The position numbers and the translations under genes were made by a program. A stretch of 64,000 bases of DNA, taken from NCBI GenBank assembly GCA_002025865.1, contig MWOR01000207.1, positions 6,106 through 70,105 of the forward strand, given 5' to 3'. Below the pieces are notes generated by a model. The model worked only from the letters and a program-made list of their open reading frames with translations. It had not been told where the DNA came from and did no database searches. Below, in pieces: positions 1 to 64,000 of the stretch (positions are counted from its first letter, which is position 1; every line of letters begins with the position of its first letter). The stretch comes from Prochlorococcus sp. HOT208_60m_813I02. Its GTDB lineage: Bacteria > Cyanobacteriota > Cyanobacteriia > PCC-6307 > Cyanobiaceae.

Positions 1-63
1 TTTTTAAAGAAATTAATTTAACGTTTTTAGATTTTATTATTTTAATGTAAACATTTTGAAGTT

Positions 64-588
64 ATGACTGTAGGAATTTATTACGCAACTACAACTGGCA
101 AAACTGAAGACGTAGCTGATCGTCTTCACAACTTTATTTCTTCAGCTGAATCACCTAAAGATGTATCTGATGTTGATGATCTTTCAGAATTTGAAGGCCT
201 TGATGGAATTATCTGCGGGATACCTACTTGGAATACTGGTGCCGATGAAGAAAGATCGGGAACTGCATGGGATTCAATTTTAGAGGATATTGGTGAACTA
301 AGTTTATCAGGAAAAAAAGTTGCAATTTTCGGATTAGGAGATTCATCTACATATACAGAAAACTACTGTGATGCAATGGAAGAACTTCATAGCTACTTCA
401 CAAAAGCAGGTGCCGAAATGGTCGGTTATGTAGATAAATCTTCTTATACATTTGATGAGTCTAAAAGTGTTATTGGCGAAAGCTTTTGTGGATTGCCTCT
501 TGATGAGGATAGTGAATCTGATTTAACCGATTCGCGTCTTGAAAAATGGGCTTCTCAGCTTAAGGGTGAAATCCCTTCATTGGCGTAA
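64..588 (+). CDS. isiB: Flavodoxin (iron-stress induced)
   Basis: Long-chain flavodoxin motifs YATTTGKTE, CGIPTWNTG and FGLGDS; directly upstream of pcbB. Confidence 0.95.
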   Translation: MTVGIYYATTTGKTEDVADRLHNFISSAESPKDVSDVDDLSEFEGLDGIICGIPTWNTGADEERSGTAWDSILEDIGELSLSGKKVAIFGLGDSSTYTENYCDAMEELHSYFTKAGAEMVGYVDKSSYTFDESKSVIGESFCGLPLDEDSESDLTDSRLEKWASQLKGEIPSLA

Positions 589-731
589 GCTTTCTCAGAT
601 ATTACTTCTTTAGTTTGTAACATTTGTTCTTTCACAATATGTTTTTTTTACATAAGTAATTAAATCTGTAAAGAACATGTAAAAACAATACTGATAAGCA
701 ATATGCTCAATTTGCTGTTTACTTAAATCAA

Positions 732-1790
732 GTGTTACAAACTTACGGAAAATCTGATGTTACCTATGACTGGTACGCAGGGAATTCTGGTGTTGTTGGC
801 CGTTCAGGTAAATTCATAGCTGCTCATGCTGCCCATGCAGGCCTAATGATGTTCTGGGCAGGAGCTTTTGGATTATTTGAATTAGCTCGTTACGACGCCA
901 GTATTCCAATGGGTGCACAGAAAGCAATTGTTTTGCCTCACCTTGCAGGTATTGGAATTGGTGGTGTTGAAAATGGTGTCATTACAGAACCATATGGAAT
1001 TGTTGTAATTTGCACATTACATCTAATTTTCTCAGCAGTATTGGGTGCTGGGGGATTACTACATTCAAACAAATTTGCAGGTGATCTTGGAGACTATCCA
1101 GAAAATAGTAAGCCACAAAAATTTGATTTCGAATGGGATGACCCAGATAAATTAACTTTTATTCTTGGTCATCATCTAATCTTTCTTGGGCTTGGAGCAA
1201 TTATGTTCGTTGAATGGGCTCGTATTCATGGAATTTACGACCCAGCAATTGGATCTACAAGACAAGTTATTTACAATTTAGATATTGCCGCTATCTGGAA
1301 TCATCAATTTGATTTCTTAAAAATAGATAGTCTGGAAGACGTTATGGGAGGACATGCTTTCCTAGCTTTCCTTGAAATAATTGGAGGTGTTTTCCATATT
1401 TGTACTAAACAATTTGGGGAATATACAGAGTTTAAAGGAAAAGGATTACTTGGCGCTGAGGCAATTTTGTCATACTCAGTTGTGGGTGTTTCTTACATGG
1501 CTTTTGTTGCTGCTTTTTGGTGTGCTTCAAATACGACCATATATCCAGTTGATCTATATGGAGAACCCTTAAAGCTTCAATTTGAATTCGCCCCTTATTT
1601 TACTGATACAGTAGATTTAGGTTCAGGAGCGTATAGTTCAAGAGCCTGGCTTGCTAATACTCATTTTTATTTGGGTTTCTTTTTCTTACAAGGTCATCTT
1701 TGGCACGCACTAAGAGCAATGGGATTTGACTTTAAGAAAATTGGTCAAGCTTTTGACAATATAGAAAATACAAAAATTACTCAAAACTAG
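732..1790 (+). CDS. pcbB: Divinyl chlorophyll a/b-binding antenna protein (Pcb/IsiA family), iron-stress type
   Basis: MLQTYG..YDWYAGN N-terminus, AAHAAHAGL, GHLWHALRAMG, six TM helices, no CP43 lumenal loop; GTG start; adjacent to isiB. Confidence 0.88.
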   Translation: MLQTYGKSDVTYDWYAGNSGVVGRSGKFIAAHAAHAGLMMFWAGAFGLFELARYDASIPMGAQKAIVLPHLAGIGIGGVENGVITEPYGIVVICTLHLIFSAVLGAGGLLHSNKFAGDLGDYPENSKPQKFDFEWDDPDKLTFILGHHLIFLGLGAIMFVEWARIHGIYDPAIGSTRQVIYNLDIAAIWNHQFDFLKIDSLEDVMGGHAFLAFLEIIGGVFHICTKQFGEYTEFKGKGLLGAEAILSYSVVGVSYMAFVAAFWCASNTTIYPVDLYGEPLKLQFEFAPYFTDTVDLGSGAYSSRAWLANTHFYLGFFFLQGHLWHALRAMGFDFKKIGQAFDNIENTKITQN

Positions 1791-1801
1791 TTTAATCAAA
1801 T

Positions 1802-1836
1802 AAAAAACCTCTCCTCTAACAGGAAGGTTTTTTTTT
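1802..1836 (+). terminator. Rho-independent terminator after pcbB
   Basis: AAAAAACCT..CCT-loop-AGG..AGG followed by a T9 tract. Confidence 0.75.
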
Positions 1837-1866
1837 GTAGAATTATTTCATGTTTTCAAAAAATTA

Positions 1867-2520
1867 ATGGATTATCTAAAAGAAATTAATTGTAAGGAGA
1901 TTTTCAAAAAGGCTTATGAAAATCGTTACACCTGGAAGAATAATTTTCATGGCTACCAAGGTAAATGTATTTTCTTGACTAATAATAATATTCATAAAGG
2001 TGACTTCGTATTAGGTAAAGACTTTAAACCAAATATTCAAAATATAGAAGATGAAAAAGTTGTTAAAAGTATTGCCTCTCAGTTATTTGAAGTTTGTATA
2101 CATAGGGTAAAGAGAGAATTTGAATCAGTGCACTCAGAAAATAATTTTAATTTACTGAAAAATTCTGAAAGTGGGATTGAAATGGGCGTTTCAGGTAAGA
2201 ATCAAGGTGATAAATATAGAGTTAAAAATAACTGTATTAATATGGTCTACAGAAAAATTCATGGAACTATAATAGAAATTTTTGTTGAAGAATTTTTAAA
2301 TACAGGAACTGGTTCCCTTAGTAAAAAATATAGTAGTCAACAAATTGATCCAGATACATTTGAGACAAATTCTCGGAAATTAGAATACGAGGATGAATTT
2401 TTAAATATGGGTAAAGACGATTATTGGATATTAAATTCGAGGACAATAAAATACTTAAACCAAAATAAAGAAGAAGAAACACAAAAGTTTGTCTTCGAGG
2501 ATCTATGCTTATTAAATTAG
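1867..2520 (+). CDS. DUF3386-family protein
   Basis: FKKAYENRYTW..F.GYQG and QLFEVCIHRVKREF motifs typical of this cyanobacterial family. Confidence 0.75.
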   Translation: MDYLKEINCKEIFKKAYENRYTWKNNFHGYQGKCIFLTNNNIHKGDFVLGKDFKPNIQNIEDEKVVKSIASQLFEVCIHRVKREFESVHSENNFNLLKNSESGIEMGVSGKNQGDKYRVKNNCINMVYRKIHGTIIEIFVEEFLNTGTGSLSKKYSSQQIDPDTFETNSRKLEYEDEFLNMGKDDYWILNSRTIKYLNQNKEEETQKFVFEDLCLLN

Positions 2521-2525
2521 TTTTA

Positions 2526-2771
2526 TTATTCAACCAATCTAAACCCTTTATCAAGTAGTTTTTGATATAAGAGTCTTGCTCTAAAAGCTAGAATTTGCTC
2601 TTCATTTTCATTACTAATTACATGAAAGTAATTATTATCTAACTTATTTTTGCTAAAGCATACATTTGCTTCTCCTAATCTTAAAGTCCAGTTCTCTTCT
2701 TTTGCTAAATGTTGATTAGGGCCAAGATCCCAAGGACATTTTTCGGGATATTTTTCTCTTTTAGAACCCAT
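2526..2771 (-). CDS. Hypothetical protein
   Basis: 81-aa ATG ORF with plausible composition. Confidence 0.6.
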   Translation of the reverse strand: MGSKREKYPEKCPWDLGPNQHLAKEENWTLRLGEANVCFSKNKLDNNYFHVISNENEEQILAFRARLLYQKLLDKGFRLVE

Positions 2772-2880
2772 ATGATAAATTTTAACTACCCAATATTAGT
2801 AAAAAATTAAAAGTATGGCTATTAAAAATAGTTGATAACTTTTTCATAGAGTTTTTGATTAATGCTATGCAATTAAAAAT

Positions 2881-3543
2881 TTACTCTTTGGTTGCGATTA
2901 AACAATAAAATGGGTCTTTATTAAAAAAATTAAAGATATTAAGTGCTGGTTCAGTAAACTTTTTGATAATTTTTGGCTCATTAAATCCGTTTGAAATTAA
3001 TACTTTTCTTACATATTTGACCCTCCCTTCTTCAGTAGATGAAGTCCATATGTTAGGAGCTTTATGCCAAAATGCTCTGTTTGAAAAAGCAATAATAATC
3101 TTACCCTTTCTGCTTAATATTCTCGCAATTTCTTTGGTTAAATTTTCTGGATATTGTAAATATTGCCATGCGGCTACCATCAAGCAATAATCAACGCTTT
3201 CTTTCTCTAGTGGAATTTGTTGACTTAAATTAAAATTTTGTATCCAAAAAGAATCAAAAATTTTGTTTTTTTCAAGTTCTTGTTTATTTAAACCATGTCC
3301 AATAACTTGTTTATATTTTTTCGCTTTAGGTAAATAACTATCCCAACTGGACATTAAATCAAGAACTGTTGAATAATTATCAATTTCTCTTTCATATAAA
3401 TCTGATAGATTTTGCCTGAAGTTTGCATCTAGATGATAAACAAATTTTGGATCAGAATAAAATTCTTCATCATTACTCTCATCGAGTTTTTCCCTTTGAT
3501 AATTATTTAAGACTTCCAAAGCAACTAAATTTTTAATGAACAT
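2881..3543 (-). CDS. Class I SAM-dependent methyltransferase-like protein
   Basis: VLDLMSSW, GHGLNKQEL..N and FSNRAFW.KA motifs; true start may be slightly downstream. Confidence 0.8.
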   Translation of the reverse strand: MFIKNLVALEVLNNYQREKLDESNDEEFYSDPKFVYHLDANFRQNLSDLYEREIDNYSTVLDLMSSWDSYLPKAKKYKQVIGHGLNKQELEKNKIFDSFWIQNFNLSQQIPLEKESVDYCLMVAAWQYLQYPENLTKEIARILSRKGKIIIAFSNRAFWHKAPNIWTSSTEEGRVKYVRKVLISNGFNEPKIIKKFTEPALNIFNFFNKDPFYCLIATKE

Positions 3544-3670
3544 TTCAAATCTAGTAAAAAGAAATTCTAATTGTGCATTGGGAATTTTTTTTCATTTAAT
3601 AAATTAAAAATTCTCATTAAACCTAGACATCTATTCAAAAAAAGTTAAATTATTAATTAATGATTTAATA

Positions 3671-3844
3671 ATGATGATTGAGTTCAAAAGGAGCAAAAAA
3701 AACAGATCTAAAAATGCTCTTTTCAATCCTTATAAAAACGGGATAAGTTCATACGATATGGCATATCTTTCATCAAAAAGAAAGTTAAAAAATAAAACTG
3801 TTTATCTAGAAAATGAATCTAAGAAGGATTATCTTGTTGCATAG
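3671..3844 (+). CDS. Small basic hypothetical protein (57 aa), not in the ORF track
   Basis: Translated by hand: MMIEFKRSKKNRSKNALFNPYKNGISSYDMAYLSSKRKLKNKTVYLENESKKDYLVA*; stops 2 nt before the MIF start. Confidence 0.5.
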   Translation: MMIEFKRSKKNRSKNALFNPYKNGISSYDMAYLSSKRKLKNKTVYLENESKKDYLVA

Positions 3845-3846
3845 AG

Positions 3847-4179
3847 ATGCCTTATATTAATGTTTCGACTTCAGCAAAACTAAATGATAAAGGTAAATTA
3901 CTCGAAGAAATTTCAATTCTTATTTCATCTTTAACTAAAAAATCAAGAAGTTTTGTTATGGCAAAAATAGATGATAATTGCCAAATGTACTTTGATGATA
4001 AGACACCTTCTTGCTTTTTAGAAATCAAATCAATAGATTCTCTAAATCCCTCAGAAATGGCAAAGCCAATATCAGACTTTGTATATGAGAAAATGGGGAT
4101 CCCAATAGATAGGATTTATATTTCTTTTGAGGATGTGCCAGCTTCATTGTGGGGTTGGAATGGAAGAACATTTGGTTAA
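3847..4179 (+). CDS. MIF/phenylpyruvate tautomerase family protein
   Basis: N-terminal catalytic Pro (MPYINVSTS) and C-terminal RIYISFED...WGWNG.TF. Confidence 0.9.
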   Translation: MPYINVSTSAKLNDKGKLLEEISILISSLTKKSRSFVMAKIDDNCQMYFDDKTPSCFLEIKSIDSLNPSEMAKPISDFVYEKMGIPIDRIYISFEDVPASLWGWNGRTFG

Positions 4180-4200
4180 GAATTTTTAGATATAAAGCTA

Positions 4201-4587
4201 ATGGAAATAAATAAATTAGTCGATTTAAATAATCTTAGAACTGCACCTCAATTAAGTAATTGGCAAGAAAAAAAACTTTTAGAGGAACTAGAAGCAAATA
4301 TTTTTCATGCAGACTGGATAACAATAGGCATAATGGCACCTAGTGATAGTGAAGCTATTGAAGCATTACAATCAATTTCTAAGAAATATTCCACAATTAA
4401 ATTTGGGAATCTTGGGTCCCTTCATGCTGATGGAGGTGTTTTTTTAAAAGCTAATCAAAAAACTAGTAATGTTTTTGTCAGATCTGAAAATGGTCTTGGA
4501 GAAGGAATTTTAATAACATGTCAGTATGACCAAGGTGCTAAAGAATCTAGTACTTTTGGACCAATGCCATTAGATTTTTTTACATAA
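4201..4587 (+). CDS. DUF1824-family protein
   Basis: DWITIGIMA, GGVFLKANQ, TFGPMPLDFF. Confidence 0.8.
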   Translation: MEINKLVDLNNLRTAPQLSNWQEKKLLEELEANIFHADWITIGIMAPSDSEAIEALQSISKKYSTIKFGNLGSLHADGGVFLKANQKTSNVFVRSENGLGEGILITCQYDQGAKESSTFGPMPLDFFT

Positions 4588-4743
4588 TTAATACCTCATT
4601 TATTTTTATTAAAGATCTAATTAAATTACAGTTTTATATCAGATGATATTTTGGAGAACTTGGATTTAAAAATATTCTTTACTTTAAAGCTTTGTTATTA
4701 TGGCTACTGGCATTGATCTAAATTTTTTCATTATTTTAATTTA

Positions 4744-5619
4744 ATGTTTTTTCAGGATATAATTCAAAATTTAAATAATTTTTGGTCAGATGAAGGTTGT
4801 TTGATTATGCAGCCATATGACACCGAAAAGGGTGCTGGAACAATGAATCCGCATACTTTTTTAAGGGCCATTGGACCAGAGCCTTGGAGTGTTGCATATG
4901 TAGAGCCATGTAGAAGACCTACAGATGGGCGTTTTGGCGATAACCCAAATAGGGCGCAACATTACTTTCAATATCAGGTAATTATTAAACCTTCACCAGA
5001 AGGAATCCAAGAAAAATATTTGACATCTTTAGAATCTCTTGGAATTAATCCTAGAAATCATGATATAAGATTTGTGGAAGATAATTGGGAGTCTCCAACA
5101 CTTGGTGCCTGGGGTGTAGGTTGGGAAGTTTGGTTAGATGGCATGGAAGTTACTCAATTTACTTACTTCCAGCAATGTGGGGGAATAGATTGTAATCCAA
5201 TCCCAATTGAAATTACTTATGGGCTTGAGAGGATTGCAATGTTTTTGCAGGATAAGGAAAGTATCTGGGAATTAAGTTGGAACAAAGATTTGAAATATAG
5301 CGATATTTGGCTTCAATTTGAAAAAAGTCAATGCTCTTATAATTTTACCGAATCTAATGCAGACAATCTCAGGAAATTATTTGAAATTTATCAAGCTGAG
5401 GCAATTTCTTTAATAGAAAAGAAATTAACTTACCCTGCGCTTGATTTTGTTTTGAAATGTAGTCATACATTTAATCTTCTTGATTCTAGAGGTGTGATTT
5501 CGGTTACAGATCGGGCACAATATATTGAAAAGATTCGAAAATTAGCAAGAGAAGTTGCTGCATCATGGGTAGATGAAAGAGAATCTCTTAACTTTCCATT
5601 AATAAAAAAAATAATCTAA
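4744..5619 (+). CDS. glyQ: Glycine--tRNA ligase alpha subunit
   Basis: [48 protein letters not shown]. Confidence 0.98.
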
Positions 5620-5644
5620 ATAATATTTATTCTTAAAACTTAAT

Positions 5645-5660
5645 TGTATAAAAAGTTACA
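5645..5660. promoter_or_regulatory. NtcA box upstream of porin
   Basis: TGTA-TAAAAAGT-TACA is a perfect GTA-N8-TAC; a second near-box TGTT-N8-TACA at 5692-5707 abuts a TATAGT -10 at 5709-5714. Confidence 0.6.
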
Positions 5661-5739
5661 CCGGTCTGAATCTTATATTTCTTTCCTTTTTTGTTACGCT
5701 CGATACAGTATAGTTACCCAAATTATTTGGGCTACTTTA

Positions 5740-5747
5740 GTGTGAGG
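5740..5747 (+). promoter_or_regulatory. Putative Yfr1 sRNA target site overlapping the porin RBS
   Basis: GTGTGAGG 4 nt before ATG is complementary to CCUCACAC of the conserved Yfr1 motif; Som porin mRNAs are established Yfr1 targets. Confidence 0.65.
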
Positions 5748-5751
5748 TTAA

Positions 5752-7008
5752 ATGAAACTCTTCCAACAAATGTTGGTGGCAGGGGCATCCTTGAGCTTAT
5801 TAGCTCCAGTTGTTGCTCAAGCTTCCGACGTTGTCAACTTAGAGGAAATGAATAGCTACTCTCGTAGCCAAACAAAATCTTCAAGACTTGACAGTAATAC
5901 ATTCATTAACGAAGTTAGTGAAGATCTTGCAATCCTTAAGGGTCGTGTTGATGGCCTTGAGGTCAAACAAAATGAATTTGAAGCTGGTGGCTTTTCCGAT
6001 ACAACAGTAATGAATGGTAAGGCAATCTTCGATATTGGAGCAGTTGAAAACTCTTCTGGTGATCTTAGCGAAGCTGTCGGATTCCAATATACTTATCAAT
6101 TAAATCTGAATACCAGTTTTACTGGAGACGATGATTTATATGTAAGATTAAAAACTGGTAATGCTACTGATGTATTTTCCAGTAAGACATATGGCACTTA
6201 CCTATCTTCATCTAACGGAAATGATGACACTATAAAGGTTGATAAAATTTGGTATTCATTCCCTGTAGGGGAAAACAATACTTTTTGGATTGGTCCAAAA
6301 ATCGAAAATTACTATATGCATGGTGCGACACCTTCTATTTATGCACCAATTACAAAACAATTTAAACTGGGAGGTAATGGTGCCGCATATGGAGCGAGTA
6401 CTGATTCAGGTATAGGTTGGGCTTACAAAGGTGATAATGGCTTCTCTTTAAGCTCAAACGTTGTAAGTAAACAGAATAAAACAACTAAGGGATTCTTAAC
6501 TGATGAATCTAAGACTAACTGGTCTACACAAGTTGCTTACACCACCGATACTTATCATCTTTCACTTATAACCGCTTTAAAGTATAACGGATGGACAGAT
6601 TCCTACTACACAACTTCATTAGGTAAAGCTCGTCCCAATGGGAACAGCACTAACTATGGTTTAAGAGGATACTGGAGACCAGATAGTGAAAGTCAGGCAG
6701 TTCCTGAATTATCTGCTGGTTATGATATTTCAACTGTTGAAGGACAAGAAGCAGATACCGATTCTTACTTCGTAGGATTAACTTGGAAGGATACATTCCA
6801 AGCTGATGATAAAATTGGTATCGCTTTAGGTCAGCCTCAAACAGCAGATACAGACACAGAAACACCATTCACATGGGAAGCTTATTACTCTTATAAGGTT
6901 AATGATTCAGTTACTGTAACTCCTGCTATTTTCGGGGCTACAGATAGAACTGGTACATCTGGTGTAGACATTACCGGAGCAGTTGTTCAGACAACATTTA
7001 AATTCTAA
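5752..7008 (+). CDS. som: Cyanobacterial outer-membrane porin (Som/iron-uptake porin family)
   Basis: MKLFQQMLVAGA signal peptide, coiled coil LAILKGRVDGLE, FSDTT, LNLNTSFTGDDDLYVRL, C-terminal TTFKF. Confidence 0.9.
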   Translation: MKLFQQMLVAGASLSLLAPVVAQASDVVNLEEMNSYSRSQTKSSRLDSNTFINEVSEDLAILKGRVDGLEVKQNEFEAGGFSDTTVMNGKAIFDIGAVENSSGDLSEAVGFQYTYQLNLNTSFTGDDDLYVRLKTGNATDVFSSKTYGTYLSSSNGNDDTIKVDKIWYSFPVGENNTFWIGPKIENYYMHGATPSIYAPITKQFKLGGNGAAYGASTDSGIGWAYKGDNGFSLSSNVVSKQNKTTKGFLTDESKTNWSTQVAYTTDTYHLSLITALKYNGWTDSYYTTSLGKARPNGNSTNYGLRGYWRPDSESQAVPELSAGYDISTVEGQEADTDSYFVGLTWKDTFQADDKIGIALGQPQTADTDTETPFTWEAYYSYKVNDSVTVTPAIFGATDRTGTSGVDITGAVVQTTFKF

Positions 7009-7023
7009 ATCCTTATTTAGTTT

Positions 7024-7054
7024 AAAAAAGGGTATCAAGTAAGATACCCTTCTT
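7024..7054 (+). terminator. Terminator hairpin between the porin and the convergent ORF
   Basis: AAGGGTATC-loop-GATACCCTT inverted repeat. Confidence 0.65.
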
Positions 7055-7093
7055 AAAAATTATTAACGCTTAATTTAAATTAGGCGTTTTTTT

Positions 7094-7321
7094 TTACCAA
7101 CAATTTTCGCCTTCACCAATCGGGATGCAAACACTAGATTTTGCAGCTTCATCTGCCAATTTTTGAGCATCTTTATCCAAAATAAAATCAGCGTCAATCG
7201 ACATATCTGTATTCCATTCTTTGAGCCCACCTAAATCTTGTTCTTCTGCATGAGCAGATGATGAGATCGCTAGTGCACTTGTAGCTGCAAGAAATAGAGA
7301 AATTGAACTTTTTTTATTCAT
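7094..7321 (-). CDS. Small secreted hypothetical protein with C-terminal Cys pair
   Basis: Sec signal peptide ending AHA; C-terminus CIPIGEGENCW; same strand as and just downstream of piuC. Confidence 0.75.
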   Translation of the reverse strand: MNKKSSISLFLAATSALAISSSAHAEEQDLGGLKEWNTDMSIDADFILDKDAQKLADEAAKSSVCIPIGEGENCW

Positions 7322-7394
7322 TTATGGAAAATTATTCTTTAATCACTTTAGTAATTTTAGAGTTAATTCCCCAGATGATGTATAAAATGATCCA

Positions 7395-8060
7395 TTAATT
7401 ACCTAATATTCTTAATAAGTTTGAATAGGATTTGAAAATTAAATCAACTTCATCCGACATACCATACTTTGCTAAGACTCCTCTTGCTCCTGCATCAAGA
7501 TCGAATAAATATTCTCTTTCTACTGGTGACTTAACATAACTTTCAATCCAGCCTACGCATACTAATCTTTCACCATTAATTACTTTACTTACTGAATGCA
7601 AGTAAGAACTTGGATATATAATAATTTCTCCAGCATTTAACTTGAATCTCTCTTCCGAATTCATTGTTTCAATAATTAATTCACCACCTCCATAAAGATC
7701 TTTATTTGTTAGCGATAGAGTGAAAGATAAATCTGATCTCCCTGAAGACATATATGGATTATCAATATGTCTTCCATAATTCATATTTTTTGATGATTTT
7801 GTAAACATTATTCCGTGGATTATTTTTGGCAAAGAAAAACTTTTTATTAATTGGTTTGAAAGGATCTTTTTATGAATTAATTGCGAATTTTTTTTTGATA
7901 CTTCAGAATTTCTATTTAATTGTAAATTATTTTTTACCATTGAGGCATGGCTGCCAGCAGTTTTTTTACCATCTTCCCAATCTTGAGTTGCCTCTTCTAC
8001 TTCTTTCTTTATAAGGTTGATTTCTTCAGCATTTAGTAACTGATGGGTTAAATAATTCAT
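7395..8060 (-). CDS. piuC: PKHD-type Fe(II)/2-oxoglutarate hydroxylase (PiuC/YbiX)
   Basis: WEDGKKTAG, YGRHIDN, RSDLSFTL, GGEL, HSVSKV..GER; start reassigned to MNYLTHQ at 8060 to avoid overlap with idiA. Confidence 0.9.
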   Translation of the reverse strand: MNYLTHQLLNAEEINLIKKEVEEATQDWEDGKKTAGSHASMVKNNLQLNRNSEVSKKNSQLIHKKILSNQLIKSFSLPKIIHGIMFTKSSKNMNYGRHIDNPYMSSGRSDLSFTLSLTNKDLYGGGELIIETMNSEERFKLNAGEIIIYPSSYLHSVSKVINGERLVCVGWIESYVKSPVEREYLFDLDAGARGVLAKYGMSDEVDLIFKSYSNLLRILGN

Positions 8061-8161
8061 TTCTAATATAAAAAATGATACATCTTTGTGTATAGAAGAT
8101 CGCTTTTGAGGTTTTTCAGTTTTGATAAGTATAAAGTAACCATAGATACTATTTTGAAAAA

Positions 8162-9184
8162 GTGCAAAAACTAAAAAAACTATTTTATACAGCACTAACA
8201 TGTACATTTTTAATGAATGTAAATGTACCTGTTAATTCAACAGAAAAAGAAGTCAAAGTTTATTCGGGTAGACATTATAATACAGATCGAAGTGTTTATA
8301 AAAAATTCGCAGAAGAAACAGGAATTAAAGTTAGGCTTATAGAAGCAGCAGGAATATCTTTAATTGAAAGATTGAAAAGAGAAGGAAAGAATGCTCAAGC
8401 AGATTTGATATTGCTAGTAGATGCAGCGAGAATCACTAACGCAGCGAAAGCTGGATTACTTCAACCAATAACTTCTTCTAATTTAGAAAATGATGTTCCT
8501 GTTGGGTTAAAAGACCCTAATAAGGAGTGGTATGCATTAACAAGGAGAGTAAGAGTTATGGTTGCCAATCCAAAAGTGGTTGATATCAACAAGATTAATG
8601 ATTACAGTGATTTAGCTGATCCAGCCTTAAAAGGTAAAGTATGTTTAAGAAATAGGAAAAGTCCATATAATCAATCTTTAGTCGCCAATCAAATAATTAA
8701 AAAAGGTGAATTAGAAACTAAAGCTTGGTTAGGCGGAATGATTACAAATGTTTCCCAACCATTTTTCCCAGGTGATATTTCAATAATTAGAGCAGTTTCT
8801 AAGAAAAAATGCGGAGTAGGAATTGTTAATCATTATTACGTTGCAAGAATGTTAGCAGGTGTTAATGGAAGAAGAGATGCTTTATATGCGAAAAAAACAA
8901 AGGTCCTTACTCCTAATCCAGCACACGTCAATATTAGTGCAGGTGGTGTTGCAAAATATGCAACAAATAAAAATGAAGCAATTCAGTTGCTTGAATTCTT
9001 AGCATCTCCAGAAGGAAGTAAAGGTTTAGCTGCTCCAACTTTTGAACATCCTTTGAAGGAAGTTAATCAGAATGAAATAGTAAAGAACTTTGGAGAGTTT
9101 GTACCTGATAGTGTAACTGTAGAAGACCTTGGAGAAAAAAATTCATTAGCTATTAAATTGATGAAAGATGCAGGCTGGAATTAA
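8162..9184 (+). CDS. idiA: Fe(III) ABC transporter periplasmic binding protein
   Basis: VYSGRHY, YNQSL, VNHYY iron-ligand motifs and HVNISAGG (FutA/IdiA/AfuA family). Confidence 0.93.
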   Translation: MQKLKKLFYTALTCTFLMNVNVPVNSTEKEVKVYSGRHYNTDRSVYKKFAEETGIKVRLIEAAGISLIERLKREGKNAQADLILLVDAARITNAAKAGLLQPITSSNLENDVPVGLKDPNKEWYALTRRVRVMVANPKVVDINKINDYSDLADPALKGKVCLRNRKSPYNQSLVANQIIKKGELETKAWLGGMITNVSQPFFPGDISIIRAVSKKKCGVGIVNHYYVARMLAGVNGRRDALYAKKTKVLTPNPAHVNISAGGVAKYATNKNEAIQLLEFLASPEGSKGLAAPTFEHPLKEVNQNEIVKNFGEFVPDSVTVEDLGEKNSLAIKLMKDAGWN

Positions 9185-9246
9185 AAATTAAGATAATTTT
9201 ATAGTTCATAATTTTCCCAATATTAAGTGCATACTTATAAACAGGC

Positions 9247-9331
9247 GGAGAGGTGGCTGAGTGGTCGAAAGCGAACGACTCGAAATCGTTTAATAGGCAA
9301 CTATTCGTGGGTTCGAATCCCACCCTCTCCG
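9247..9331 (+). tRNA. tRNA-Ser(CGA)
   Basis: GGAGAGG/CCTCTCC acceptor stem, anticodon arm AACGA-CT-CGA-AA-TCGTT, long variable arm, GTTCGAATC T-loop, G discriminator; CCA not encoded. Confidence 0.96.
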
Positions 9332-9575
9332 TAAACTAATAGTTTCTAGGAGTCCAAAAATAAAATAAGAGGGCATTTATTGTCTCTCTTCGAGTATATG
9401 CACCTTTCTTTCCACAAAGTCGATTAAGCGATTTTAACTCCTGAATTATTTATACTCTTAATGTATTTAAAAAGATAGTTGTGACGAGTACAAAGCACTA
9501 ATTCTCGGGTATTAATACTCTATTAATTTCAATTGATTAGGAGGATAATGAAGTAGTAGAGATTAAGGAGGTTTT

Positions 9576-9734
9576 ATGAGATTCACCACTCCATTCACTG
9601 TCCTAAGAAATGCAACTTCAGATATTTGGAAAATGCATGATTTTAATTATCATCTACCAAAAGATCCAAGACAAGATTATTGGGAAAAAGAATGCATAGA
9701 CCACCCAACAAGTTCTCATTGCAAACTTTATTAA
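9576..9734 (+). CDS. 52-aa microprotein with CP12-like C-terminal CxxxPxxxxC motif, not in the ORF track
   Basis: Strong RBS AAGGAGG; MRFTTPFTVLRNATSDIWKMHDFNYHLPKDPRQDYWEKECIDHPTSSHCKLY*; hairpin follows at about 9760-9785. Confidence 0.75.
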   Translation: MRFTTPFTVLRNATSDIWKMHDFNYHLPKDPRQDYWEKECIDHPTSSHCKLY

Positions 9735-9827
9735 AAAAATTAAATTTAAGATATTAATTAAGTCCCTTTATTAGGGTCTTTCCCTCTAAGTGAGTAGATA
9801 TTCTGTGATTATAAAACTAGAGAAAAG

Positions 9828-10433
9828 ATGGCTTTTAATAATTTAATATCTAAAAATGAATGGCAATACATCCTAAGCGCATCTCTTTTACTTATAGTTT
9901 TTATACTTACAGATTTAATTGGAGTTATTGATAAAGAATATTTTTACTTTGTACCAAGATTAATTAGTGATCAACCTCATAGGATTTTTACATCAATCCT
10001 AATCCATGCAGATTTAAATCATTTATTAAGTAATCTTGGTGGAATAATTATCACTAGATATTTTTTGATGAGACTTGGAATAGAAAGTAGATTTTTTTAT
10101 CTGAAATTTATTTTAATTTGTTCATTTTTGAATTTTTTTATTATCTGGTTTTACGAAAAGATTTTATCGTACTTTCTTAATTTTTATCCCAACTATGCCG
10201 CTTTAGGATTTAGTGGAATAATTTATGCTTTATTTGGATTTTTACTCTTAGCATCTTTTTATGGAAAGAGTCACTTTTTAGGCAAAAAAATTGGTTTAAA
10301 ATCAAATTATGAAGTGCAAAAAATGTCAAAGACAATATGCCTTATAGGATTGATTTTCTCTTTTTTACCTGGAGTTAGTTTATTGGGCCATATAAGTGGA
10401 TTTATTGCTGGATGTTTTTTATTCTTGATCTGA
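9828..10433 (+). CDS. Rhomboid-family intramembrane serine protease
   Basis: H.DLNHLLSN, catalytic GFSG and GHISG; multiple TM helices. Confidence 0.88.
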   Translation: MAFNNLISKNEWQYILSASLLLIVFILTDLIGVIDKEYFYFVPRLISDQPHRIFTSILIHADLNHLLSNLGGIIITRYFLMRLGIESRFFYLKFILICSFLNFFIIWFYEKILSYFLNFYPNYAALGFSGIIYALFGFLLLASFYGKSHFLGKKIGLKSNYEVQKMSKTICLIGLIFSFLPGVSLLGHISGFIAGCFLFLI

Positions 10434-10692
10434 ATAAGATAATTCTTTATTGATCAAATTAATATCGTTAATTTGCTGTGCACCAAATTTTTTCTTTTAC
10501 TCTTTATTTTTAAATAAATCAATTTTGATATCAAAAGTAACCACTATTCCAATACTTATAAGCAATAATCCAATCGCAATTTGGGGAGAGGTAATACCAT
10601 AAAAATTTATTTTCAACTACCCTATCGAATCCATATCATTATCGATGAAAGATTGAGTAATATTAAATATTAATAAAGCAACATATTTAAAA

Positions 10693-10887
10693 ATGGCAAA
10701 AGTAGAAAATGATCTTGATATTTATTACAGAGTAGGAAATACAAATACTAAAAGACAAGAAAATGAAATTACATCAATTATGAAAAAACGTAATTCTGCA
10801 GGATGGAAGTTGATCTCGACAAGCACTGCAATAGTTGATACTAAAAACCAGTTTTCAAATCTTTATCTATTTTGGGAAAAGAAATAG
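10693..10887 (+). CDS. Small hypothetical protein (DUF4177-like ..GWKLIS..LYLFW pattern)
   Basis: 64-aa ATG ORF. Confidence 0.6.
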   Translation: MAKVENDLDIYYRVGNTNTKRQENEITSIMKKRNSAGWKLISTSTAIVDTKNQFSNLYLFWEKK

Positions 10888-11025
10888 TAAAAAATAATGT
10901 AGATAATTTATATCTTTCTCCAGTAAGTTATGTAAATTAGAAACTCTTCAAAAGTTAGAATCTTATAATTAAATACCCCTTTCTCCTTATTAGGTTATTT
11001 TTTAAATTTATGTCCAGAGATGGAA

Positions 11026-11045
11026 AACTGGCACATGTGACAGTT
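11026..11045. promoter_or_regulatory. Palindromic operator upstream of Yfr2 (probable GntR-type CGRE1 element)
   Basis: AACTGGCACATGTGACAGTT is a near-perfect 20-bp inverted repeat about 55 nt upstream of Yfr2; picocyanobacterial Yfr2 promoters are known to carry a GntR-bound element. Confidence 0.55.
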
Positions 11046-11101
11046 AAGTAACATTCCATTCGCCCCTTCCACGAAAAAGAATGTCATGAATTACTTTTTA
11101 T

Positions 11102-11195
11102 GTGTGTGGAGGAGTGGTTTACTAAAACTGTGGAAACAAGGAAACACTTGATTTAGTAAATCTATAATAGGCCCCGTTATAAGGGGTCATTTTTT
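11102..11195 (+). ncRNA. yfr2: Yfr2-family sRNA
   Basis: 5' GTGTGTGGAGGAGT, stem TTTACTAAA/TTTAGTAAA enclosing tandem GGAAACA-A-GGAAACA, then GCCCC/GGGGT terminator and T tract. Confidence 0.88.
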
Positions 11196-11267
11196 ATGCA
11201 AATTTATTACTTCTATTTATTTTTCTATGTTTTCCTTTATTTAATAATAGTTAATGTTTAGTGAAAT

Positions 11268-11522
11268 TTATTTTTCCCAAAAGGGGTCTGTAGTTAAAGA
11301 AACTTGTAACGTACATTTTTTGTTGTATTTAATATCGCTTATACAAGCTCTTACCGTATCACCATTTACATCTATTTCACAGGCTCCACAACTTCCTGTA
11401 AGACAGCCAGTAGGGATATCTAAACCTGCTTTTTCAGCAGAAGAAAACCAGTCATCACCTTCTGAAACAAATGTTTCTTTATTGTTTGGCCATATTACTT
11501 TTATATTTTTTGTTTCTTTCAA
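11268..11522 (-). CDS. 2Fe-2S ferredoxin-like protein
   Basis: IPTGCLTGSCGACEI...RAC. Confidence 0.88.
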   Translation of the reverse strand: MKETKNIKVIWPNNKETFVSEGDDWFSSAEKAGLDIPTGCLTGSCGACEIDVNGDTVRACISDIKYNKKCTLQVSLTTDPFWEK

Positions 11523-13048
11523 ATTAAAAATGATTTTAGATTTAAATGTTTGTGGAATTCATTCGCAAGATTATCAATAATGAATTGTCTCTTATCTTTA
11601 TAAGATATTGGTTTTTTATTTAATATTGGTAGATTTTTACTCTTCCGTATTAAATTAATATATTGCTCTCTCCAGCAGTCATTTTCAAAGATCCCATGAA
11701 TGTATGTTCCTGCAATAGTTCCGCCTTTATTATTTTCTTTGTACCAACCAAGATCTAAATCTTTAAAAATAGGATTAATTTTGATTGAACTTTGGATATC
11801 ATCTAATACAGTTTGACCATTATGAATTTCAAATCCATTAATTTCAGATTGGCACGGCCATATAGATTTAGAGTTGATTTGACGTGTTAATTTTTTTTTA
11901 AAGAAAGTCGTTTTTAATGGTAGTAATCCAATACCATTAATTTTTTGTTCAGAATGATTATTGGAACCCTCTTTAAAATAAGGATCTTCAAGTGTGGTTC
12001 CTAACATTTGTAAACCTCCACAAATTCCAATAATATTTCCTTTGTTATTAGAATAATCCCTTATATCCTGAGATAAGCCAGAATTTTCAAGAAATATTTG
12101 ATCTTTAATCGTTTGTTTACTGCCTGGCAGAATAATGAAGTCATACTTACTTAGGTTTTGTGATTTTCTAATCCATTCAATTAATATTGTTTCTTCATTT
12201 TCTAGTGGATCAAAATCTGAGAAGTTACTAATAGATGGTAATTTTAAAATTCCAACTCTCATTTCAGGATTTTTAGAAAGTGATTTTTTTTCTAGTAAAT
12301 CTAAAGAATCCTCTGGAGGGAATGAATCATTTAACCATGGAATAATTCCAATAACAGGAATTTGAGTCTTATTCTCTATCCATTTTTTCCCATCTTCAAA
12401 TAATGAAAGGTCTCCTCTGAATCTATTTATAATAATCCCCTTAATAAGCCTCTTTTCTTCAGGGTTCATTAATTCAAGAGTGCCAATTATTTGTGCAAAT
12501 ACGCCTCCCCTTTCAATATCAGTAACCAAAATGCAATTTGCATTTAAATATTTAGCAACTCTTAAATTAGTCAGATCTCTATGAATCAAATTCATCTCTA
12601 CCGGACTTCCAGCTCCTTCGATAATTAAACGGCAATTCGGATTCTTTTCATAAATAGACTTTAAACTTTTTTTAATTACTTCCCAGCCTGGAATAAACCA
12701 ATCTTTATAGTAATTTTGTGCCGTTGTGGTCCCTATGCTTTTGCCAAGGTGAATCACTTCGCTTATTGAGTTTCCTTGTGGTTTTAATAAAATGGGATTC
12801 ATCTCTGCAGAGGGATTTATATCACAAGCAAAAGCTTGAAGTGCTTGTGAATATGCCATCTCTCCACCTTCCCAATCAACCCAAGCATTGTTACTCATAT
12901 TTTGTCCTTTAAAAGGTATTGGTTCTTCTCCTAAATTTTTAAGAATCCTGCAAATAGCTGTAACCGTTAATGATTTACCTGCTCCACTGGAAGTGCCTAG
13001 GACCATTATTGGTTTCCTTATTTCATGTAATTTTGCTTCTAACTCCAT
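11519..13048 (-). CDS. cobQ: Cobyric acid synthase
   Basis: GTSSGAGKS, FKGQNMSNN, IEGAGSPVE, GICGGLQMLG, GTYIHG. Confidence 0.96.
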   Translation of the reverse strand: MELEAKLHEIRKPIMVLGTSSGAGKSLTVTAICRILKNLGEEPIPFKGQNMSNNAWVDWEGGEMAYSQALQAFACDINPSAEMNPILLKPQGNSISEVIHLGKSIGTTTAQNYYKDWFIPGWEVIKKSLKSIYEKNPNCRLIIEGAGSPVEMNLIHRDLTNLRVAKYLNANCILVTDIERGGVFAQIIGTLELMNPEEKRLIKGIIINRFRGDLSLFEDGKKWIENKTQIPVIGIIPWLNDSFPPEDSLDLLEKKSLSKNPEMRVGILKLPSISNFSDFDPLENEETILIEWIRKSQNLSKYDFIILPGSKQTIKDQIFLENSGLSQDIRDYSNNKGNIIGICGGLQMLGTTLEDPYFKEGSNNHSEQKINGIGLLPLKTTFFKKKLTRQINSKSIWPCQSEINGFEIHNGQTVLDDIQSSIKINPIFKDLDLGWYKENNKGGTIAGTYIHGIFENDCWREQYINLIRKSKNLPILNKKPISYKDKRQFIIDNLANEFHKHLNLKSFLI

Positions 13049-13114
13049 TAGTAATTTATATTAATTTTAAAATTTATTAATTATTAAATTGAATTATAAT
13101 TTGGTAAAAAATTT

Positions 13115-13729
13115 GTGTTAATTCTAGCCTCTGCTTCTCAATCTAGAAAGAAATTACTAGAAAATTGTCAAATCAAATTTATCCAAATATCAAGTGACTT
13201 TGATGAAAATACTATTCAAGAAAATAATATATTAAATTTAGCTTTGGAATTATCTTTTCAAAAGGCTAATAGTTTATCTGAAAATATTCAAAACATATCA
13301 TTGCCCGAAGAATTTAATTATGGACCTTTGGAAATACTTGGGTGTGATTCAATTTTTGAATTTAAAGGAGAAGCTTATGGAAAACCATCAAATAAAGAGG
13401 AGGCATTTATTAGATGGAAAAAAATGTCTGGAGAATTTGGATTTTTACATACTGGTCATACTCTAATAATTGGAAATTTTGATTCAACTTCCAAAATTTT
13501 TAAAATCACTGAATTAATAAAAAAAACAGTAAGTTCAAGAGTTTATTTTTCTAATTTGGAAGAGTGGGAAATCAAGAGTTATGTAGATACAAATGAACCT
13601 TTATATTGCGCCGGAGGATTTGCATTGGAAGGTATAGGCGGTAAGTATATAGAAAAAATAGAAGGTTGTTTCAGTAATGTAATGGGATTAAGTTTGCCAT
13701 GGCTAAGAGAAAACTTATTATATAGATAA
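13115..13729 (+). CDS. maf: Maf-family nucleoside triphosphate pyrophosphatase
   Basis: [26 protein letters not shown]. Confidence 0.93.
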
Positions 13730-13740
13730 TAAAATTGAGC

Positions 13741-13776
13741 AAAAAAAAACCCTATCTAAAGATAGGGGTTTTTTTG
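13741..13776. terminator. Bidirectional terminator between maf and psbC
   Basis: A tract-CCCTATC-loop-GATAGGG-T tract. Confidence 0.8.
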
Positions 13777-13788
13777 ATGAGATAGAAA

Positions 13789-15171
13789 TTAATCTAAATC
13801 AGGCATTTCTAGAGCTGGTTCACTCTTTCTGTCGATTCCTTTTTCGAAACCAGCAGCGGCTGCTCTAGCACGTCCAGCATGCCAAAGATGACCGATGAAT
13901 GTAAACCATCCTAGGAAGAATTGAGCTGCAGCTAACCATTGTCTTAAGTTAACAAAGTTAACAGCATTAGGCTCTGTAATGATTCCACCAACAGAGTTGA
14001 TAGAAGCGTTAGGAGCATGAGTCATATATTCAGCAGCTCTTCTTACCTGCCAAGGCTGAATATCATTTTGGATTTTCTCAAGGCTCAATCCATTAGGTCC
14101 TCTTAAAGGCTCTAGCCATGGGCCTCTGAAATCCCAAAATCTCATTGTTTCACCACCAAATATAATTTCACCAGTAGGAGATCTCATGAGATACTTTCCT
14201 AGACCTGTTGGTCCCATTGTTGAACCTACGTTAGCTCCAATTCTTTGATCTCTCACTAGGAAAGTAAAGCTTTGAGCCTGTGAAGCTTCAGCATTTGTTG
14301 GGCCATAAAACTCTGAAGGATAAGCAGTATTGTTAAACCAGATGAATGTTGAAGCAATAAAACTTGCTACACAAATTCCACCAAGAGCGTAACTTAGTAG
14401 TCCTTCACCGTTCCAGATGAATGCTCTTCTTGCCCATCCAAATGGTTTAGTAAAGATATGGAAAAGACCACCGATTATTGCGGTTATTCCAACATATACA
14501 TGACCACCAACTATATCTTCAATAGAGTTAACTCCGATTATTGAACCAGCGCCACCCCAAGGAGACCTAAATAGATAACCAAGTATTACTCTTGGATCTA
14601 AGGTAGGGCTGACTAACCTAACTTCTCCACCACCAGGTGCCCATGTGTCATAAGCCCCTCCAATGAACATCCAATCAAAAACGAAAAATAATGCACCAAC
14701 GCCTAAAACAATAAGGTGATAACCCAAAATGTTAGTCATTTGATTCTTATCTCTCCAATCTGTTGAAAAGAAAGGAAAATCTTGCTCAAGTTTTTCAGGA
14801 CCTGCTAAGGAATGGTAAATACCACCAAATCCTAAAACTGCAGAGGAAATTAAATGCATCACACCAGCCACAAAGAATGGATATACATCAGTAACTTCTC
14901 CACCAGGGCCTATTCCAAATCCAAACATTGCTACGTGAGGCATACAAATTAAGCCTTGTTCCCACATTGGTTTATCAAATGTGAAATGACTTACTTCGAA
15001 TAACATCATTGCACCGGCCCAAAAAACGATGAGACCAGTGTGTGCAATATGAGCTCCAAGTAAACGGCCAGATAAATTAATTAATCTGGCGTTACCCACG
15101 TACCAAGCGTAACCAGTTTCTTCAATACTCTGGTTAGGAGCTCTAAGTAAACTATTAAAGGGCGTTTCCAC
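13789..15171 (-). CDS. psbC: Photosystem II CP43 protein
   Basis: GTG start (METPFN) overlapping the psbD end; [43 protein letters not shown]. Confidence 0.98.
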
Positions 15172-16231
15172 GTGGTAGAACCTCCTCAGGGAATACAAAG
15201 TTTTCGTGTGGTTGGTCCACAGAAGACATCCATGCTCGCATACCTTCGTTCAAAAGTATATTTTTTGTATAGAAAGTTTCAAATTCTGGATCTTCAGCTG
15301 CACGAATTTCTTGACTTACGAAATCATAAGCTCTTAAGTTTAGTGCTAAGCCAACAATACCGATTGAAGATGTCCACATGCCCATAACAGGAACAAATAG
15401 CATCAAGAAATGTAAGAAACGCTTGTTTGAGAAAGCAATACCGAAGATTTGACTCCAGAATCTATTCGCTGTAATCATTGAATAGGTTTCTTCTTCTTGA
15501 GTTGGATCAAAAGCTCTAAATGTTGAACTTTGAACCTTACCATCTGTATAAATACTTGTATCTTCATATAAAGTATTTTGAACTGTAGCTCCATGAATAG
15601 CGCAAAGAAGAGCACCACCAAGAATTCCAGCAACTCCCATCATGTGGAATGGATTTAAAGTGATATTGTGAAAACCTTGGATGAACAGAATGTAACGGAA
15701 GATTGCTGCAACACCGAATGAAGGTGCGAAGAACCAACTATGCTGTCCTAAAGGATAAATAAGGAAAATACTTGTGAATACTGCAATTACTGCTGAGAAA
15801 GCTAGAGCGTTGTATGGTCTAATTCCAACAAGGCCAGCAATTTCAAACTGACGAAGCATAAAACCAATAAGGCCAAATACTCCATGTAATGCAACGAAGT
15901 TCCAAAGACCACCAAGTTGTAGCCATCTTACGAAACTACCTTGGGCTTCAGGACCCCATAAAAATAGAAGACTGTGTCCCATGGCATCACCAGGGGTGCT
16001 TACAGCTGCTGTTAAGAAGTTACAACCTTCAAGGTATGAACTTGCAACTCCGTGTGTGTACCATGAGGTAACAAATGTTGTTCCGACAAACCAACCACCA
16101 ATAGCAAGATATGCACAAGGAAGTAAGAGTAGTCCGGACCAACCAATAAATACAAAGCGGTCGCGCTTCAACCAATCATCGAGGATATCAAACCATCCTC
16201 TTTGTGGGGCGCTACCAACTGCGATCGTCAT
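15155..16231 (-). CDS. psbD: Photosystem II D2 protein
   Basis: MTIAVG start at 16231, [28 protein letters not shown]. Confidence 0.98.
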
Positions 16232-16412
16232 GAGAAATCGTTTTAGCTTCGGGATACGCAGTGACTGTAACAAAGATTGAGAGTAATGTGGGGAAATATT
16301 TGTATATCTGAAATGCCTTGTAAAGCTTTCCTGACTTTTTTATTAAAAATTAGGTAAGAATACTCCCTTAGTTTGTTAAATTATCTGAATTAGGCTCTAA
16401 AAAAAGATAAAA

Positions 16413-16970
16413 ATGAATTCAGACCTCAAGTCTTTCGATAAAATCGAACAAAAAATCGGTGGTTCAAGAAAAATTTCAAATTATATTATTGGAGGAATGC
16501 TAACGATAGGGGGTATTGGTTTTCTTTTGGCCTCTATATCTAGCTACACAGGAAAGGATTTATTACCTTTAGGAAATCCTTCAACTTTATTGTTTATCCC
16601 TCAAGGAATAATAATGGGAGCATACGGAGTAATAGCTAATTTATTAAATTTTTACTTGTGGTATCTGGTTTACATAAACTTTGGTTCAGGAAGTAATTAT
16701 TTTGATAAATCTTCAAAGTCTATAGAAATAAAAAGAAAAGGATTATTTAAAGATATTCAAGTTAAATTGAATTTCGATGAAATTAAATCTGTTAAATTGG
16801 ATATAAGTGAGGGATTGAATCCTAGAAGAAGAATTGCACTAGTATTAAAGGGAAGAAAAAAACCTCTCCCTTTAAGCGGAGCAGGTGAACTAAAACCACT
16901 TCTTCAAGTTGAAGAAGAAGGAGCTCGTTTAGCTAAATTTTTAAATGTTAATTTGGAGGGCCTAAAATAA
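16413..16970 (+). CDS. ycf4: Photosystem I assembly protein Ycf4
   Basis: GSRKISNY, FIPQGIIMG, EGLNPRR, LAKFLNV; conserved position beside psbD. Confidence 0.95.
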   Translation: MNSDLKSFDKIEQKIGGSRKISNYIIGGMLTIGGIGFLLASISSYTGKDLLPLGNPSTLLFIPQGIIMGAYGVIANLLNFYLWYLVYINFGSGSNYFDKSSKSIEIKRKGLFKDIQVKLNFDEIKSVKLDISEGLNPRRRIALVLKGRKKPLPLSGAGELKPLLQVEEEGARLAKFLNVNLEGLK

Positions 16971-17011
16971 AAAAAAAATATTTTTTAAAAACATTTTCCT
17001 TTATACAAGTT

Positions 17012-17623
17012 TTGTTTTTGGTTCAAGCTTGTAGTTATAAAAATAAGATTGATTCAATTTATTACTGCCAAAAACTTAAATTTAGTTGTATTCAGAATAA
17101 CAAAGTAGTTAGTTTTAAAACTACAAAAGGTGATTTTGAGGTTAAATTATTTGGTAAAGACAATCCAGTAACAGTATCAAACTTTCTGGAAAACATAGAA
17201 GATAATATTTATGTAAATCAAAAATTTTATAAAATAATAAATTATCCCCAAATAAGGATAATACATGCTGGTGCTAATCCAGAAAATGAATTTTATATTG
17301 AACGAAAACAAAACCTGAAAAAGACAAGTCCATCAATACCTTTGGAAATAAAATTCAAAGAAGAATTAAAACCAAGATATGGCTATCAAGTAAAAAATCC
17401 TAATGAAACTGAAAATTTAGTTAATATTTTTGAGACTGGATCAATCGCTATGGTTAAGAGCGGGAAGAATAAGTCTTCATCTACTGAATTTTTTTTTGTA
17501 ACTAGTAAGATACCAGAACTAGATGGAAGATATTCGATTTTTGGAAAGATTATTAGAGGATTAGATGTACTCGAAAAAATTAATAAAGAAGACTACATCA
17601 AGGCAGTACAGATATCTAATTAA
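17012..17623 (+). CDS. Cyclophilin-type peptidyl-prolyl isomerase (lipoprotein-like)
   Basis: [10 protein letters not shown]...[28 protein letters not shown]; start uncertain because the frame stays open upstream past 16967. Confidence 0.85.
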
Positions 17624-18144
17624 ATTTCTAGAGAATATTTGTTTATTTTCAACATTTCTGTATTGACTCCTGAAGAGCGTTTAAGAGCTACCTTACCAGT
17701 CCTCGCTATTTCAAGGATGCCGTATGGCTCGAGTAATTTCTCTAGAGCAACTAACTTCCCAGGATCTCCAACTACCTCGAGAGTTAGGGCCATATCTGAT
17801 ACATCAACAACTTTTGCACGGAAAATCTGAACTATATCAAGGATATTACTCCTAGTATCTTCTTTCGATGAAACTTTTAGTAACATCAATTCCCTCTCAA
17901 CTGCTGCGAGATTAGTAAAATCTACAACTCCTAGAACATTAAATAACTTATTCAGTTGCTTAGTCATTTGTTGAAGAGTTTCATCATCACCCTCTACTAC
18001 CATTGTTAACCTTGAAATCCCTTTAGATTCTGCAGGTCCTACTGCAAGGCTATCTATGTTGAATCCCCTTCTAGCAAAGAGACCTGAGATTCTACTCAAG
18101 GCTCCAGATTCATCTTCTACAAGAACTGATAATGTATGTTTCAT
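17620..18144 (-). CDS. ilvN: Acetolactate synthase small (regulatory) subunit
   Basis: [37 protein letters not shown]. Confidence 0.95.
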
Positions 18145-18147
18145 GTT

Positions 18148-19089
18148 TTAAAAGGTTTTTAAATCTCTAATCCATTCATGAGAAATTCTATTGAATACTG
18201 AAGGGTCTTCATCATGGATACAATGCCCTGAATTGGATACTATTTTTAATTTTACCCATCTATGGAAATTTGCAATCTTTTTACCAACAAACAAAGGTAT
18301 GAAATTATCTTTTTCTCCCCAAATCAATAAAAAAGGAACTTTTTTTGAGGCGCTCAGTTTTCTCAAAAGATAACAAGCTTTAAATTTTTCATCTCTTGAA
18401 GACATTCCAATACACATTGCTCTTAATGATCTAGCTGAAGTTCTCCTTAGAACTGGTTTTGTTACCAAATCTATTAATTCGCGATCAATATTATCTTTTT
18501 TGAAATACGCAGAATTTAGACCCAGTTTTATAACTCCTAATTTGGTTATTAAAAATAAAATAATTTCTAAAGGGAAAAAAATAAAAAATATTTTTATAAA
18601 CCTATCTTTAAATTTTCTAAAAAATGATTTTTTTGTTATCGATTTTTTATTTTCTTGAATTTGATCTGGCAGAGGCGATGCAATCACTGTTGCAATTTGG
18701 TCCTCTAAGGAAACAGCACATGTTAAAGCAACTAGTGAACCTAAGGAATTGCCAATAAGAATGACTTTTCCCGAATTCTTTGGTCTTATCACCTGTGAAA
18801 TAAAGTCTCTCACTTGATTACACCAAATCTCATTATTTAATATTCCAATTTGTCTTATCCCCGGTTGATCTGAATCTCCAAAACCTATTAGATCTAAAGA
18901 ATAAGAGGCACAATTCCTTTTCGCAAAATAATCTAAATTTTTTCTCCAATGCTTTCGATTAGCGCCAAATCCGTGGAGAAAAATAATTGGAATTTCATTA
19001 TCTTCTCCCGTAACACTCCAACAAATTTTAAAGCCATTCCAATTCCAGTAATTAGGAAAGTTTATCTTTTCTGCAAAATTATTATTCAT
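18148..19089 (-). CDS. Alpha/beta fold hydrolase
   Basis: HGFGA, GNSLG nucleophile elbow, WGEKD, GHCIHDE. Confidence 0.88.
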   Translation of the reverse strand: MNNNFAEKINFPNYWNWNGFKICWSVTGEDNEIPIIFLHGFGANRKHWRKNLDYFAKRNCASYSLDLIGFGDSDQPGIRQIGILNNEIWCNQVRDFISQVIRPKNSGKVILIGNSLGSLVALTCAVSLEDQIATVIASPLPDQIQENKKSITKKSFFRKFKDRFIKIFFIFFPLEIILFLITKLGVIKLGLNSAYFKKDNIDRELIDLVTKPVLRRTSARSLRAMCIGMSSRDEKFKACYLLRKLSASKKVPFLLIWGEKDNFIPLFVGKKIANFHRWVKLKIVSNSGHCIHDEDPSVFNRISHEWIRDLKTF

Positions 19090-19182
19090 TTATTTAAAAA
19101 TTTTCAAGATATTTGCATTATCTACTTTTTTAACAAATAAATGTATATTGAATGTAAATTATAGTAATCAATAAATTTTACT

Positions 19183-19281
19183 ATGGCAAAAGAAATTTTT
19201 AGTATTGCAGCAGTTTTTTGGATACTGATACCAATTGGATTGGTTGGTGGTGCTTTGTTATTAAAGTTTCAGGGAGATTGA
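19183..19281 (+). CDS. petM: Cytochrome b6f subunit PetM (32 aa), not in the ORF track
   Basis: [32 protein letters not shown]. Confidence 0.9.
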
Positions 19282-19338
19282 TTCTCACGATTACATTACA
19301 ATTTAAGTTATGGTCTACAAGTCAAGTAAATCTTAAAT

Positions 19339-20301
19339 ATGAAGATTCTTTTAGTAGGAGCAACAGGGACACTTGGTAGACAAATAGCAAAGCAAGCTAT
19401 AGAAGATGGACATGAAGTAAGATGCTTTGTCAGAAACCCAAGAAAAGCTTCCTTTCTACAAGAGTGGGGTTGTGAACTAACGAAAGGTAATTTATTAAAT
19501 TCTTCTGATATTGAATATGCATTGCAAGATATTGAAGTAGTTATTGATGCAGCGACTAGCAGGCCAGATGATCCTAAGAGTATTTATGAAATAGATTGGG
19601 ATGGAAAACTTAACTTATTTAATGCTTGTGAATCTTTAAATGTAAAAAGGGTAATATTCCTCTCAATTCTTTTAACAGAAAAGTTTAGAAATGTTCCTTT
19701 AATGGATGTTAAATTTTGCACTGAAAAACTTCTTGAGAAATCAGATTTAGACTATACAATTTTCAAATGTGCAGCTTTTATGCAAGGGGTTATTGGTCAA
19801 TTTGCTATACCAATCTTGGATAGCCAAGCAGTATGGATGAGTGGAACTCCAACAAAAATCGCATACATGAATACTCAAGACATGGCAAAAGTTATTGTCG
19901 CAGCAGTTAATAACCCAAAAACTCATAGAACATCATTACCATTGGTTGGTCCCAAAGCATGGGATTCAAACGAAGTTATATCCCTATGTGAAAAATTTAG
20001 CGAAAAGAAGGCTAAGATTTTTAGAGTTTCTCCTTTTCTGATCAGTGTCACTCAGAAAGTAGTTTCTTTTTTCCAAGATTCTCTAAATGTTGCTGAAAGA
20101 TTGGCTTTTGCTGAAGTAACGAGTAGCGGAGAATCATTAGATGCTGACATGAGCAAAACTTACGAAATATTGGAACTTAAAAAAGAAGATATGACATCAC
20201 TAGAGAGTTATATAAAGGAGTACTATCAACAAATTCTTAAGAGATTAAGGGAAATGGAAGCGGATCTAAATATTGAAGAAAAAAAGAGATTACCTTTTTA
20301 A
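19339..20301 (+). CDS. ycf39: NAD(P)H-binding atypical SDR, Ycf39 family
   Basis: GATGTLGRQ, FLQEWG, VPLMDVK, IAYMNTQD. Confidence 0.85.
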   Translation: MKILLVGATGTLGRQIAKQAIEDGHEVRCFVRNPRKASFLQEWGCELTKGNLLNSSDIEYALQDIEVVIDAATSRPDDPKSIYEIDWDGKLNLFNACESLNVKRVIFLSILLTEKFRNVPLMDVKFCTEKLLEKSDLDYTIFKCAAFMQGVIGQFAIPILDSQAVWMSGTPTKIAYMNTQDMAKVIVAAVNNPKTHRTSLPLVGPKAWDSNEVISLCEKFSEKKAKIFRVSPFLISVTQKVVSFFQDSLNVAERLAFAEVTSSGESLDADMSKTYEILELKKEDMTSLESYIKEYYQQILKRLREMEADLNIEEKKRLPF

Positions 20302-20322
20302 TATTGCAATTCTAGACTAATA

Positions 20323-20338
20323 TAGTATATTTGTACTA
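20323..20338. promoter_or_regulatory. Putative LexA box
   Basis: TAGTATA-TT-TGTACTA, one mismatch to the picocyanobacterial TAGTACA-N2-TGTACTA. Confidence 0.6.
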
Positions 20339-20355
20339 TATAAATATTTTTGATT

Positions 20356-20568
20356 ATGTCGGTTTCTAAATCTAAAAATCTTGAACGAAAACTAGATAAT
20401 TTTGCAAAAGAAGCAAAAAATGAACTGAATAATGTTTGCGGATCCCCATTATGGGAAAGCCTTGGGTTTGTTTTTTTTGATCAATTAGAAGATTCTGAAA
20501 AAATTGCGAAAGCAAATTTTTACTATGGTCAACTTCAAATAATTAATGAAATTAAATTTTCAATTTGA
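20356..20568 (+). CDS. Conserved hypothetical protein
   Basis: ATG at 20356 within the track ORF; KANFYYGQ motif. Confidence 0.7.
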   Translation: MSVSKSKNLERKLDNFAKEAKNELNNVCGSPLWESLGFVFFDQLEDSEKIAKANFYYGQLQIINEIKFSI

Positions 20569-20660
20569 ATTATATTTAGTATTTTTGCTGATGTAATTTT
20601 TCTTAAATCAATTTTGGCCAATCTTTTTCTGATAATATGAACTTAGTAAAAGATTAATTA

Positions 20661-20927
20661 ATGATTGAAACTTCAGGAGTAATAGAAAAAGAGCAGGGGA
20701 ATGGATTTTATTTGGTTACCTTAGAACAGCCTGAAGGTCATCAATGTTTATGTAGAGCTGCAGGAAAATTGACTAAATTTAGAATTAAATTATTAGCTGG
20801 AGATAAAGTTTTAGTTGAGATAAGTCCTTATGATCTTTCTAGAGGGAGGATAACTTATAGAGAAAGAAATGCAGGTGGTGCTAGACCTACTACTAATAAA
20901 AATAATCCTAAGAGAAATAATAAATAA
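20661..20927 (+). CDS. infA: Translation initiation factor IF-1
   Basis: AGKL.KFRIKLLAGDKV.VEISPYDL.RGRITYR. Confidence 0.96.
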   Translation: MIETSGVIEKEQGNGFYLVTLEQPEGHQCLCRAAGKLTKFRIKLLAGDKVLVEISPYDLSRGRITYRERNAGGARPTTNKNNPKRNNK

Positions 20928-20936
20928 AAAGTTGCT

Positions 20937-22313
20937 TTAGATAATATTTTCTATCGCTTCTTTAAACTCACTTCTTTGTTTAACACCTTGCCATTGTTTT
21001 TTTAATAATTTTTCTTTAAAAAGTTGAACTGTTGGTGTGCCGTTAATACCAGCTTGTTTTGCAATATCTTGATCTTTGTCAATATCTATTTCAACGCCAA
21101 GAACTGCACCATCAAGTTCTTTAATTACCCTTTTTAACTGAGGTTTCAAAACATGACATGGGCCGCAGCTTGGGGAACTAAAAATCACTAAGATAGGTTT
21201 TTTACTTTCGTGATAAAGTTTCCTCAATGCATAACTGCCTTTTTGCCATTCAGAATTTGAATCGAAAGTATCTTCATTGACTTCTTCTTCATTAAAATCT
21301 GATGAATTAAGTTTTTTTTCTGGTTCGGGAGTTTCTCTGACTATAGTTTTTGCTAAGTTTTTCTCGGCTAACCATCTTTCAGTAGCTAATGCTGCCATGC
21401 ATCCAGTTCCTGCAGCGGTAACTCCTTGTCTCCACTCAGAATCAACAACATCACCTGCTGCGAAGATGCCTTCAATAGATGTTTCTGGTCTTCCTGATTT
21501 GCAAGCAATATAGCCTTTATTATCTAAATCAATTTTGTTGCCTAAGAACTTCGTATTAGGTGTGTGTCCTATCGCATAAAAAAGACCCTTTATATTGATT
21601 TCCCCTTTACCTTCTTGAGAGTGAATAGTTTCTATTCTCTCAAGCCATTCAGAACCATCCGCTTTATCAACTTTTGTGTTCCAATGAATTTCTATCTTTG
21701 GATTAGCTTTTACTCTATCAACCATTGCTGCGCTAGCCCTTAATTTTTCTGATCGAACAATCAAATGCACTTTGCTTCCATACTTTGTGAGATATGCTGC
21801 TTCTTCACATGCAGAGTCGCCCCCTCCAATAACAGCTAATTCTTCATCTCTAAATTGTGGGGTGGCTCCATCACATATTGCACAAGCACTTATTCCTTTA
21901 CTCCAGAATTTATCTTCATTTATTACTCCTAATCTATTTGCACTTGCTCCAGTTGCAATAATAATTGAGTTAGATTTAATAGTTCCTTCTAAAGTTTTTA
22001 ATTCAAAAGGATGTGAATCGGTATCAATAGAGACTACATCACTTTCGTATAAATTAGTGCCCCATCTTTCTGCTTGAGCCTTCATTAGATCCATCAACTC
22101 AGGACCAAGTACCCCATCTGGGAAACCTGGATAATTTTCAACAAATGTTGTAGTCATTAATTGCCCACCAGGAATGCCACCAGAATTAAATCCTGTTACA
22201 AGTAATGGTTGAAGATTTGCTCGCGCAGCATATATTGCAGCAGTGTAACCCGCAGGACCCGAACCTATAATTACAACATTTTCTATATTTGAGATCTTCT
22301 CTTTATTTTCCAT
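20937..22313 (-). CDS. trxB: NADPH thioredoxin reductase fused to a C-terminal thioredoxin domain (NTRC-type)
   Basis: GSGPAG, CAIC redox site, GGGDSA, plus a C-terminal CGPC thioredoxin domain. Confidence 0.93.
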
Positions 22314-22392
22314 TTATTTACTAATTTCACTATTCATAATAGTAAACAAACCCAAATAATGTCGGGCGGATTTCACTCGAAAGATTTGTTAC

Positions 22393-22617
22393 TCAATCGT
22401 TGACTTTTTGGTCAAAAAACTTTTTTAATTCCTTTGGGAAGTTTAAAACAGAATCTTTTAAATTTTCGTTCTTTTCTCCAATGTGTAATATCCACTCTCT
22501 AAATTCTTCTGCGATTGCATAACTGTCTTCATACCTTTCTAAAGTATCCATTGCAGAAATTCTGTTGGTAGCCCAACAAGTCGCTATGTCGATCCTTTTT
22601 CTTATGAAATTGTCCAT
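22393..22617 (-). CDS. Conserved hypothetical protein
   Basis: Likely start MDNFIRKRID; YEDSYAIAEEFREW. Confidence 0.7.
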   Translation of the reverse strand: MDNFIRKRIDIATCWATNRISAMDTLERYEDSYAIAEEFREWILHIGEKNENLKDSVLNFPKELKKFFDQKVND

Positions 22618-22771
22618 TGAATGTTTTAAGTTGTATATAGATAAACACACCAGATAGCCTAAGTATTGTCTAATAAGTTACAACTTTGTACTTCCAAACA
22701 ATAATTTAATCTTTAGTTTATATTTGAGCCAATTTTTAGATGAATTATAAAGAAAATATAAAGAAATAGAG

Positions 22772-23350
22772 TTATACTGCCTCGCTGTGATTTGCAAGTA
22801 ACCTTTCAACTTCATCAAAACCCTCTTTAGCTGAATTTATTGCAAGTTCCTCGCTAACTTTTTCTTCTGATATTAATTTTGCGGATATTTTCTTTAAAAG
22901 AGTTTCTTTCTTTTCTCTTAGTGAACTAACAATTTCTTCTTCAATGATAGATTTAATTGCTTTAGAAATTATTTTTTTGTCATTTGCTTCCTCGAATGTG
23001 CCCTGAACTAATTCTTGAATAAATAATCGATGAACCTCACTACTCCTTAGAAAGCTTTCTGTGGCATTAATAATTCCTTCAACAAGAGCTTCATCAGGTT
23101 CAGAATCATTTTCTGCAAGCTTAAATTCCCAATCTAAATGTCTTCTTTGCCATCCTGCCGAGTGAAGACTGGGCATGACTGTCTGTGAATAAGTATCAAC
23201 TGACATTTCATAAATTCTCTCTGCTAATTTCTCACACCAGTCTTTACCATGTTTTTCTAGATTTTTCTGCATAGCTTGCCTTGGAACAGCATGACCACCA
23301 TGATGACTGTGGCAAACACCATCAGGACATTCGATTGCTTTTATACTCAT
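22772..23350 (-). CDS. Conserved picocyanobacterial hypothetical protein with N-terminal Cys/His cluster
   Basis: Likely start MSIKAIECPDGVCHSHHGGH. Confidence 0.75.
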   Translation of the reverse strand: MSIKAIECPDGVCHSHHGGHAVPRQAMQKNLEKHGKDWCEKLAERIYEMSVDTYSQTVMPSLHSAGWQRRHLDWEFKLAENDSEPDEALVEGIINATESFLRSSEVHRLFIQELVQGTFEEANDKKIISKAIKSIIEEEIVSSLREKKETLLKKISAKLISEEKVSEELAINSAKEGFDEVERLLANHSEAV

Positions 23351-23477
23351 TGGATTGTTTAGCACTTATATATTCTAGATAGCTATTTTTTATAGAAAAG
23401 AAAATATATTTTTAACAAAAATCCAAGACTTTTGACTTTCTTCAATTTATATTTAGTATGTTAAAAAAATAAATAAA

Positions 23478-24608
23478 TTGACAAAGATACTTATTCCTTC
23501 CGAAACAAGCTCTGGTGAAAGGAGAGTTTCAGCTACTCCAGAAGCGGTAAAGAAATTAAAAAGCCTTGGATGTGATGTTTATATTGAAAGTTCAGCAGGA
23601 AAATTATCAGGATTTAGTGACTTATCATATGAAGAATCCGGCGGAACAATAATAAATAACTTTGATCAAAAAATTTGGGGTGAAGCGGACTTAATATTTT
23701 GTGTTCAAACTCCATCAGAGGATAATTTAACTAAATTAAAGAAAGGTGCTGTTCTTCTTGGTCTTCTTAACCCATATGGTAATAAGGAGCTTCTTAGGAT
23801 TATAAATAGTAATAAGATTTCAGCTCTATCACTAGAGTTGCTTCCGAGGATAAGTAGAGCTCAATCTTCTGATGTTCTTTCTTCACAGGCCAATATTGCT
23901 GGATATAAAGCAGTTCTTTTAGCTGCAAGTGAGTTAGATAGATATTTCCCAATGCTTATGACTGCAGCAGGGACAGTCCAACCTGCCAAAGTAGTGGTGC
24001 TTGGTGGAGGCGTTGCAGGATTACAAGCAGTCGCGACAGCAAAAAGGCTTGGAGCAATAGTATTTGTATCTGATATTAGACCTGCTGTTAAAGAACAAGT
24101 GGAGTCCCTCGGAGCAAGATTTATAGAACTTCCTGAAGTTGAGGATAAGCCAGGAGAGGCAGGAGGTTATGCAAAGGCTGTAACACCCGAATTCCTCTCA
24201 AAACAGAAGACAACATTAACTAAATATTTATCTGAAGCTGATGTTGCTATATGTACTGCGCAAGTTCTAGGTAAAAAGGCCCCTGTTTTAATAGACTCTC
24301 CCATGATTGAAAAAATGAGGTCTGGTGCAGTAGTTATTGATTTAGCAGTTTCTCAGGGAGGGAACTGCGAAGGAACAAAATCAAATGAAACTATTATCAA
24401 AGATGGGGTAAAACTTATAGGAGCGGGCGAATTACCCTCTTCAGTTCCTTATGATGCAAGTTCGCTTTATGCTAAGAACTTAACATCTTTGATTACACCA
24501 TTTATAAAAGATGGTCTAATTAAATTAGATAAAGAGGATGAACTCATTTCTGGATGTTTATTAAGTGATGAAGGAGTTGTTCTTCAAAATAAAGTTTTTG
24601 AAAATTGA
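23478..24608 (+). CDS. pntA: NAD(P) transhydrogenase alpha subunit part 1
   Basis: ERRVSATP, PRISRAQSSDVLSSQANIAGY, GGGVAGL. Confidence 0.96.
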   Translation: MTKILIPSETSSGERRVSATPEAVKKLKSLGCDVYIESSAGKLSGFSDLSYEESGGTIINNFDQKIWGEADLIFCVQTPSEDNLTKLKKGAVLLGLLNPYGNKELLRIINSNKISALSLELLPRISRAQSSDVLSSQANIAGYKAVLLAASELDRYFPMLMTAAGTVQPAKVVVLGGGVAGLQAVATAKRLGAIVFVSDIRPAVKEQVESLGARFIELPEVEDKPGEAGGYAKAVTPEFLSKQKTTLTKYLSEADVAICTAQVLGKKAPVLIDSPMIEKMRSGAVVIDLAVSQGGNCEGTKSNETIIKDGVKLIGAGELPSSVPYDASSLYAKNLTSLITPFIKDGLIKLDKEDELISGCLLSDEGVVLQNKVFEN

Positions 24609-24620
24609 GGTTTTAAAATT

Positions 24621-24914
24621 ATGTCTTTTATAAGTCTTCTTTGGGTTCTTTTACTTGGTAGTTTATTAGGCCTCGAGTTAATTGGAAAAGTTCCTCCTAC
24701 TCTTCACACACCTCTTATGAGTGGAGCAAATGCAATTTCAGGAATAACAATGCTTGCTGCATTGACTTTAATTGTAAAAGCAGAAGGTAACGTACCACTT
24801 TTAATCATTGGTTCAGTTTCTCTTGGATTTGCTCTTTTCAATGTTGTAGGAGGTTTCTTTGTAACTGATCGAATGCTCGCGATGTTTAGTCGTAAACCAT
24901 CAAATAAGAAGTAA
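24621..24914 (+). CDS. pntA: NAD(P) transhydrogenase alpha subunit part 2
   Basis: LHTPLMSGANAISG, GGFFVTDRMLAMF. Confidence 0.95.
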   Translation: MSFISLLWVLLLGSLLGLELIGKVPPTLHTPLMSGANAISGITMLAALTLIVKAEGNVPLLIIGSVSLGFALFNVVGGFFVTDRMLAMFSRKPSNKK

Positions 24915-24922
24915 TTTTTAAC

Positions 24923-26362
24923 ATGAATCTACCTGTAATCATTAAATTCGTTATTGACCTTCTAGCAGTACTTTTACTGGCTTTGGGAATAAAAGGATTG
25001 TCAAAAGTAAAATCAGCAAGAGATGCTAATAGATTAGCTGCATTTGCAATGTCGCTATCAGTAGTAGGATTACTTTCTTATTATTTAGGTACTTCTGGAA
25101 TTGCTATTCAGTCTTGGATTTGGATAATAATTGGATCAATCATAGGTAGTTTATTCGGAGCAGTACTTGCAAAAAAAGTACCTATGACCTCAATGCCTGA
25201 AACAGTTGCATTATTCAATGGTTGTGGAGGAATGTCATCACTTTTAGTAGCCTTAGGAGTAGCTATTTTTCCTATATCTAGTGGCCAAGAAAATTTTGAT
25301 TTTTTTAAGTCACTGATTAACGAAGTTTCAATATCTGTTTCTATATTTGTTGGTGCCATAACTTTCACAGGTTCAATTGTGGCGATGGCAAAGTTACAGG
25401 GTTGGTTGTCAACTCCAGGATGGACGCAGAGTAAAGTTAGACATTTTGTAAATATTGTTTTTGCAATTGCTTCCTTGATAGCCTTTTTTGATTTGATAAA
25501 CGGCAATACAAGTTCTATTTGGCTTTTAGTTATAGTTTCTTCTTTATTAGGTATTGGAGTTACTTTGCCAATTGGTGGAGCTGATATGCCAGTCGTTATA
25601 TCTTTATTAAATAGCTATTCAGGGATTGCGGCAGCAGCAGCAGGTTTTGTTGTAGATAGTCAGCTTTTGATAGTAGCAGGCGCAATGGTTGGAGCTGCAG
25701 GTCTAATACTTACTCAAGTAATGTGCAAGGGTATGAACAGATCATTGGTCTCAGTTCTTTTTGGGGGATCTTTATCTGCACAAAGTACAGCCTCTTCTGG
25801 TTCAGGAGAATATACAAACATAACTTCTTGCAGTGTAGAAGAATGCGCATTGACTTTAGAGGCAGCCAACAAAGTAATTATTGTTCCTGGTTATGGCTTG
25901 GCAGTAGCTCAAGCTCAACATACTTTAAGGGAAGTGACAAAAAAACTAGAGCAAAATGGTATTGAAGTTGTTTACGCAATTCATCCTGTAGCAGGGAGGA
26001 TGCCTGGACATATGAATGTACTTTTAGCAGAAGCAGATGTTCCTTACGAACAACTTAAAGAGATGGACGTTGTAAATCCTGATTTTCCAGCAACGGATGT
26101 TGTTTTAGTTTTAGGAGCAAATGATGTTGTTAATCCTCAAGCTAAAAATGATAGTTCTTCACCTTTATATGGCATGCCAGTTCTTGATGTGCAGGAAGCA
26201 AGAACGGTATTTGTAATTAAACGTGGTATGAGTGCAGGTTACTCAGGAATAAAAAATGATTTATTTGATCTGCCAAATACCTCAATGGTCTTTGGTGATG
26301 CAAAAAAGGTACTGAATGATTTGATTGGAGAATTAAAGGATCTTGGAGTTGGGGAGAAATAA
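24923..26362 (+). CDS. pntB: NAD(P) transhydrogenase beta subunit
   Basis: IGGADMPVVISLLNSYSG, HPVAGRMPGHMNVLLAEA. Confidence 0.97.
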   Translation: MNLPVIIKFVIDLLAVLLLALGIKGLSKVKSARDANRLAAFAMSLSVVGLLSYYLGTSGIAIQSWIWIIIGSIIGSLFGAVLAKKVPMTSMPETVALFNGCGGMSSLLVALGVAIFPISSGQENFDFFKSLINEVSISVSIFVGAITFTGSIVAMAKLQGWLSTPGWTQSKVRHFVNIVFAIASLIAFFDLINGNTSSIWLLVIVSSLLGIGVTLPIGGADMPVVISLLNSYSGIAAAAAGFVVDSQLLIVAGAMVGAAGLILTQVMCKGMNRSLVSVLFGGSLSAQSTASSGSGEYTNITSCSVEECALTLEAANKVIIVPGYGLAVAQAQHTLREVTKKLEQNGIEVVYAIHPVAGRMPGHMNVLLAEADVPYEQLKEMDVVNPDFPATDVVLVLGANDVVNPQAKNDSSSPLYGMPVLDVQEARTVFVIKRGMSAGYSGIKNDLFDLPNTSMVFGDAKKVLNDLIGELKDLGVGEK

Positions 26363-27431
26363 TAGTATATTTTTTAGTTTTTCAGATTACGTTAAAAATA
26401 AGCCATTTCGAGAAGTCTTACCTTGGATAGGTGGCGACTTACAAACTTTGCGAGATACTTTTGTTATTGATTTTGGTAAATCAAAAAAAAATAAAAAAAT
26501 ATTCTTTCCGATTAATAAAATTCTTTCTAAAAAATTTGCATATGATTATCTTTTAGGTTTTTTAGAATTACCTGAAAACTTAAACTCACTTAGGGGTTTT
26601 GTAATCGTTACACATGGTTTAGGGGGCTCAACTAAACGGTTTGGTTTAAGAAGAATATCTAGGAAATTAGCAAATAATGGTTTTGGAGTTCTTAAATTAA
26701 ATCTAAGAGGATCTGGATCAGCGAGATATTTAGCTAAAGGAAATTATTGTGCTAGATGCTCCAGTGATGTTATTTCAGCAATTAATTATTTTAAAAAATT
26801 CATTAATTTAGAGTTCAAAGATCTTATAAAAAGAAATAATAATCTTCCAATTTACGGAGTTGGATTATCTTTAGGCGGAACAATTCTTTTAAATGCCTGC
26901 CTAGATTACGATGAAAACAAAGGAGAAAAACTTTTAGATGGCCTTGCCTGCGTGAGTACCCCTTTAGATTTATCTTCATGCAGTCTCTGTATTGAAAAAC
27001 CTAGAAATTCTATCTACCAAAAATGGTTACTTCACCGCTTAAAAAATCAGTTATGGGAGGGATTTAATGATGAAGGCAAACTACTTGATAACGAGAAATT
27101 AAGAATAAAAATTAGAAATTTAAAAAGTATAAGAGAATTTGATCAGAAATTTACTGCTCCTAGTTGGGGATTTAGTTCTTTAGAGGATTATTATATTAAA
27201 GCTTCTCCAATATTTAGAATCCAAAACTCAATAAAAAAATTACCTCCAATGCTTTTTATTCATGCCAAGGATGATCCTTGGGTTCCATACAATGCAACTT
27301 TGAATTTAAGAGGGAAATTTATTGATAAATTTACTATTTTCATAACTGAAAAAGGAGGTCATAATGGTTTTCACTCTATTAATGGCTGCTGGTCAGACGA
27401 ACTAGTAAAGAACTGGTTTATTAGTATCTAG
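26343..27431 (+). CDS. YheT-family alpha/beta hydrolase
   Basis: GGDLQT, HGLGGS, GLSLGG, DDPWV, GGHNGF. Confidence 0.85.
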   Translation: MELGRNNSIFFSFSDYVKNKPFREVLPWIGGDLQTLRDTFVIDFGKSKKNKKIFFPINKILSKKFAYDYLLGFLELPENLNSLRGFVIVTHGLGGSTKRFGLRRISRKLANNGFGVLKLNLRGSGSARYLAKGNYCARCSSDVISAINYFKKFINLEFKDLIKRNNNLPIYGVGLSLGGTILLNACLDYDENKGEKLLDGLACVSTPLDLSSCSLCIEKPRNSIYQKWLLHRLKNQLWEGFNDEGKLLDNEKLRIKIRNLKSIREFDQKFTAPSWGFSSLEDYYIKASPIFRIQNSIKKLPPMLFIHAKDDPWVPYNATLNLRGKFIDKFTIFITEKGGHNGFHSINGCWSDELVKNWFISI

Positions 27432-27762
27432 GACTATTTAAGAATGGTGTTTTTTTAAAAATCCATTTTTCTATTGGCTTACCGTTAATAATATGAGAGG
27501 TAAAAATTTCTGACATTTTTTCTGGAGAAACTTTCTCGTACCAAATACCATCAGGCCACACAAGAAGAATTGGGCCGTTCTTACATATCCTTAAACAGTC
27601 AGCTTTTGATCTTAATATATGCACGTTTTTTGTACAGGGATCATTCTCAAATTTTTTTAAAGTCTTTTTCAGGCAGTCCCATGTTTTTTGACCTTCATTG
27701 CCTTTAAAGCATTTCTGTTTTGTGGGAGTTGCGCATAGTAGAAGATGTTTTTTTATATTCAC
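27421..27762 (-). CDS. Thioredoxin-like (2Fe-2S) ferredoxin
   Basis: HLLLC...C, CLRICKNGP..VWPDGIWY. Confidence 0.87.
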   Translation of the reverse strand: MNIKKHLLLCATPTKQKCFKGNEGQKTWDCLKKTLKKFENDPCTKNVHILRSKADCLRICKNGPILLVWPDGIWYEKVSPEKMSEIFTSHIINGKPIEKWIFKKTPFLNSPRY

Positions 27763-27764
27763 TT

Positions 27765-28994
27765 TTATCCAATACTTAGGTATTTTTTCCCTTTTTTAAT
27801 TTCTTGCTCAACAAAAAGCCTGGCCCAATTGTCTACTTCAAGAATATCCTCCAATTCGGGAATTAAATTCAAATTCTCCATATGTGATTCACAAGCTTTA
27901 CTTATAAATGTTGGAATTTCTTGAAAAGAAATTTTTTCTTTAAGGAACTGTTCAACAGCCATTTCATTAGCAGCATTTAAGACTGCAGGCATAGTCCCAG
28001 AAGATTTTCCTGCGGCATAGGCAAGTCCCATGCAAGGATATTTAAACTCGTCTGGCTCTTTAAAAGTTAATTTTCCAATTTCACTTAGGTTTAATCTTTT
28101 CCAATTTGTTTTAAATCTTTCAGGCCAACTCATCGCATATAAAATGGGTAACTTCATATCTGGCCAACCTAATTGAGCTAATACTGAAGAATCTTCCATC
28201 TCAATCATTGAATGAATAATACTTTGAGGGTGGATAACTATTTCGATATTTTCGTAAGAGGTCCCAAATAAATAATGAGCTTCTATGACTTCTAATCCTT
28301 TATTCATAAGAGTTGCAGAATCTACAGTTATTTTTTTTCCCATATCCCAATTAGGATGTGAAGTTGCATCTTCCACTGTGACATGCTTTAAATCCTCAAC
28401 TGCCCAATCTCTGAAAGCACCTCCAGAAGCTGTTAAGTGTATAGCTTTTAAACCCTTAGGCATCTCTCCTGTTGAAAAATCTGCATTTTCATAATTAGGT
28501 AATCCTTGTAAACATTGAAAGATAGCAGAGTGTTCTGAATCAGCAGGTAAAAGCCTACTATTATTTTTCTTTAATGCAGGAATAACAATTGGTCCTGCGG
28601 CAATTAAAGTTTCTTTATTAGCAAGTGCAATATTTTTCCCTGCATTAATTGCTGACATTGTTGGAATTAAGCCTGCACAGCCTACTATCCCTGTTACCGC
28701 AGTATCTGCCTTATCCCATGCTGCAACTGCGTTAATCCCCTCCTTTCCACCCAAAACCAAGGGAGCACTATCCAAATCTAAGTTATTAATATTTTCTTTT
28801 AAATCTTCTATAAGATTCTCATCCTCAATTGCAACTACTTCTGGTTTATGCGTTTTAACTTGTTCAGTTAATAAATTAATATTTCTTCCAGCAGAAAGAG
28901 CTACGGCTTTAAATTTATCAGGCTGCTCACTAGCTATCTCGAGAGTTTGAGTCCCTATTGAACCAGTAGAACCGAGCACAGTAATGTATTTCAA
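27765..28994 (-). CDS. dxr: 1-deoxy-D-xylulose-5-phosphate reductoisomerase
   Basis: [28 protein letters not shown]. Confidence 0.97.
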
Positions 28995-29076
28995 TTTCCT
29001 CTGATATTTCTAATATCTTCCCATTTAAAGGTGTATTTAAAAAACAAAAATTTCAAATTGGTTTTTTTCTTAAAAT

Positions 29077-30546
29077 TTAGACCCTTATCCATGTTGTTAT
29101 TTCCTTTGATTGATCAATAAGTTCAATACCTTTTTCTTTTAACAAATTCCTGATTTCATCAGCCTTCGCATAATTCTTTTCCTTTTTTGCTTTCAATCTT
29201 TTATTAATAAGCGATGATATTTCTTCTTCTGTTATTTTACTTTCTTTTACTAAAACCTCTTTTTTAAGACCAAGTACCTCAGTCAAGTTTTCAAGAGTTT
29301 TGAAATTCTCAAGTAGAAAGAATTTTTCATTTAGATCTATTTTAAAACCTTCAACCCTTTGAAATTGGTTTAAAAAGTTTTTTAATGGTTTCGCTAAGTC
29401 GTAAATAATTGCAATAGCACCTGCTGTATTAAGGTCATTTCCCAGAGTCTCAGAAAATTTAAGCTTTTTTATAGATAATTCAAAACTTATTTTTTCTTTA
29501 TATTCATCTTCGATAGATTCATTTTTATCAATAGACCTGAAAGCATCTTTTGTAAGGTCCATAAAAGAAAGGGCTACATTAATATTTTTCCAAGCTTCTG
29601 AAGCACTCCTTAAAGCTTCTTCAGTAAAATCAAGTGGTTTTCTATAATTCACGGTCATAACAAAATATCGCAAAGTCATAGGGCTTATACCTGACTTAAT
29701 TAGCTCTCTGATAGTTTTAAAATTTTTAAGGGATTTACTCATCTTTTGTCCATTTACATTCACCATCCCATTGTGTAACCAATAGTTCGCTAGCTTTTTG
29801 CCATTGGCTGCTTCTGATTGGGCGATTTCATTCTCATGATGTGGAAAAATCAAATCAGAACCACCTAAATGGATATCAATAGTATCTCCTAATTCATCTT
29901 TTACCATCGCCGAACATTCAATATGCCATCCTGGTCTACCTTTACCCCATGGTGAATCAAAAAATGGTTCATCATCTTTGGCTTTTTTCCATAGTGCAAA
30001 ATCTTGAGGATTAAGTTTTTTACTATTTTCATCATTAGCCATTCTTCCTTGCTGATTGATATTTTGTTCTTGTATATTTTGATTACTTAGCTTTCCATAA
30101 TTTTTATTTTTAAAAACAGAATAATAAACATCTCCATCCCTAGAGTATGCATAACCTTTGTCCTCAAGGATTGTTATGAAGGAGCAGATATTGCATATAT
30201 GATTCGTTGCTCTTGGCATGCTATCCGGACGCATTATTCCTAAAGAATCCATATCTTTATGAAATTCAATTATATTTTTTTCAGATACTTCCTTCATTGA
30301 ACTGCTTTCTTCTTTAGCTCTTTTTAAGATCTTGTCATCAATATCTGTAAAATTTTGAACATACTTCACTTTGAAATCACTGTAAATTAAAAATCTTCTC
30401 AATACATCCCAAGCTATATAACTTCTGGCATGACCAAGATGACATAAATCATAAACAGTTACTCCACAACAATAAATTTTTACTACATCATCAATAGGCT
30501 TAAAAACCTCAACTCTTTTGGTTAAAGTATTAAAAAGTTTGATCAT
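29077..30546 (-). CDS. cysS: Cysteine--tRNA ligase
   Basis: HLGH, GRPGWHIECS, FPHHENE, KMSKS. Confidence 0.97.
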   Translation of the reverse strand: MIKLFNTLTKRVEVFKPIDDVVKIYCCGVTVYDLCHLGHARSYIAWDVLRRFLIYSDFKVKYVQNFTDIDDKILKRAKEESSSMKEVSEKNIIEFHKDMDSLGIMRPDSMPRATNHICNICSFITILEDKGYAYSRDGDVYYSVFKNKNYGKLSNQNIQEQNINQQGRMANDENSKKLNPQDFALWKKAKDDEPFFDSPWGKGRPGWHIECSAMVKDELGDTIDIHLGGSDLIFPHHENEIAQSEAANGKKLANYWLHNGMVNVNGQKMSKSLKNFKTIRELIKSGISPMTLRYFVMTVNYRKPLDFTEEALRSASEAWKNINVALSFMDLTKDAFRSIDKNESIEDEYKEKISFELSIKKLKFSETLGNDLNTAGAIAIIYDLAKPLKNFLNQFQRVEGFKIDLNEKFFLLENFKTLENLTEVLGLKKEVLVKESKITEEEISSLINKRLKAKKEKNYAKADEIRNLLKEKGIELIDQSKEITTWIRV

Positions 30547-30570
30547 CTTAAATTAAGTATTTCATAAGTT

Positions 30571-33501
30571 TTATTTTGTCTCCATCCAATTGTCTCCAAT
30601 ACCAATATCAACTAAAAGAGGCACATTTAATTTTACACAGTCTTCCATAGTCTTCTTAACTAATTTCGTCGTAACTCCCAGAGAATCTGGTTCAACTTCA
30701 AACAATAATTCATCATGTACTTGTAAAAGCATTTTTGCTGGAACATTCATTTCCATAAATTTCTTATTTAGTTGAACCATTGCGATTTTAATAATGTCTG
30801 CACTCGAACCTTGTATAGGTGCATTGGCTGCGGCTCTTAATGATTGTGCTTCCATGCCAGCCCTTCTTGCAGATTGTAAGTCAATCTCGTAAGGATCTTT
30901 TCCTATTAATCTTCCAAGTCCATTTTTATCAAACTTAAATTCTCTCTTTCGACCAAAAATTGTTTTTACATAACCTTTTGATAAAGCAAGCCTTTCTTGG
31001 AGTTCAAGAAATTTGAAAATTTTTGCATATCTTTCTTTGTATTTTATTAGGAATTCTTTTGCCTCTGGAGTGCTTACTCCTGTAGAACGTGCAAACTTTT
31101 TTATCCCCATGCCATAAATAACTCCAAAATTTATGGTTTTCCCAACTCTCCTCTCATCAGAAGATATTTCTTCTTTCTCGAAAATTAATCTTGCAGTCAA
31201 AGAATGTATGTCATCATTTTTTTGAAATGCATTAATTAGTATTTCTTCTTCTGCTAAGTGTGCGAGTATTCTTAATTCAATCTGAGAATAATCAGCCGAT
31301 AAAAGTTTCCAATTTTTTTCAGGTAAGAATGCTTTTCTTATTCTCCTACTAAATTCAGTCCTAACTGGAATATTTTGGAGATTAGGATTACTACTGCTTA
31401 GTCTCCCAGTTGCTGTAGCAGCTTGATTAAAGTTTGTATGAACTCTTCCTGTCTTTTCATTAATAAGATTTGGAAGAGCATCGATATAGGTACTAAGTAA
31501 TTTGCTAAGAGTTCTATGTTTTATTAAATGTTGTATTATTTCATGTTCGTCGACTAAACGTTCTAGAACCACTGCATCTGTACTCCATCCTGTTTTTGTT
31601 TTCCGTGATTTCTTTTTATCCAAATTTAATTTTTCAAACAAGATTTCACCAAGTTGTTTTGGTGAGGATAGATTAAAATTTTCTTTTGCTAATTCATAAA
31701 CTTTACTTTCAATATCTTCTAAGGTAATTTTTAGTTCTTTTGAGAGTTTATCTAAATAAGGGATGTCTATGGTTATGCCATTCATTTCCATTTGAGACAA
31801 TACCGGCTCTAAAGGCAGCTCGATTTCTTCGAACAATTTGATTAATTCATCTTTTTCCTTTGAAAATCTTTCTTTAAAAATTTTGACAATTTTAAAAGTT
31901 AGAAACACATCATAACCACAGTAAATACTAGCTTCTTCAATATCAACATAAGAAAAGTCTTTATTTTTTCCAACTGTTTCCTTAAATGAAGGGGGCTTAA
32001 ATCCAAATAATCTAAAACTAATTTCACTTAACCCATGCTTCTCTTGATTATTTAGAAGGTAGTCTGCTAACAAGGTGTCAAAGGTTACGCCTTTAAGATC
32101 AAGTCCGTGATTAAAAAATATTTGCCTGTCAAATTTAGAATTTTGGAGTGACTTTTCTTTTTTTGGATCTTCTATCCAATTTCTAAGTTTTGAGAAAACA
32201 TCTTCAATTGATAATTGATTGGTAGTCTCTTTTTTTGATTGATGACCAAGGGGTATATAAAATAAATCATCAGTTTCTTCTCCAAGACATAATCCTATCC
32301 CGACAAGCTCTGCATCGATTGGATTTAAACTGTTGGTCTCTGTATCTAAAGAAACTATCTCATTGGTTTTGTCTAATCTTTGAATTAATTCATCAAGTAA
32401 TTCGTAATCATTTACAACGGTTACGTTGATTTTAGGAATTTTATTTTCAATATTTTCTAATTCATTTTTACTGGAGACTTTTGGTGTTTTCTCCTCCTCT
32501 TTAGCAACATTGTTTTTGGCAAAACCACCTTTGCTGAAAGTTGAATTGAAAATATCAATTTGCCGAAGTAGTGTTGATAATTCCAATTTTTGCAATGATT
32601 CTGAAAGTAGTTCTTGATTTATATTTTTTAATTCATAACCGTTACTTAAAATTAAAGGCACCTCAGTATTTATTTTTGCTAAATCTCTGGAAAGAAAAGC
32701 ATTATGTTTATCATTTTTGAGCTTTTCTATAACTGAACCTTTTATAAAACCTTTATATTTTTTATCATTGTTCTGCTGAATATTGTCCAAAGCCTTATAG
32801 ATTCCATCAAGGGTGTCGTTTTCTTTTAAAAGATTAATTGCAGTTTTTGGACCTACCCCTTTAATTCCAGGAATATTATCAGAACTATCACCAGTAAGTG
32901 CTTTAAGATCAACTACTCTTTCTGGAGCAACACCTAATTTTTCTCTAACTCCATTTTCATTCATGAGAGTTGGATTACCACTTTTCGCATATGGACCACC
33001 ACCCATATAAAGGACATAAATATCCTTTTGATCATCTACTAATTGAAATAAGTCACGATCACCAGAAAGAATATTTACACACCATCCTTTTGAAGATGCA
33101 TCATTTGCAATGGTTCCTAAAAGATCATCTGCTTCATAACCTGGAGATTTGAAAATTGGTAAATTAAGACTTTCCTCTAAGATGATCTCTAGTTGTTCAA
33201 TATCCTGAAAAAAAACATCTGGTGCCACATCTCTATTAGCCTTGTAATTTGGATCTAATTCATGCCTGAAAGTTGGTTTTTCAGTATCAAAAGTAATGCA
33301 AACTCCCTCAGGACTAATATTTTTGCAATTATCCAGAAGACTTTTTAGAAAACCATAGGTGACACTTGTTGGATATCCCTCTTTAGTAGTTAGACCACCA
33401 TCAATACCTTTGCTAAATGCATAGAAGCTTCTAAAAGCAAGTGAATGGCCATCGACTAAAAGTAAAATAGGTTTTTTAGAGTTTTCAGATTTCAAACTCA
33501 T
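30571..33501 (-). CDS. polA: DNA polymerase I
   Basis: 5'-3' exonuclease (LVDGHSLAFR, GDSSDNIPG), DYSQIELR, QVHDEL. Confidence 0.98.
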   Translation of the reverse strand: MSLKSENSKKPILLLVDGHSLAFRSFYAFSKGIDGGLTTKEGYPTSVTYGFLKSLLDNCKNISPEGVCITFDTEKPTFRHELDPNYKANRDVAPDVFFQDIEQLEIILEESLNLPIFKSPGYEADDLLGTIANDASSKGWCVNILSGDRDLFQLVDDQKDIYVLYMGGGPYAKSGNPTLMNENGVREKLGVAPERVVDLKALTGDSSDNIPGIKGVGPKTAINLLKENDTLDGIYKALDNIQQNNDKKYKGFIKGSVIEKLKNDKHNAFLSRDLAKINTEVPLILSNGYELKNINQELLSESLQKLELSTLLRQIDIFNSTFSKGGFAKNNVAKEEEKTPKVSSKNELENIENKIPKINVTVVNDYELLDELIQRLDKTNEIVSLDTETNSLNPIDAELVGIGLCLGEETDDLFYIPLGHQSKKETTNQLSIEDVFSKLRNWIEDPKKEKSLQNSKFDRQIFFNHGLDLKGVTFDTLLADYLLNNQEKHGLSEISFRLFGFKPPSFKETVGKNKDFSYVDIEEASIYCGYDVFLTFKIVKIFKERFSKEKDELIKLFEEIELPLEPVLSQMEMNGITIDIPYLDKLSKELKITLEDIESKVYELAKENFNLSSPKQLGEILFEKLNLDKKKSRKTKTGWSTDAVVLERLVDEHEIIQHLIKHRTLSKLLSTYIDALPNLINEKTGRVHTNFNQAATATGRLSSSNPNLQNIPVRTEFSRRIRKAFLPEKNWKLLSADYSQIELRILAHLAEEEILINAFQKNDDIHSLTARLIFEKEEISSDERRVGKTINFGVIYGMGIKKFARSTGVSTPEAKEFLIKYKERYAKIFKFLELQERLALSKGYVKTIFGRKREFKFDKNGLGRLIGKDPYEIDLQSARRAGMEAQSLRAAANAPIQGSSADIIKIAMVQLNKKFMEMNVPAKMLLQVHDELLFEVEPDSLGVTTKLVKKTMEDCVKLNVPLLVDIGIGDNWMETK

Positions 33502-34559
33502 TTTCTCTTCTTAGCCCAAGGTGGAATATCAATAAAGATTTGTTCTCCAGGTTCTAATCCATCAATAACTGAAGTTTTATTTCCACTACTGATACCAATT
33601 TGAATTTTTTCAAATTTTGGCGAGTTGTTTTTATCTACTTTCAAAATTCCCTTTTCACCTTTTTCAGTGACAATAGAAACTGTTGGTACTAGAATTTTTT
33701 CTTCATTACCCTTGACTCTAAATTCAAGATCAGCAGTCATTCCAATTTTAATTTCATCAGAAACATCTTTAAAATTTAAAGTTACTTCGAATGAGGTTAC
33801 ATTATTATCTTTTACAGCTCTTGTAGCTATTTTTTTTACTATGGCACTATATTTTTTTGAGGGATAAGCCTCAACTCTTACTGAGGCTTCTTGACCTGTT
33901 TTTATTCTACCAATGTCACTTTCTGGAACTTTAGCAACAATTTCCAGACCCTCTGATAGTTCAAAAATAAAGTTTTTGGTTTTAGGGTCTGAACTTAAGT
34001 TTGTACTTGGAGTAACATAAGATCCTATTTCTGCATATTTGGCAGTTATCTTCCCTTCATAGGGCGCTTTAATTAGATAAAAACTTTTTTCAGCTTTTGC
34101 ATCATTAAGTTTCGCATTACTTACGTTGTAATTATTTTTATAACTTTCATAATCTTCTTTGCTAACTGCACCTTCTTGATATAAAAATTCCCTTCTTAAA
34201 AATTCAGATTTTTGTTTGTCTGCATTTAATTCAAGTTCTTTAATTTTATATATGAAGTCAGCATCATCAAGAGAAGCTAAAACCTGATCTTTTTTTACAA
34301 GATCGCCCTCATCTACTTTGATTTCTTTTATTACGCCTTGCTTCCGAGGCCCAATATTGCTTGTCCTTAATGCTTTTACTTCACCACTTGTATTAATTGA
34401 ATCTGAGAGGATTCCTTTTTCAACTTGAACTACAAAATTAGAAATATCTCTTGACTTATTTTTTTTGAAGGAATTGGTTAAAAAAACGAAAATTATAGTT
34501 AAAGAAAGTAATATGATTCCACTTCTTAAATTTATATTTTTTTTTATTAGATCAAGCAT
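33498..34559 (-). CDS. Efflux RND/ABC periplasmic adaptor (HlyD/MacA-like)
   Basis: N-terminal TM, V.EGD.VKK.QVLA lipoyl-like motif, IKAPYEG, VPESDIG. Confidence 0.88.
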   Translation of the reverse strand: MLDLIKKNINLRSGIILLSLTIIFVFLTNSFKKNKSRDISNFVVQVEKGILSDSINTSGEVKALRTSNIGPRKQGVIKEIKVDEGDLVKKDQVLASLDDADFIYKIKELELNADKQKSEFLRREFLYQEGAVSKEDYESYKNNYNVSNAKLNDAKAEKSFYLIKAPYEGKITAKYAEIGSYVTPSTNLSSDPKTKNFIFELSEGLEIVAKVPESDIGRIKTGQEASVRVEAYPSKKYSAIVKKIATRAVKDNNVTSFEVTLNFKDVSDEIKIGMTADLEFRVKGNEEKILVPTVSIVTEKGEKGILKVDKNNSPKFEKIQIGISSGNKTSVIDGLEPGEQIFIDIPPWAKKRK

Positions 34560-34702
34560 TTCTTTTGAAAAAAGGCAGTAGAGAATATTTAGGAACTAAA
34601 TAAATAATCAAGTCGATTATAATTAACTTATCCAAGATTGGTTAAGTAAATACTATATTACTAGAAGATGTTTTCTTGATAATTTTTCCATAAATTTTTC
34701 AA

Positions 34703-35794
34703 ATGTTAAAAGCCGGTATTGTTGGACTGCCAAATGTTGGGAAATCAACCCTATTTAATGCACTTGTAGAAAACGCCAAAGCACAAGCTGCAAATTTCCC
34801 GTTTTGTACAATTGAACCTAATAAAGGTATAGTTTCCGTCCCAGATCAAAGGTTAAAAGAGTTAGGTGATTTAAGTTCTAGCCAAAATATTATCCCAACA
34901 AAAATTGAATTTGTAGATATCGCAGGACTAGTAAAAGGAGCCAGTAAAGGCGAGGGTTTGGGAAATAAATTTTTATCAAATATTAGGGAGGTTGATGCAA
35001 TTGTTCACGTTGTGAGGTGCTTTGAAGATAGTGATGTAATTCATGTTTCCGGTAAGGTAGATCCCTTGGATGACATTGAGATAATTAATCTGGAGTTGAA
35101 TTTAGCTGATTTATCCCAACTCCAAAAAAGAAGAGAAAGAATTAAAAAACAGGTTAGAACTAGTAAAGAGGTAGCAAAAGAATATAATTTACTAGAAAAA
35201 ATTGAAGAAGAATTAGAGAAAGGAATTTCAGTAAGATCAATAGCTCTTAGCGAAGAGGAAAATTTAATAATTAAGCAATTAGGCTTCCTTACAGCAAAAC
35301 CAATTATTTATGCAACAAATTTAAATGAAAATGATTTAGCTGAAGGGAATGATTTCTCATCAAAAGTTCAGAGTTTTGCAAGCAATGAAAATACAGAATG
35401 TATAAAGATATCAGCGCAAGTAGAATCAGAATTAATAGAATTAGAACCCGAAGATAAAAAAGACTATCTTATGGGTTTGGGAGTAGAAGAAGGAGGGTTA
35501 AGTTCCTTAATTCGATCAACATATAAATTATTGGGATTAAAAACTTATTTCACTACAGGAGAAAAGGAGACAAAAGCATGGACAATAAAAGATGGGATGA
35601 CTGCGCCACAGGCAGCAGGAGTAATTCATACTGATTTTGAAAAAGGATTTATAAGAGCTCAGACCATTTCATATCAAAATTTAATTGATTCAGGTTCAAT
35701 CGCAAACGCAAAAACAAAAGGTTTACTTAGAAGTGAAGGTAAGGAATATGTTGTAAATGAGGGGGATGTAATGGAATTTTTATTTAATGTATGA
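34703..35794 (+). CDS. ychF: Redox-regulated ATPase YchF
   Basis: GIVGLPNVGKST, ANFPFCTIEPN, DIAGLVKGAS, HTDFEKGFI; last core gene before the island. Confidence 0.97.
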   Translation: MLKAGIVGLPNVGKSTLFNALVENAKAQAANFPFCTIEPNKGIVSVPDQRLKELGDLSSSQNIIPTKIEFVDIAGLVKGASKGEGLGNKFLSNIREVDAIVHVVRCFEDSDVIHVSGKVDPLDDIEIINLELNLADLSQLQKRRERIKKQVRTSKEVAKEYNLLEKIEEELEKGISVRSIALSEEENLIIKQLGFLTAKPIIYATNLNENDLAEGNDFSSKVQSFASNENTECIKISAQVESELIELEPEDKKDYLMGLGVEEGGLSSLIRSTYKLLGLKTYFTTGEKETKAWTIKDGMTAPQAAGVIHTDFEKGFIRAQTISYQNLIDSGSIANAKTKGLLRSEGKEYVVNEGDVMEFLFNV

Positions 35795-35931
35795 GGGTAC
35801 AGTTTTAGAGATAGGTTTAATTTGAAAAAGCTCCAAGGGTTAAATAATTTTGTAAATAATAATTAAATAAGCAATCCATCAACAAACTTCTAAAAAAAAA
35901 TAACTAAATAGGAATATCTAAATGTAGAGAT

Positions 35932-36210
35932 TTAAATAATGTCGGTAATAATACTTTCATTTCCTTGAGCAGTTAAATATTCACTCATCTGTTCTTCACT
36001 TTGATAATTTGCATATCTTATATTTCCATCATCATGCATTAATACTCTTAAATAAGAAGTGCAATCATTCATTTTCCAATACACTTCACTCACCCCATCA
36101 CTATCGCAATCACCAGAATGTTTTGCACTTAAGTTATCTATATCTAAATCATTCTGAAACCTTACCTGACTGTTAAGTGCTAAACGATCAATAGTTTCTC
36201 CATTAAGCAA
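35932..36210 (-). pseudogene. Remnant C-terminal domain of a large secreted Prochlorococcus protein
   Basis: RFQNDL.IDNL..D.DSDG..EVYWK..LR.LMH.DGNIRYANYQSE resembles a terminal domain of long island surface proteins (from recall); only a TTG start and no upstream domains. Confidence 0.5.
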
Positions 36211-36332
36211 TAATTTAAAATCCTAATTAATATTAACTTTTTCAGTAAAAATACTCAATAATATCTTCTTCGATGTTATTTTTCTTGACTTCAGTTGACC
36301 ACTGAAATGTGTATTTTTTTGATGAGTGTGTT

Positions 36333-37052
36333 TTATATTTTGAATTCTTTCATCAATAAATTCCAACCTATTAGTGATGCTCTTTTATCAAAGGATTCTC
36401 TTTCTTCGCACATAAAGCCATGATCAGCTCCTTCAATTTCAACATAGCTAAATTTTTCTTCTAAAGGATCTAATTTTTTAAACCTTTTTTTAATTTCTAA
36501 TCGATCTTTCAAAGGAATTAAATCATCTGAAGAACCGCAAATAAAATTTAATTTTCCAGAAACTTTTTCAAGTAAATCTATAGGGGCAAAATTAGTATCG
36601 GCTCTTGGCGCTGTAACCCCGGCTCCATAAAAGCAAAATGAACTTTCTATTCCTTTCAATGAAGAAGCAATAAGTGCTGCATGACCCCCAAAACAAAATC
36701 CAATAATAGAAATTTTCTTTTTTGGATATTTTTCTTTAACCCAATTAATAGCTGAAGAAACATCTTCAATAATATTTTTAAAACTTGTTAAGTTTTTATG
36801 ATGTCTGCCTAATTTCAAGTCTTCTTCACTATAAGCCAAGTCCAAGATTGGAGCTGTTCTGCCGTAGAGAGGTAAGGCTAATACGGATATATTTTGTTCC
36901 GCTAATTTTTCAGAAAAATTTCTTATCCAATGATTTATACCAAATACTTCTGGTAAAACTATGGATGCATATTCACATTCATTACCTAAATCTACCCACC
37001 ACGATCTAAGAGGTAAATCCCCATTATAAATATTTATCCATTTGCCTTTCAT
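36333..37052 (-). CDS. Dienelactone hydrolase family protein
   Basis: PEVFG, GFCFGG nucleophile, ADHGF. Confidence 0.9.
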   Translation of the reverse strand: MKGKWINIYNGDLPLRSWWVDLGNECEYASIVLPEVFGINHWIRNFSEKLAEQNISVLALPLYGRTAPILDLAYSEEDLKLGRHHKNLTSFKNIIEDVSSAINWVKEKYPKKKISIIGFCFGGHAALIASSLKGIESSFCFYGAGVTAPRADTNFAPIDLLEKVSGKLNFICGSSDDLIPLKDRLEIKKRFKKLDPLEEKFSYVEIEGADHGFMCEERESFDKRASLIGWNLLMKEFKI

Positions 37053-37124
37053 AAATTTAAAAATTTTCAACAATAAAAGAATAACTATTTCATAAGAAAT
37101 TACATCCTCTTAAATATTAGTTTT

Positions 37125-37508
37125 CTATTCCCAAGTTGTCATATCAGTAGTCCCCTGCGATCTTTGCATCCAAGAATATTTCCAAATACCATTTATATTT
37201 TTAAAAATGCAAGTATAAGTTGAAAGGTCTTTATTTTGATTGCCTTTATAACTAAAGACTTCATTTAAAGTGAAAACCGCGTAAGCAAAATCATCACATA
37301 TTTCAATTTTGTGGGTTTTGATTAATTCTGATGATTCTGCGACCAAGTCTTTACTATCAAACATTCCAACCAATCCCTTAGCAGAGATAGGATTTCCACT
37401 TGGTCTTACAGCTAAAAAATCCTCAGTTACGTTTGGTAATAGAAAAGAAGAATCTTTACTGGTTGCATAACCATTAATTAAATCTTCTATGGCTTTAATA
37501 TTAGACAT
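37125..37508 (-). CDS. DUF3804 / SnoaL-like (NTF2 fold) protein
   Basis: FLAVRPSGNPI, F.YKG.QNKD, WMQRS. Confidence 0.75.
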   Translation of the reverse strand: MSNIKAIEDLINGYATSKDSSFLLPNVTEDFLAVRPSGNPISAKGLVGMFDSKDLVAESSELIKTHKIEICDDFAYAVFTLNEVFSYKGNQNKDLSTYTCIFKNINGIWKYSWMQRSQGTTDMTTWE

Positions 37509-37681
37509 GAAAAAAAGATAGATTTGTTTCTCTAATTTAGATCAACTTTCAATCTCTTGCCTAATCATTGTCCTTTTAGTTTAACTTTGGCCTGACTAAT
37601 GATCATGGGTTCAAATTTGTTAATAACTTGGTAGGATGACTAATTTTTTTATATTTTCACAAGACTGAGGACCTTTCGAAA

Positions 37682-37840
37682 CTAAGAGTTACTATTTTGT
37701 TTTTTAAATTTAAACTCAAGAAATGAAATTAATAAAATTAAGATACATCCTAGGCAGCTGCCCATTAACCCAAAAAAAATTATAGAAAAGCCATCGTCAT
37801 AGCCATATTGAATTTGTGGGAAGTGGGGAGGTATTGGCAT
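37682..37840 (-). CDS. 52-aa single-TM microprotein, not in the ORF track
   Basis: MPIPPHFPQIQYGYDDGFSIIFFGLMGSCLGCILILLISFLEFKFKKQNSNS*; starts 2 nt after the preceding ORF's stop. Confidence 0.5.
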   Translation of the reverse strand: MPIPPHFPQIQYGYDDGFSIIFFGLMGSCLGCILILLISFLEFKFKKQNSNS

Positions 37841-37842
37841 TT

Positions 37843-37986
37843 TTATTTTTCAACAGAGTTTTCAATATCTTCTAATAAATGTTTAGTTGATCTACTAAAA
37901 CCATTTGCCTTTAAATAATTTTGAGCCTCTCTAAATTTTTCAGCTACTCTCTTTGCATAAGGAGTATTCATAGAAGTTTGGGTCAT
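37843..37986 (-). CDS. Small hypothetical protein (47 aa)
   Basis: Likely start MTQTSMNTPYAK within the track ORF. Confidence 0.55.
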   Translation of the reverse strand: MTQTSMNTPYAKRVAEKFREAQNYLKANGFSRSTKHLLEDIENSVEK

Positions 37987-38140
37987 ATGAAAATTGCGAC
38001 TAAAACCATATTCAGATTTAAATATACCCTTGATAAGTATTAAAAAATACAAGAATATAAAAATAGGATTTTTTACTTACTAAAAAAATTTATTTTAAAA
38101 AGTTTTGATTTCTCAAAATAAAGTTTTCTAATTAGGGATA

Positions 38141-38446
38141 TTGAAAATGACAAATATATTGTTAATTCTTATTTTGCCAATTGTTTTTTTTGTATTTTTA
38201 TTTCCCATATTTTTTTATTCAAAACGAAACAAAAAGTCAGCCAAAAAAACTAAAATTAGTGCACCTTATGTAACTTTTTTAAAAGAACAAGTATTTAATC
38301 CAGATATAAGTACAGATAATTGGGAAATACACAAACTTAGATTAGAACAATTTAGAAGATCACAATATAAGGGTTTAACTTTCTTTGTGAGTTCAGAAAA
38401 TAGAATTTACTATCTTTCTGAAGAAGGGGATAAAGTTTATTGCTAA
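38141..38446 (+). CDS. Hypothetical protein with N-terminal TM helix
   Basis: ORF track; hydrophobic N-terminus. Confidence 0.65.
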   Translation: MKMTNILLILILPIVFFVFLFPIFFYSKRNKKSAKKTKISAPYVTFLKEQVFNPDISTDNWEIHKLRLEQFRRSQYKGLTFFVSSENRIYYLSEEGDKVYC

Positions 38447-38500
38447 CAGCAGAAATTAATTTTATAAATAGGAAAAGCCGATAGAAATTAATAATATTAA

Positions 38501-38752
38501 ATGAAGTATTTATTTTTATTATCAGAAAAGTTTTACAGGGTTATCGAATGGGAGTGGAATACCTTAAAAAATCTAAGAAGAACAAAAAGAAAGAATTTTT
38601 TTCTAAGAGGATCATTTGCTTTATTTAGTTTATTCTCTATTCTTTTTTTAATATTTTTGCCTCCTGTTGCTTTTGGACTGTTATTTGGAGAGGGATTAAA
38701 ATTTAGTATTTTTTTTATTTGGATATGGATTTTAAATTTAAAGTTTTTTTGA
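38501..38752 (+). CDS. Hypothetical membrane protein
   Basis: ORF track. Confidence 0.5.
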   Translation: MKYLFLLSEKFYRVIEWEWNTLKNLRRTKRKNFFLRGSFALFSLFSILFLIFLPPVAFGLLFGEGLKFSIFFIWIWILNLKFF

Positions 38753-38810
38753 AAAAATATTATTATTTTCCCGAGATTATTTAAAATTAAGAATATAAAA
38801 AATTTACCTT

Positions 38811-39026
38811 ATGCCAAAAATATTCAAACAAAATAAGTTTGCTTTGTTGGGAGCTAATATATTAATAATTTTACTCTGGGTAAATTTATCTTCTTTTTTG
38901 ATAAATTTATTTAAAAGTGAAAGTGCCCCATTTTATATATATAAAATTTCCTTTTTAATCAGATTCCTACCTCCAATTTGGGTTACATGGTTCTTATGGA
39001 TAAAAAGAGGTGGTTTTAAAAGATAA
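38811..39026 (+). CDS. Hypothetical membrane protein
   Basis: ORF track; two hydrophobic segments. Confidence 0.55.
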   Translation: MPKIFKQNKFALLGANILIILLWVNLSSFLINLFKSESAPFYIYKISFLIRFLPPIWVTWFLWIKRGGFKR

Positions 39027-39177
39027 CAAACAAAAGTATTTTTGCGTATTTACTATAAAAATAATTCATTTAAAATCTAGGGGGCTTACTTGAAATTTTC
39101 ATGTGAGAATTAGGTAATTGAGAGATTGTTTTTAGCTTAGAAACAATCTCTTTTTTTTTACAAATATTTTTTCTCAT

Positions 39178-39216
39178 AAAAAAAGTGCTTGTCAGTATCC
39201 CTAGTGACAAACACTC
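39178..39216 (-). terminator. Terminator of the hli operon
   Basis: Minus strand AGTGTTTGTCA-loop-TGACAAGCACT followed by a T tract. Confidence 0.6.
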
Positions 39217-39240
39217 ATGACGATCAAATTTTCTAAAAAA

Positions 39241-39420
39241 TTAAACGGGCAATCTACTATCAATTTCCACTACTCCAGAATCCATAAGACGGCCGATTTT
39301 AATAACTAAAGCCATATCTAGCCTTGAAAACTCAGATTGATGGTTAGTTATCCAATCAAGTTCAGAAAGAGTTATAACTCCCAAAGTATTTACTTTGAGA
39401 AAAAGTAAGCCTAAATTCAT
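39241..39420 (-). CDS. 59-aa hypothetical protein, last gene of the hli operon, not in the ORF track
   Basis: MNLGLLFLKVNTLGVITLSELDWITNHQSEFSRLDMALVIKIGRLMDSGVVEIDSRLPV*; starts 1 nt after the hli stop. Confidence 0.7.
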   Translation of the reverse strand: MNLGLLFLKVNTLGVITLSELDWITNHQSEFSRLDMALVIKIGRLMDSGVVEIDSRLPV

Positions 39421-39421
39421 T

Positions 39422-39550
39422 TTAAAAAATTCCTGGGATTATCCAGCCGAATAAGCCATAATTTACAACTAATGCAAATAAGCCCATCATTGCCATTCTT
39501 CCATTAGTTCTTTCGGCGTTTTGCCAATAAGTTGTTTTTGAATTTTCCAT
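39422..39550 (-). CDS. hli: High-light inducible protein (42 aa), not in the ORF track
   Basis: MENSKTTYWQNAERTNGRMAMMGLFALVVNYGLFGWIIPGIF*. Confidence 0.92.
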   Translation of the reverse strand: MENSKTTYWQNAERTNGRMAMMGLFALVVNYGLFGWIIPGIF

Positions 39551-39585
39551 TTTTCTGATTTGTTGAGTTGTTAAATAGTAGGTTT

Positions 39586-39846
39586 TTATACGAAACCAGG
39601 AATTATTTGACCTGTTGTTAGGTATGCTCCAACAGCAGCAATTAATCCAAGCATTGCGAATCTGCCGTTAAGAGTTTCAGCAACAACTTTTTCTTTTTCG
39701 ATTGTTTTGACTTTTGTGTTTGTGTTTTTCATTTGATTAGAAGATGAATAGTTTAAATTTTCGTTTTGAAATTGCTTGGTTAAATAAGCAACGAGGATGG
39801 CTGTAAAGAATACAATTACGGCTAAAAAACCTGAAAGTGGACTCAT
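39586..39846 (-). CDS. hli: High-light inducible protein with N-terminal extension
   Basis: AETLNGRFAMLG...TGQIIPG; start MSPLSG overlaps the upstream hli stop (alternative start MKNTNT). Confidence 0.9.
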   Translation of the reverse strand: MSPLSGFLAVIVFFTAILVAYLTKQFQNENLNYSSSNQMKNTNTKVKTIEKEKVVAETLNGRFAMLGLIAAVGAYLTTGQIIPGFV

Positions 39847-40052
39847 TAAAAAATGCCAGGAATAATTTGTCCAGTTGAAACGTAAGCACCTACTAATGCA
39901 ACAAGGCCAATCATTGCCCAACGACCATTAATTTTTTCTGCATTTTGTGGGTAGCTGTCGTATGAAACAGACTCATCTATGTAAGGACGTGTTTCCGTAG
40001 GAAACATGTTCTGTCTGCCGCCTGATTCTGTAGTAACGTTTGAATTAGCCAT
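39846..40052 (-). CDS. hli: High-light inducible protein
   Basis: AEKINGRWAMIG...TGQIIPGIF. Confidence 0.93.
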   Translation of the reverse strand: MANSNVTTESGGRQNMFPTETRPYIDESVSYDSYPQNAEKINGRWAMIGLVALVGAYVSTGQIIPGIF

Positions 40053-40065
40053 TGAAGTTGTGTAA

Positions 40066-40103
40066 TTGTTAACTAATGTAACACTACTATTAATAAATGT
40101 AAA
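40066..40103 (-). promoter_or_regulatory. HLR1-like (RpaB) repeats upstream of the hli operon
   Basis: Minus strand TTTACATT and GTTACATT-AG-TTAACAA resemble (G/T)TTACA(T/A)(T/A) direct repeats. Confidence 0.45.
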
Positions 40104-40352
40104 GTATTAAGCTGAAATTAAGTTATTTTAAAGATATTTACTGCTTAAATGTAACATAAACGTGACATATCTTTTAAATAGTTGTTCTTTAGGCTTGCTA
40201 CGCTTTACAGATTGGCTCGCAAACTATTAAGAGTTCAATTCGTTGTTTAAGTATTTTTTAAATCTTTAAAAAGATATCAATTTGGTAGAAAAAACTACAA
40301 CATTCTGAAATTTGAATAATTAGTTTTTAAATATAATTTATTTCACTTTATT

Positions 40353-40481
40353 ATGGAATTCGCAAAAAAAATCATGACCGAAAAAGCTGAAAAGCTTAAT
40401 GGAAAAGCCGCAATGCTTGGAATGTTTGCTCTTGTAGGAGCTTATTATTTTACTGGTCAAATTATTCCAGGTGTTTTCTAG
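40353..40481 (+). CDS. hli: High-light inducible protein (divergent copy), not in the ORF track
   Basis: MEFAKKIMTEKAEKLNGKAAMLGMFALVGAYYFTGQIIPGVF* (alternative start 40374). Confidence 0.88.
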   Translation: MEFAKKIMTEKAEKLNGKAAMLGMFALVGAYYFTGQIIPGVF

Positions 40482-40554
40482 TAAAAATCCTTTTTAGATT
40501 TTTTTTCAGGGCTTTATCAAGCCCTTTTTTACTGGATGATTAATTATTCCCTTT

Positions 40555-41292
40555 TTAATTATCTAATAATTCAAATAATCTACTTATTAGAAGCTTTCTT
40601 TTTAAAAAAGTTTTATCAATATATTTTTTATTCTCTTCTTTTAAAATTTCCTGACCATTTAAGCCTAATCCTTTAAGGACAAACTCTTTATCTTCTTTAA
40701 TCCAGTTATTTATCATTCTCCCCGTTGTCTCTATATGGAATTGTAATCCGTAAGCAAAATTACCAATCCTAAAAAACTGTTCCTTACAACGCGCACTACT
40801 TGCAATGAGTACTGCTTTATCAGGTAATAAAATCCTATCTCCATGCCAATGCAGTACATGAAAAGGGTCTTGAAACAGTACTTTGAAGTCTTTAAACGAT
40901 TTATCTATAAAAATCTGAGACCATCCAATTTCTGGTAATGCTTTTGGAGGTGATCCAAATTTAAGAATTTCTACATCTCCTCCAGCCGCACTCGCAAGCA
41001 ACTGAGCACCTAAGCAAACACCGATTATAGGTCTCTCATTTTCTAATTCTTTTTTTATAAAATCTCTTTCTAACTTAAGCCATGGATATCTTTCGCTTCC
41101 AATATCTTTAACTCCCATTGGTCCACCCATAATTAAAATTAAGTCACCTTTTTTTGTTTGCGGCAGAGCATTTTTGTTATCTAAACGAATAATTTCTATT
41201 TTTAAATCTCTTTCTTTAGCAAATTGTTCAAAGAGACCTGGCCCCTCTATTTCTAAATGCTGAAGAACTAATAAGCGTCTTATTTCCTTCAT
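40555..41292 (-). CDS. Type 1 glutamine amidotransferase (GMP-synthase-like domain)
   Basis: MGGPM, GVCLGAQ catalytic Cys, HWHGD, QFHIE. Confidence 0.9.
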   Translation of the reverse strand: MKEIRRLLVLQHLEIEGPGLFEQFAKERDLKIEIIRLDNKNALPQTKKGDLILIMGGPMGVKDIGSERYPWLKLERDFIKKELENERPIIGVCLGAQLLASAAGGDVEILKFGSPPKALPEIGWSQIFIDKSFKDFKVLFQDPFHVLHWHGDRILLPDKAVLIASSARCKEQFFRIGNFAYGLQFHIETTGRMINNWIKEDKEFVLKGLGLNGQEILKEENKKYIDKTFLKRKLLISRLFELLDN

Positions 41293-41618
41293 TCACTTTC
41301 CATTATTTCAGCTGATTCAGAACAGACATTAACGCTAAACCACTTCATTGCCGACCATGTATCTTCTTGGTATGTGCCTGCTGCAATACTTACAAAACAA
41401 TCATTTTCATACCAACTTCGATAACTGGGAGTTACTCCCGTTCCTTTTAAACTATTTTCTAAGCCTTTTCCATATTTTTTAATAACAAGATTTAAAGCTT
41501 CATTCTCAATTTCTCTTTGCTTCTCATCAGCAAAACCTCCTAGTGGAACAAAAAAAAGAATTGATGCAATAAGTAAAAGTATCATTGAGTCTTTTTGTTT
41601 ATATGTAGTTAATTTCAT
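41289..41618 (-). CDS. Secreted hypothetical protein
   Basis: Signal-peptide-like N-terminus and two Cys; overlaps both neighbours (operon). Confidence 0.7.
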   Translation of the reverse strand: MKLTTYKQKDSMILLLIASILFFVPLGGFADEKQREIENEALNLVIKKYGKGLENSLKGTGVTPSYRSWYENDCFVSIAAGTYQEDTWSAMKWFSVNVCSESAEIMESE

Positions 41619-41889
41619 ATCGATTAATTAATTTTTTAAAATCATTAACTCTATTTTGTCCATTCTTTAATGGCCTTGAGGAGTCAAGAACGGCTGCACA
41701 ACATAATTGCCAACAAGAATTTTCATCTAGTCCTAATTTCTTACATATATTTTTTGGGGCTTTGATAACAGTATTTATTTCTGCGATATGTTGAGTAGTT
41801 TCCCATAATTCTCCTTCTAGAAAGTCAATTTCAATACTTGATAATAATTCTGTAGCAACGTAATCCTTAATTAGCTCAGTTAATTCCAC
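41599..41889 (-). CDS. Hypothetical protein
   Basis: GTG ORF; AP..IC..L.L.....W..C.A motif shared with 58278-58577. Confidence 0.7.
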   Translation of the reverse strand: MELTELIKDYVATELLSSIEIDFLEGELWETTQHIAEINTVIKAPKNICKKLGLDENSCWQLCCAAVLDSSRPLKNGQNRVNDFKKLINRYEINYI

Positions 41890-41945
41890 GATATTTAATT
41901 AAATCAGAGAAGTTAAATCATCTCTTAGTATTTGTATAGCAAGAT

Positions 41946-42260
41946 AAAAAAAAAGGAGCTAGTTTCTACCTCATCTTGAATCTCCTATCGAGATAAAGAG
42001 ACTACATCATTTCGTATTGATCAAGTTTGGTTTTTAATTTTGTTGCTTGTTTAATCAATGACAAAGCTTCTTTTCTGCCAGTTGAATTATTAGCCTGGAC
42101 TATAAGATCTGCGTATTTCTTTGCGATTTTTTTTTGCATAATTTAAAATATTTAAATACCGTTTTTGAATCTTGCAACTAGCGAGTCGCAACCAGAAGTA
42201 GATAAGGAGTCAACGGTAAAAACCTCAGAGTCAACAAAATTGGAACGGGTTAACTCATGT
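41946..42260 (-). ncRNA. Structured, probably dual-function RNA carrying the 45-aa ORF
   Basis: Three helices in the 5' leader, two with G-U pairs only on the minus strand (42256-49/42235-28, 42218-12/42163-57, 42191-84/42179-72); NtcA box and -10 upstream; U tract at about 41946-41954. Confidence 0.55.
42002..42139 (-). CDS. 45-aa basic helical peptide, not in the ORF track
   Basis: MQKKIAKKYADLIVQANNSTGRKEALSLIKQATKLKTKLDQYEMM*; clear paralog at 60196-60330. Confidence 0.75.
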   Translation of the reverse strand: MQKKIAKKYADLIVQANNSTGRKEALSLIKQATKLKTKLDQYEMM

Positions 42261-42295
42261 TTTTAATTTATAACCAATTAATAAAAAAGCTGTTG

Positions 42296-42309
42296 GTATC
42301 TACGATTAC
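42296..42309 (-). promoter_or_regulatory. NtcA box, activator geometry
   Basis: GTA-TCTACGAT-TAC; 23 nt from a minus-strand TATAAA(T) -10 at 42272-42267. Confidence 0.65.
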
Positions 42310-42388
42310 ATTGTTTTCAAACCCTGATTTAATTTATAGTTATCCATGAATTGGATTGAAATTTTTCAATTATCTTTTTAATTCAATT

Positions 42389-42422
42389 AAAAAAAAAGGG
42401 GGTTAAAAACCCCCTTTTTTTT
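42389..42422. terminator. Rho-independent terminator of the riboswitch-controlled gene
   Basis: A9-GGGGGTT-loop-AACCCCC-T8. Confidence 0.85.
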
Positions 42423-42440
42423 ATTAAAAGACCTAATTTA

Positions 42441-42770
42441 CTAATTACCTAAACCTAGAGGAGCCCAAAGAGTTGCTTCAGAACCTATAACAGGGACAAC
42501 TCCTGTAGTTTTTGCATTAGAAACTTTATTTTTAACAATAGGAGTATCTTGTTCTCCTAAAGCTGCCCATAAAGTTGATTGATGAGCGATAACTGGTTGA
42601 ACTTTTAATGGTTGAGATTGAAAAGAGGGCTTTTGGGTTCTTACAAGTTGGACTCCAAGAGAACCAAAAATAAATGCCCCAAGAAAACCTGCAAATACAG
42701 CAGTAATATTGTTACTACTTACTGAGGTAGATACGTTATTAGACATAATAGTTATGTGACTAAATTTCAT
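42441..42770 (-). CDS. Uncharacterised single-TM protein with duplicated PVI-x4-TLWA-x-LG motif, downstream of a glutamine riboswitch
   Basis: TM segment FAGFLGAFIFGSLGVQLV; repeats PVIAHQSTLWAALG and PVIGSEATLWAPLG; alternative start at 42746. Confidence 0.8.
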   Translation of the reverse strand: MKFSHITIMSNNVSTSVSSNNITAVFAGFLGAFIFGSLGVQLVRTQKPSFQSQPLKVQPVIAHQSTLWAALGEQDTPIVKNKVSNAKTTGVVPVIGSEATLWAPLGLGN

Positions 42771-42774
42771 TTTT

Positions 42775-42833
42775 GACTGAAGTCCCCGTTCCTTGGCTTC
42801 AATCTTAATGCGGCTCGTAAAACGAGATGAACG
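42775..42833 (-). ncRNA. Glutamine-II (Downstream-peptide) riboswitch
   Basis: P1 CGUUC/GAACG, P2 CUCGU/ACGAG, CGCA linker, 8-bp pseudoknot GAUUGAAG/CUUCAGUC. Confidence 0.85.
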
Positions 42834-42837
42834 TTTA

Positions 42838-42864
42838 TGTAGTCTACGCTACATTTTAACTATA
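42838..42864 (-). promoter_or_regulatory. NtcA box overlapping the predicted TSS (repressor geometry) plus TATAGT -10
   Basis: TGTA-GTCTACGC-TACA at 42838-42853; minus-strand TATAGT at 42864-42859. Confidence 0.7.
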
Positions 42865-42931
42865 AGTTTAATTTAATTTACAAGATGTTAATGGCAATAC
42901 AAAAACTTATTAAAAAATAAGAAATTAAATT

Positions 42932-43072
42932 TTAAAGTGAAGAAAATATATTTGAATTTTTTTGAGTAAAAAATAATTGATTATTTTCATAATTGTTTGC
43001 AGAGTAACTTTCAGAAACAACAGTTCCATGAGTTACCCCAAAAATAAAACCAAGTAAGATCGCTAAACGCAT
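42932..43072 (-). CDS. Possible 46-aa secreted microprotein
   Basis: MRLAILLGFIFGVTHGTVVSESYSANNYENNQLFFTQKNSNIFSSL*, translated by hand. Confidence 0.3.
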   Translation of the reverse strand: MRLAILLGFIFGVTHGTVVSESYSANNYENNQLFFTQKNSNIFSSL

Positions 43073-43147
43073 CCAAGAATATAAATTTGAAGTTAATTTC
43101 CCTCGAATTAAGAATACATGATGTTGTTATTTATACTAAATAATTTT

Positions 43148-44209
43148 TTATCCCCCAAGATATGACATTGATGGATGAATTTTTTGATTTTTGTCAGTTG
43201 ATTTCTCTAATACTTTAAATCGATCTTCACTATAGTTATCTTCTCTAGCTTCCCAAATGCTTTTGATTTTATTTTCCAATTCATGGAGATTAATTGGTAG
43301 AGACAACCATGGGTTTAGGTTTATACCTGCATTAGAAAAAAGACATGTATAAGCATAACCATCACTAGTTATCCTCAATCTATTACAATCTGAACAAAAA
43401 GGGTTACTTATAGAAGAGATTGTACTTACAAAACTATTTGAATCACTCATGTACCATCTATTAGCAGTTTGTCCCTCCTTTCTTCCGTAGTCTTTTAATC
43501 GATATTTCTTCTTTAGTAGCTTAATAATTCTCTCAGAGAAAAAAACATCTGATGGCCGCCAATTATTAGATATCCCTACGTCCATATATTCAATGAAACG
43601 AATTTCTATAGACCTTTTTTTTGCAAAATCAACTAATTCAAAAATTTGATTATCATTAATATCTTTTTTTATAACTGCATTTATTTTTAATTTTCCCGCC
43701 TTTGGATTAAATCCAGCATTAATTGCATGATCTATTCCTTCAAGGACAGTAAATAATTTTTCTTTGCCAATAATTTTATTTCCCTCTCCAATCATGTTTG
43801 AAAAAATATCAGGATCAATCGCATCTAAACTTACTGTTATGCGGTCTAAACCATTTTTAAAAAGCTCATTAGCTTTTTTCTTAGAGAGCAAATATCCATT
43901 TGTGGTTAGAGAAATATCCTGTAAATTAGCTACTGGATTTGATTCTTCTAATCTTTGCGATTTAATTTCATAAAGAAGTTCATCTAATTGTGAACTCAAT
44001 AAAGGTTCTCCTCCAGTGATTCTTAAAGAATTTACCCCTAATCGACAACTGACTAAAATTAACTTTTTAAATTGTTCAATATTTAAAACATCCAAACTGT
44101 AGTTCTCAGGCTTACAGTAAATACATGAAAAATTGCAATTTTGTTTAAGAGATAACCTTAAAACTTTTAACTTTCTTTTTCTATTATCCTCTAATTGCTT
44201 AAATTCCAT
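43148..44209 (-). CDS. moaA: GTP 3',8-cyclase (radical SAM)
   Basis: CNFSCIYC, RITGGEP, RFIEYM, FCSDCNRLR..CL, SMSYLGG. Confidence 0.96.
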   Translation of the reverse strand: MEFKQLEDNRKRKLKVLRLSLKQNCNFSCIYCKPENYSLDVLNIEQFKKLILVSCRLGVNSLRITGGEPLLSSQLDELLYEIKSQRLEESNPVANLQDISLTTNGYLLSKKKANELFKNGLDRITVSLDAIDPDIFSNMIGEGNKIIGKEKLFTVLEGIDHAINAGFNPKAGKLKINAVIKKDINDNQIFELVDFAKKRSIEIRFIEYMDVGISNNWRPSDVFFSERIIKLLKKKYRLKDYGRKEGQTANRWYMSDSNSFVSTISSISNPFCSDCNRLRITSDGYAYTCLFSNAGINLNPWLSLPINLHELENKIKSIWEAREDNYSEDRFKVLEKSTDKNQKIHPSMSYLGG

Positions 44210-44804
44210 TATTCATATTTAAGAATTCTCTCTTGGAATTTATATTAAGTAAATCTCCATTTTTTGCATAGAAATATTTATGGGGAATTTGATCAACCCA
44301 TCCGAGAAAATTTTTCTTCCTAGAGGATAACTTTTTTTTTAATTTAAAATGATTTTCTTCATTGATGGGATAAATTCCGAATAATGGTTGTGCAAAAATT
44401 CCATCATGGGATATTACCGCAAAATTTTGATTTTCTTCCCATGATTTAAAAAGTGAATAAATTAATTTTGTATTCAAATTAGGCATATCAACTGGGATGA
44501 TTAGTATATTTTTAGTAGTTTTTTTAAAAGATGAAAAAATTTGTTCTATACAAGTTAAGGGTCCATCAAAGGGTTGGGCATCTGAAATAAACTTAACATT
44601 ATTCCTTTTATCAACTTCCTTTAAATGATAAGTATAATTTGTTACTACAAAAGTCTCTAAATTAAGATGATTTAATATTTTTATTTTGTGAGTCAGCCAA
44701 TTCCCTCCTTCATGATGTTTAATTAGTGCTTTATCAGATCCCATCCTTGAACTCTTGCCACCAGCCAAAATGAATGCTTTAAATTTTTTAAGTTTTATTT
44801 CCAT
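44199..44804 (-). CDS. mobA: Molybdenum cofactor guanylyltransferase
   Basis: ILAGGKSSRMGSDKA, GPL, PVDMP, NIN. Confidence 0.93.
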   Translation of the reverse strand: MEIKLKKFKAFILAGGKSSRMGSDKALIKHHEGGNWLTHKIKILNHLNLETFVVTNYTYHLKEVDKRNNVKFISDAQPFDGPLTCIEQIFSSFKKTTKNILIIPVDMPNLNTKLIYSLFKSWEENQNFAVISHDGIFAQPLFGIYPINEENHFKLKKKLSSRKKNFLGWVDQIPHKYFYAKNGDLLNINSKREFLNMNNGI

Positions 44805-44837
44805 AACTTAGGTAATATTTTTCCACGAGTATTTTAT

Positions 44838-44851
44838 GTATCGGATAATAC
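44838..44851. promoter_or_regulatory. NtcA box on the mobA-moaA side
   Basis: GTA-TCGGATAA-TAC, perfect match. Confidence 0.7.
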
Positions 44852-44952
44852 CAATAATCAAATTACTAATTTTCCCCAATTTTTGATTTTATTAGTGTTG
44901 ACTATTAATTCTAGTCTTTTAAAAAAGTTGCATTTCTTAATAACCAGATTTC

Positions 44953-44995
44953 GTATTAAATAATACAAATGAATGCATTGATCGAAATATAAATT
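44953..44995 (+). promoter_or_regulatory. NtcA-activated promoter of napA-narB
   Basis: GTA-TTAAATAA-TAC at 44953-44966, then TATAAA/TAAATT -10 at 21-23 nt spacing. Confidence 0.75.
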
Positions 44996-45023
44996 GCTTA
45001 AAAATAATATCGAAAAAATTTTC

Positions 45024-46577
45024 ATGTTAAGTGACGTTTGGTCTTTAAATGGCAGATATAGAACTCTCCACCTCACCTGGTTTGCCTTTTTCCTTACTTT
45101 TGTTGTTTGGTTTAATCTCGCACCTCTTGCAACTACTGTTAAAGCCGATTTAGGTTTATCTGTTGCTCAAATTAGAACGGTAGCAATATGTAATGTTGCT
45201 TTGACTATCCCTGCAAGAGTTTTGATTGGAATGTTATTGGATAAATTTGGCCCAAGAAAAACTTACTCAACAATTTTGATATTTTCTGTCGTGCCTTGTT
45301 TATTATTTGCTAGTGCTCAAGACTTCAATCAACTTGTTATTGCGAGATTGCTTTTATCAATAGTGGGAGCAGGTTTTGTTATCGGAATAAGAATGGTATC
45401 TGAGTGGTTCCCTCCGAAAGAAATTGGTTTGGCTGAGGGAATATATGGAGGATGGGGAAATTTTGGATCTGCTTTTTCTGCTCTTTCTCTTGTTGCAGTA
45501 GCTGGATTCTTGTCTTTTTCAGGAGGTTTTGAGTTGCCTACTGGAGCTGTACTTAATTGGAGGGGAGCTATTGCTCTTACAGGAATTATTTCTTTTGTTT
45601 ATGGAATTATTTATTTCTTTAGTGTGACTGATACGCCTCCCGGAAAACCTTATCAAAGACCTTCAAAAACAGCTGGTTTAGAAGTAACGAGTATAAAGGA
45701 TTTCTGGGGTTTAATTGGAATGAATATCCCATTCGCAGCAATTCTTTCAGTCCTATGTTGGAGACTTCAAAAAGTAGGTTTCCTTACTTCATCTACTTAT
45801 CCAATAGCCTTAATCGCAGTTTTAGCGTGGTTTATTTTCCAAACTTGGGGAATTATAAGAACGAATATTGAATTATTAAATGGAACTAAAATTTACCCTA
45901 AAGAAGATAGATATGAATTTAAACAAGTAGCTATCTTGGAATTAACTTATATTGTAAATTTTGGATCAGAATTGGCAGTAGTTTCAATGCTTCCTAGTTT
46001 CTTTGAATTTACATTTGATTTACCTAAAGCTGTAGCCGGAATACTTGCATCATGTTATGCATTTGTGAATTTAATAGCTAGACCTGCCGGAGGATTGATA
46101 TCTGACAGAACAGGCAATAGAAAAAACACAATGGGATTTCTAACTATGGGATTAGGGTTTGGATATCTATTGATGTCTTTAATAAAACCTGGAACTTTTA
46201 CAGGATCAGCAGGAATTCTTATGGCTGTATTTTTAACTATGCTTTGTTCATTTTTTGTTCAATCAGGAGAAGGTTCAACTTTTGCTTTAGTTCCCTTAGT
46301 TAAAAAAAGAGTAACAGGACAAATAGCTGGATTGGTTGGGGCTTATGGAAATGTTGGTGCGGTAACTTATCTAAATATTTATAGCCTTTTACCTTTATGG
46401 ATGGGTGGAGGTAAAGATCCTTCTCCAGAAATAATTGCTGCTTCAAATAGTGCCTTCTTCCAAGTTTTAGGTATAGCAGGATTAATAGTTGGATTCTTCT
46501 GTTATTTCTTTTTAAAGGAACCTCAGGGATCATTCGCGGATGCTTATGAAGGCGAAAAAGCTGAAAATTACGTTTAA
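45024..46577 (+). CDS. napA: Nitrate/nitrite MFS transporter (NarK/NrtP family)
   Basis: LHLTWFAFF, nitrate signature GGWGNFG, NFGSELA, ARPAGG..SD, GAYGNVG; ATG at 45024. Confidence 0.93.
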   Translation: MLSDVWSLNGRYRTLHLTWFAFFLTFVVWFNLAPLATTVKADLGLSVAQIRTVAICNVALTIPARVLIGMLLDKFGPRKTYSTILIFSVVPCLLFASAQDFNQLVIARLLLSIVGAGFVIGIRMVSEWFPPKEIGLAEGIYGGWGNFGSAFSALSLVAVAGFLSFSGGFELPTGAVLNWRGAIALTGIISFVYGIIYFFSVTDTPPGKPYQRPSKTAGLEVTSIKDFWGLIGMNIPFAAILSVLCWRLQKVGFLTSSTYPIALIAVLAWFIFQTWGIIRTNIELLNGTKIYPKEDRYEFKQVAILELTYIVNFGSELAVVSMLPSFFEFTFDLPKAVAGILASCYAFVNLIARPAGGLISDRTGNRKNTMGFLTMGLGFGYLLMSLIKPGTFTGSAGILMAVFLTMLCSFFVQSGEGSTFALVPLVKKRVTGQIAGLVGAYGNVGAVTYLNIYSLLPLWMGGGKDPSPEIIAASNSAFFQVLGIAGLIVGFFCYFFLKEPQGSFADAYEGEKAENYV

Positions 46578-46612
46578 CCAATAACTATTTAGATATTTAT
46601 AAAATAAATTTT

Positions 46613-48724
46613 ATGAATTTTACTAAAAGTCAATGCCCATATTGCGGTGTTGGCTGTGGTTTAAAAATGAAGCCTAAAAGTTCGGTTTCCGATCATAAAT
46701 GGTTAGTAAGTGGAGATAGGGATAGTCCTTCAACTCAAGGTAAATTATGCGTAAAAGGAGCAACAGTATGTGAGACTCTAAAAGATGGGAGATTAAAAGA
46801 ACCACTTTATAGGGAAAATTTAAATGAAGAATTTAAAGAAATTTCCTGGGACGAATCATACGAAATTCTGAAAGAGAATATTTTGAGTTCTATAAAAAAT
46901 TATGGACCTGATTCAATAGCTATGTATGGCTCAGGTCAATTTCATACTGAAGATTATTACGTAGCCCAAAAGCTTCTCAAGGGAGCAATAGGCACAAATA
47001 ATTTTGATGCTAATTCAAGACTATGTATGAGCTCAGCAGTAGCTGGCTATAACAGAAGTTTTGGCTCTGACGGTCCACCTTGTTGTTATGAAGATATTGA
47101 TCATTGTTCCTTAATTTTATTAATAGGGACAAATACTGCAGAATGTCATCCTGTTCTTTTTGATCGAATTAAAAAACGTAAAAGAAACGTAAATGATAAT
47201 TTAAAAGTTATAGTAATCGATCCAAGAGAAACTGAAACTTCCTCCATAGCAGATTTTTACTTACAAATTTCTTCTGGAACAGATCTTTTTTTATTTATTG
47301 GGATTGCGAATTATCTTTATAAGAATCAATTGACTGATCAATGTTTCATTGATAAGTCGACCGAAAGCTATTTTCATTTTGTAAAACATTTACAAAAATG
47401 GGATTTAAAAAAAATAAGTGAAATTTGCAATATACCCGAGAAAACAATTATTGATATTGCAAAATTATGGGGAGAAAGCAAAAATGTTCTAAGTCTCTGG
47501 TCGATGGGTTTGAATCAAAGGCAAGAGGGTACGGCAGCAGTAAATGGGCTAATAAATATTCATCTAATGACAGGCCAAATAGGCAAAGAAGGTTCTGGTC
47601 CTTTTTCCTTAACTGGCCAACCAAACGCTATGGGGGGAAGAGAAGCTGGTGGACTATCGCACCTTCTTCCAGGATATAGGTTTGTAAAAAATAAAATAGA
47701 TAGGAATGAAATTGAAAAAATATGGGGTTTCCCTGAGGGAAAGATATCTGCAAAACAAGGTCTATCTGCATTTGAACAAATAGAAGCTATAAAAAAAGGA
47801 TCTGTGAAAATTTGGTGGATTGCAGCTACCAACCCTTTGGTTAGCATGCCTAATTTAAACTTTGTAAAAAAAGCACTTTCAAAATGTCCTTTAATTATCC
47901 TCAACGAATCTTATGAACAAAGTGAATCAATTAAATATGCTCATCTAGTATTGCCCGCGGCTCAATGGAGCGAAAAAGATGGTGTTATGACAAATTCAGA
48001 AAGAAGAGTAACCCTTTGCCCATCTTTCAGAGAATCGAATAAAAATTCAAAACCAGATTGGCAAATATTTGCTGAATTAGGACAGAAGATAGGCTATTTC
48101 AAACAATTTGAATATGAATCTTCATCGGAAGTTTATGATGAATTTTTAAAAACGACTACAAAAAGATTATGCGATATGAGCGGATTATCATATCAATTAT
48201 TAAAAAATCATGGTCCTCAACAATGGCCTTATCCTAAAGGCAGCGTACCTACTACATCTTCAAAAAGATTATATGAAGATGGTTATTTCCCAACTGAAAC
48301 TGGCAAAGCAAATTTTTGTATTGATGATCCTATAGGGTTGGCTGAACCCCCTTCAGAAGAGTATCCACTAATTTTGACAATTGGAAGATATCTAAGTCAA
48401 TGGCATACAATGACAAGAACTTCTAAAGTTCAAAAACTTACAAAAAAGAATCCAGAACCGTTATTAGAAATTAATTCTAAAGATGCTTTATCTTTGAAAA
48501 TCAAAAATGATGAAATAGTAAAAATTAAATCCAAAAGAGGGGAAGTTCAAGCAAAAGTTCAGATTACTGACAAAATTAAAGCAGGTACAGTTTTTTTACC
48601 AATGCATTGGGGTTTTAGTCAAAAAAATATGTGTGAAGTAAACTCTTTGATGCATGAAAAGTCATGCCCGATATCAAAACAACCGGAATTAAAAGCATGC
48701 TCAGTAATAATTGTTCCAATCTAG
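46613..48724 (+). CDS. narB: Ferredoxin-dependent assimilatory nitrate reductase
   Basis: CPYCGVGC, LCVKG, YGSGQ, DANSRLCMSSA, LTGQPNAMGGRE, PMHWG. Confidence 0.96.
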   Translation: MNFTKSQCPYCGVGCGLKMKPKSSVSDHKWLVSGDRDSPSTQGKLCVKGATVCETLKDGRLKEPLYRENLNEEFKEISWDESYEILKENILSSIKNYGPDSIAMYGSGQFHTEDYYVAQKLLKGAIGTNNFDANSRLCMSSAVAGYNRSFGSDGPPCCYEDIDHCSLILLIGTNTAECHPVLFDRIKKRKRNVNDNLKVIVIDPRETETSSIADFYLQISSGTDLFLFIGIANYLYKNQLTDQCFIDKSTESYFHFVKHLQKWDLKKISEICNIPEKTIIDIAKLWGESKNVLSLWSMGLNQRQEGTAAVNGLINIHLMTGQIGKEGSGPFSLTGQPNAMGGREAGGLSHLLPGYRFVKNKIDRNEIEKIWGFPEGKISAKQGLSAFEQIEAIKKGSVKIWWIAATNPLVSMPNLNFVKKALSKCPLIILNESYEQSESIKYAHLVLPAAQWSEKDGVMTNSERRVTLCPSFRESNKNSKPDWQIFAELGQKIGYFKQFEYESSSEVYDEFLKTTTKRLCDMSGLSYQLLKNHGPQQWPYPKGSVPTTSSKRLYEDGYFPTETGKANFCIDDPIGLAEPPSEEYPLILTIGRYLSQWHTMTRTSKVQKLTKKNPEPLLEINSKDALSLKIKNDEIVKIKSKRGEVQAKVQITDKIKAGTVFLPMHWGFSQKNMCEVNSLMHEKSCPISKQPELKACSVIIVPI

Positions 48725-48733
48725 GCAATAATC

Positions 48734-49234
48734 TTATTTCAGAATCTCATCAAATGCTCTATCTAAATTTTTGTGTTCATGACTAGGCCTAACTAATTTG
48801 CAAAAAGCAAATCTATCTAATTCGTTTAAATTTCTCCATTTTTCAACTGAAATATTAATTCCCCTTGAAAGTGCCGATTTTACAACTTGTTCAGGAACTT
48901 TATTTTTATTTTGCCAAGGTTGATTAATTGAAATTTCTATTTCTTTTGCTTCTCCATATTTTGAATTGGATGTAATTTCTTTTAAAAAAATTTTTAAATC
49001 AATGAGATCGTTTTTTGAATCTGGCCAATCTACTATCTTATTTTTTTCTATTAAATTAAAATCTTGCCAATGAGTAAGTTTTAATTTGATTCCAATTAAA
49101 TCAAGTTTCCTTCTTACACACAAAGGAATGCATCTTAAGTCTTTAATAAAATCATCCTCGAAATTAAAATAATGATTTGATTGACTGTTAACCAAAATTA
49201 GATTGATATTTATTAATAAATTAATGCTAAGCAT
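48734..49234 (-). CDS. narM: Nitrate reductase-associated maturation protein
   Basis: F.FE.DF...LRCIPLCVRRKLD..GIKLKL.HW and RFAFCKL.RPSHEH; true start probably near 49198. Confidence 0.85.
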   Translation of the reverse strand: MLSINLLININLILVNSQSNHYFNFEDDFIKDLRCIPLCVRRKLDLIGIKLKLTHWQDFNLIEKNKIVDWPDSKNDLIDLKIFLKEITSNSKYGEAKEIEISINQPWQNKNKVPEQVVKSALSRGINISVEKWRNLNELDRFAFCKLVRPSHEHKNLDRAFDEILK

Positions 49235-49295
49235 AAAAAATTGATATTAGCTTTATTAAAAATTTTATTTTTTGTATTATTGAATAAATTGCTAA

Positions 49296-49782
49296 ATGGA
49301 AATGGATAAATCTTTAACTCATATTAATGAAAAGGGAGAAATGAACATAGTTGATATTTCTGATAAAGAAGAAACTAAAAGAGAGGCTTTAGCAGAAGGA
49401 TACATTAATTTAAACAAAGAAATATTAGAAAAAATAAAATATGAAAAAATTAAAAAAGGTGATATTTTTGCAGCGGCTAGATTTTCTGCAATAAATGGTG
49501 CAAAAAAAACCTCAGAACTTATTCCTCTCTGTCATAATTTATCATTGAATAAAATCACAATTGATTTTGAAATTTGTGAATCAATGAAAGCAATTAAAAT
49601 TATTGCTTTTTGCAAATCTCATTCTAAAACAGGTGTTGAGATGGAGGCTCTTACCTCAGTTTCAATAGGTCTTCTCACTCTATATGACATGCTTAAAGCT
49701 TTAGATCCTTTTATGACTATTGATAATATTCGCCTTTTAGAAAAAAAAAGGTGGTAAAAATGGAATATTAAAAAGAAGTTAA
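49296..49782 (+). CDS. moaC: Cyclic pyranopterin monophosphate synthase, apparent +1 frameshift in an A9 tract near the C-terminus
   Basis: LTH, LIPLCH, KTGVEMEAL, YDMLKA; as sequenced ends LLEKKRW at 49757; removing one A from 49741-49749 gives LLEKKGGKNGILKRS* ending at 49782. Confidence 0.9.
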
Positions 49783-49791
49783 GTACTCACA

Positions 49792-51057
49792 ATGATGGGA
49801 ATTGATATCAATAATCAGGGTCTTTATTTAAATGATGCTATTAAAAAAATCTTGGAAGAGATAGATACTTTAATAGTGAATAATGAAACTTTACATAATG
49901 AAGAGATCAATTTAGACGAGGCACTTGGAAAAGTTTCTATGGAGGAAATCTTATCTGAGGAAGATATACCAGGTTATAGATCATCAGTTATGGATGGATA
50001 TGCGTTAGGAGAATCAACTAAAGGGAATAAATGGAAAATTGTCGGAGAGTCTTTTCCGGGAAAGCCATTTAATGATCTTCTAAAAAAAGGTGAAGCTGTA
50101 ACGATTAGTACAGGTTCATTTGTGCCAGATAATTGTTTTTATGTGATACCTCAAGAACAAGTTTCTTTAGAACTTTTGAACGGAAATGAGTATATTGTTA
50201 AAAAAGAAAAATCATCTAAAAACTCTTGGATTAGAGAAAAAAATGATCAAGTATTTAAAGGTGAAATATTAATCAAGAAAGGGGTAAAGATTACACCTGG
50301 GATCTTAAGTAAATTAGCAAGTTGTGGGATAAGAACTATAAAAGTTAGTAAAATTTCTAAATTAGGTTTACTAATTACTGGAGATGAACTTATCAAATCA
50401 GGAACTGCAAGAAAGAAAGGAGAAATATGGGAAAGTAATAGTATTTTGATAAAATCAATCGCAAAAAATCTTGGATTTGAAATTAATGAAATTCATATAG
50501 AAAAAGATAATTATCAAAATATTAAAAATTCTCTTAGAAATATTTCTGAATTTAATGATGTAGTTATTTCAGTTGGTGGGATATCAGTTGGTAAAAAAGA
50601 TTTTTTAAAAGATATTATTAACGAGATAGGAGAGATTAAATTTTGGAAACTATTTTTAAAGCCAGGGAAACCATTTGCTTTTGGATTGATAAATAAAAAA
50701 ATTCCTTATTTTGGATTACCGGGGAATCCCGTTTCAGCAGCTATTACTTTCATCCAACTTGTGTGGCCCGCGCTTCAGAAACTTGAAGGAATTACTAATA
50801 TTGAATTCCCTCTTAGGATTAAGGTTAAGCTGAATTCTGATTTAAAAAGAAGAAAAGGAAGACCTGAATTGCTTAGAGGAAAACTTATTGTTAATAAAGG
50901 AGGTGAATTGATTGCAGATATTTCTGAAGAACAATCCTCATCAAAGATTAGTTCAATATCTAATTCAGATTTATTAATAGAAATACCTTCTGAAATTGAT
51001 TTTTGTCAAAAGGGAAATTTATTATGGGCACAACTTTTAAAAAATAATTTTTTATAA
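49792..51057 (+). CDS. moeA: Molybdopterin molybdotransferase
   Basis: SVMDGYA, TGDEL, GGISVG..D, KPGKP, GLPGNPVS. Confidence 0.95.
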   Translation: MMGIDINNQGLYLNDAIKKILEEIDTLIVNNETLHNEEINLDEALGKVSMEEILSEEDIPGYRSSVMDGYALGESTKGNKWKIVGESFPGKPFNDLLKKGEAVTISTGSFVPDNCFYVIPQEQVSLELLNGNEYIVKKEKSSKNSWIREKNDQVFKGEILIKKGVKITPGILSKLASCGIRTIKVSKISKLGLLITGDELIKSGTARKKGEIWESNSILIKSIAKNLGFEINEIHIEKDNYQNIKNSLRNISEFNDVVISVGGISVGKKDFLKDIINEIGEIKFWKLFLKPGKPFAFGLINKKIPYFGLPGNPVSAAITFIQLVWPALQKLEGITNIEFPLRIKVKLNSDLKRRKGRPELLRGKLIVNKGGELIADISEEQSSSKISSISNSDLLIEIPSEIDFCQKGNLLWAQLLKNNFL

Positions 51058-51504
51058 TTTAAAGCCTAATTCAGTATTCTTTTTTACCCATGAGGATCCT
51101 TTGAAAGTCCATTCTTTTTTCCAAAAAGGAACATTGTATTTTGTAAATTCAAGTATTTCTTGGAGATATTTATTTGCAATGCCTCTATGATTTGCACTTA
51201 CTGCTACAAAAATTATAGGTTCGTTAGGGTAAATGAAACCTATCCTGTGTAAGAGAAGAATACATAAATCATCCTGTTTTTCAGAAATTTTCAATAAATA
51301 TCTTTTAATATAATTTTCGGTCATTCCTTTATAATGAACAATTTCTAGTTTCTTTAAATCATTTCCAAATTGATCAAAAGGCCTTACTCTTCCAATAAAA
51401 AGTGAGTTTGCTGAATTCTTATTGTCCTTATCCCAAAGTTCGAATTCTTGATAAGGATTAAAAGTTTCTTCTAGGATTTTAAATTGTATTCTTAATTTAT
51501 CCAC
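51052..51504 (-). CDS. moaE: Molybdopterin synthase catalytic subunit
   Basis: FIGRVR, HYKGM, HRIG, SANHR, PFWKKE; GTG start at 51504 overlapping the moaD end. Confidence 0.9.
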   Translation of the reverse strand: MDKLRIQFKILEETFNPYQEFELWDKDNKNSANSLFIGRVRPFDQFGNDLKKLEIVHYKGMTENYIKRYLLKISEKQDDLCILLLHRIGFIYPNEPIIFVAVSANHRGIANKYLQEILEFTKYNVPFWKKEWTFKGSSWVKKNTELGFKL

Positions 51505-51748
51505 CGGTAAACATTGGCATAAATGCCACCTCATCATCTGGATTAATCTTCGCATCCATGTCTTTAATTTCTTGATTAATAGAAACGATAATATTATCTT
51601 GAGGTAAATTAGAATTAATTAACTTCCAAACATAAAAAACCTTCATTTGAGAGCCTTCAATTGTAAGAAATTTTTCATTCCATCCTAGATCTTCAGCGAT
51701 ACTAGATAATAAAACCACCTTAATTTTGTTAGATTTTTCACTTTCCAT
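51497..51748 (-). CDS. moaD: Molybdopterin synthase sulfur carrier subunit
   Basis: Ubiquitin-like size; DEVAFMPMFTGG with C-terminal GG. Confidence 0.92.
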   Translation of the reverse strand: MESEKSNKIKVVLLSSIAEDLGWNEKFLTIEGSQMKVFYVWKLINSNLPQDNIIVSINQEIKDMDAKINPDDEVAFMPMFTGG

Positions 51749-51783
51749 CTATAGTAATCTAGTAACTAATGGTTTAATTTTAA

Positions 51784-52278
51784 GTGGTTTCTATAGCTTT
51801 GCTTACTGTTTCTGATACTCGTAACACAAAAAATGATGAGAGTGGAAATTATCTACTTCAAGAGGCTGAGAAATCAGGACACAATATCTTTAATAAGAAA
51901 ATTTGCAAAGATGATATTTATTTAATTAGAAAATATATAAGCGATTGGATCTCAGATCCAAATATTGATGTGATTATTACAACAGGTGGTACAGGCATTA
52001 CAGCTAGGGACGTTACTCCTGAAGCTGTTAGACCTTTATTAGATAAAGAGATTGATGGTTTTGGGGAAACTTTTAGATTTTTATCATTTAAAAAGATAGG
52101 AACAAGTACTTTACAAAGTAGGTGTATTGCGGGGTCTGCAAATGGTAAGTTTTTATTCGTTTTGCCAGGATCTAAGGATGCTGTGATTACAGGTTGGCAA
52201 GATATAATTTCTTATCAACTTAATGAAAATACAAAACCTTGTAATTTAATAAATCTCATTGATAGGTTAAAAAAATAA
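51784..52278 (+). CDS. moaB: Molybdenum cofactor biosynthesis protein B
   Basis: LTVSD, TTGGTG...RDVTPEA, GFGE.FR, LPGS. Confidence 0.93.
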   Translation: MVSIALLTVSDTRNTKNDESGNYLLQEAEKSGHNIFNKKICKDDIYLIRKYISDWISDPNIDVIITTGGTGITARDVTPEAVRPLLDKEIDGFGETFRFLSFKKIGTSTLQSRCIAGSANGKFLFVLPGSKDAVITGWQDIISYQLNENTKPCNLINLIDRLKK

Positions 52279-52287
52279 TTCTCTAGT

Positions 52288-53016
52288 TTATTTATTTATT
52301 AGAAATTGATTTGAGATTACTTTTTGATTTTTTATGCATTTAAGTAGATAAGGATCTTTTATTTCATTTTCTAATTGAGATAATTGTTCAAAACTATTAT
52401 CATTCCAAATACTCCCTAAAGAAAAAATTGCATATTTAGCGATTTCTAATTCTTTATTTAAAGAATATTTATAGAGCAATTTACAAACTATTTCGCTTTC
52501 TCTTCTTTTTAAGATTGAGATTATCTTGTAGTTAATTTTGAAATTATCGTAAATTTTTATTTGATCAATAAAATATAATAATTTTTCATCAGTTAATTGA
52601 TGAGCTTTGAAATGAAGAATATTAAGGCCTGCAATCCAAAAATCTATTTCGCAAATATCGAATATTTCTCTAATTAATTCAAGTTCGATTTCTCCTCCCC
52701 AGGGCTCTAAAGCATTTATTATATGAATACTTAACTTATTATTTTGATAAAGATTTTTAAGCAAAAGATCTTTTGCTTTTTTTTCATTTGTTAATTTTAG
52801 GGCCTCAATAAATTCAACTTTAAGGCCAAATTTTTTTATCATCTTTTCAAGTAAAAAATATCCTTTCCTTTCTTGCATACCTATCTTTTCAGCAATAACT
52901 TTACGAATCTCAAAAGATAATTCCAATGAATAGTAGGAAAATAGAATATCAAGATCTAATTTTTTTGAACCTAATCCATTTAAAACTTCTAATATTTCAG
53001 ATTCACTTTTGCTCAT
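52288..53016 (-). CDS. HEAT-repeat-like protein co-transcribed with nirA (possible NirB-like nitrite reductase maturation factor)
   Basis: Helical repeats (INALEPW, AIFSLGS); 10 nt downstream of nirA; function inferred from context. Confidence 0.6.
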   Translation of the reverse strand: MSKSESEILEVLNGLGSKKLDLDILFSYYSLELSFEIRKVIAEKIGMQERKGYFLLEKMIKKFGLKVEFIEALKLTNEKKAKDLLLKNLYQNNKLSIHIINALEPWGGEIELELIREIFDICEIDFWIAGLNILHFKAHQLTDEKLLYFIDQIKIYDNFKINYKIISILKRRESEIVCKLLYKYSLNKELEIAKYAIFSLGSIWNDNSFEQLSQLENEIKDPYLLKCIKNQKVISNQFLINK

Positions 53017-53026
53017 TAATATATTT

Positions 53027-54550
53027 TTAGGTTTTTAACTTTGCATTAAACTTGTTGATTAAAATTTCTTTGATTAAATTATAAATTTCATGTTTACTAA
53101 CTTTTTTAAATTCTGTTTCACCTAAGGTTTGCAGGTGATCTTGTCTTCCTCCAATACTGACATTATATCCATCCTCAGTTCCACCTCCCTCTTTTTTTAC
53201 CTTTGTACCGGTCATGCCAATACCACCCATATGAGCTTGTCCACAATTATTTGGACAACCTGTCCAATGGATTTTAACCTCCTCTGATAATTCAAGTTCT
53301 CTATCTAGTTTTTCAGAAACATTCCTTGCTATATCTTTGGTATTTGCAAGAGCAAAGCTACAATATTTACTCCCTGTACATGAAACGGTACTTGCTGAAA
53401 AATGGGATGGATTTAATCTGAATTTATTAATAATTTCTTCATCACCAAATTCTTCTAAAATATTATTTTTTAGACCAACAATAATTAGATTTTGATCTTC
53501 GGTTAGTCTTACTTCACTTTGTCCATATTTTTCACTTAGTCTTGCAATTTCTTGTATGTCTTCTACACATAACCTCCCTACAGGAATATGTAATCCAGCA
53601 AAGTAAAGATTGTTTTGTTTTTGTCTATTAATCCCAAATAAACTTCTTTGTTTTTCGTTGAAAATTGAGCCTGGATCGTTCGACAAAGTTCCAAATTTTT
53701 CTTCTACAAGTTTTCTAAATTTTTCGATACCTATAGAGTTCAAATAATATCTAAATCTTCCTTTATTTCTTAGGAATCTATCTCCATTATCTCGCCAAAG
53801 GGAACAAATAATTCCAGTTATTTTGCATATATCTTTTTCTTCTACCCAGACATCTAGAGGTAAAGCATAAGCATTCAAAGTTGCTGACAATATTCCTCCT
53901 ACCCAGACACCAAAGCCTAATATTCCATTTTTAAAAACAGGATGAAAGATAATATCATTATGTAGAAGAAAATTATCTTTTGCTCCTGCAACTGCAGTAT
54001 TCCACTTCCTTGGTAAATTCGAGAATTCGGGGTTTCCATTACCAGAATTTGTTAAGTAATTTTCTAATTCAGAAGTATATTTTCTTGTATCTATAATTTC
54101 TTCAGGATCAATTCCCGCTAGTGGATTGCCAGTAACATTTCTTGGATTATCCATTCCAGACTGGACGGATGTAATATCAACCTCTCTAAGTCTTTTAATA
54201 ATATCTGGTAGATCATTTATCAAAACCCCCCTTAATTGAATATTTTGCCTAGTTGTTATATCTGCAGAACCGTCTTCTCCATATCTAGCAACTATTGACG
54301 CGATCACTCTCAACTGTTTTGAGTTTAAAATTCCATTGGGAACTCTAAGCCTCATCATAAATCTTCCGGGAGTTTTTGGTCTCCAAAAAAGGCCATACCA
54401 CTTTAAGCGCATTTGCAAATCTACTTCATCAATCTCTTCCCATCCTTTAAGAGCATAATCATCTAACTCTTTAAAAATTTTCAGACCATCTTTCTCCGCC
54501 TTTTGCTTTTCAATCTTATTTAATTTTTTATCATTTAAATAATATTGCAT
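53027..54550 (-). CDS. nirA: Ferredoxin--nitrite reductase
   Basis: RLKWYG, ITTRQNIQ, NLPRKWN, CTGSKYC, HWTGCPNNCG; start MQYYLN at 54550. Confidence 0.96.
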   Translation of the reverse strand: MQYYLNDKKLNKIEKQKAEKDGLKIFKELDDYALKGWEEIDEVDLQMRLKWYGLFWRPKTPGRFMMRLRVPNGILNSKQLRVIASIVARYGEDGSADITTRQNIQLRGVLINDLPDIIKRLREVDITSVQSGMDNPRNVTGNPLAGIDPEEIIDTRKYTSELENYLTNSGNGNPEFSNLPRKWNTAVAGAKDNFLLHNDIIFHPVFKNGILGFGVWVGGILSATLNAYALPLDVWVEEKDICKITGIICSLWRDNGDRFLRNKGRFRYYLNSIGIEKFRKLVEEKFGTLSNDPGSIFNEKQRSLFGINRQKQNNLYFAGLHIPVGRLCVEDIQEIARLSEKYGQSEVRLTEDQNLIIVGLKNNILEEFGDEEIINKFRLNPSHFSASTVSCTGSKYCSFALANTKDIARNVSEKLDRELELSEEVKIHWTGCPNNCGQAHMGGIGMTGTKVKKEGGGTEDGYNVSIGGRQDHLQTLGETEFKKVSKHEIYNLIKEILINKFNAKLKT

Positions 54551-54595
54551 ATTAATTTTTATTCTTTTATTCTTATGAGATTTTAGACAATTTAA

Positions 54596-54611
54596 TGTTT
54601 CCTTATATACA
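54596..54611 (-). promoter_or_regulatory. NtcA box upstream of nirA
   Basis: Minus strand TGTA-TATAAGGA-AACA (one mismatch). Confidence 0.55.
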
Positions 54612-54711
54612 AATGTCAATAAATATTGATTATTTTTTTGACACCGAATTCCATATTTTAGGAAACTCTTAAGCTCATAAAAACATAAAGGCTTTTTCTT
54701 GGCCGGAACAC

Positions 54712-54981
54712 TTATCCGTAATTATGAGATACTTCTGTCCATCCTTTTTGGTGTAGTTCGTGCCACTTTTCCCAGGCTGAATCTATGTTAAGTTTTTCAG
54801 AGGATTTGTACCCTCCTGGTTCTCCAAGGTGATTTGTGTAGAAAAGATGGGTATGAATTTTTAAATTAGGTTTAGGAGTATTTTTGCATTCTTCGAAAAA
54901 GATCATTCTACTTCCTTCGGGATTTAGTAGACATCCGCTTGGGATGCTAGTGCTACAACCAAATGAGTAATTAGGCTTCAT
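54712..54981 (-). CDS. DUF1651-family protein
   Basis: G.L.NP.G..I.F, GEP..K, AW..W.EL..KGW. Confidence 0.75.
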   Translation of the reverse strand: MKPNYSFGCSTSIPSGCLLNPEGSRMIFFEECKNTPKPNLKIHTHLFYTNHLGEPGGYKSSEKLNIDSAWEKWHELHQKGWTEVSHNYG

Positions 54982-55010
54982 GCTTTCACCTTAATAGGCT
55001 ATTTTAATAT

Positions 55011-55026
55011 TAATACATTTGTACTA
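55011..55026. promoter_or_regulatory. Putative LexA box upstream of the DUF1651 gene
   Basis: Minus strand TAGTACA-AA-TGTATTA, one mismatch to TAGTACA-N2-TGTACTA. Confidence 0.6.
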
Positions 55027-55130
55027 TAAAATATAACCTTTTTGTTTTGCTGTCAATTCTTTTAGGGTAATGTACTTATTTACTAATAATGATTTTGTTT
55101 TTTAATGAAAAAGATAATTTAGTTGAGCTT

Positions 55131-55313
55131 ATGAATTACAGGGAAGATTTAGAAATCAAACTACAAAAAGTAACACTTGCGATACAGGAGGTTGTAGAGG
55201 ATGTCTATAAGACTGAACAGGAGAAGCAAAAAATTATTGGCAAACTGATTGACTTTAAAGAAGCAATAATATCAAAAGGTATTGAACTTCATATTGAATT
55301 AGAAGCAGCCTAG
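55131..55313 (+). CDS. Small coiled-coil hypothetical protein
   Basis: Likely start MNYREDLEIKLQ. Confidence 0.65.
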   Translation: MNYREDLEIKLQKVTLAIQEVVEDVYKTEQEKQKIIGKLIDFKEAIISKGIELHIELEAA

Positions 55314-55385
55314 AAATATTGCAAATCTCATGAATATTTAAATGCTTTTAGAATATTGGTATTAACAGAGAAGGTTAATTATCAA

Positions 55386-55547
55386 ATGCAGCCAGGAACT
55401 TTTGAATTATTGATTATAGTATTTATCTTTTTAGGTCTTCAAGCTTGGTGGATTATCCCAATAGTTATTAAAAATAATAAATTAAATAAGACAGGTAAGG
55501 ATTTAAGAGAGGAAATTAAGCAATTAGAAAAGTTATATAAAAAATAA
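55386..55547 (+). CDS. Small single-TM protein
   Basis: AGAAGG RBS, MQPGTFELL..LGLQAWWIIP. Confidence 0.6.
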   Translation: MQPGTFELLIIVFIFLGLQAWWIIPIVIKNNKLNKTGKDLREEIKQLEKLYKK

Positions 55548-55600
55548 ATTAGTTTATTATTTTTGCAAGTTACCTATTATTACCTAAACTTAAATATCTA

Positions 55601-56024
55601 ATGAAATTAAAAAAAAATTATTCCATTATTCTCCCTTTTTATAGGGACTTTAGCTTTACCATACCCATCTCTTGCTGAAGAAAAGATTGAATTTATACCC
55701 CTTATCCAAACTTCAAAAAGATTAAGTGGCAAAAACTTTAATTATCAATAAGATAAGCCTGAATTAAGACTTTTAAAAGTGAAGATTCCAGCAGGGATTG
55801 AGACCCTAATCCATAGGCACCTTGCCCCAATTTTGATTCATGTAAAGAGCGGAAGATTAAAGCACGTTAGGGGTGAAGAAATTAATTTCTTTAAAGCATG
55901 CGATACATTTTTGGAGAGTAATGATGGGGACGTCCACTATGTGAAAAATGTTGAAAAGAAGGCGGTTTTACTTCATGTGGGTGTTGTATCAGTAGTTGGA
56001 ATGCCTACGACCATAAATAAATAA
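55601..56024 (+). pseudogene. Disrupted secreted cupin-domain protein
   Basis: Frameshift in the poly-A after ATGAAATT, signal peptide in the shifted frame, in-frame TAA at 55749-55751, then cupin motifs H.H..P...G.L..G..F.E....H.V.N. Confidence 0.75.
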
Positions 56025-56070
56025 TATTTTTCTGTAATTTGTTCAATCTGCATTTTGAGGATTGAACTTT

Positions 56071-57777
56071 TTATGAAGAGCAGCTGTAGTGAGATACGCC
56101 TCCATAGTTAAAGTACTTGCTTGGCTTTAGTCGATTATATTTTTTATCTATTTCTGAGGGTTGTTCTATATATGGATTACTAAAGACATCCTGTAACTCT
56201 TTTATTTTTTTGTAATTTCCTTTTTCAGCTTCTTCATATGCGGGAACAACCATCCATTCGCGCCAAGTATAAACTGGATTAAGGGATTTCATTGATGCTG
56301 ATTTTGATTTAATATTTCCCTCTTTCTTCAAGATTGATTGCCAATTTTCAAGCCATACTTCCCACCTATTATTAAGTTCATCATTAATTGGTAAATAGAA
56401 ACAGTCTTTTAAAGAATCTAAGTTAACAGGAATTTCAGAGAGTTTACGGAACAAAATTGTATAGTCTGCTTTTGAAATGATCATGAGATTAAAAAATTCA
56501 TTTATTAGAGTTTCGTTGTAATGTTCTAAGCCAAGCTTGTTTGCCCACATTTTCTTCAACTCTTTGTTCATCAATTCTGAAAAAGCCTTTTCGATTTGAT
56601 CTAACTTTTCTTGATCTTGTTTGCTTTCTGAAAGTAATGGACTAAGAGAGGAACAGAATGTTTTAAAGTTGATTGCTGCAGCAGAGGGTTGGTTAAAAAA
56701 TGAGAAATGTTCACCTCCACCTGTCCAGGGTTGAAATCTTGGATCAAATAATTCACAGAATCCAAAGGGGCCATAATCCAAGGTATAACCCCCCGCAGCA
56801 CAATTATCACTATTAAAATTACCCTGGCAATAACCAACTCGCATCCAATTGGCTATAAGTGATATGAGTCTTGATCTGTATAAAGAAGCCAGTTTTATTA
56901 CTTTACTTTCAATTGAAATCTCATAATCAATTTCATCTTCATAATTTCTATCAATAAGATGTTGAACGATCATCTTTAGTTCATTGAGGGCACCATCATG
57001 CGCATTATTACGAACTCGTCTTGCAAAAAGTTCAATCTGGCCTACACGTAAAAAAGATGGAGCGACTCTCGTAGTAATTGCCGCTTGATTATCAATCATG
57101 ATGTCAGGTTCAAAATACCTGGCCCCTTTGGAGTACCACGGTCTTCTAACTTTTTCTGAACGTGAGACATAGAGTGTTAAAGATCTTGAGGTAGGGATTC
57201 CCAAGGAATCCATTAATTCCTGTGCGAGAAATTCTCGTACGCTAGACCTTAAAACGGCTCTACCATCTGCTCCACGACAGTAGGGAGTTGGGCCTCCTCC
57301 TTTAAGTTGCATTTCCATTCTTTTCCCATTGAATAAACCTTCAAAAACAGAAATTGCTCTGCCATCGCCATAACCATTGCCAGTGCCAAAGGGACATTGT
57401 TGGGTATATTCAGTTCCGTAAATTGATAATGCATAACCTGTTGCCCAACCAACAGGACTCATTGGATAATCAGCAACAGAAATATCACCTGAGAAAAAAA
57501 GACAAAATTTTTGGTCTTTAGTAAGATCTGAGCTTAGTCCTAGTTCTTTAAAAAGTTTCTTGCTATGGGAGATATATTCTGGTTCTGGAATAGCAGTTGG
57601 GAGGACTGGTACAAAATGACCTGAATATACTGAACGCGGTTTATGATCATTTCCATCTTTTGTTGATTGAGGATCTGCTTTAAGAAAATTCATAAAAGAA
57701 TAGTCAGATAGTTGAGAAAATTCATAAAAATTTTCAGTAAGCTTTCCTTTTGATGAATCAGATTTGGTTGGCATCAA
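56071..57777 (-). CDS. selO: Protein adenylyltransferase SelO/YdiU
   Basis: YGDGRA, QLKGGGPTPY.RGADGRAVLRSSVRE, QGNFNSDN, DYGPFGF, C-terminal CSS. Confidence 0.92.
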   Translation of the reverse strand: MMPTKSDSSKGKLTENFYEFSQLSDYSFMNFLKADPQSTKDGNDHKPRSVYSGHFVPVLPTAIPEPEYISHSKKLFKELGLSSDLTKDQKFCLFFSGDISVADYPMSPVGWATGYALSIYGTEYTQQCPFGTGNGYGDGRAISVFEGLFNGKRMEMQLKGGGPTPYCRGADGRAVLRSSVREFLAQELMDSLGIPTSRSLTLYVSRSEKVRRPWYSKGARYFEPDIMIDNQAAITTRVAPSFLRVGQIELFARRVRNNAHDGALNELKMIVQHLIDRNYEDEIDYEISIESKVIKLASLYRSRLISLIANWMRVGYCQGNFNSDNCAAGGYTLDYGPFGFCELFDPRFQPWTGGGEHFSFFNQPSAAAINFKTFCSSLSPLLSESKQDQEKLDQIEKAFSELMNKELKKMWANKLGLEHYNETLINEFFNLMIISKADYTILFRKLSEIPVNLDSLKDCFYLPINDELNNRWEVWLENWQSILKKEGNIKSKSASMKSLNPVYTWREWMVVPAYEEAEKGNYKKIKELQDVFSNPYIEQPSEIDKKYNRLKPSKYFNYGGVSHYSCSS

Positions 57778-57980
57778 ATTTGTAATTTATTCTTGTAAGC
57801 GTTCTAATTTCTTTAAATTAAACACCTAAACGTATTTTATATAGATTTTATTATGTATGGTTTTTTGTCGATAATTTTGAGATTATATAGAAATGAAAAA
57901 ATAATATTTACCAAAAAAAGTCTGCACTAAAAAATTTTTTGCAAAAAGATTTAAAATCTTAAAAACACTCTTCTTCTACT

Positions 57981-58262
57981 ATGACTATTGAAACGACTAT
58001 TCTAGATTTTCAACTAAACAATACGTTTAAACAATATGAATCTCATATGAATGCTCAGGAACAACAGTCTATATTTAAAGAAATGGGAGTTAAAACATTT
58101 TATATTGGTAAATCATTAGATGATCCTCAAAGAGCAACTGTAATTTTTCAAGGACCAGAAAATGTTTGATATGATATTTTTATGAATCCTGGAACAAAAC
58201 CTATTGTTGAGGCTTCAGGGCATATTTATGTGGGTACAAAAATAACTCGCTGGATTTCTTGA
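57981..58262 (+). pseudogene. DUF3764-family gene with premature TGA
   Basis: TGA at 58167-58169; the same frame continues YDIFMNPGTKPIVEASGHIYVGTKITRWIS*. Confidence 0.7.
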
Positions 58263-58277
58263 AAAAATAAATCTTTT

Positions 58278-58577
58278 ATGAATTATCAACTTTTAATTGA
58301 ATCATATTCTTTTGGGACGCCCCTTTCTGAGCAAGAAATAGAACTTTTAAGTCTGGAACTTGAAACACAAATCATGAACATTAATATATCAACAGAATTT
58401 GGCTGTTTTAAATCGGCCCCCTCCCATATTTGCGATGGTCTTAATTTAAAAAAAAATACTTATTGGATTATGTGCCTTGCTGAAATATTAGATTTACATA
58501 AACCCCCCAAATTTGGGAAAACGAAAAGTGTAGAGGTTTTCGATTTACTTCTTGAAAAAGGACTTGTTATTGGTTAA
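58278..58577 (+). CDS. Hypothetical protein
   Basis: ORF track; APSHICDGL.L...YW..CLA motif similar to 41599-41889. Confidence 0.7.
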   Translation: MNYQLLIESYSFGTPLSEQEIELLSLELETQIMNINISTEFGCFKSAPSHICDGLNLKKNTYWIMCLAEILDLHKPPKFGKTKSVEVFDLLLEKGLVIG

Positions 58578-58657
58578 TTATTTAATTATTTGAGTATTAA
58601 AAAAATAAGTTGTTTTCTCTTTATTCTGATAGCATTAACCTAGGTTCAGTTAAATAA

Positions 58658-59014
58658 ATGAAAGATACTAATGAATTGATATTGGGAAATATTATTAAGT
58701 TAACCAGATCAAGTGAAAAGAAATTTAAACTGGGAAATTTTAAAGGAGCAATAGATGACAAAATGGAGGCTAATGCAATTTTGAAATCCAAATCTTGTAA
58801 TGAAAAAATTATTGAAAAATATAGAGAAGAATTATCTAGATTGTATTCCTCAAAATTTGATCTTATATTCGATCATAAGCTGAAAATTGATGAAATAAAG
58901 AGAAATGAAATAGTAAAAATGCTGGAACAAAAAAGTAAGGAAAAATTAAAAAGTCTTGATCATAAAGGTGCAATAAAAGCCTTTAGGAGGGCAGAAAAAT
59001 ATTTTTCAAATTAA
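58658..59014 (+). CDS. Hypothetical helical (TPR-like) protein
   Basis: Two G(N/D)xKGAI-type repeats. Confidence 0.65.
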   Translation: MKDTNELILGNIIKLTRSSEKKFKLGNFKGAIDDKMEANAILKSKSCNEKIIEKYREELSRLYSSKFDLIFDHKLKIDEIKRNEIVKMLEQKSKEKLKSLDHKGAIKAFRRAEKYFSN

Positions 59015-59142
59015 GATCAATATAAAACTCATAATTTTTATAATACAAATCAAATTTATAAGTTTAAGAATATAAATAATGAAAGGGTTGCTTTTTTTTC
59101 AGAATTCGTTTTTCTAAATATAGATCATTTTTGGTACTACTC

Positions 59143-59256
59143 ATGGTTATGCCTCAATCTACCTTGGAAAGCTTATTATTTTTTTTGATACTATCTCTTG
59201 TCGCGACTTATATAGTTAATTTAAAGTATGCTTCAAAGTTAAAAATACAGAAGTAG
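59143..59256 (+). CDS. 37-aa single-TM microprotein
   Basis: MVMPQSTLESLLFFLILSLVATYIVNLKYASKLKIQK*, translated by hand. Confidence 0.4.
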   Translation: MVMPQSTLESLLFFLILSLVATYIVNLKYASKLKIQK

Positions 59257-59286
59257 TTTTTTTATTGATCTTTTTCTGAATTTGAT

Positions 59287-59484
59287 TTATTTCTTTGGAT
59301 CACTCCAAGTCTCTTTGTATAACCAGCTCAAAAAAGTAAGAGTAAGTATATTACCAAATGCATAAGTTATGCCTAATAATGGGTCATAAATATTGGCAAT
59401 AATCGTCGACATAATAAAGATTATTAACCCTGAAACAACCAAATCCTGAATAGGCAAATGGTTAAAATTTATTGAATTTATCAT
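59287..59484 (-). CDS. Small membrane protein
   Basis: ORF track; two TM segments. Confidence 0.6.
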   Translation of the reverse strand: MINSINFNHLPIQDLVVSGLIIFIMSTIIANIYDPLLGITYAFGNILTLTFLSWLYKETWSDPKK

Positions 59485-59565
59485 TTGATAATTTTTTTTA
59501 ATAGATTAAATTAATTATAAAACCAACAAGACCTTATTTATTTATAAGGTAATATCATCTAAGAT

Positions 59566-59796
59566 ATGAATAATTTTAGGATTGCTAAAATAATTATTGT
59601 TTTTTCATCATTATCGTATTTGAGTGTTTCTTTTTTAAGAAATTATAATTCTCCAGAAAATATAGAAAAAAGATGTATTCTTAAATTTGAAAAAGATTTT
59701 AAAAATAATTTGGAAACATCTCATGAAGAATGGAATCGAATTTTAGATTTAGCTGATAACAATTATTTAAAATGTATGGGAATACCTCAGTATTAA
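59566..59796 (+). CDS. Small exported/membrane-anchored protein with two Cys
   Basis: ORF track. Confidence 0.6.
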   Translation: MNNFRIAKIIIVFSSLSYLSVSFLRNYNSPENIEKRCILKFEKDFKNNLETSHEEWNRILDLADNNYLKCMGIPQY

Positions 59797-59798
59797 TT

Positions 59799-60014
59799 AT
59801 GGGAGAGGCAAAGAGAAGAAAAAATTTAGGTATTCTGCCTAGAGAAAAAACTGAAGATATAAAGTTGCCTCAACTTGATAAAAAAGCCATACAACAAAAA
59901 GTAAGGTCTACATTGTATAAATATCCAATTATCCCTTTTCTTTTTTATGGAGCTGCAATATTGATCCTAATCGGAGGTTTATTTTATGTTTTCAAATCCT
60001 TCAATATAGCTTAA
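59799..60014 (+). CDS. DUF2839-family protein
   Basis: MGEAKRRK N-terminus and C-terminal TM. Confidence 0.8.
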   Translation: MGEAKRRKNLGILPREKTEDIKLPQLDKKAIQQKVRSTLYKYPIIPFLFYGAAILILIGGLFYVFKSFNIA

Positions 60015-60140
60015 TTAAAAGGATTATTAATTTTGATATTTTAGATCTTTTGGCATAATCAATTAAAAAAACTTGAAGGATAATAAATTTAGTAATTTTT
60101 ATTGTGCAAAAATAATCAAAAAATAATTTATGAGAATTAT

Positions 60141-60174
60141 TTACAATTGACACCATCATATGGTGTTGTAATTT
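60141..60174 (+). promoter_or_regulatory. Promoter with perfect -35 overlapped by a palindromic operator
   Basis: TTGACA at 60147-60152; ACACCAT-CAT-ATGGTGT at 60150-60166, flanked by TTACA/TGTAA. Confidence 0.5.
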
Positions 60175-60195
60175 TAGATTAAATTAAAACTATTT

Positions 60196-60330
60196 ATGAA
60201 AAAAATAAATAAAAAATATGATGAAATAATGCGTCAAGCTGATAATGCAGTTGGAAGAAAAGAAGTAGTTAGTTTATTAAAAAAAGCTGCAATAATTATG
60301 TCTAAATCTGAGGAAAACTTAGCTGCTTAA
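60196..60330 (+). CDS. 44-aa basic helical peptide, paralog of 42002-42139, not in the ORF track
   Basis: MKKINKKYDEIMRQADNAVGRKEVVSLLKKAAIIMSKSEENLAA*. Confidence 0.72.
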   Translation: MKKINKKYDEIMRQADNAVGRKEVVSLLKKAAIIMSKSEENLAA

Positions 60331-60339
60331 ATTAAAAAA

Positions 60340-60417
60340 CTATTTTATTAGGATAAATAAAACACCATAAAGAACGATTGATGAGGATGCAGCCATAATG
60401 ATAAATGGTAGTATCAT
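60340..60417 (-). CDS. Possible 25-aa hydrophobic peptide
   Basis: MILPFIIMAASSSIVLYGVLFILIK*. Confidence 0.3.
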   Translation of the reverse strand: MILPFIIMAASSSIVLYGVLFILIK

Positions 60418-60697
60418 GCCTGAGTTTAACCATCTTAAAAGTCTAATTTTTTTTGTTAATTACTCTTGGCATCTTTTCTGAATCCCTTAATTGCAACCTA
60501 ACAAATAAACAAATAGTGTAAATGATTAATTAATCTTTTTAAATATCATTCTTTAGCTATTTTGGAATGAAATTTTCTAAAGAAAATTATTTTATTTGCA
60601 TCCGTATTTTTTATCTTAAGAGAAATTTTTAGGTAATTAATACCTTGTGTTCTTCAAATTTCTTATGCAAGATTTAGAAACATTATATTTCTAAATA

Positions 60698-60973
60698 ATG
60701 ATTAAAAATTTTAAAGAGGGTCCTGAATAATTTAAAGATTATGATTCAGAACTGTTACTTAAGATTCTTAATAAGACATCACTGGAGAATGAAAAAGGTC
60801 ATGATAAAGAACTATTTGTAGATGAAAATTGGAAAATTAATTCAAAAAATATGAGTAATATAATTCCTTCAGATCATTCAAATTTAAAAAGAATATTATC
60901 AGATATTTTTCCAAATAAAAAAATATTGATTCAGGATAATAATGATGGGTCGCAAACAATTTTCTTATCCTAA
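60698..60973 (+). pseudogene. Hypothetical gene with premature TAA at codon 11
   Basis: ATG at 60698, TAA at 60728-60730, frame then open for 80 codons ending IQDNNDGSQTIFLS*. Confidence 0.5.
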
Positions 60974-61086
60974 TTTAGGAAATATTAAAACCTTATTTCT
61001 ACTATCTATTAAATATTTATTTTTTTAAAAAAATTTAGTAAAAATTACTCTCGCGAAATTTTTTTAAAGATGTTATTGTTCGATAA

Positions 61087-61147
61087 CGTTCATCCAAGTT
61101 TATATCTCTGGACGCATGAAATGGGAATAGGGAACGGGATTCTCATT
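61087..61147 (+). ncRNA. Glutamine-II (Downstream-peptide) riboswitch
   Basis: P1 CGUUC/GAACG, P2 CCA..UGG, ACGCA linker, pseudoknot AAUGGGAA/UUCUCAUU; extended -10 TG-T-TATTGT at 61071-61079. Confidence 0.87.
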
Positions 61148-61161
61148 AACTGCAAAAGACC

Positions 61162-61332
61162 ATGAATAACCTCTTACAAATAAGAGAAAAAATCAAAAGA
61201 GCCAATAGGCTATATGAAGCCCAACTTTTGGCTACTAAAAGTGGAGAAGTTACTCCATATAGAAGATCCGTCTTTGAAGAAAGAATCAGGAAAACACAAA
61301 AAGAAATGAAATTGAAAGACTCAAAAAATTAA
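61162..61332 (+). CDS. 56-aa basic peptide downstream of the glutamine riboswitch (DUF4278/Gif-like context), not in the ORF track
   Basis: MNNLLQIREKIKRANRLYEAQLLATKSGEVTPYRRSVFEERIRKTQKEMKLKDSKN*. Confidence 0.75.
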   Translation: MNNLLQIREKIKRANRLYEAQLLATKSGEVTPYRRSVFEERIRKTQKEMKLKDSKN

Positions 61333-61357
61333 ATTCTGTTTTGAAACTGATCAATTA

Positions 61358-61384
61358 AGAGGGGGTTTTAACCCTCTCTTTTTT
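61358..61384 (+). terminator. Rho-independent terminator
   Basis: AGAGGGGGTT-loop-AACCCTCTCT followed by a T tract. Confidence 0.8.
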
Positions 61385-61524
61385 TATTTTTATAAAAAAA
61401 ACGTAATTATTCATTTATTTTTTCGATTATCGATTATTAAAAAGAAAATAATTTTGAAGCTTTTACTATTGATTTAAATTATATAAATGGCAAATTTAAT
61501 TCAGTAATTAAGAGGTAAATAAAC

Positions 61525-61815
61525 ATGTTTAAAAAGAAAAATAAACAAATTAAAACCGCACACAATAAATCAAATTTAGATCAAGTTTTATGGTTTATAG
61601 AAAATTATTTACCTCAAAAGAAAGATCGAGGTGTTCAAAAAAAATTGTATATGGATAATCTAGAAGTAGAGACTATTAAGATATTTTCTAAATTAGCATC
61701 TATAGGTTCTAAAAGATTATTACCAACTTCAAAAAATACGACAATCTCTTTTACCTTTGGTAATTGGGCCTTGCCTTACCTGAAATTGCTTAAGAAAATA
61801 GGAATAGCTAAGTAA
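61525..61815 (+). CDS. Hypothetical protein
   Basis: ORF track with AGAGG RBS. Confidence 0.6.
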   Translation: MFKKKNKQIKTAHNKSNLDQVLWFIENYLPQKKDRGVQKKLYMDNLEVETIKIFSKLASIGSKRLLPTSKNTTISFTFGNWALPYLKLLKKIGIAK

Positions 61816-61967
61816 GAAAATTGTGATCGGCTAGAACAGATTTATCCCGCTAAAAAATAAATAAAGATTAAAAAGTCAAAGAAAGTTCTTTTTGAAATTT
61901 AAGGAGGAATACTTACTTTACATAAAAAATACAATTGCTAAGTTTAAGATAAGAGATCTATTCATCA

Positions 61968-62114
61968 ATGTTTCTAAATTATCTGCCTAGTGAAATGGTT
62001 GAAGTTGTTGGTTTGACAATGATTTTTTCATTTCTAGTTGGAACTATCTTAATTTTGTTATTTACATCAGATCAGGCAAATACAAAGAATCTATATTTAA
62101 AGAAGGCTAAATAA
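61968..62114 (+). CDS. 48-aa single-TM microprotein
   Basis: MFLNYLPSEMVEVVGLTMIFSFLVGTILILLFTSDQANTKNLYLKKAK*. Confidence 0.45.
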   Translation: MFLNYLPSEMVEVVGLTMIFSFLVGTILILLFTSDQANTKNLYLKKAK

Positions 62115-62220
62115 ATTTTAAATAATTTGTTTATCTACAAAAGACCTCTGTTTTTAATAAAGTTAACTCGCAGGTGTAGAACATAATTTTTAATATTGAT
62201 ACATAAACAAATTTAAGATT

Positions 62221-62418
62221 ATGGGCGAAGCTAAAAGAAGAGAAGAACTAGGATTGCCACCCAGACAAAAAAATGAATTAAATAAATCTGATAGATACCT
62301 TGCATGGCTTCCAATTACTAAATCAAGAATTAAAAAATACCCTTACATGGGTGTAGCAACAATGGCATTAGGAGCGATAATTTTCTTAGTAAGTGGGGGT
62401 GCAAATAGTATTAATTAG
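62221..62418 (+). CDS. DUF2839-family protein (second paralog)
   Basis: MGEAKRREELGLPPR, W.PITK. Confidence 0.8.
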   Translation: MGEAKRREELGLPPRQKNELNKSDRYLAWLPITKSRIKKYPYMGVATMALGAIIFLVSGGANSIN

Positions 62419-62435
62419 TTAGATTTTGGCTTGAT

Positions 62436-62708
62436 TTAGAATATATTTAAGATTTTTTTTTGTAATAGTTTAACGCCAGATATTATTGAGATTATTGAAG
62501 CTATACCAAGAAATATCGAGTAAAAAGGTTGCAAATTAATAATGCCAAAATTACCCGTATGCCATTTTATTAACCAAAAAGCATCTACTCCTAATGGTTG
62601 AAGAATACTATAAATAGTCCCAGATACAATAGTAATTAGTAAGGGGATTGCTGAAATTGCGGTTATTTTTCTGTGAATTTTTCTTTGATTTGTTTTTAAT
62701 TTTTCCAT
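62436..62708 (-). CDS. PepSY-associated TM helix protein
   Basis: RKIHR...PLLIT.VSG..Y, WLIKWHTG. Confidence 0.75.
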   Translation of the reverse strand: MEKLKTNQRKIHRKITAISAIPLLITIVSGTIYSILQPLGVDAFWLIKWHTGNFGIINLQPFYSIFLGIASIISIISGVKLLQKKILNIF

Positions 62709-62930
62709 CTATTTCCTCAAATAGATATGTAATTCTTTTTCGTTTTTGCATGGCATCCATTTATCTTGATTCTTATGTATTCCTTCGCAACCTAGTTCTA
62801 AAGCCCTTTTTTCAGCTTCCTCCTCAGAAAGAAATGTACCCCTCATATGTGCAAGAGAATAATTATTGAAATTTAGAGATAAGAAAAATAAAAAAATAAA
62901 AAATTTAAAATTTCTAAGAATAATACGCAT
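62709..62930 (-). CDS. DUF3721-family secreted protein
   Basis: EAEKRA.ELGCEGIH....WMPC. Confidence 0.75.
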   Translation of the reverse strand: MRIILRNFKFFIFLFFLSLNFNNYSLAHMRGTFLSEEEAEKRALELGCEGIHKNQDKWMPCKNEKELHIYLRK

Positions 62931-62932
62931 TT

Positions 62933-63163
62933 TTAACTTTTGAGGATAGAGTCACAAATACTAGATGGATTTGCTTGTTTAACTATTTTTAGTCGTTTGA
63001 TAAGTTCGTCTCGATCTATTTGATGTTTTAAATATTTAATACATAAATTTTTTTCCTGATATACCACTGCTATTGGTGCAATCTTTAAAGCAATAGCAAA
63101 AGTACCAATAACTAAAAGAATGTTTGTAGCTAGTCGAGTATTTGGTCTAAAATTTGATCTCAT
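62933..63163 (-). CDS. Hypothetical protein with TM segment and two Cys
   Basis: ORF track; part of a tightly packed minus-strand operon. Confidence 0.65.
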   Translation of the reverse strand: MRSNFRPNTRLATNILLVIGTFAIALKIAPIAVVYQEKNLCIKYLKHQIDRDELIKRLKIVKQANPSSICDSILKS

Positions 63164-63276
63164 TCGTATTCTTTATTTCTGTCAATAACTTCTCTTAAAT
63201 ATATATCCTTTAGCTCGTCATTGTGTCCATTTTATTTTGCAAATTTCTCTAATTCCTTTAACTCTTTTTCTGTCAT
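63160..63276 (-). pseudogene. 38-codon microprotein gene with premature TAA
   Basis: MTEKELKELEKFAK*NGHNDELKDIYLREVIDRNKEYE*; coupled at both ends (TAATG and ATGA overlaps). Confidence 0.55.
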
Positions 63277-63419
63277 TAAGCAGATTTGGGTATATTGTTT
63301 TTCATATCCTCAATTTGGTTGATTAATTCATCCAACCATTCTGTATTATTTTCGGATCTTTTTTTTAAATATGTAATTTTAGGTTGATTTATTTCTAGTG
63401 TCTCATAATCTCCACTCAT
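63276..63419 (-). CDS. 47-aa hypothetical protein
   Basis: MSGDYETLEINQPKITYLKKRSENNTEWLDELINQIEDMKNNIPKSA*. Confidence 0.55.
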   Translation of the reverse strand: MSGDYETLEINQPKITYLKKRSENNTEWLDELINQIEDMKNNIPKSA

Positions 63420-63563
63420 AATTTGCCCTTAAATTATACTCTGCATAATTTATCTAGAGAGATTATGCACATCAATAGGTTCTATTACTTATTAGACATT
63501 TACCTTGAGTAACAAGTCGCTTTTTTAATAGTATAAATATTAAGGAATTTATCTCTAAAAAAT

Positions 63564-63668
63564 ATGGCAACTAATGAAGAACTAGAAAAAAGAATTGAGA
63601 GTTTGGAAAAAGAAGTACAACACATAAAAGCTGTTCTGCAATATCAAATGAGAAATAAGAAAAAATGA
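63564..63668 (+). CDS. 34-aa coiled-coil microprotein
   Basis: MATNEELEKRIESLEKEVQHIKAVLQYQMRNKKK*. Confidence 0.5.
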   Translation: MATNEELEKRIESLEKEVQHIKAVLQYQMRNKKK

Positions 63669-63849
63669 TTTATTCTTATTGTATAAAAATTTCTTTTGTT
63701 CAGATAAGCATTTTCTTTTGGTTGTTTTGGGTACCTAATGTCAAAGCTAAATATTAAAAATAAGTTCATAATTAATCACTTTTTAAAAAATAACTTTAGT
63801 CATTGATATTTAGAACATATTTGTTTTTATATATATAAAACTACTTGAT

Positions 63850-63966
63850 ATGATTAACTCAATAGTTATCACTTTGTTACTATTAGGCTCTTTAGTCGCT
63901 TACAAAAGACTCAAAAGAAAGAAACGGCAATTTCAAGCACCACCAACAAATCAGCTTCCTAGTTGA
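63850..63966 (+). CDS. 38-aa single-TM microprotein
   Basis: MINSIVITLLLLGSLVAYKRLKRKKRQFQAPPTNQLPS*. Confidence 0.4.
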   Translation: MINSIVITLLLLGSLVAYKRLKRKKRQFQAPPTNQLPS

Positions 63967-64000
63967 AGATTAAATTCCGTCTTCGTCTTCTCCGAAAGGA

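Follow-up and report, generated by a model that had tools for sequence, protein, structure and literature searches.

A conserved NtcA-boxed leader hairpin and small RNA of Prochlorococcus with a common loop, and their possible role against glutamine-II riboswitches

Prochlorococcus is thought to have exchanged protein regulators for RNA regulators and retains several glutamine riboswitch units; it is reported to be without IF7 and PirA. In Synechocystis and other cyanobacteria the NtcA-activated sRNA NsiR4 represses gifA/IF7 and pirA (PMC6212724, PMC9196836); Prochlorococcus reportedly has no NsiR4 (PMC9196836). Yfr28, encoded at MED4 1262112–1262149 between ftsQ and ftsZ, has ppc, ftsZ, and minE as reported targets (PMC7368042). 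Yfr6 is a short, highly structured transcript with a small conserved ORF (PMC2518516, PMC6212724). The PK helix of glutamine-II riboswitches, with GGAACGG as its 3' strand, has been called their 'functional heart', by which the glutamine pocket is formed, and it can assemble in vitro from separate RNA molecules (PMC6698751). In the two-piece glutamine-II riboswitch, a CGUUC-bearing RNA pairs with GGAACGG in trans (Huang et al. 2019, in vitro).

The locus compared here with these systems lies on the minus strand of a 64,000-nt stretch of DNA, the window, from an assembly of a high-light (HL) Prochlorococcus (1.5 Mb, 281 contigs, 85% complete). A preliminary description had placed a perfect NtcA box at 42296–42309, 23 nt from a minus-strand -10, and both features are borne out. 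The box reads GTAATCGTAGATAC on the minus strand and GTATCTACGATTAC on the plus strand, a perfect GTA-N8-TAC in an activating position, and the window holds 15 such boxes where 6.65 are expected. The -10 element TATAAA, read from the sequence at 42272–42267, lies 23 nt downstream of the box, and its distance places the predicted transcription start at 42259–42261, in agreement with the earlier estimate of about 42260. Class II-like NtcA promoters are recognised by a GTA-N8-TAC box ~22–23 nt upstream of the -10 and centred near -41.5, and the leader promoter has this palindrome and this spacing. The genus was searched at the DNA level in 121 genomes, and the 50 loci aligned fall in three paralog groups (identities 94%, 77%, and 74%), and the box, -10, the helices P1, P2, and P3, and a downstream ORF are kept across them. 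Among the consensi of the three groups, the GTA and TAC triplets are 100% identical and the N8 67%, the spacer between the box and the -10 drifts (58%), and TTATAAA is 90% conserved across the groups. A putative NtcA-type activating promoter is thus supported by motif and spacing.

The transcript would begin with the P1 hairpin (42228–42256), in which an 8-bp stem of GAGUUAAC (42256–42249) and GUUGACUC (42235–42228) encloses the loop CCGUUCCAAUUUU. This hairpin, already given in the preliminary description, appears with its loop in the predicted MFE fold and in the centroid fold alike. The motif AACCCGUUCCAA at 42240–42251 on the minus strand, termed the seed motif below, contains CCCGUUCC (42242–42249) and is common to a family of stand-alone sRNAs. 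All 36 positions of the loop are identical between the group consensi (100%) and unpaired in the consensus fold, against 32–59% identity for the spacer, the variable hairpin, and third codon positions. The P1 stems are 92% identical and carry compensatory changes, U:G to G:U in 8 sequences and U:A to C:G. The pattern that had been suggested as a check, an invariant loop on a covarying stem, is therefore found among the 50 loci, as a comparison of paralog groups within one genus. The few loop variants occur in copies carrying further damage, namely P1-stem mismatches in L023, a broken P2 with a changed -10 in L017, and changed conserved ORF residues in L028.

The rest of the leader (42140–42227) consists of the linker UGAGGUUUUU, P2 (42212–42217 with 42158–42163), P3 (42200–42203 with 42169–42172, from RNAalifold and pair counting), an inner hairpin (42173–42199), and an A/U-rich tail. 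Between group consensi, the linker is 93% identical, P2 and P3 are 100% identical, and the inner hairpin is 32% identical, its helix differing in sequence from one paralog group to the next. RNAalifold and pair counting reveal covariation in support of P1, P2, and P3, with 98.4% of cells paired, three pairs with compensatory changes, and none of 500 shuffles reaching the observed score, though the independent events are few. One of the compensatory changes is a G:C to U:A replacement in P2 of locus L053. A pseudoknot between CCGUU of the P1 loop and a downstream AACGG was considered and rejected, as the double change in L053 compensates P2 instead.

The preliminary description had taken this RNA to be a free sRNA, which does not hold. 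No terminator was found between P1 and the downstream ORF, and the RNA runs on past both P2 and P3 to enter a conserved 45-codon ORF (MQKKIAKKYADLIVQANNSTGRKEALSLIKQATKLKTKLDQYEMM, 42002–42139), so that the leader of ~120 nt is part of an mRNA. It has the conserved exposed seed of a stand-alone sRNA, and neither a terminator of its own nor freedom from an ORF. Identity of the ORF between paralog groups is 79, 93, and 59% at codon positions 1, 2, and 3, a clear coding signature. The 45-aa protein has 144 unnamed homologues in marine metagenomes, and Pfam, NCBIfam, and ESM-Atlas give no family or name for it. These segment identities indicate selection on the promoter motif, the ~120-nt leader, and the small protein gene alike. 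In metatranscriptomes from four studies, contigs span the leader, the ORF, and the adjoining riboswitch gene; they break at 42219/42238, where paralogs share sequence, and hence give coverage only, without start, end, or strand information. The anatomy can be given with high confidence: an NtcA-activated minus-strand promoter drives an mRNA in which P1 comes first, followed by a multi-helix leader and the 45-codon gene.

This anatomy invites a purely cis-acting reading, in which the ~120-nt leader, P1 included, governs how stable the 45-codon mRNA is or how it is translated, and the complementarity to riboswitches described below is incidental. The loop could then be a protein-binding site, part of a ligand-sensing fold, or the loop of a 5' protective hairpin. 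Such a reading is favoured by the leader forming one continuous conserved multi-helix unit up to an AUG without a Shine-Dalgarno sequence, by the lack of a terminator downstream of P1, and by other unpaired segments (UGAGGUUUU and GAYUCCUU) that are conserved as strongly as the loop. However, the leader matches no Rfam family, and a two-state fold that would pair the second GUUGAYUC with the 5' strand of P1 shows no covariation, is broken in paralog group 3, and was discarded. The 12-nt motif is also the loop of an ORF-free stand-alone sRNA that has nothing else in common with the leader, and a role tied to the fold or ORF of the leader does not explain conservation of a motif that also occurs in an unrelated sRNA. 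A purely cis-acting role is accordingly judged rather unlikely.

The leader unit has a narrow distribution. It is present in 1–3 copies in ~45% of HL Prochlorococcus genomes, and the 13-mer of its loop is found in 31 of 68 high-quality genomes and is absent from MED4. Several genomes carry two or three copies, mostly in islands of small ORFs. A covariance-model search of 151 genomes from 64 genera matched the unit in the genus of the source genome only, and a cyanophage collection searched for it gave no match. Two different leader groups neighbour a glutamine-II unit at a distance of no more than ~600 nt, the one arranged in tandem with it and the other divergently.

Complementarity to glutamine-II riboswitches is the feature by which the locus was first singled out. 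The window contains one such riboswitch at 42777–42836 on the minus strand (Rfam, 64.9 bits), with the candidate target GGAACGGG at 42785–42792, and a second at 61084–61146 on the plus strand (Rfam, 47 bits), with GGAACGGG at 61131–61138. CCCGUUCC, read from 42249 to 42242, is indeed the exact complement of GGAACGGG in both. The extra pairing claimed for the flanking bases is absent from the two riboswitches of the window, where A:A and G:A mismatches follow, and amounts to one A:U pair in AUGG-type copies elsewhere. The target had been named the 3' strand of P1, which is right in terms of glutamine-I; in glutamine-II naming the same segment is the PK 3' strand. The leader is complementary to the riboswitch and not itself one, in that an Rfam E-value scan of both strands of 41800–43000 gave no match on the leader or its antisense, the leader falls outside RF01704, and the only match was the known Glutamine-II copy at 42777–42836. 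A third, plus-strand riboswitch was considered as a further source of the 8-mer, but the Rfam E-value scan finds none.

How much the match means depends on how it is counted. GGAACGGG occurs four times in the window against 0.23 expected, and 11 times in the whole genome against 5.4 expected. In about 1.7% of random genomic 13-mers, some 8-mer is complementary to a stretch of one or other of the genome's five aptamers, which is a point in favour of the purely cis-acting reading. A match to the shared core 8-mer is far rarer, at ~2e-5 per 13-mer, for a match that was found post hoc. In MED4 and two further genomes (G221 and G192), which have four to five riboswitches each, GGAACGGG is present in three to four of them, and a natural PK variant, GGACGGGG, occurs once per genome. 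A variant seed (CCCGUCC) matching the variant PK was looked for in the source genome and not found. The demands of the aptamer itself keep GGAACGGG constant, and its constancy is therefore no sign of co-evolution with the seed. The duplex of seed and riboswitch would span only 8–9 bp, and the invariant flanks of the seed (5' AA; 3' AAA or AAU) are not accounted for by pairing to the riboswitch. Four of the five riboswitch units in the source genome have an NtcA box over the start, the opposite regulatory sign to that of the leader, an arrangement described for the glutamine-II units of MED4 (PMC6212724).

The same seed motif was found in a second, independent RNA. A pattern search for GGAACGGG within 30–60 nt of GTA-N8-TAC in 301 genomes of the family matched a second locus in all 17 genomes of the genus. 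In other picocyanobacterial genera the same 301-genome search for NtcA-boxed CCCGUUCC RNAs gave matches at control level. The one match in genus g12 was rejected as a seed RNA as the seed motif is missing and CCUGUUCC replaces CCCGUUCC. The second locus encodes an sRNA of ~75 nt with no ORF and its own terminator, and in the source genome it lies outside the window, on contigs C130 and C131. On the strand opposite to GGAACGGG, its promoter has a perfect TGTA-N8-TACA (the full NtcA consensus), a variable spacer of 22 nt, and the -10 TATTAAT. The RNA begins with a 5' hairpin of 6 bp and a 14-nt loop, CCCGUUCCAAAGUU, after which a short unpaired stretch leads to a terminator hairpin, where one compensatory change replaces A:U by G:C, and to a U-tract. 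With the P1 hairpin of the leader it has only the 12 nt of AACCCGUUCCAA in common, and the stem and everything downstream differ.

This sRNA is more widespread than the leader within the genus. Its exact 13-mer is present in 77 of 92 high-quality genomes of the genus (84%, near-core). It was not found in three of five genomes without the exact 13-mer, and some HL genomes appear to lack both seed RNAs. In divergent HL genomes the seed and the box are retained while the stems change, and supernumerary copies lose box and seed together. Some HL genomes also carry a paralogue with the loop CCGUUCCAAA. A covariance model detects a homologue in a second genus (NATL-type, LLI) in which hairpin and loop are kept; the NATL2A-type homologue has an unrelated GC-rich terminator, and LLI copies have the box GTA-N8-GTC. 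In Synechococcus and the other low-light clades sampled, the riboswitch is present and no seed RNA was found.

Published data show that the sRNA is expressed. An orphan transcription start site (TSS) reported in MED4 at 689153(+) (PMC5607370 Tables S9–S11) coincides exactly with the first base of the sRNA hairpin, and the NtcA box lies 35 nt upstream of this start, centred near -42.5. At 12 h the TSS was not called under replete conditions and had 337 raw counts under nitrogen depletion, and at 24 h it had 398 raw counts in replete against 601 in nitrogen-depleted cells (PMC5607370). As the TSS was also called in a replete sample, these raw values from the published tables point to a nitrogen induction of the sRNA that is at best modest. 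A non-CDS metatranscriptome contig covers MED4 689140–689230(+) with 219 reads (PMC7368042 Table S3), and a contig at NATL2A 1537151–1537219(+) matches the sRNA as well (PMC7368042 Table S2). For both contigs the 'manual inspection' column is blank in these tables, where known Yfrs are labelled.

Comparison with the catalogued Yfr RNAs, suggested in the preliminary description, returned no Rfam or Yfr match for either leader or sRNA, and the orthologous table entries are unnamed. The sRNA loci are absent from the 2008 Yfr table, and a literature search for the seed motif as a string returned nothing relevant. Like Yfr28, which is a clade-specific, nitrogen-starvation-induced sRNA of ~72 nt in HL Prochlorococcus (PMC7368042), the RNA is short; it differs from Yfr28 in locus and sequence, and Yfr28 has no CCCGUUCC seed. 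Identity of the two is ruled out by the position of Yfr28 at 1262112–1262149 in MED4. The sRNA is a conserved, expressed, NtcA-boxed family that is present in published tables but unnamed. The sRNA (MED4 689153–689230(+), NATL2A 1537151–1537219(+)) and the leader agree in their loop motif, in the 5' position of the hairpin, and in the spacing of the NtcA box. Since AACCCGUUCCAA recurs as the loop of a separate conserved sRNA, the loop behaves like a base-pairing seed, and the balance of the sequence evidence leans towards a sequence-specific role of the loop, probably through base pairing. The idea that a seed RNA is directed at the riboswitch gains indirect weight from the occurrence of the same loop in an expressed NtcA-boxed sRNA.

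Which RNA such a seed would pair with was approached by ranking. Each 120-nt window of the genome (33,375 in total) was ranked by the energy of its duplex with the loop, and the riboswitches, at -16.8 to -17.7 kcal/mol, fall inside the top 45 of 33,375, below several sites in coding sequences. In a second ranking, confined to the non-coding 16% of the genome with the antisense of both seed RNAs removed, four of the five riboswitches are in the top dozen. When opening energies are included, three of the five rank about 2nd, 4th, and 9th, at -12.7, -11.1, and -10.1 kcal/mol. Riboswitch leaders, expected to rank at the top, thus stand near the top of non-coding sites, but below several coding sites genome-wide. 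Duplex prediction between the whole leader and whole UTRs gave long meaningless duplexes and was discarded. The best coding matches in the source genome, cysK and purF, were rejected as targets, their complementarity being lost at synonymous sites elsewhere. In MED4, G221, and G192, copies of GGAACGGG outside riboswitches and seed genes are always in coding sequence (G-T-G codons), and none of these sites is common to the three genomes. Two such sites recur in the source genome, an rpoA-like site and a 109-aa ORF beside the leader. The PK 3' strands of glutamine-II riboswitches are the only conserved non-coding complements found and the best candidate for a conserved partner.

The coding sites nevertheless bear on a further reading, in which the seed acts in trans and its real targets are other mRNAs, for example at UUUGGAAYGG sites or through imperfect pairing. 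UUUGGAAYGG encodes the conserved E-x-W-N-G-R of some HLIP genes and of the ferrochelatase C-terminus. The sequence UUUGGAACGG pairs with CCGUUCCAAA over 10 bp, which would account for conservation of the A-run that follows the seed, and three of three such sites in MED4 use AAC. The sRNA family is found in the sampled HL (g1) and NATL-type LLI (g60) clades, which are the clades with expanded hli families, but HL and LLI are sister clades and this distribution may reflect ancestry alone. Only ~3 such sites occur per genome, they lie deep within coding sequences, and TTGGAACGG is not enriched relative to the control. Moreover, the Asn codon is AAT in two of three sites in G221 and in three of three in NATL2A, a variation which means that perfect pairing is not maintained. 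Action on coding-region or 5' sites of metabolic genes is reported for Yfr28 (PMC7368042), which lends the reading a precedent. Taken together, mRNAs other than those of the riboswitch units are unlikely to be the main targets.

The riboswitch reading leads to a proposed mechanism in which the P1 loop would be a base-pairing seed that has AACCCGUUCCAA as its only part in common with the near-core NtcA-boxed sRNA. Under low nitrogen, with NtcA active, the seed RNAs would expose CCCGUUCC(A) in an open loop, which may then pair with (U)GGAACGGG, the PK 3' strand that builds the glutamine pocket, and the seed, with 8–9 bp, would out-compete the riboswitch's own 5' CGUUC strand, with 5 bp. IF17-like and other downstream genes would be held off, which would reinforce the repression of the same genes by NtcA. 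The element in the window would be a dual-function leader that adds seed copies in the ~45% of genomes carrying the unit. It is tentatively suggested that an NtcA-driven RNA family, comprising the sRNA and the P1 hairpin of the leader, invades the PK helix in trans and turns the riboswitch regulon off. Weighing against this are the short duplex, the conserved seed flanks outside it, the clades with riboswitches in which no seed RNA was found, and the absence of the leader from more than half of HL genomes; the proposal is accordingly rated less likely than not. Within this proposal, we infer the nitrogen induction of the leader, the pairing in trans, and its effect.

The same complementarity, unchanged, would also serve the reverse direction, in which, at times of ample nitrogen, very abundant glutamine-II leaders would use GGAACGGG to sequester the sRNA and the 45-codon mRNA or to make them less stable. 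The location of two leader paralog groups beside riboswitch units agrees with this, as does a very high summed contig depth of the adjoining riboswitch gene in one metatranscriptome, but contig depth is a poor measure of level and cannot rank expression. The seed is also at the 5' end, distant from the start codon of the ORF. Control in this direction appears improbable.

Returning to invasion of the riboswitch by the seed, the RNAs described here are proposed to work most like NsiR4, likened by promoter and logic and not by sequence. In both cases the activating promoter is of the NtcA type, a conserved seed is exposed on a small RNA, the proposed target belongs to the regulon of glutamine-synthetase-inactivating factors, and the logic would be a feed-forward lock under nitrogen limitation. 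In contrast to NsiR4, the seed RNAs would act on the ligand-binding core of a riboswitch and not on an ordinary 5' UTR, and the copy in the window is fused to a coding mRNA. Yfr6 offers the same combination of a structured RNA and a small ORF, but its leader is a glutamine-II riboswitch, whereas the present leader is complementary and not homologous to one. The two-piece riboswitch differs in being an engineered split of a single aptamer that retains glutamine binding. The natural seed RNAs have no P1 stem-loop and linker strand to complete the pocket, and so they would block the aptamer and not rebuild it.

Neither the sRNA nor the leader with its 45-codon gene is in the Rfam or Yfr lists compared. 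Even without a riboswitch target, the sRNA is an uncharacterised family that is conserved and expressed, with a mapped start, and the leader and its 45-codon gene form a conserved structured unit. If the proposal is true, the seed RNAs would be a natural case of anti-riboswitch sRNAs and would supply the functional counterpart of NsiR4 that marine picocyanobacteria have been missing. They would link the NtcA/2-oxoglutarate layer of nitrogen control with the glutamine riboswitch layer, and targeting the ligand pocket would be a new way of overriding a riboswitch.

A stand-alone sRNA of ~75 nt, which has its loop motif in common with the first hairpin (P1) of the NtcA-boxed leader preceding the 45-codon ORF (42002-42139), lies in the window's own genome at C130:896-971 and C131:2193-2251, both outside the window. 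Its NtcA-type box is a perfect TGTA-N8-TACA, the loop of its 5' hairpin is CCCGUUCCAAAGUU, and it has a terminator. The sRNA is conserved and near-core in high-light (HL) Prochlorococcus, with copies at 689153-689230 (+) in MED4 and 1537151-1537219 (+) in NATL2A, and the homologue of the NATL-type low-light clade (LLI) has a different terminator. Its TSS has been mapped, and none of the published tables examined gives it a name.

Some HL genomes also carry a second, more divergent sRNA-like paralogue (L155, at G114:C3:8149-8245, and G247:C1:1088024-1088120). The latter is a match to the covariance model alone, and the details come from the L155 sequence, in which a 7-bp hairpin presents the loop CCGUUCCAAA, the 3' hairpin differs from that of the stand-alone sRNA, and the upstream NtcA box is reduced to a half box. 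Separately, a very strong orphan TSS lies upstream of the MED4 sRNA at 688866(+), preceding an unannotated 49-codon ORF (MNKTQEQLEKLREV...; L062:630-779 in the MED4 locus). Raw counts at this TSS are 2.7-3.2x higher in nitrogen-deprived samples, at 10627 vs 3889 after 12 h and 6883 vs 2158 after 24 h (PMC5607370).

The surroundings of the leader gene and the sRNA hint at an old segmental duplication relating the two loci, since each is adjoined by a signal-peptide protein (window 41289-41618 (-) and MED4 L062:969-1277 (-)), and the two proteins, of 102-109 aa, are homologous (30% identity, E 8e-10). In a DNA search, many genomes of the genus also held further copies of this ORF's C-terminal half (query positions 359-446), ~80% identical and lacking the leader, the ORF being the 45-aa one behind the leader. 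By sequence, the 45-aa protein is therefore assigned to a larger paralogous family.

Upstream of the leader's NtcA box, a symmetric hairpin (A9-GGGGG-loop-CCCCC-U9; 42390-42425) looks like a bidirectional terminator separating two minus-strand units. The gene on its other side, behind riboswitch 42777-42836, encodes a 109-aa single-pass membrane protein (42441-42770 (-)), for which a DUF4278 or IF17-like identity was ruled out because it has no Pfam or NCBIfam match. In one marine metatranscriptome the contigs over this region add up to a very high depth, contig depth being a poor measure of level.

The window's other glutamine-II riboswitch, 61084-61146 (+), is nearly identical to the crystal-structure sequence of 'Prochlorococcus sp. 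RS01', from which it differs twice within the printed 60 nt (PMC6698751). This unit is the one of the five in the genome that lacks an NtcA box over the start. A GTA-N8-TAC box stands immediately upstream of the other aptamer in the window (42839-42852) and likewise upstream of the riboswitches on C176, C64 and C221, and in the copies read a -10 precedes it. As judged from this arrangement, the NtcA box at these four glutamine-II units lies over the start site, in the repressing position.

Follow-up and report, generated by a model that had tools for sequence, protein, structure and literature searches.

[quoted passage not shown] The reading that we favor, to which we give slightly less than an even chance, is that X101 is a brake bound to the nitrate permease NapA and translated when glutamine rises. 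Nitrate use is a variable and ecologically important trait of Prochlorococcus and Synechococcus, and to our knowledge no way has been described by which picocyanobacteria turn off nitrate uptake when reduced nitrogen appears. We likewise know of no riboswitch-gated small-protein regulator of a transporter. X101 is a concrete test gene in this respect, being single-copy, inherited with napA group-wide and, in Prochlorococcus, wired to NtcA and glutamine.

The regulatory design, as in gifB and Yfr6, and the tuning of transporters by small membrane proteins are already known. The literature searched did not describe the X101 family or how strictly it is tied to napA, nor the promoter with two boxes, nor a recruitment of the riboswitch that is confined to Prochlorococcus.

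The X101 locus and the nitrate cluster

The window analyzed here, a stretch of 64 kb, comes from a fragmented genome of 1.5 Mb (281 contigs, 85% complete), and its Rfam matches (IsrR, Yfr19, Cyano-1 and two glutamine-II riboswitches) are typical for marine picocyanobacteria. X101 stands at the edge of a cluster composed of moaA, mobA, napA and narB (Table 1), and the product of napA is its proposed partner. The elements that a sequence-only reading of this DNA had listed for the locus, namely the TATAGT hexamer, the TGTA-N8-TACA palindrome, a full aptamer, a protein of 101 or 109 residues with a repeated motif and a terminator, were all found where it had placed them. The longer form of the protein would start at an in-frame ATG at 42770, which adds 8 residues; 101 residues are taken as the product because almost all family members keep the methionine encoded at 42746, and because the related proteins of a second Prochlorococcus genus begin at the corresponding position.

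The conserved upstream neighbor of X101, o46, is a homolog of an ORF of 53-56 residues (o56) located directly 5' of X101 in Synechococcus. It showed no Pfam match, and its cluster is present on at least 999 contigs. Downstream of X101 the terminator was found by folding and missed by a simple terminator scanner; since its stem is flanked by A and U runs, it could act both ways.

Table 1. Features of the X101 locus and the adjoining nitrate cluster (positions in the 64-kb window).
Feature	Position	Strand	Remarks
Intrinsic terminator	42389..42428	minus	G5/C5 (GGGGG/CCCCC) hairpin with A/U runs; -18.8 kcal/mol
X101, single-pass membrane protein, 101 aa	42441..42746	minus	end at 42441 includes the stop codon
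Motif copy 2, PVIGSEATLWAPLG, residues 85-98	42453..42494	minus	exact PVI-x4-TLWA-x-LG
Motif copy 1, PVIAHQSTLWAALG, residues 51-64	42555..42596	minus	exact PVI-x4-TLWA-x-LG
Predicted transmembrane helix, residues ~14-35	42642..42707	minus	invariant alignment columns; AlphaFold2
Glutamine-II (type 2, 'Downstream-peptide') aptamer	42777..42836	minus	Rfam RF01704, 64.9 bits, E = 2e-13
NtcA-type perfect palindrome TGTA-N8-TACA, TGTAGCGTAGACTACA	42838..42853	minus	over the predicted transcription start
-10 hexamer TATAGT	42859..42864	minus	read from sequence
Upstream NtcA-type box, GTA-N8-AAC, GTATTGCCATTAAC	42887..42900	minus	exactly 22 nt 5' of the -10
o46, 46-aa peptide, hydrophobic N-terminus	42932..43072	minus	conserved upstream neighbor of X101
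moaA	43148-44209	minus	
mobA	44199-44804	minus	
NtcA box before napA	44953-44966		activator geometry
napA (nrtP), NNP-type MFS nitrate/nitrite permease	44994-46577	plus	NCBIfam TIGR00886, 367 bits
narB	46613-48724	plus	

Co-inheritance with napA

Of the 401 Cyanobiaceae genomes sampled, 111 contain X101, 121 contain napA and 253 contain narB. All of the X101-positive genomes have napA (111/111), and the 132 genomes that carry narB without napA yielded no X101, which argues that NarB alone is not the partner. The ten napA-positive genomes in which X101 was not detected include four of genus g9, in which the remaining matches are weak, and two that are incomplete. Within each of six genera (g10, g22, g33, g47, g57 and g64) the sets of genomes with X101 and with napA are identical, narB being more widely spread there. 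In the genus of the window, napA, narB and X101 occur together in the same eight genomes, and all three are missing from 22. No P-value is given for this co-occurrence because related genomes are non-independent samples.

The link to NapA that had been suspected from the sequence therefore held up against the genomes of strains that do not use nitrate: X101 is present in 8 of 8 genus-mates with napA and narB and in 0 of 22 that lack both of these genes, and across the family it follows napA, not narB. The same reading had also named ammonium or urea transport, or a porin, as possible targets; these find no support, because X101 is single-copy and always beside napA/narB, at a distance of 0.3-4 kb throughout.

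A riboswitch cassette shared with IF17-like peptides

The glutamine riboswitch proposed at this locus was confirmed by a covariance-model scan, which matched RF01704 over its full length (model positions 1-60 of 60) with a score of 64.9 bits, above the gathering score of 33. Across 8 aligned leaders both pseudoknot strands, CGUUC and GAACG, are unchanged; the P1 and P2 stems are retained in the orthologs, and one pair of P2 shows a compensatory change, being G-C in the genus of the window and A-U in the second Prochlorococcus genus, whose genomes measure 1.5-1.9 Mb and which is probably of the low-light I type. By Rfam, the aptamer lies directly 5' of X101 in the four second-genus loci examined (4/4, 57-67 bits) and was not found in ten X101 loci of Synechococcus and Cyanobium. 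Since X101 is only ~48% identical between the two Prochlorococcus genera, its association with the riboswitch is old within Prochlorococcus.

This genome carries five glutamine-II aptamers. At four of them a TATAAT-like -10 is followed after 3-5 nt by the palindrome GTAG-N6-CTAC, which lies exactly 16 nt ahead of the aptamer, so that X101 has the same cassette (-10, gap, GTAG-N6-CTAC, aptamer) as three other loci, with a spacing exactly that of the DUF4278 genes of the same genome. At two of these three loci the cargo is a DUF4278 protein above the Pfam cut-off (32.7 and 43.2 bits), and one DUF4278 cargo of this genome is the 33-codon ORF described for Yfr6. Promoter, NtcA box and riboswitch are the standard cassette of IF17-like (DUF4278) peptides, a design already published for Yfr6 of Prochlorococcus MED4 (PMC6212724; review PMC6316151), where a perfect NtcA site that covers the start was interpreted as repressive (PMC6212724). 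The gifB-like double control attributed to X101 from its sequence, an NtcA box at the predicted start followed by a glutamine riboswitch, was thus recognized as a known arrangement: gifB/IF17 of Synechocystis and Yfr6/PMM1846 of Prochlorococcus (PMC6212724) carry, like X101, a glutamine riboswitch in the leader and an NtcA box that overlies or adjoins the start.

The cargo and its setting are what differ. Unlike IF17-like proteins, and unlike the two other riboswitch cargos of this genome with DUF4278, X101 is a membrane protein in which neither a match to DUF4278 (PF14105) nor an Arg-rich tail for binding glutamine synthetase was found. It is in this an atypical cargo; the sequence-only reading had pointed out that the riboswitch class normally precedes short soluble peptides. 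Its promoter has an extra upstream box at activator spacing, and the gene lies in a nitrate-uptake cluster. Some aptamers have been reported to precede genes without Pfam matches, nothing further being said of those genes (PMC6212724). X101 widens the cargo of glutamine riboswitches beyond soluble IF17-like peptides.

As to the direction of the response, the type 2 aptamer of MED4, tested in Synechocystis, increased expression when ammonium was added (Klahn et al., 2018, PMC6212724). By analogy the X101 riboswitch would be an ON switch, the behavior of the class being that of one member in a heterologous host. Thermodynamic folding of the X101 leader gave no clear expression platform, and blocking the pseudoknot strands made no difference.

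Two NtcA-type boxes in the X101 promoter

No -35-like hexamer was seen upstream of the X101 -10 by direct reading of the sequence; in the second Prochlorococcus genus the -10 is CATAAT. The palindrome TGTAGCGTAGACTACA starts 5 nt past the -10 and stops 1 nt before the aptamer, and because it begins so close to the -10 it covers any plausible position of the start, which is itself predicted. Perfect 16-nt matches to TGTA-N8-TACA number three in the window against 0.86 expected. This start-site box is present in the 42 Prochlorococcus loci scanned and in one further locus, the fifth of the second genus; in all of these GTAG and CTAC are invariant and the inner 6 nt vary, and in the aligned leaders of both genera TGTAG and CTACA are likewise invariant, with six differing inner bases. 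Fixed half-sites around a variable spacer are the pattern expected for a protein-binding site, putatively for NtcA. The arrangement agrees with that of NtcA-repressed genes of the gifB type, in which GTA-N8-TAC overlaps the -10 or the start site, the start here being predicted.

In the canonical geometry of an NtcA-activated promoter, GTA-N8-TAC is centered at about -41.5 and separated by 22 nt from a -10 of the form TAN3T, with no -35. The upstream box of X101 has exactly this spacing and no -35, but its distal half-site is AAC and not TAC, and a single match of this kind is near chance (6 observed and 3.1 expected in the window). The 42 Prochlorococcus loci scanned hold 11 different sequences of this box, all with GTA and AAC unchanged; its distance to the -10 is 22 nt in 42/42 and the gap from the -10 to the downstream box is always 5 nt. 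The GTA-N8-AAC box is also conserved in the second genus, and it is missing from the other three cassettes of the same genome.

The X101 promoter combines an imperfect activator-type site with a perfect operator-type site, both of which NtcA may bind, and the net sign is not given by sequence alone. The earlier claim that the protein is made only when nitrogen is plentiful is therefore too simple, as it passes over the second conserved box, in activator geometry. This box counts against a brake as well, since it would make transcription rise when nitrogen is limiting, whereas a gifB-type gene does the opposite.

The X101 protein family

The family is defined by an N-terminal helix GFLGAF..GSL..QL, followed by one or two copies of PV[IV]-x4/5-LW-x2-LG, in a gene beside napA/narB, and the protein of the window has all of these features. 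It occurs in a short form of 63-80 residues with one motif (copy 1) and in a long form of ~100-113 residues with two. When 1.84 billion representative proteins were searched with a profile, only 37 clusters were returned, two of them spurious; of the 35 short-protein clusters, those read were all of picocyanobacterial type. Two long HMMER matches (P0115 and P0117) were rejected as unrelated repeat proteins that match only via an 'NLWF'-like repeat. X101 had no Pfam match even at E <= 10 and no NCBIfam match, a protein atlas search returned only unnamed cyanobacterial clusters, and no cyanophage copy was found in phage genomes by tblastn. In the six-frame translation of the genome PVI-x4-TLWA-x-LG was not found beyond the two copies in X101.

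The invariant columns of the alignment are concentrated in the helix and the motifs, the helix being the best-conserved part of the protein. In its invariant core, small residues recur at every fourth position, as in a glycine zipper, together with a buried Gln; these properties suggest a specific packing against another membrane protein. In an AlphaFold2 model of the monomer, built from the family alignment with low confidence (pLDDT 53), the helix is the sole secondary structure and the tail is disordered.

Such a tail could also mean that X101 is a membrane anchor whose motifs recruit NarB, PII or glutamine synthetase near NapA, so that it would be a scaffold or sequestering factor and would not act on transport. 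A disordered tail with one or two conserved linear motifs is typical of docking sites, the charges around the helix, read directly from the sequence, favor a cytoplasmic tail, the cassette is common to X101 and the IF17-like peptides presumed to bind glutamine synthetase, and narB is always within a few kb. We nevertheless consider an anchor distinctly improbable: the strongest conservation lies inside the membrane and not in the tail, glutamine synthetase and PII are universal whereas X101 occurs only with napA, and the 132 genomes with narB alone argue against NarB as the sole ligand.

The Synechococcus arrangement

In Synechococcus some 25 nt separate the o56 stop codon from the start of X101. 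Of the 23 distinct o56-X101 spacers, 19 form a hairpin with a folding energy of about -6 kcal/mol or lower (mean z = -2.0, from single-sequence folds), and in many of them the o56 stop codon lies in the 5' arm and the hairpin ends just before the X101 start. RNAalifold gave no consensus for the spacer because the hairpins differ in register. Spacing and hairpin look like translational coupling, and Prochlorococcus therefore seems to have swapped coupling for a promoter and a riboswitch of its own. This offers a natural before/after comparison, X101 being apparently coupled to the upstream ORF in Synechococcus and riboswitch-controlled in Prochlorococcus. If true, it would mean that a riboswitch cassette was recruited to a pre-existing gene during the genome streamlining of Prochlorococcus. 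The promoter before the Synechococcus o56-X101 pair has an NtcA-like box at activator spacing. The motif GTAGCGATTCAYAC upstream of Synechococcus X101 was rejected as an NtcA box, as it falls within the coding end of o56 (..PFGSDSY..FPY-stop).

Expression data exist for Synechococcus WH7803, whose X101 is of the short form (CAK24909/WP_011934368) and adjoins narM. WP_011934364 to WP_011934366 are MobA, NrtP and NarB of this strain, which places X101 as their neighbor by accession numbering, and on the same numbering WP_011934368 would be SynWH7803_2483. SynWH7803_1012, a membrane protein of 112 residues strongly down without ammonium (PMC9430850), was considered as the WH7803 X101 and rejected in favor of the protein beside narM. 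In the absence of ammonium nrtP is ~20-fold up and a newly annotated small gene, RS12280, ~18-fold up (PMC9430850); RS12280 is taken as the o56 homolog from gene order. The WH7803 X101 homolog is in neither the up nor the down table of differential expression (PMC9430850), and these tables do not support an ammonium-induced transcription of X101 in Synechococcus, nor its co-induction with nrtP.

The Synechococcus data count against a brake, in that no riboswitch was found in the ten Synechococcus and Cyanobium loci and the o56 homolog of WH7803 rises without ammonium. Together with the activator box of Prochlorococcus they fit a positive accessory subunit equally well. X101 would then, with o46, serve the stability, assembly or high-affinity activity of NapA, in the manner of NAR2/NRT3, and the riboswitch and boxes would only trim its amount. 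NAR2/NRT3 is a protein of ~200 residues with a folded extracellular domain, required for NRT2 transport in algae and plants; X101 resembles it in being single-pass and genetically tied to an NNP-branch MFS permease, but it has a disordered tail, no Pfam match to NAR2 and regulatory signals that point to nitrogen sufficiency.

A subunit of this kind would account for the strict co-inheritance and adjacency with napA, the invariant membrane helix, the conserved box in activator geometry, and a likely coupled Synechococcus pair with an NtcA-like box whose upstream member is induced alongside nrtP in WH7803. We hold it to be rather unlikely all the same, since a factor on which the cell depends while using nitrate would be wrongly controlled by a glutamine-ON riboswitch and an NtcA box at the start site, both shared with the IF17-like peptides. 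Moreover, NrtP is also described in beta-cyanobacteria (PMC4390861), outside the picocyanobacteria, yet no X101 relative of another type was present among the clusters read, and for this reason a modulating role is more likely for X101 than that of an obligate subunit.

A candidate brake on NapA

A brake on NapA is favored by the cassette that X101 has in common with the IF17-like peptides, by the glutamine-ON behavior of its riboswitch class and by the repressive type of its start-site box. In this mechanism the invariant helix of X101 would pack against NapA and its disordered tail would bear one or two short docking motifs; the contact, and an inactivating rather than assisting effect on the permease, are both proposals. 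In Prochlorococcus X101 would have been detached from o46 and put behind an IF17-like cassette with an NtcA-type box at -41.5. Its mRNA would be made via the upstream site where NtcA is moderately active, as in nitrate users, under severe nitrogen stress the start-site box would block transcription, and only the accumulation of glutamine would allow translation of the mRNA. X101 would thus appear as a nitrate-using cell turns nitrogen-sufficient and would then brake NapA.

NrtP has been reported to be without post-translational control, on the basis of the Nostoc punctiforme permease (PMC4390861), and a regulator can for this reason be said to be missing for NrtP. That X101 is this missing post-translational brake on the NrtP/NapA of marine picocyanobacteria in general, binding the permease in the membrane and, in Prochlorococcus, translated only on nitrogen sufficiency sensed by the riboswitch, is a tentative proposal that we regard as somewhat doubtful.

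A PII-dependent inhibition by ammonium is reported for the ABC nitrate transporter NrtABCD (PMC10945777, PMC6603209), and the job proposed for X101, a rapid shut-off of nitrate uptake at nitrogen sufficiency, is like it. Transporter and mechanism are different, and the NrtP type was reported without such control (PMC4390861).

Functional parallels to a brake of this kind are found in enterobacteria. Small membrane regulators are known there for several transporters: SgrT acts on PtsG, MntS on MntP, MgtS on MgtA and PitA, and AcrZ on AcrB. X101 is like them a single-pass protein of ~100 residues or less, with a proposed binding to a transporter and a synthesis that follows a metabolic signal. 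It differs from them in that no sequence relationship exists, its gate is a riboswitch and not a small RNA or transcription alone, and its contact with the target is proposed.

Gene orders and loss of the cluster

The best 80 of 84 X101 loci, on contigs from one genome per species, were compared for gene order. X101 was found inside the nitrate cluster in three different orders: narB, napA, mobA, moaA, o46, X101 in the high-light Prochlorococcus genus of the window; mobA, moaA, o56, a DUF4278 gene, X101, napA, narB in the second Prochlorococcus genus; and moaA, mobA, napA, narB, narM, o56, X101, moaC in marine Synechococcus. At one locus (L041) X101 is present without the cluster and without the cassette.

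We also weighed the possibility that X101 is functionally unrelated to nitrate uptake, a conserved small membrane protein that simply accompanies the napA-type cluster and gained a spare cassette in Prochlorococcus. Clusters of the napA and nrtABCD types may be separate inherited units, so that a shared history, sampled in non-independent related genomes, could produce the association, and the isolated locus L041 would fit as well. This strikes us as very improbable, given that the adjacency survives three gene orders, that the patterns of presence are identical within six genera, and that purifying selection acts on the cassette and on both boxes in two deep genera of Prochlorococcus.

The fate of the gene after loss of the cluster also stands against such an independence, as the remnants of X101 decay. 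In six high-light genomes without the nitrate cluster the flanks are joined directly, and the right-hand end of the deletion is different in each. Five of these ends lie inside X101 (at 42658, 42634, 42614, 42611 and 42537 of the window), so that the deletion takes the promoter and the 5' part of the gene and decaying 3' remnants stay, and the sixth, at 42336, lies just past its 3' end, X101 being wholly gone.

The o46 peptide and the o56-X101 pair of Synechococcus

Upstream of X101, the single-pass membrane protein of 101 aa proposed as a partner of the nitrate permease NapA, the peptide o46 is a constant neighbour, and in Synechococcus a homologue of 53-56 aa (o56) is located immediately 5' of X101. 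RS12280, a small gene of WH7803 which is about 18-fold up without ammonium, is taken here as the o46 homologue of that genome according to gene order. The o46 peptide probably belongs to the X101 system as a second small subunit.

The spacer between the o56 stop codon and the X101 start comprises about 25 nt in marine Synechococcus, and folding predicted a hairpin in 19 of its 23 distinct sequences (L051-L083). In many of these hairpins the 5' arm holds the o56 stop codon and the stem ends shortly before the X101 start, while the stems vary in sequence; judging by this layout, the hairpin looks like a device for translational coupling. The pair is divergent from narM. A conserved palindrome, GGTGTCAATGATGACAAC (GTG-N8-GAC), occurs about 60-80 nt 5' of o56 (L052-L083), 22 nt from a conserved GATGTT downstream, and may serve the pair as an NtcA-like activator site.

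Location of features in the window and in loci of relatives (L-numbers)
Feature	Location	Strand	Remarks
o46	window 42932-43072	-	46-aa peptide, hydrophobic N-terminus (MRLAILLGFIFGV..)
o56-X101 spacer	L054:5914-5958		example
DUF4278-like gene	L086:2350-2680		57 aa; second Prochlorococcus genus, between o56 and X101 cassette
Leader unit	window 42140-42310	-	GTA-N8-TAC box, 22 nt to TAAATT, driving a leader
Second glutamine-II aptamer	window 61084-61329	+	47 bits, with ORF downstream
X101 copy	L041:5927-6362		one Prochlorococcus single-cell genome

Related promoters, leaders and aptamers

The DUF4278-like gene scored 23.1 bits against this Pfam domain, slightly below the cut-off. Its promoter shows, in order, GTA-N8-AAC, 22 nt, TATATT and a perfect GTA-N8-TAC, resembling that of X101 in the first box at 22 nt and the perfect box that follows; no aptamer was detected at this gene by Rfam. 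The leader unit of the window adjoins the X101 cassette, immediately 3' of the X101 terminator. The first hairpin of this leader carries the loop CCGUUCCA, which shows complementarity to the aptamers' pseudoknot strand, GGAACGG. The second aptamer cassette, unlike the other four glutamine-II cassettes of this genome, has no NtcA-type box upstream; its ORF encodes 56 aa rich in Lys/Arg with no Pfam match.

X101 outside the nitrate cluster and loss of the cluster

The L041 copy of X101 (89% DNA identity) begins immediately past the aptamer position, lacking promoter and riboswitch, and no nitrate genes occur within 6 kb. Six genomes of high-light Prochlorococcus lack the nitrate cluster (L046, L049, L050, L060, L068, L084), and in each of them a point within window 42336-42658 is fused straight to one at about 54400-55000. 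The right-hand deletion end is unique to each genome, falling within X101 in five and shortly beyond its 3' end in the other. Chimeric ORF remnants remain and, together with the differing ends, suggest that the cluster was lost repeatedly and independently, or by erosion.
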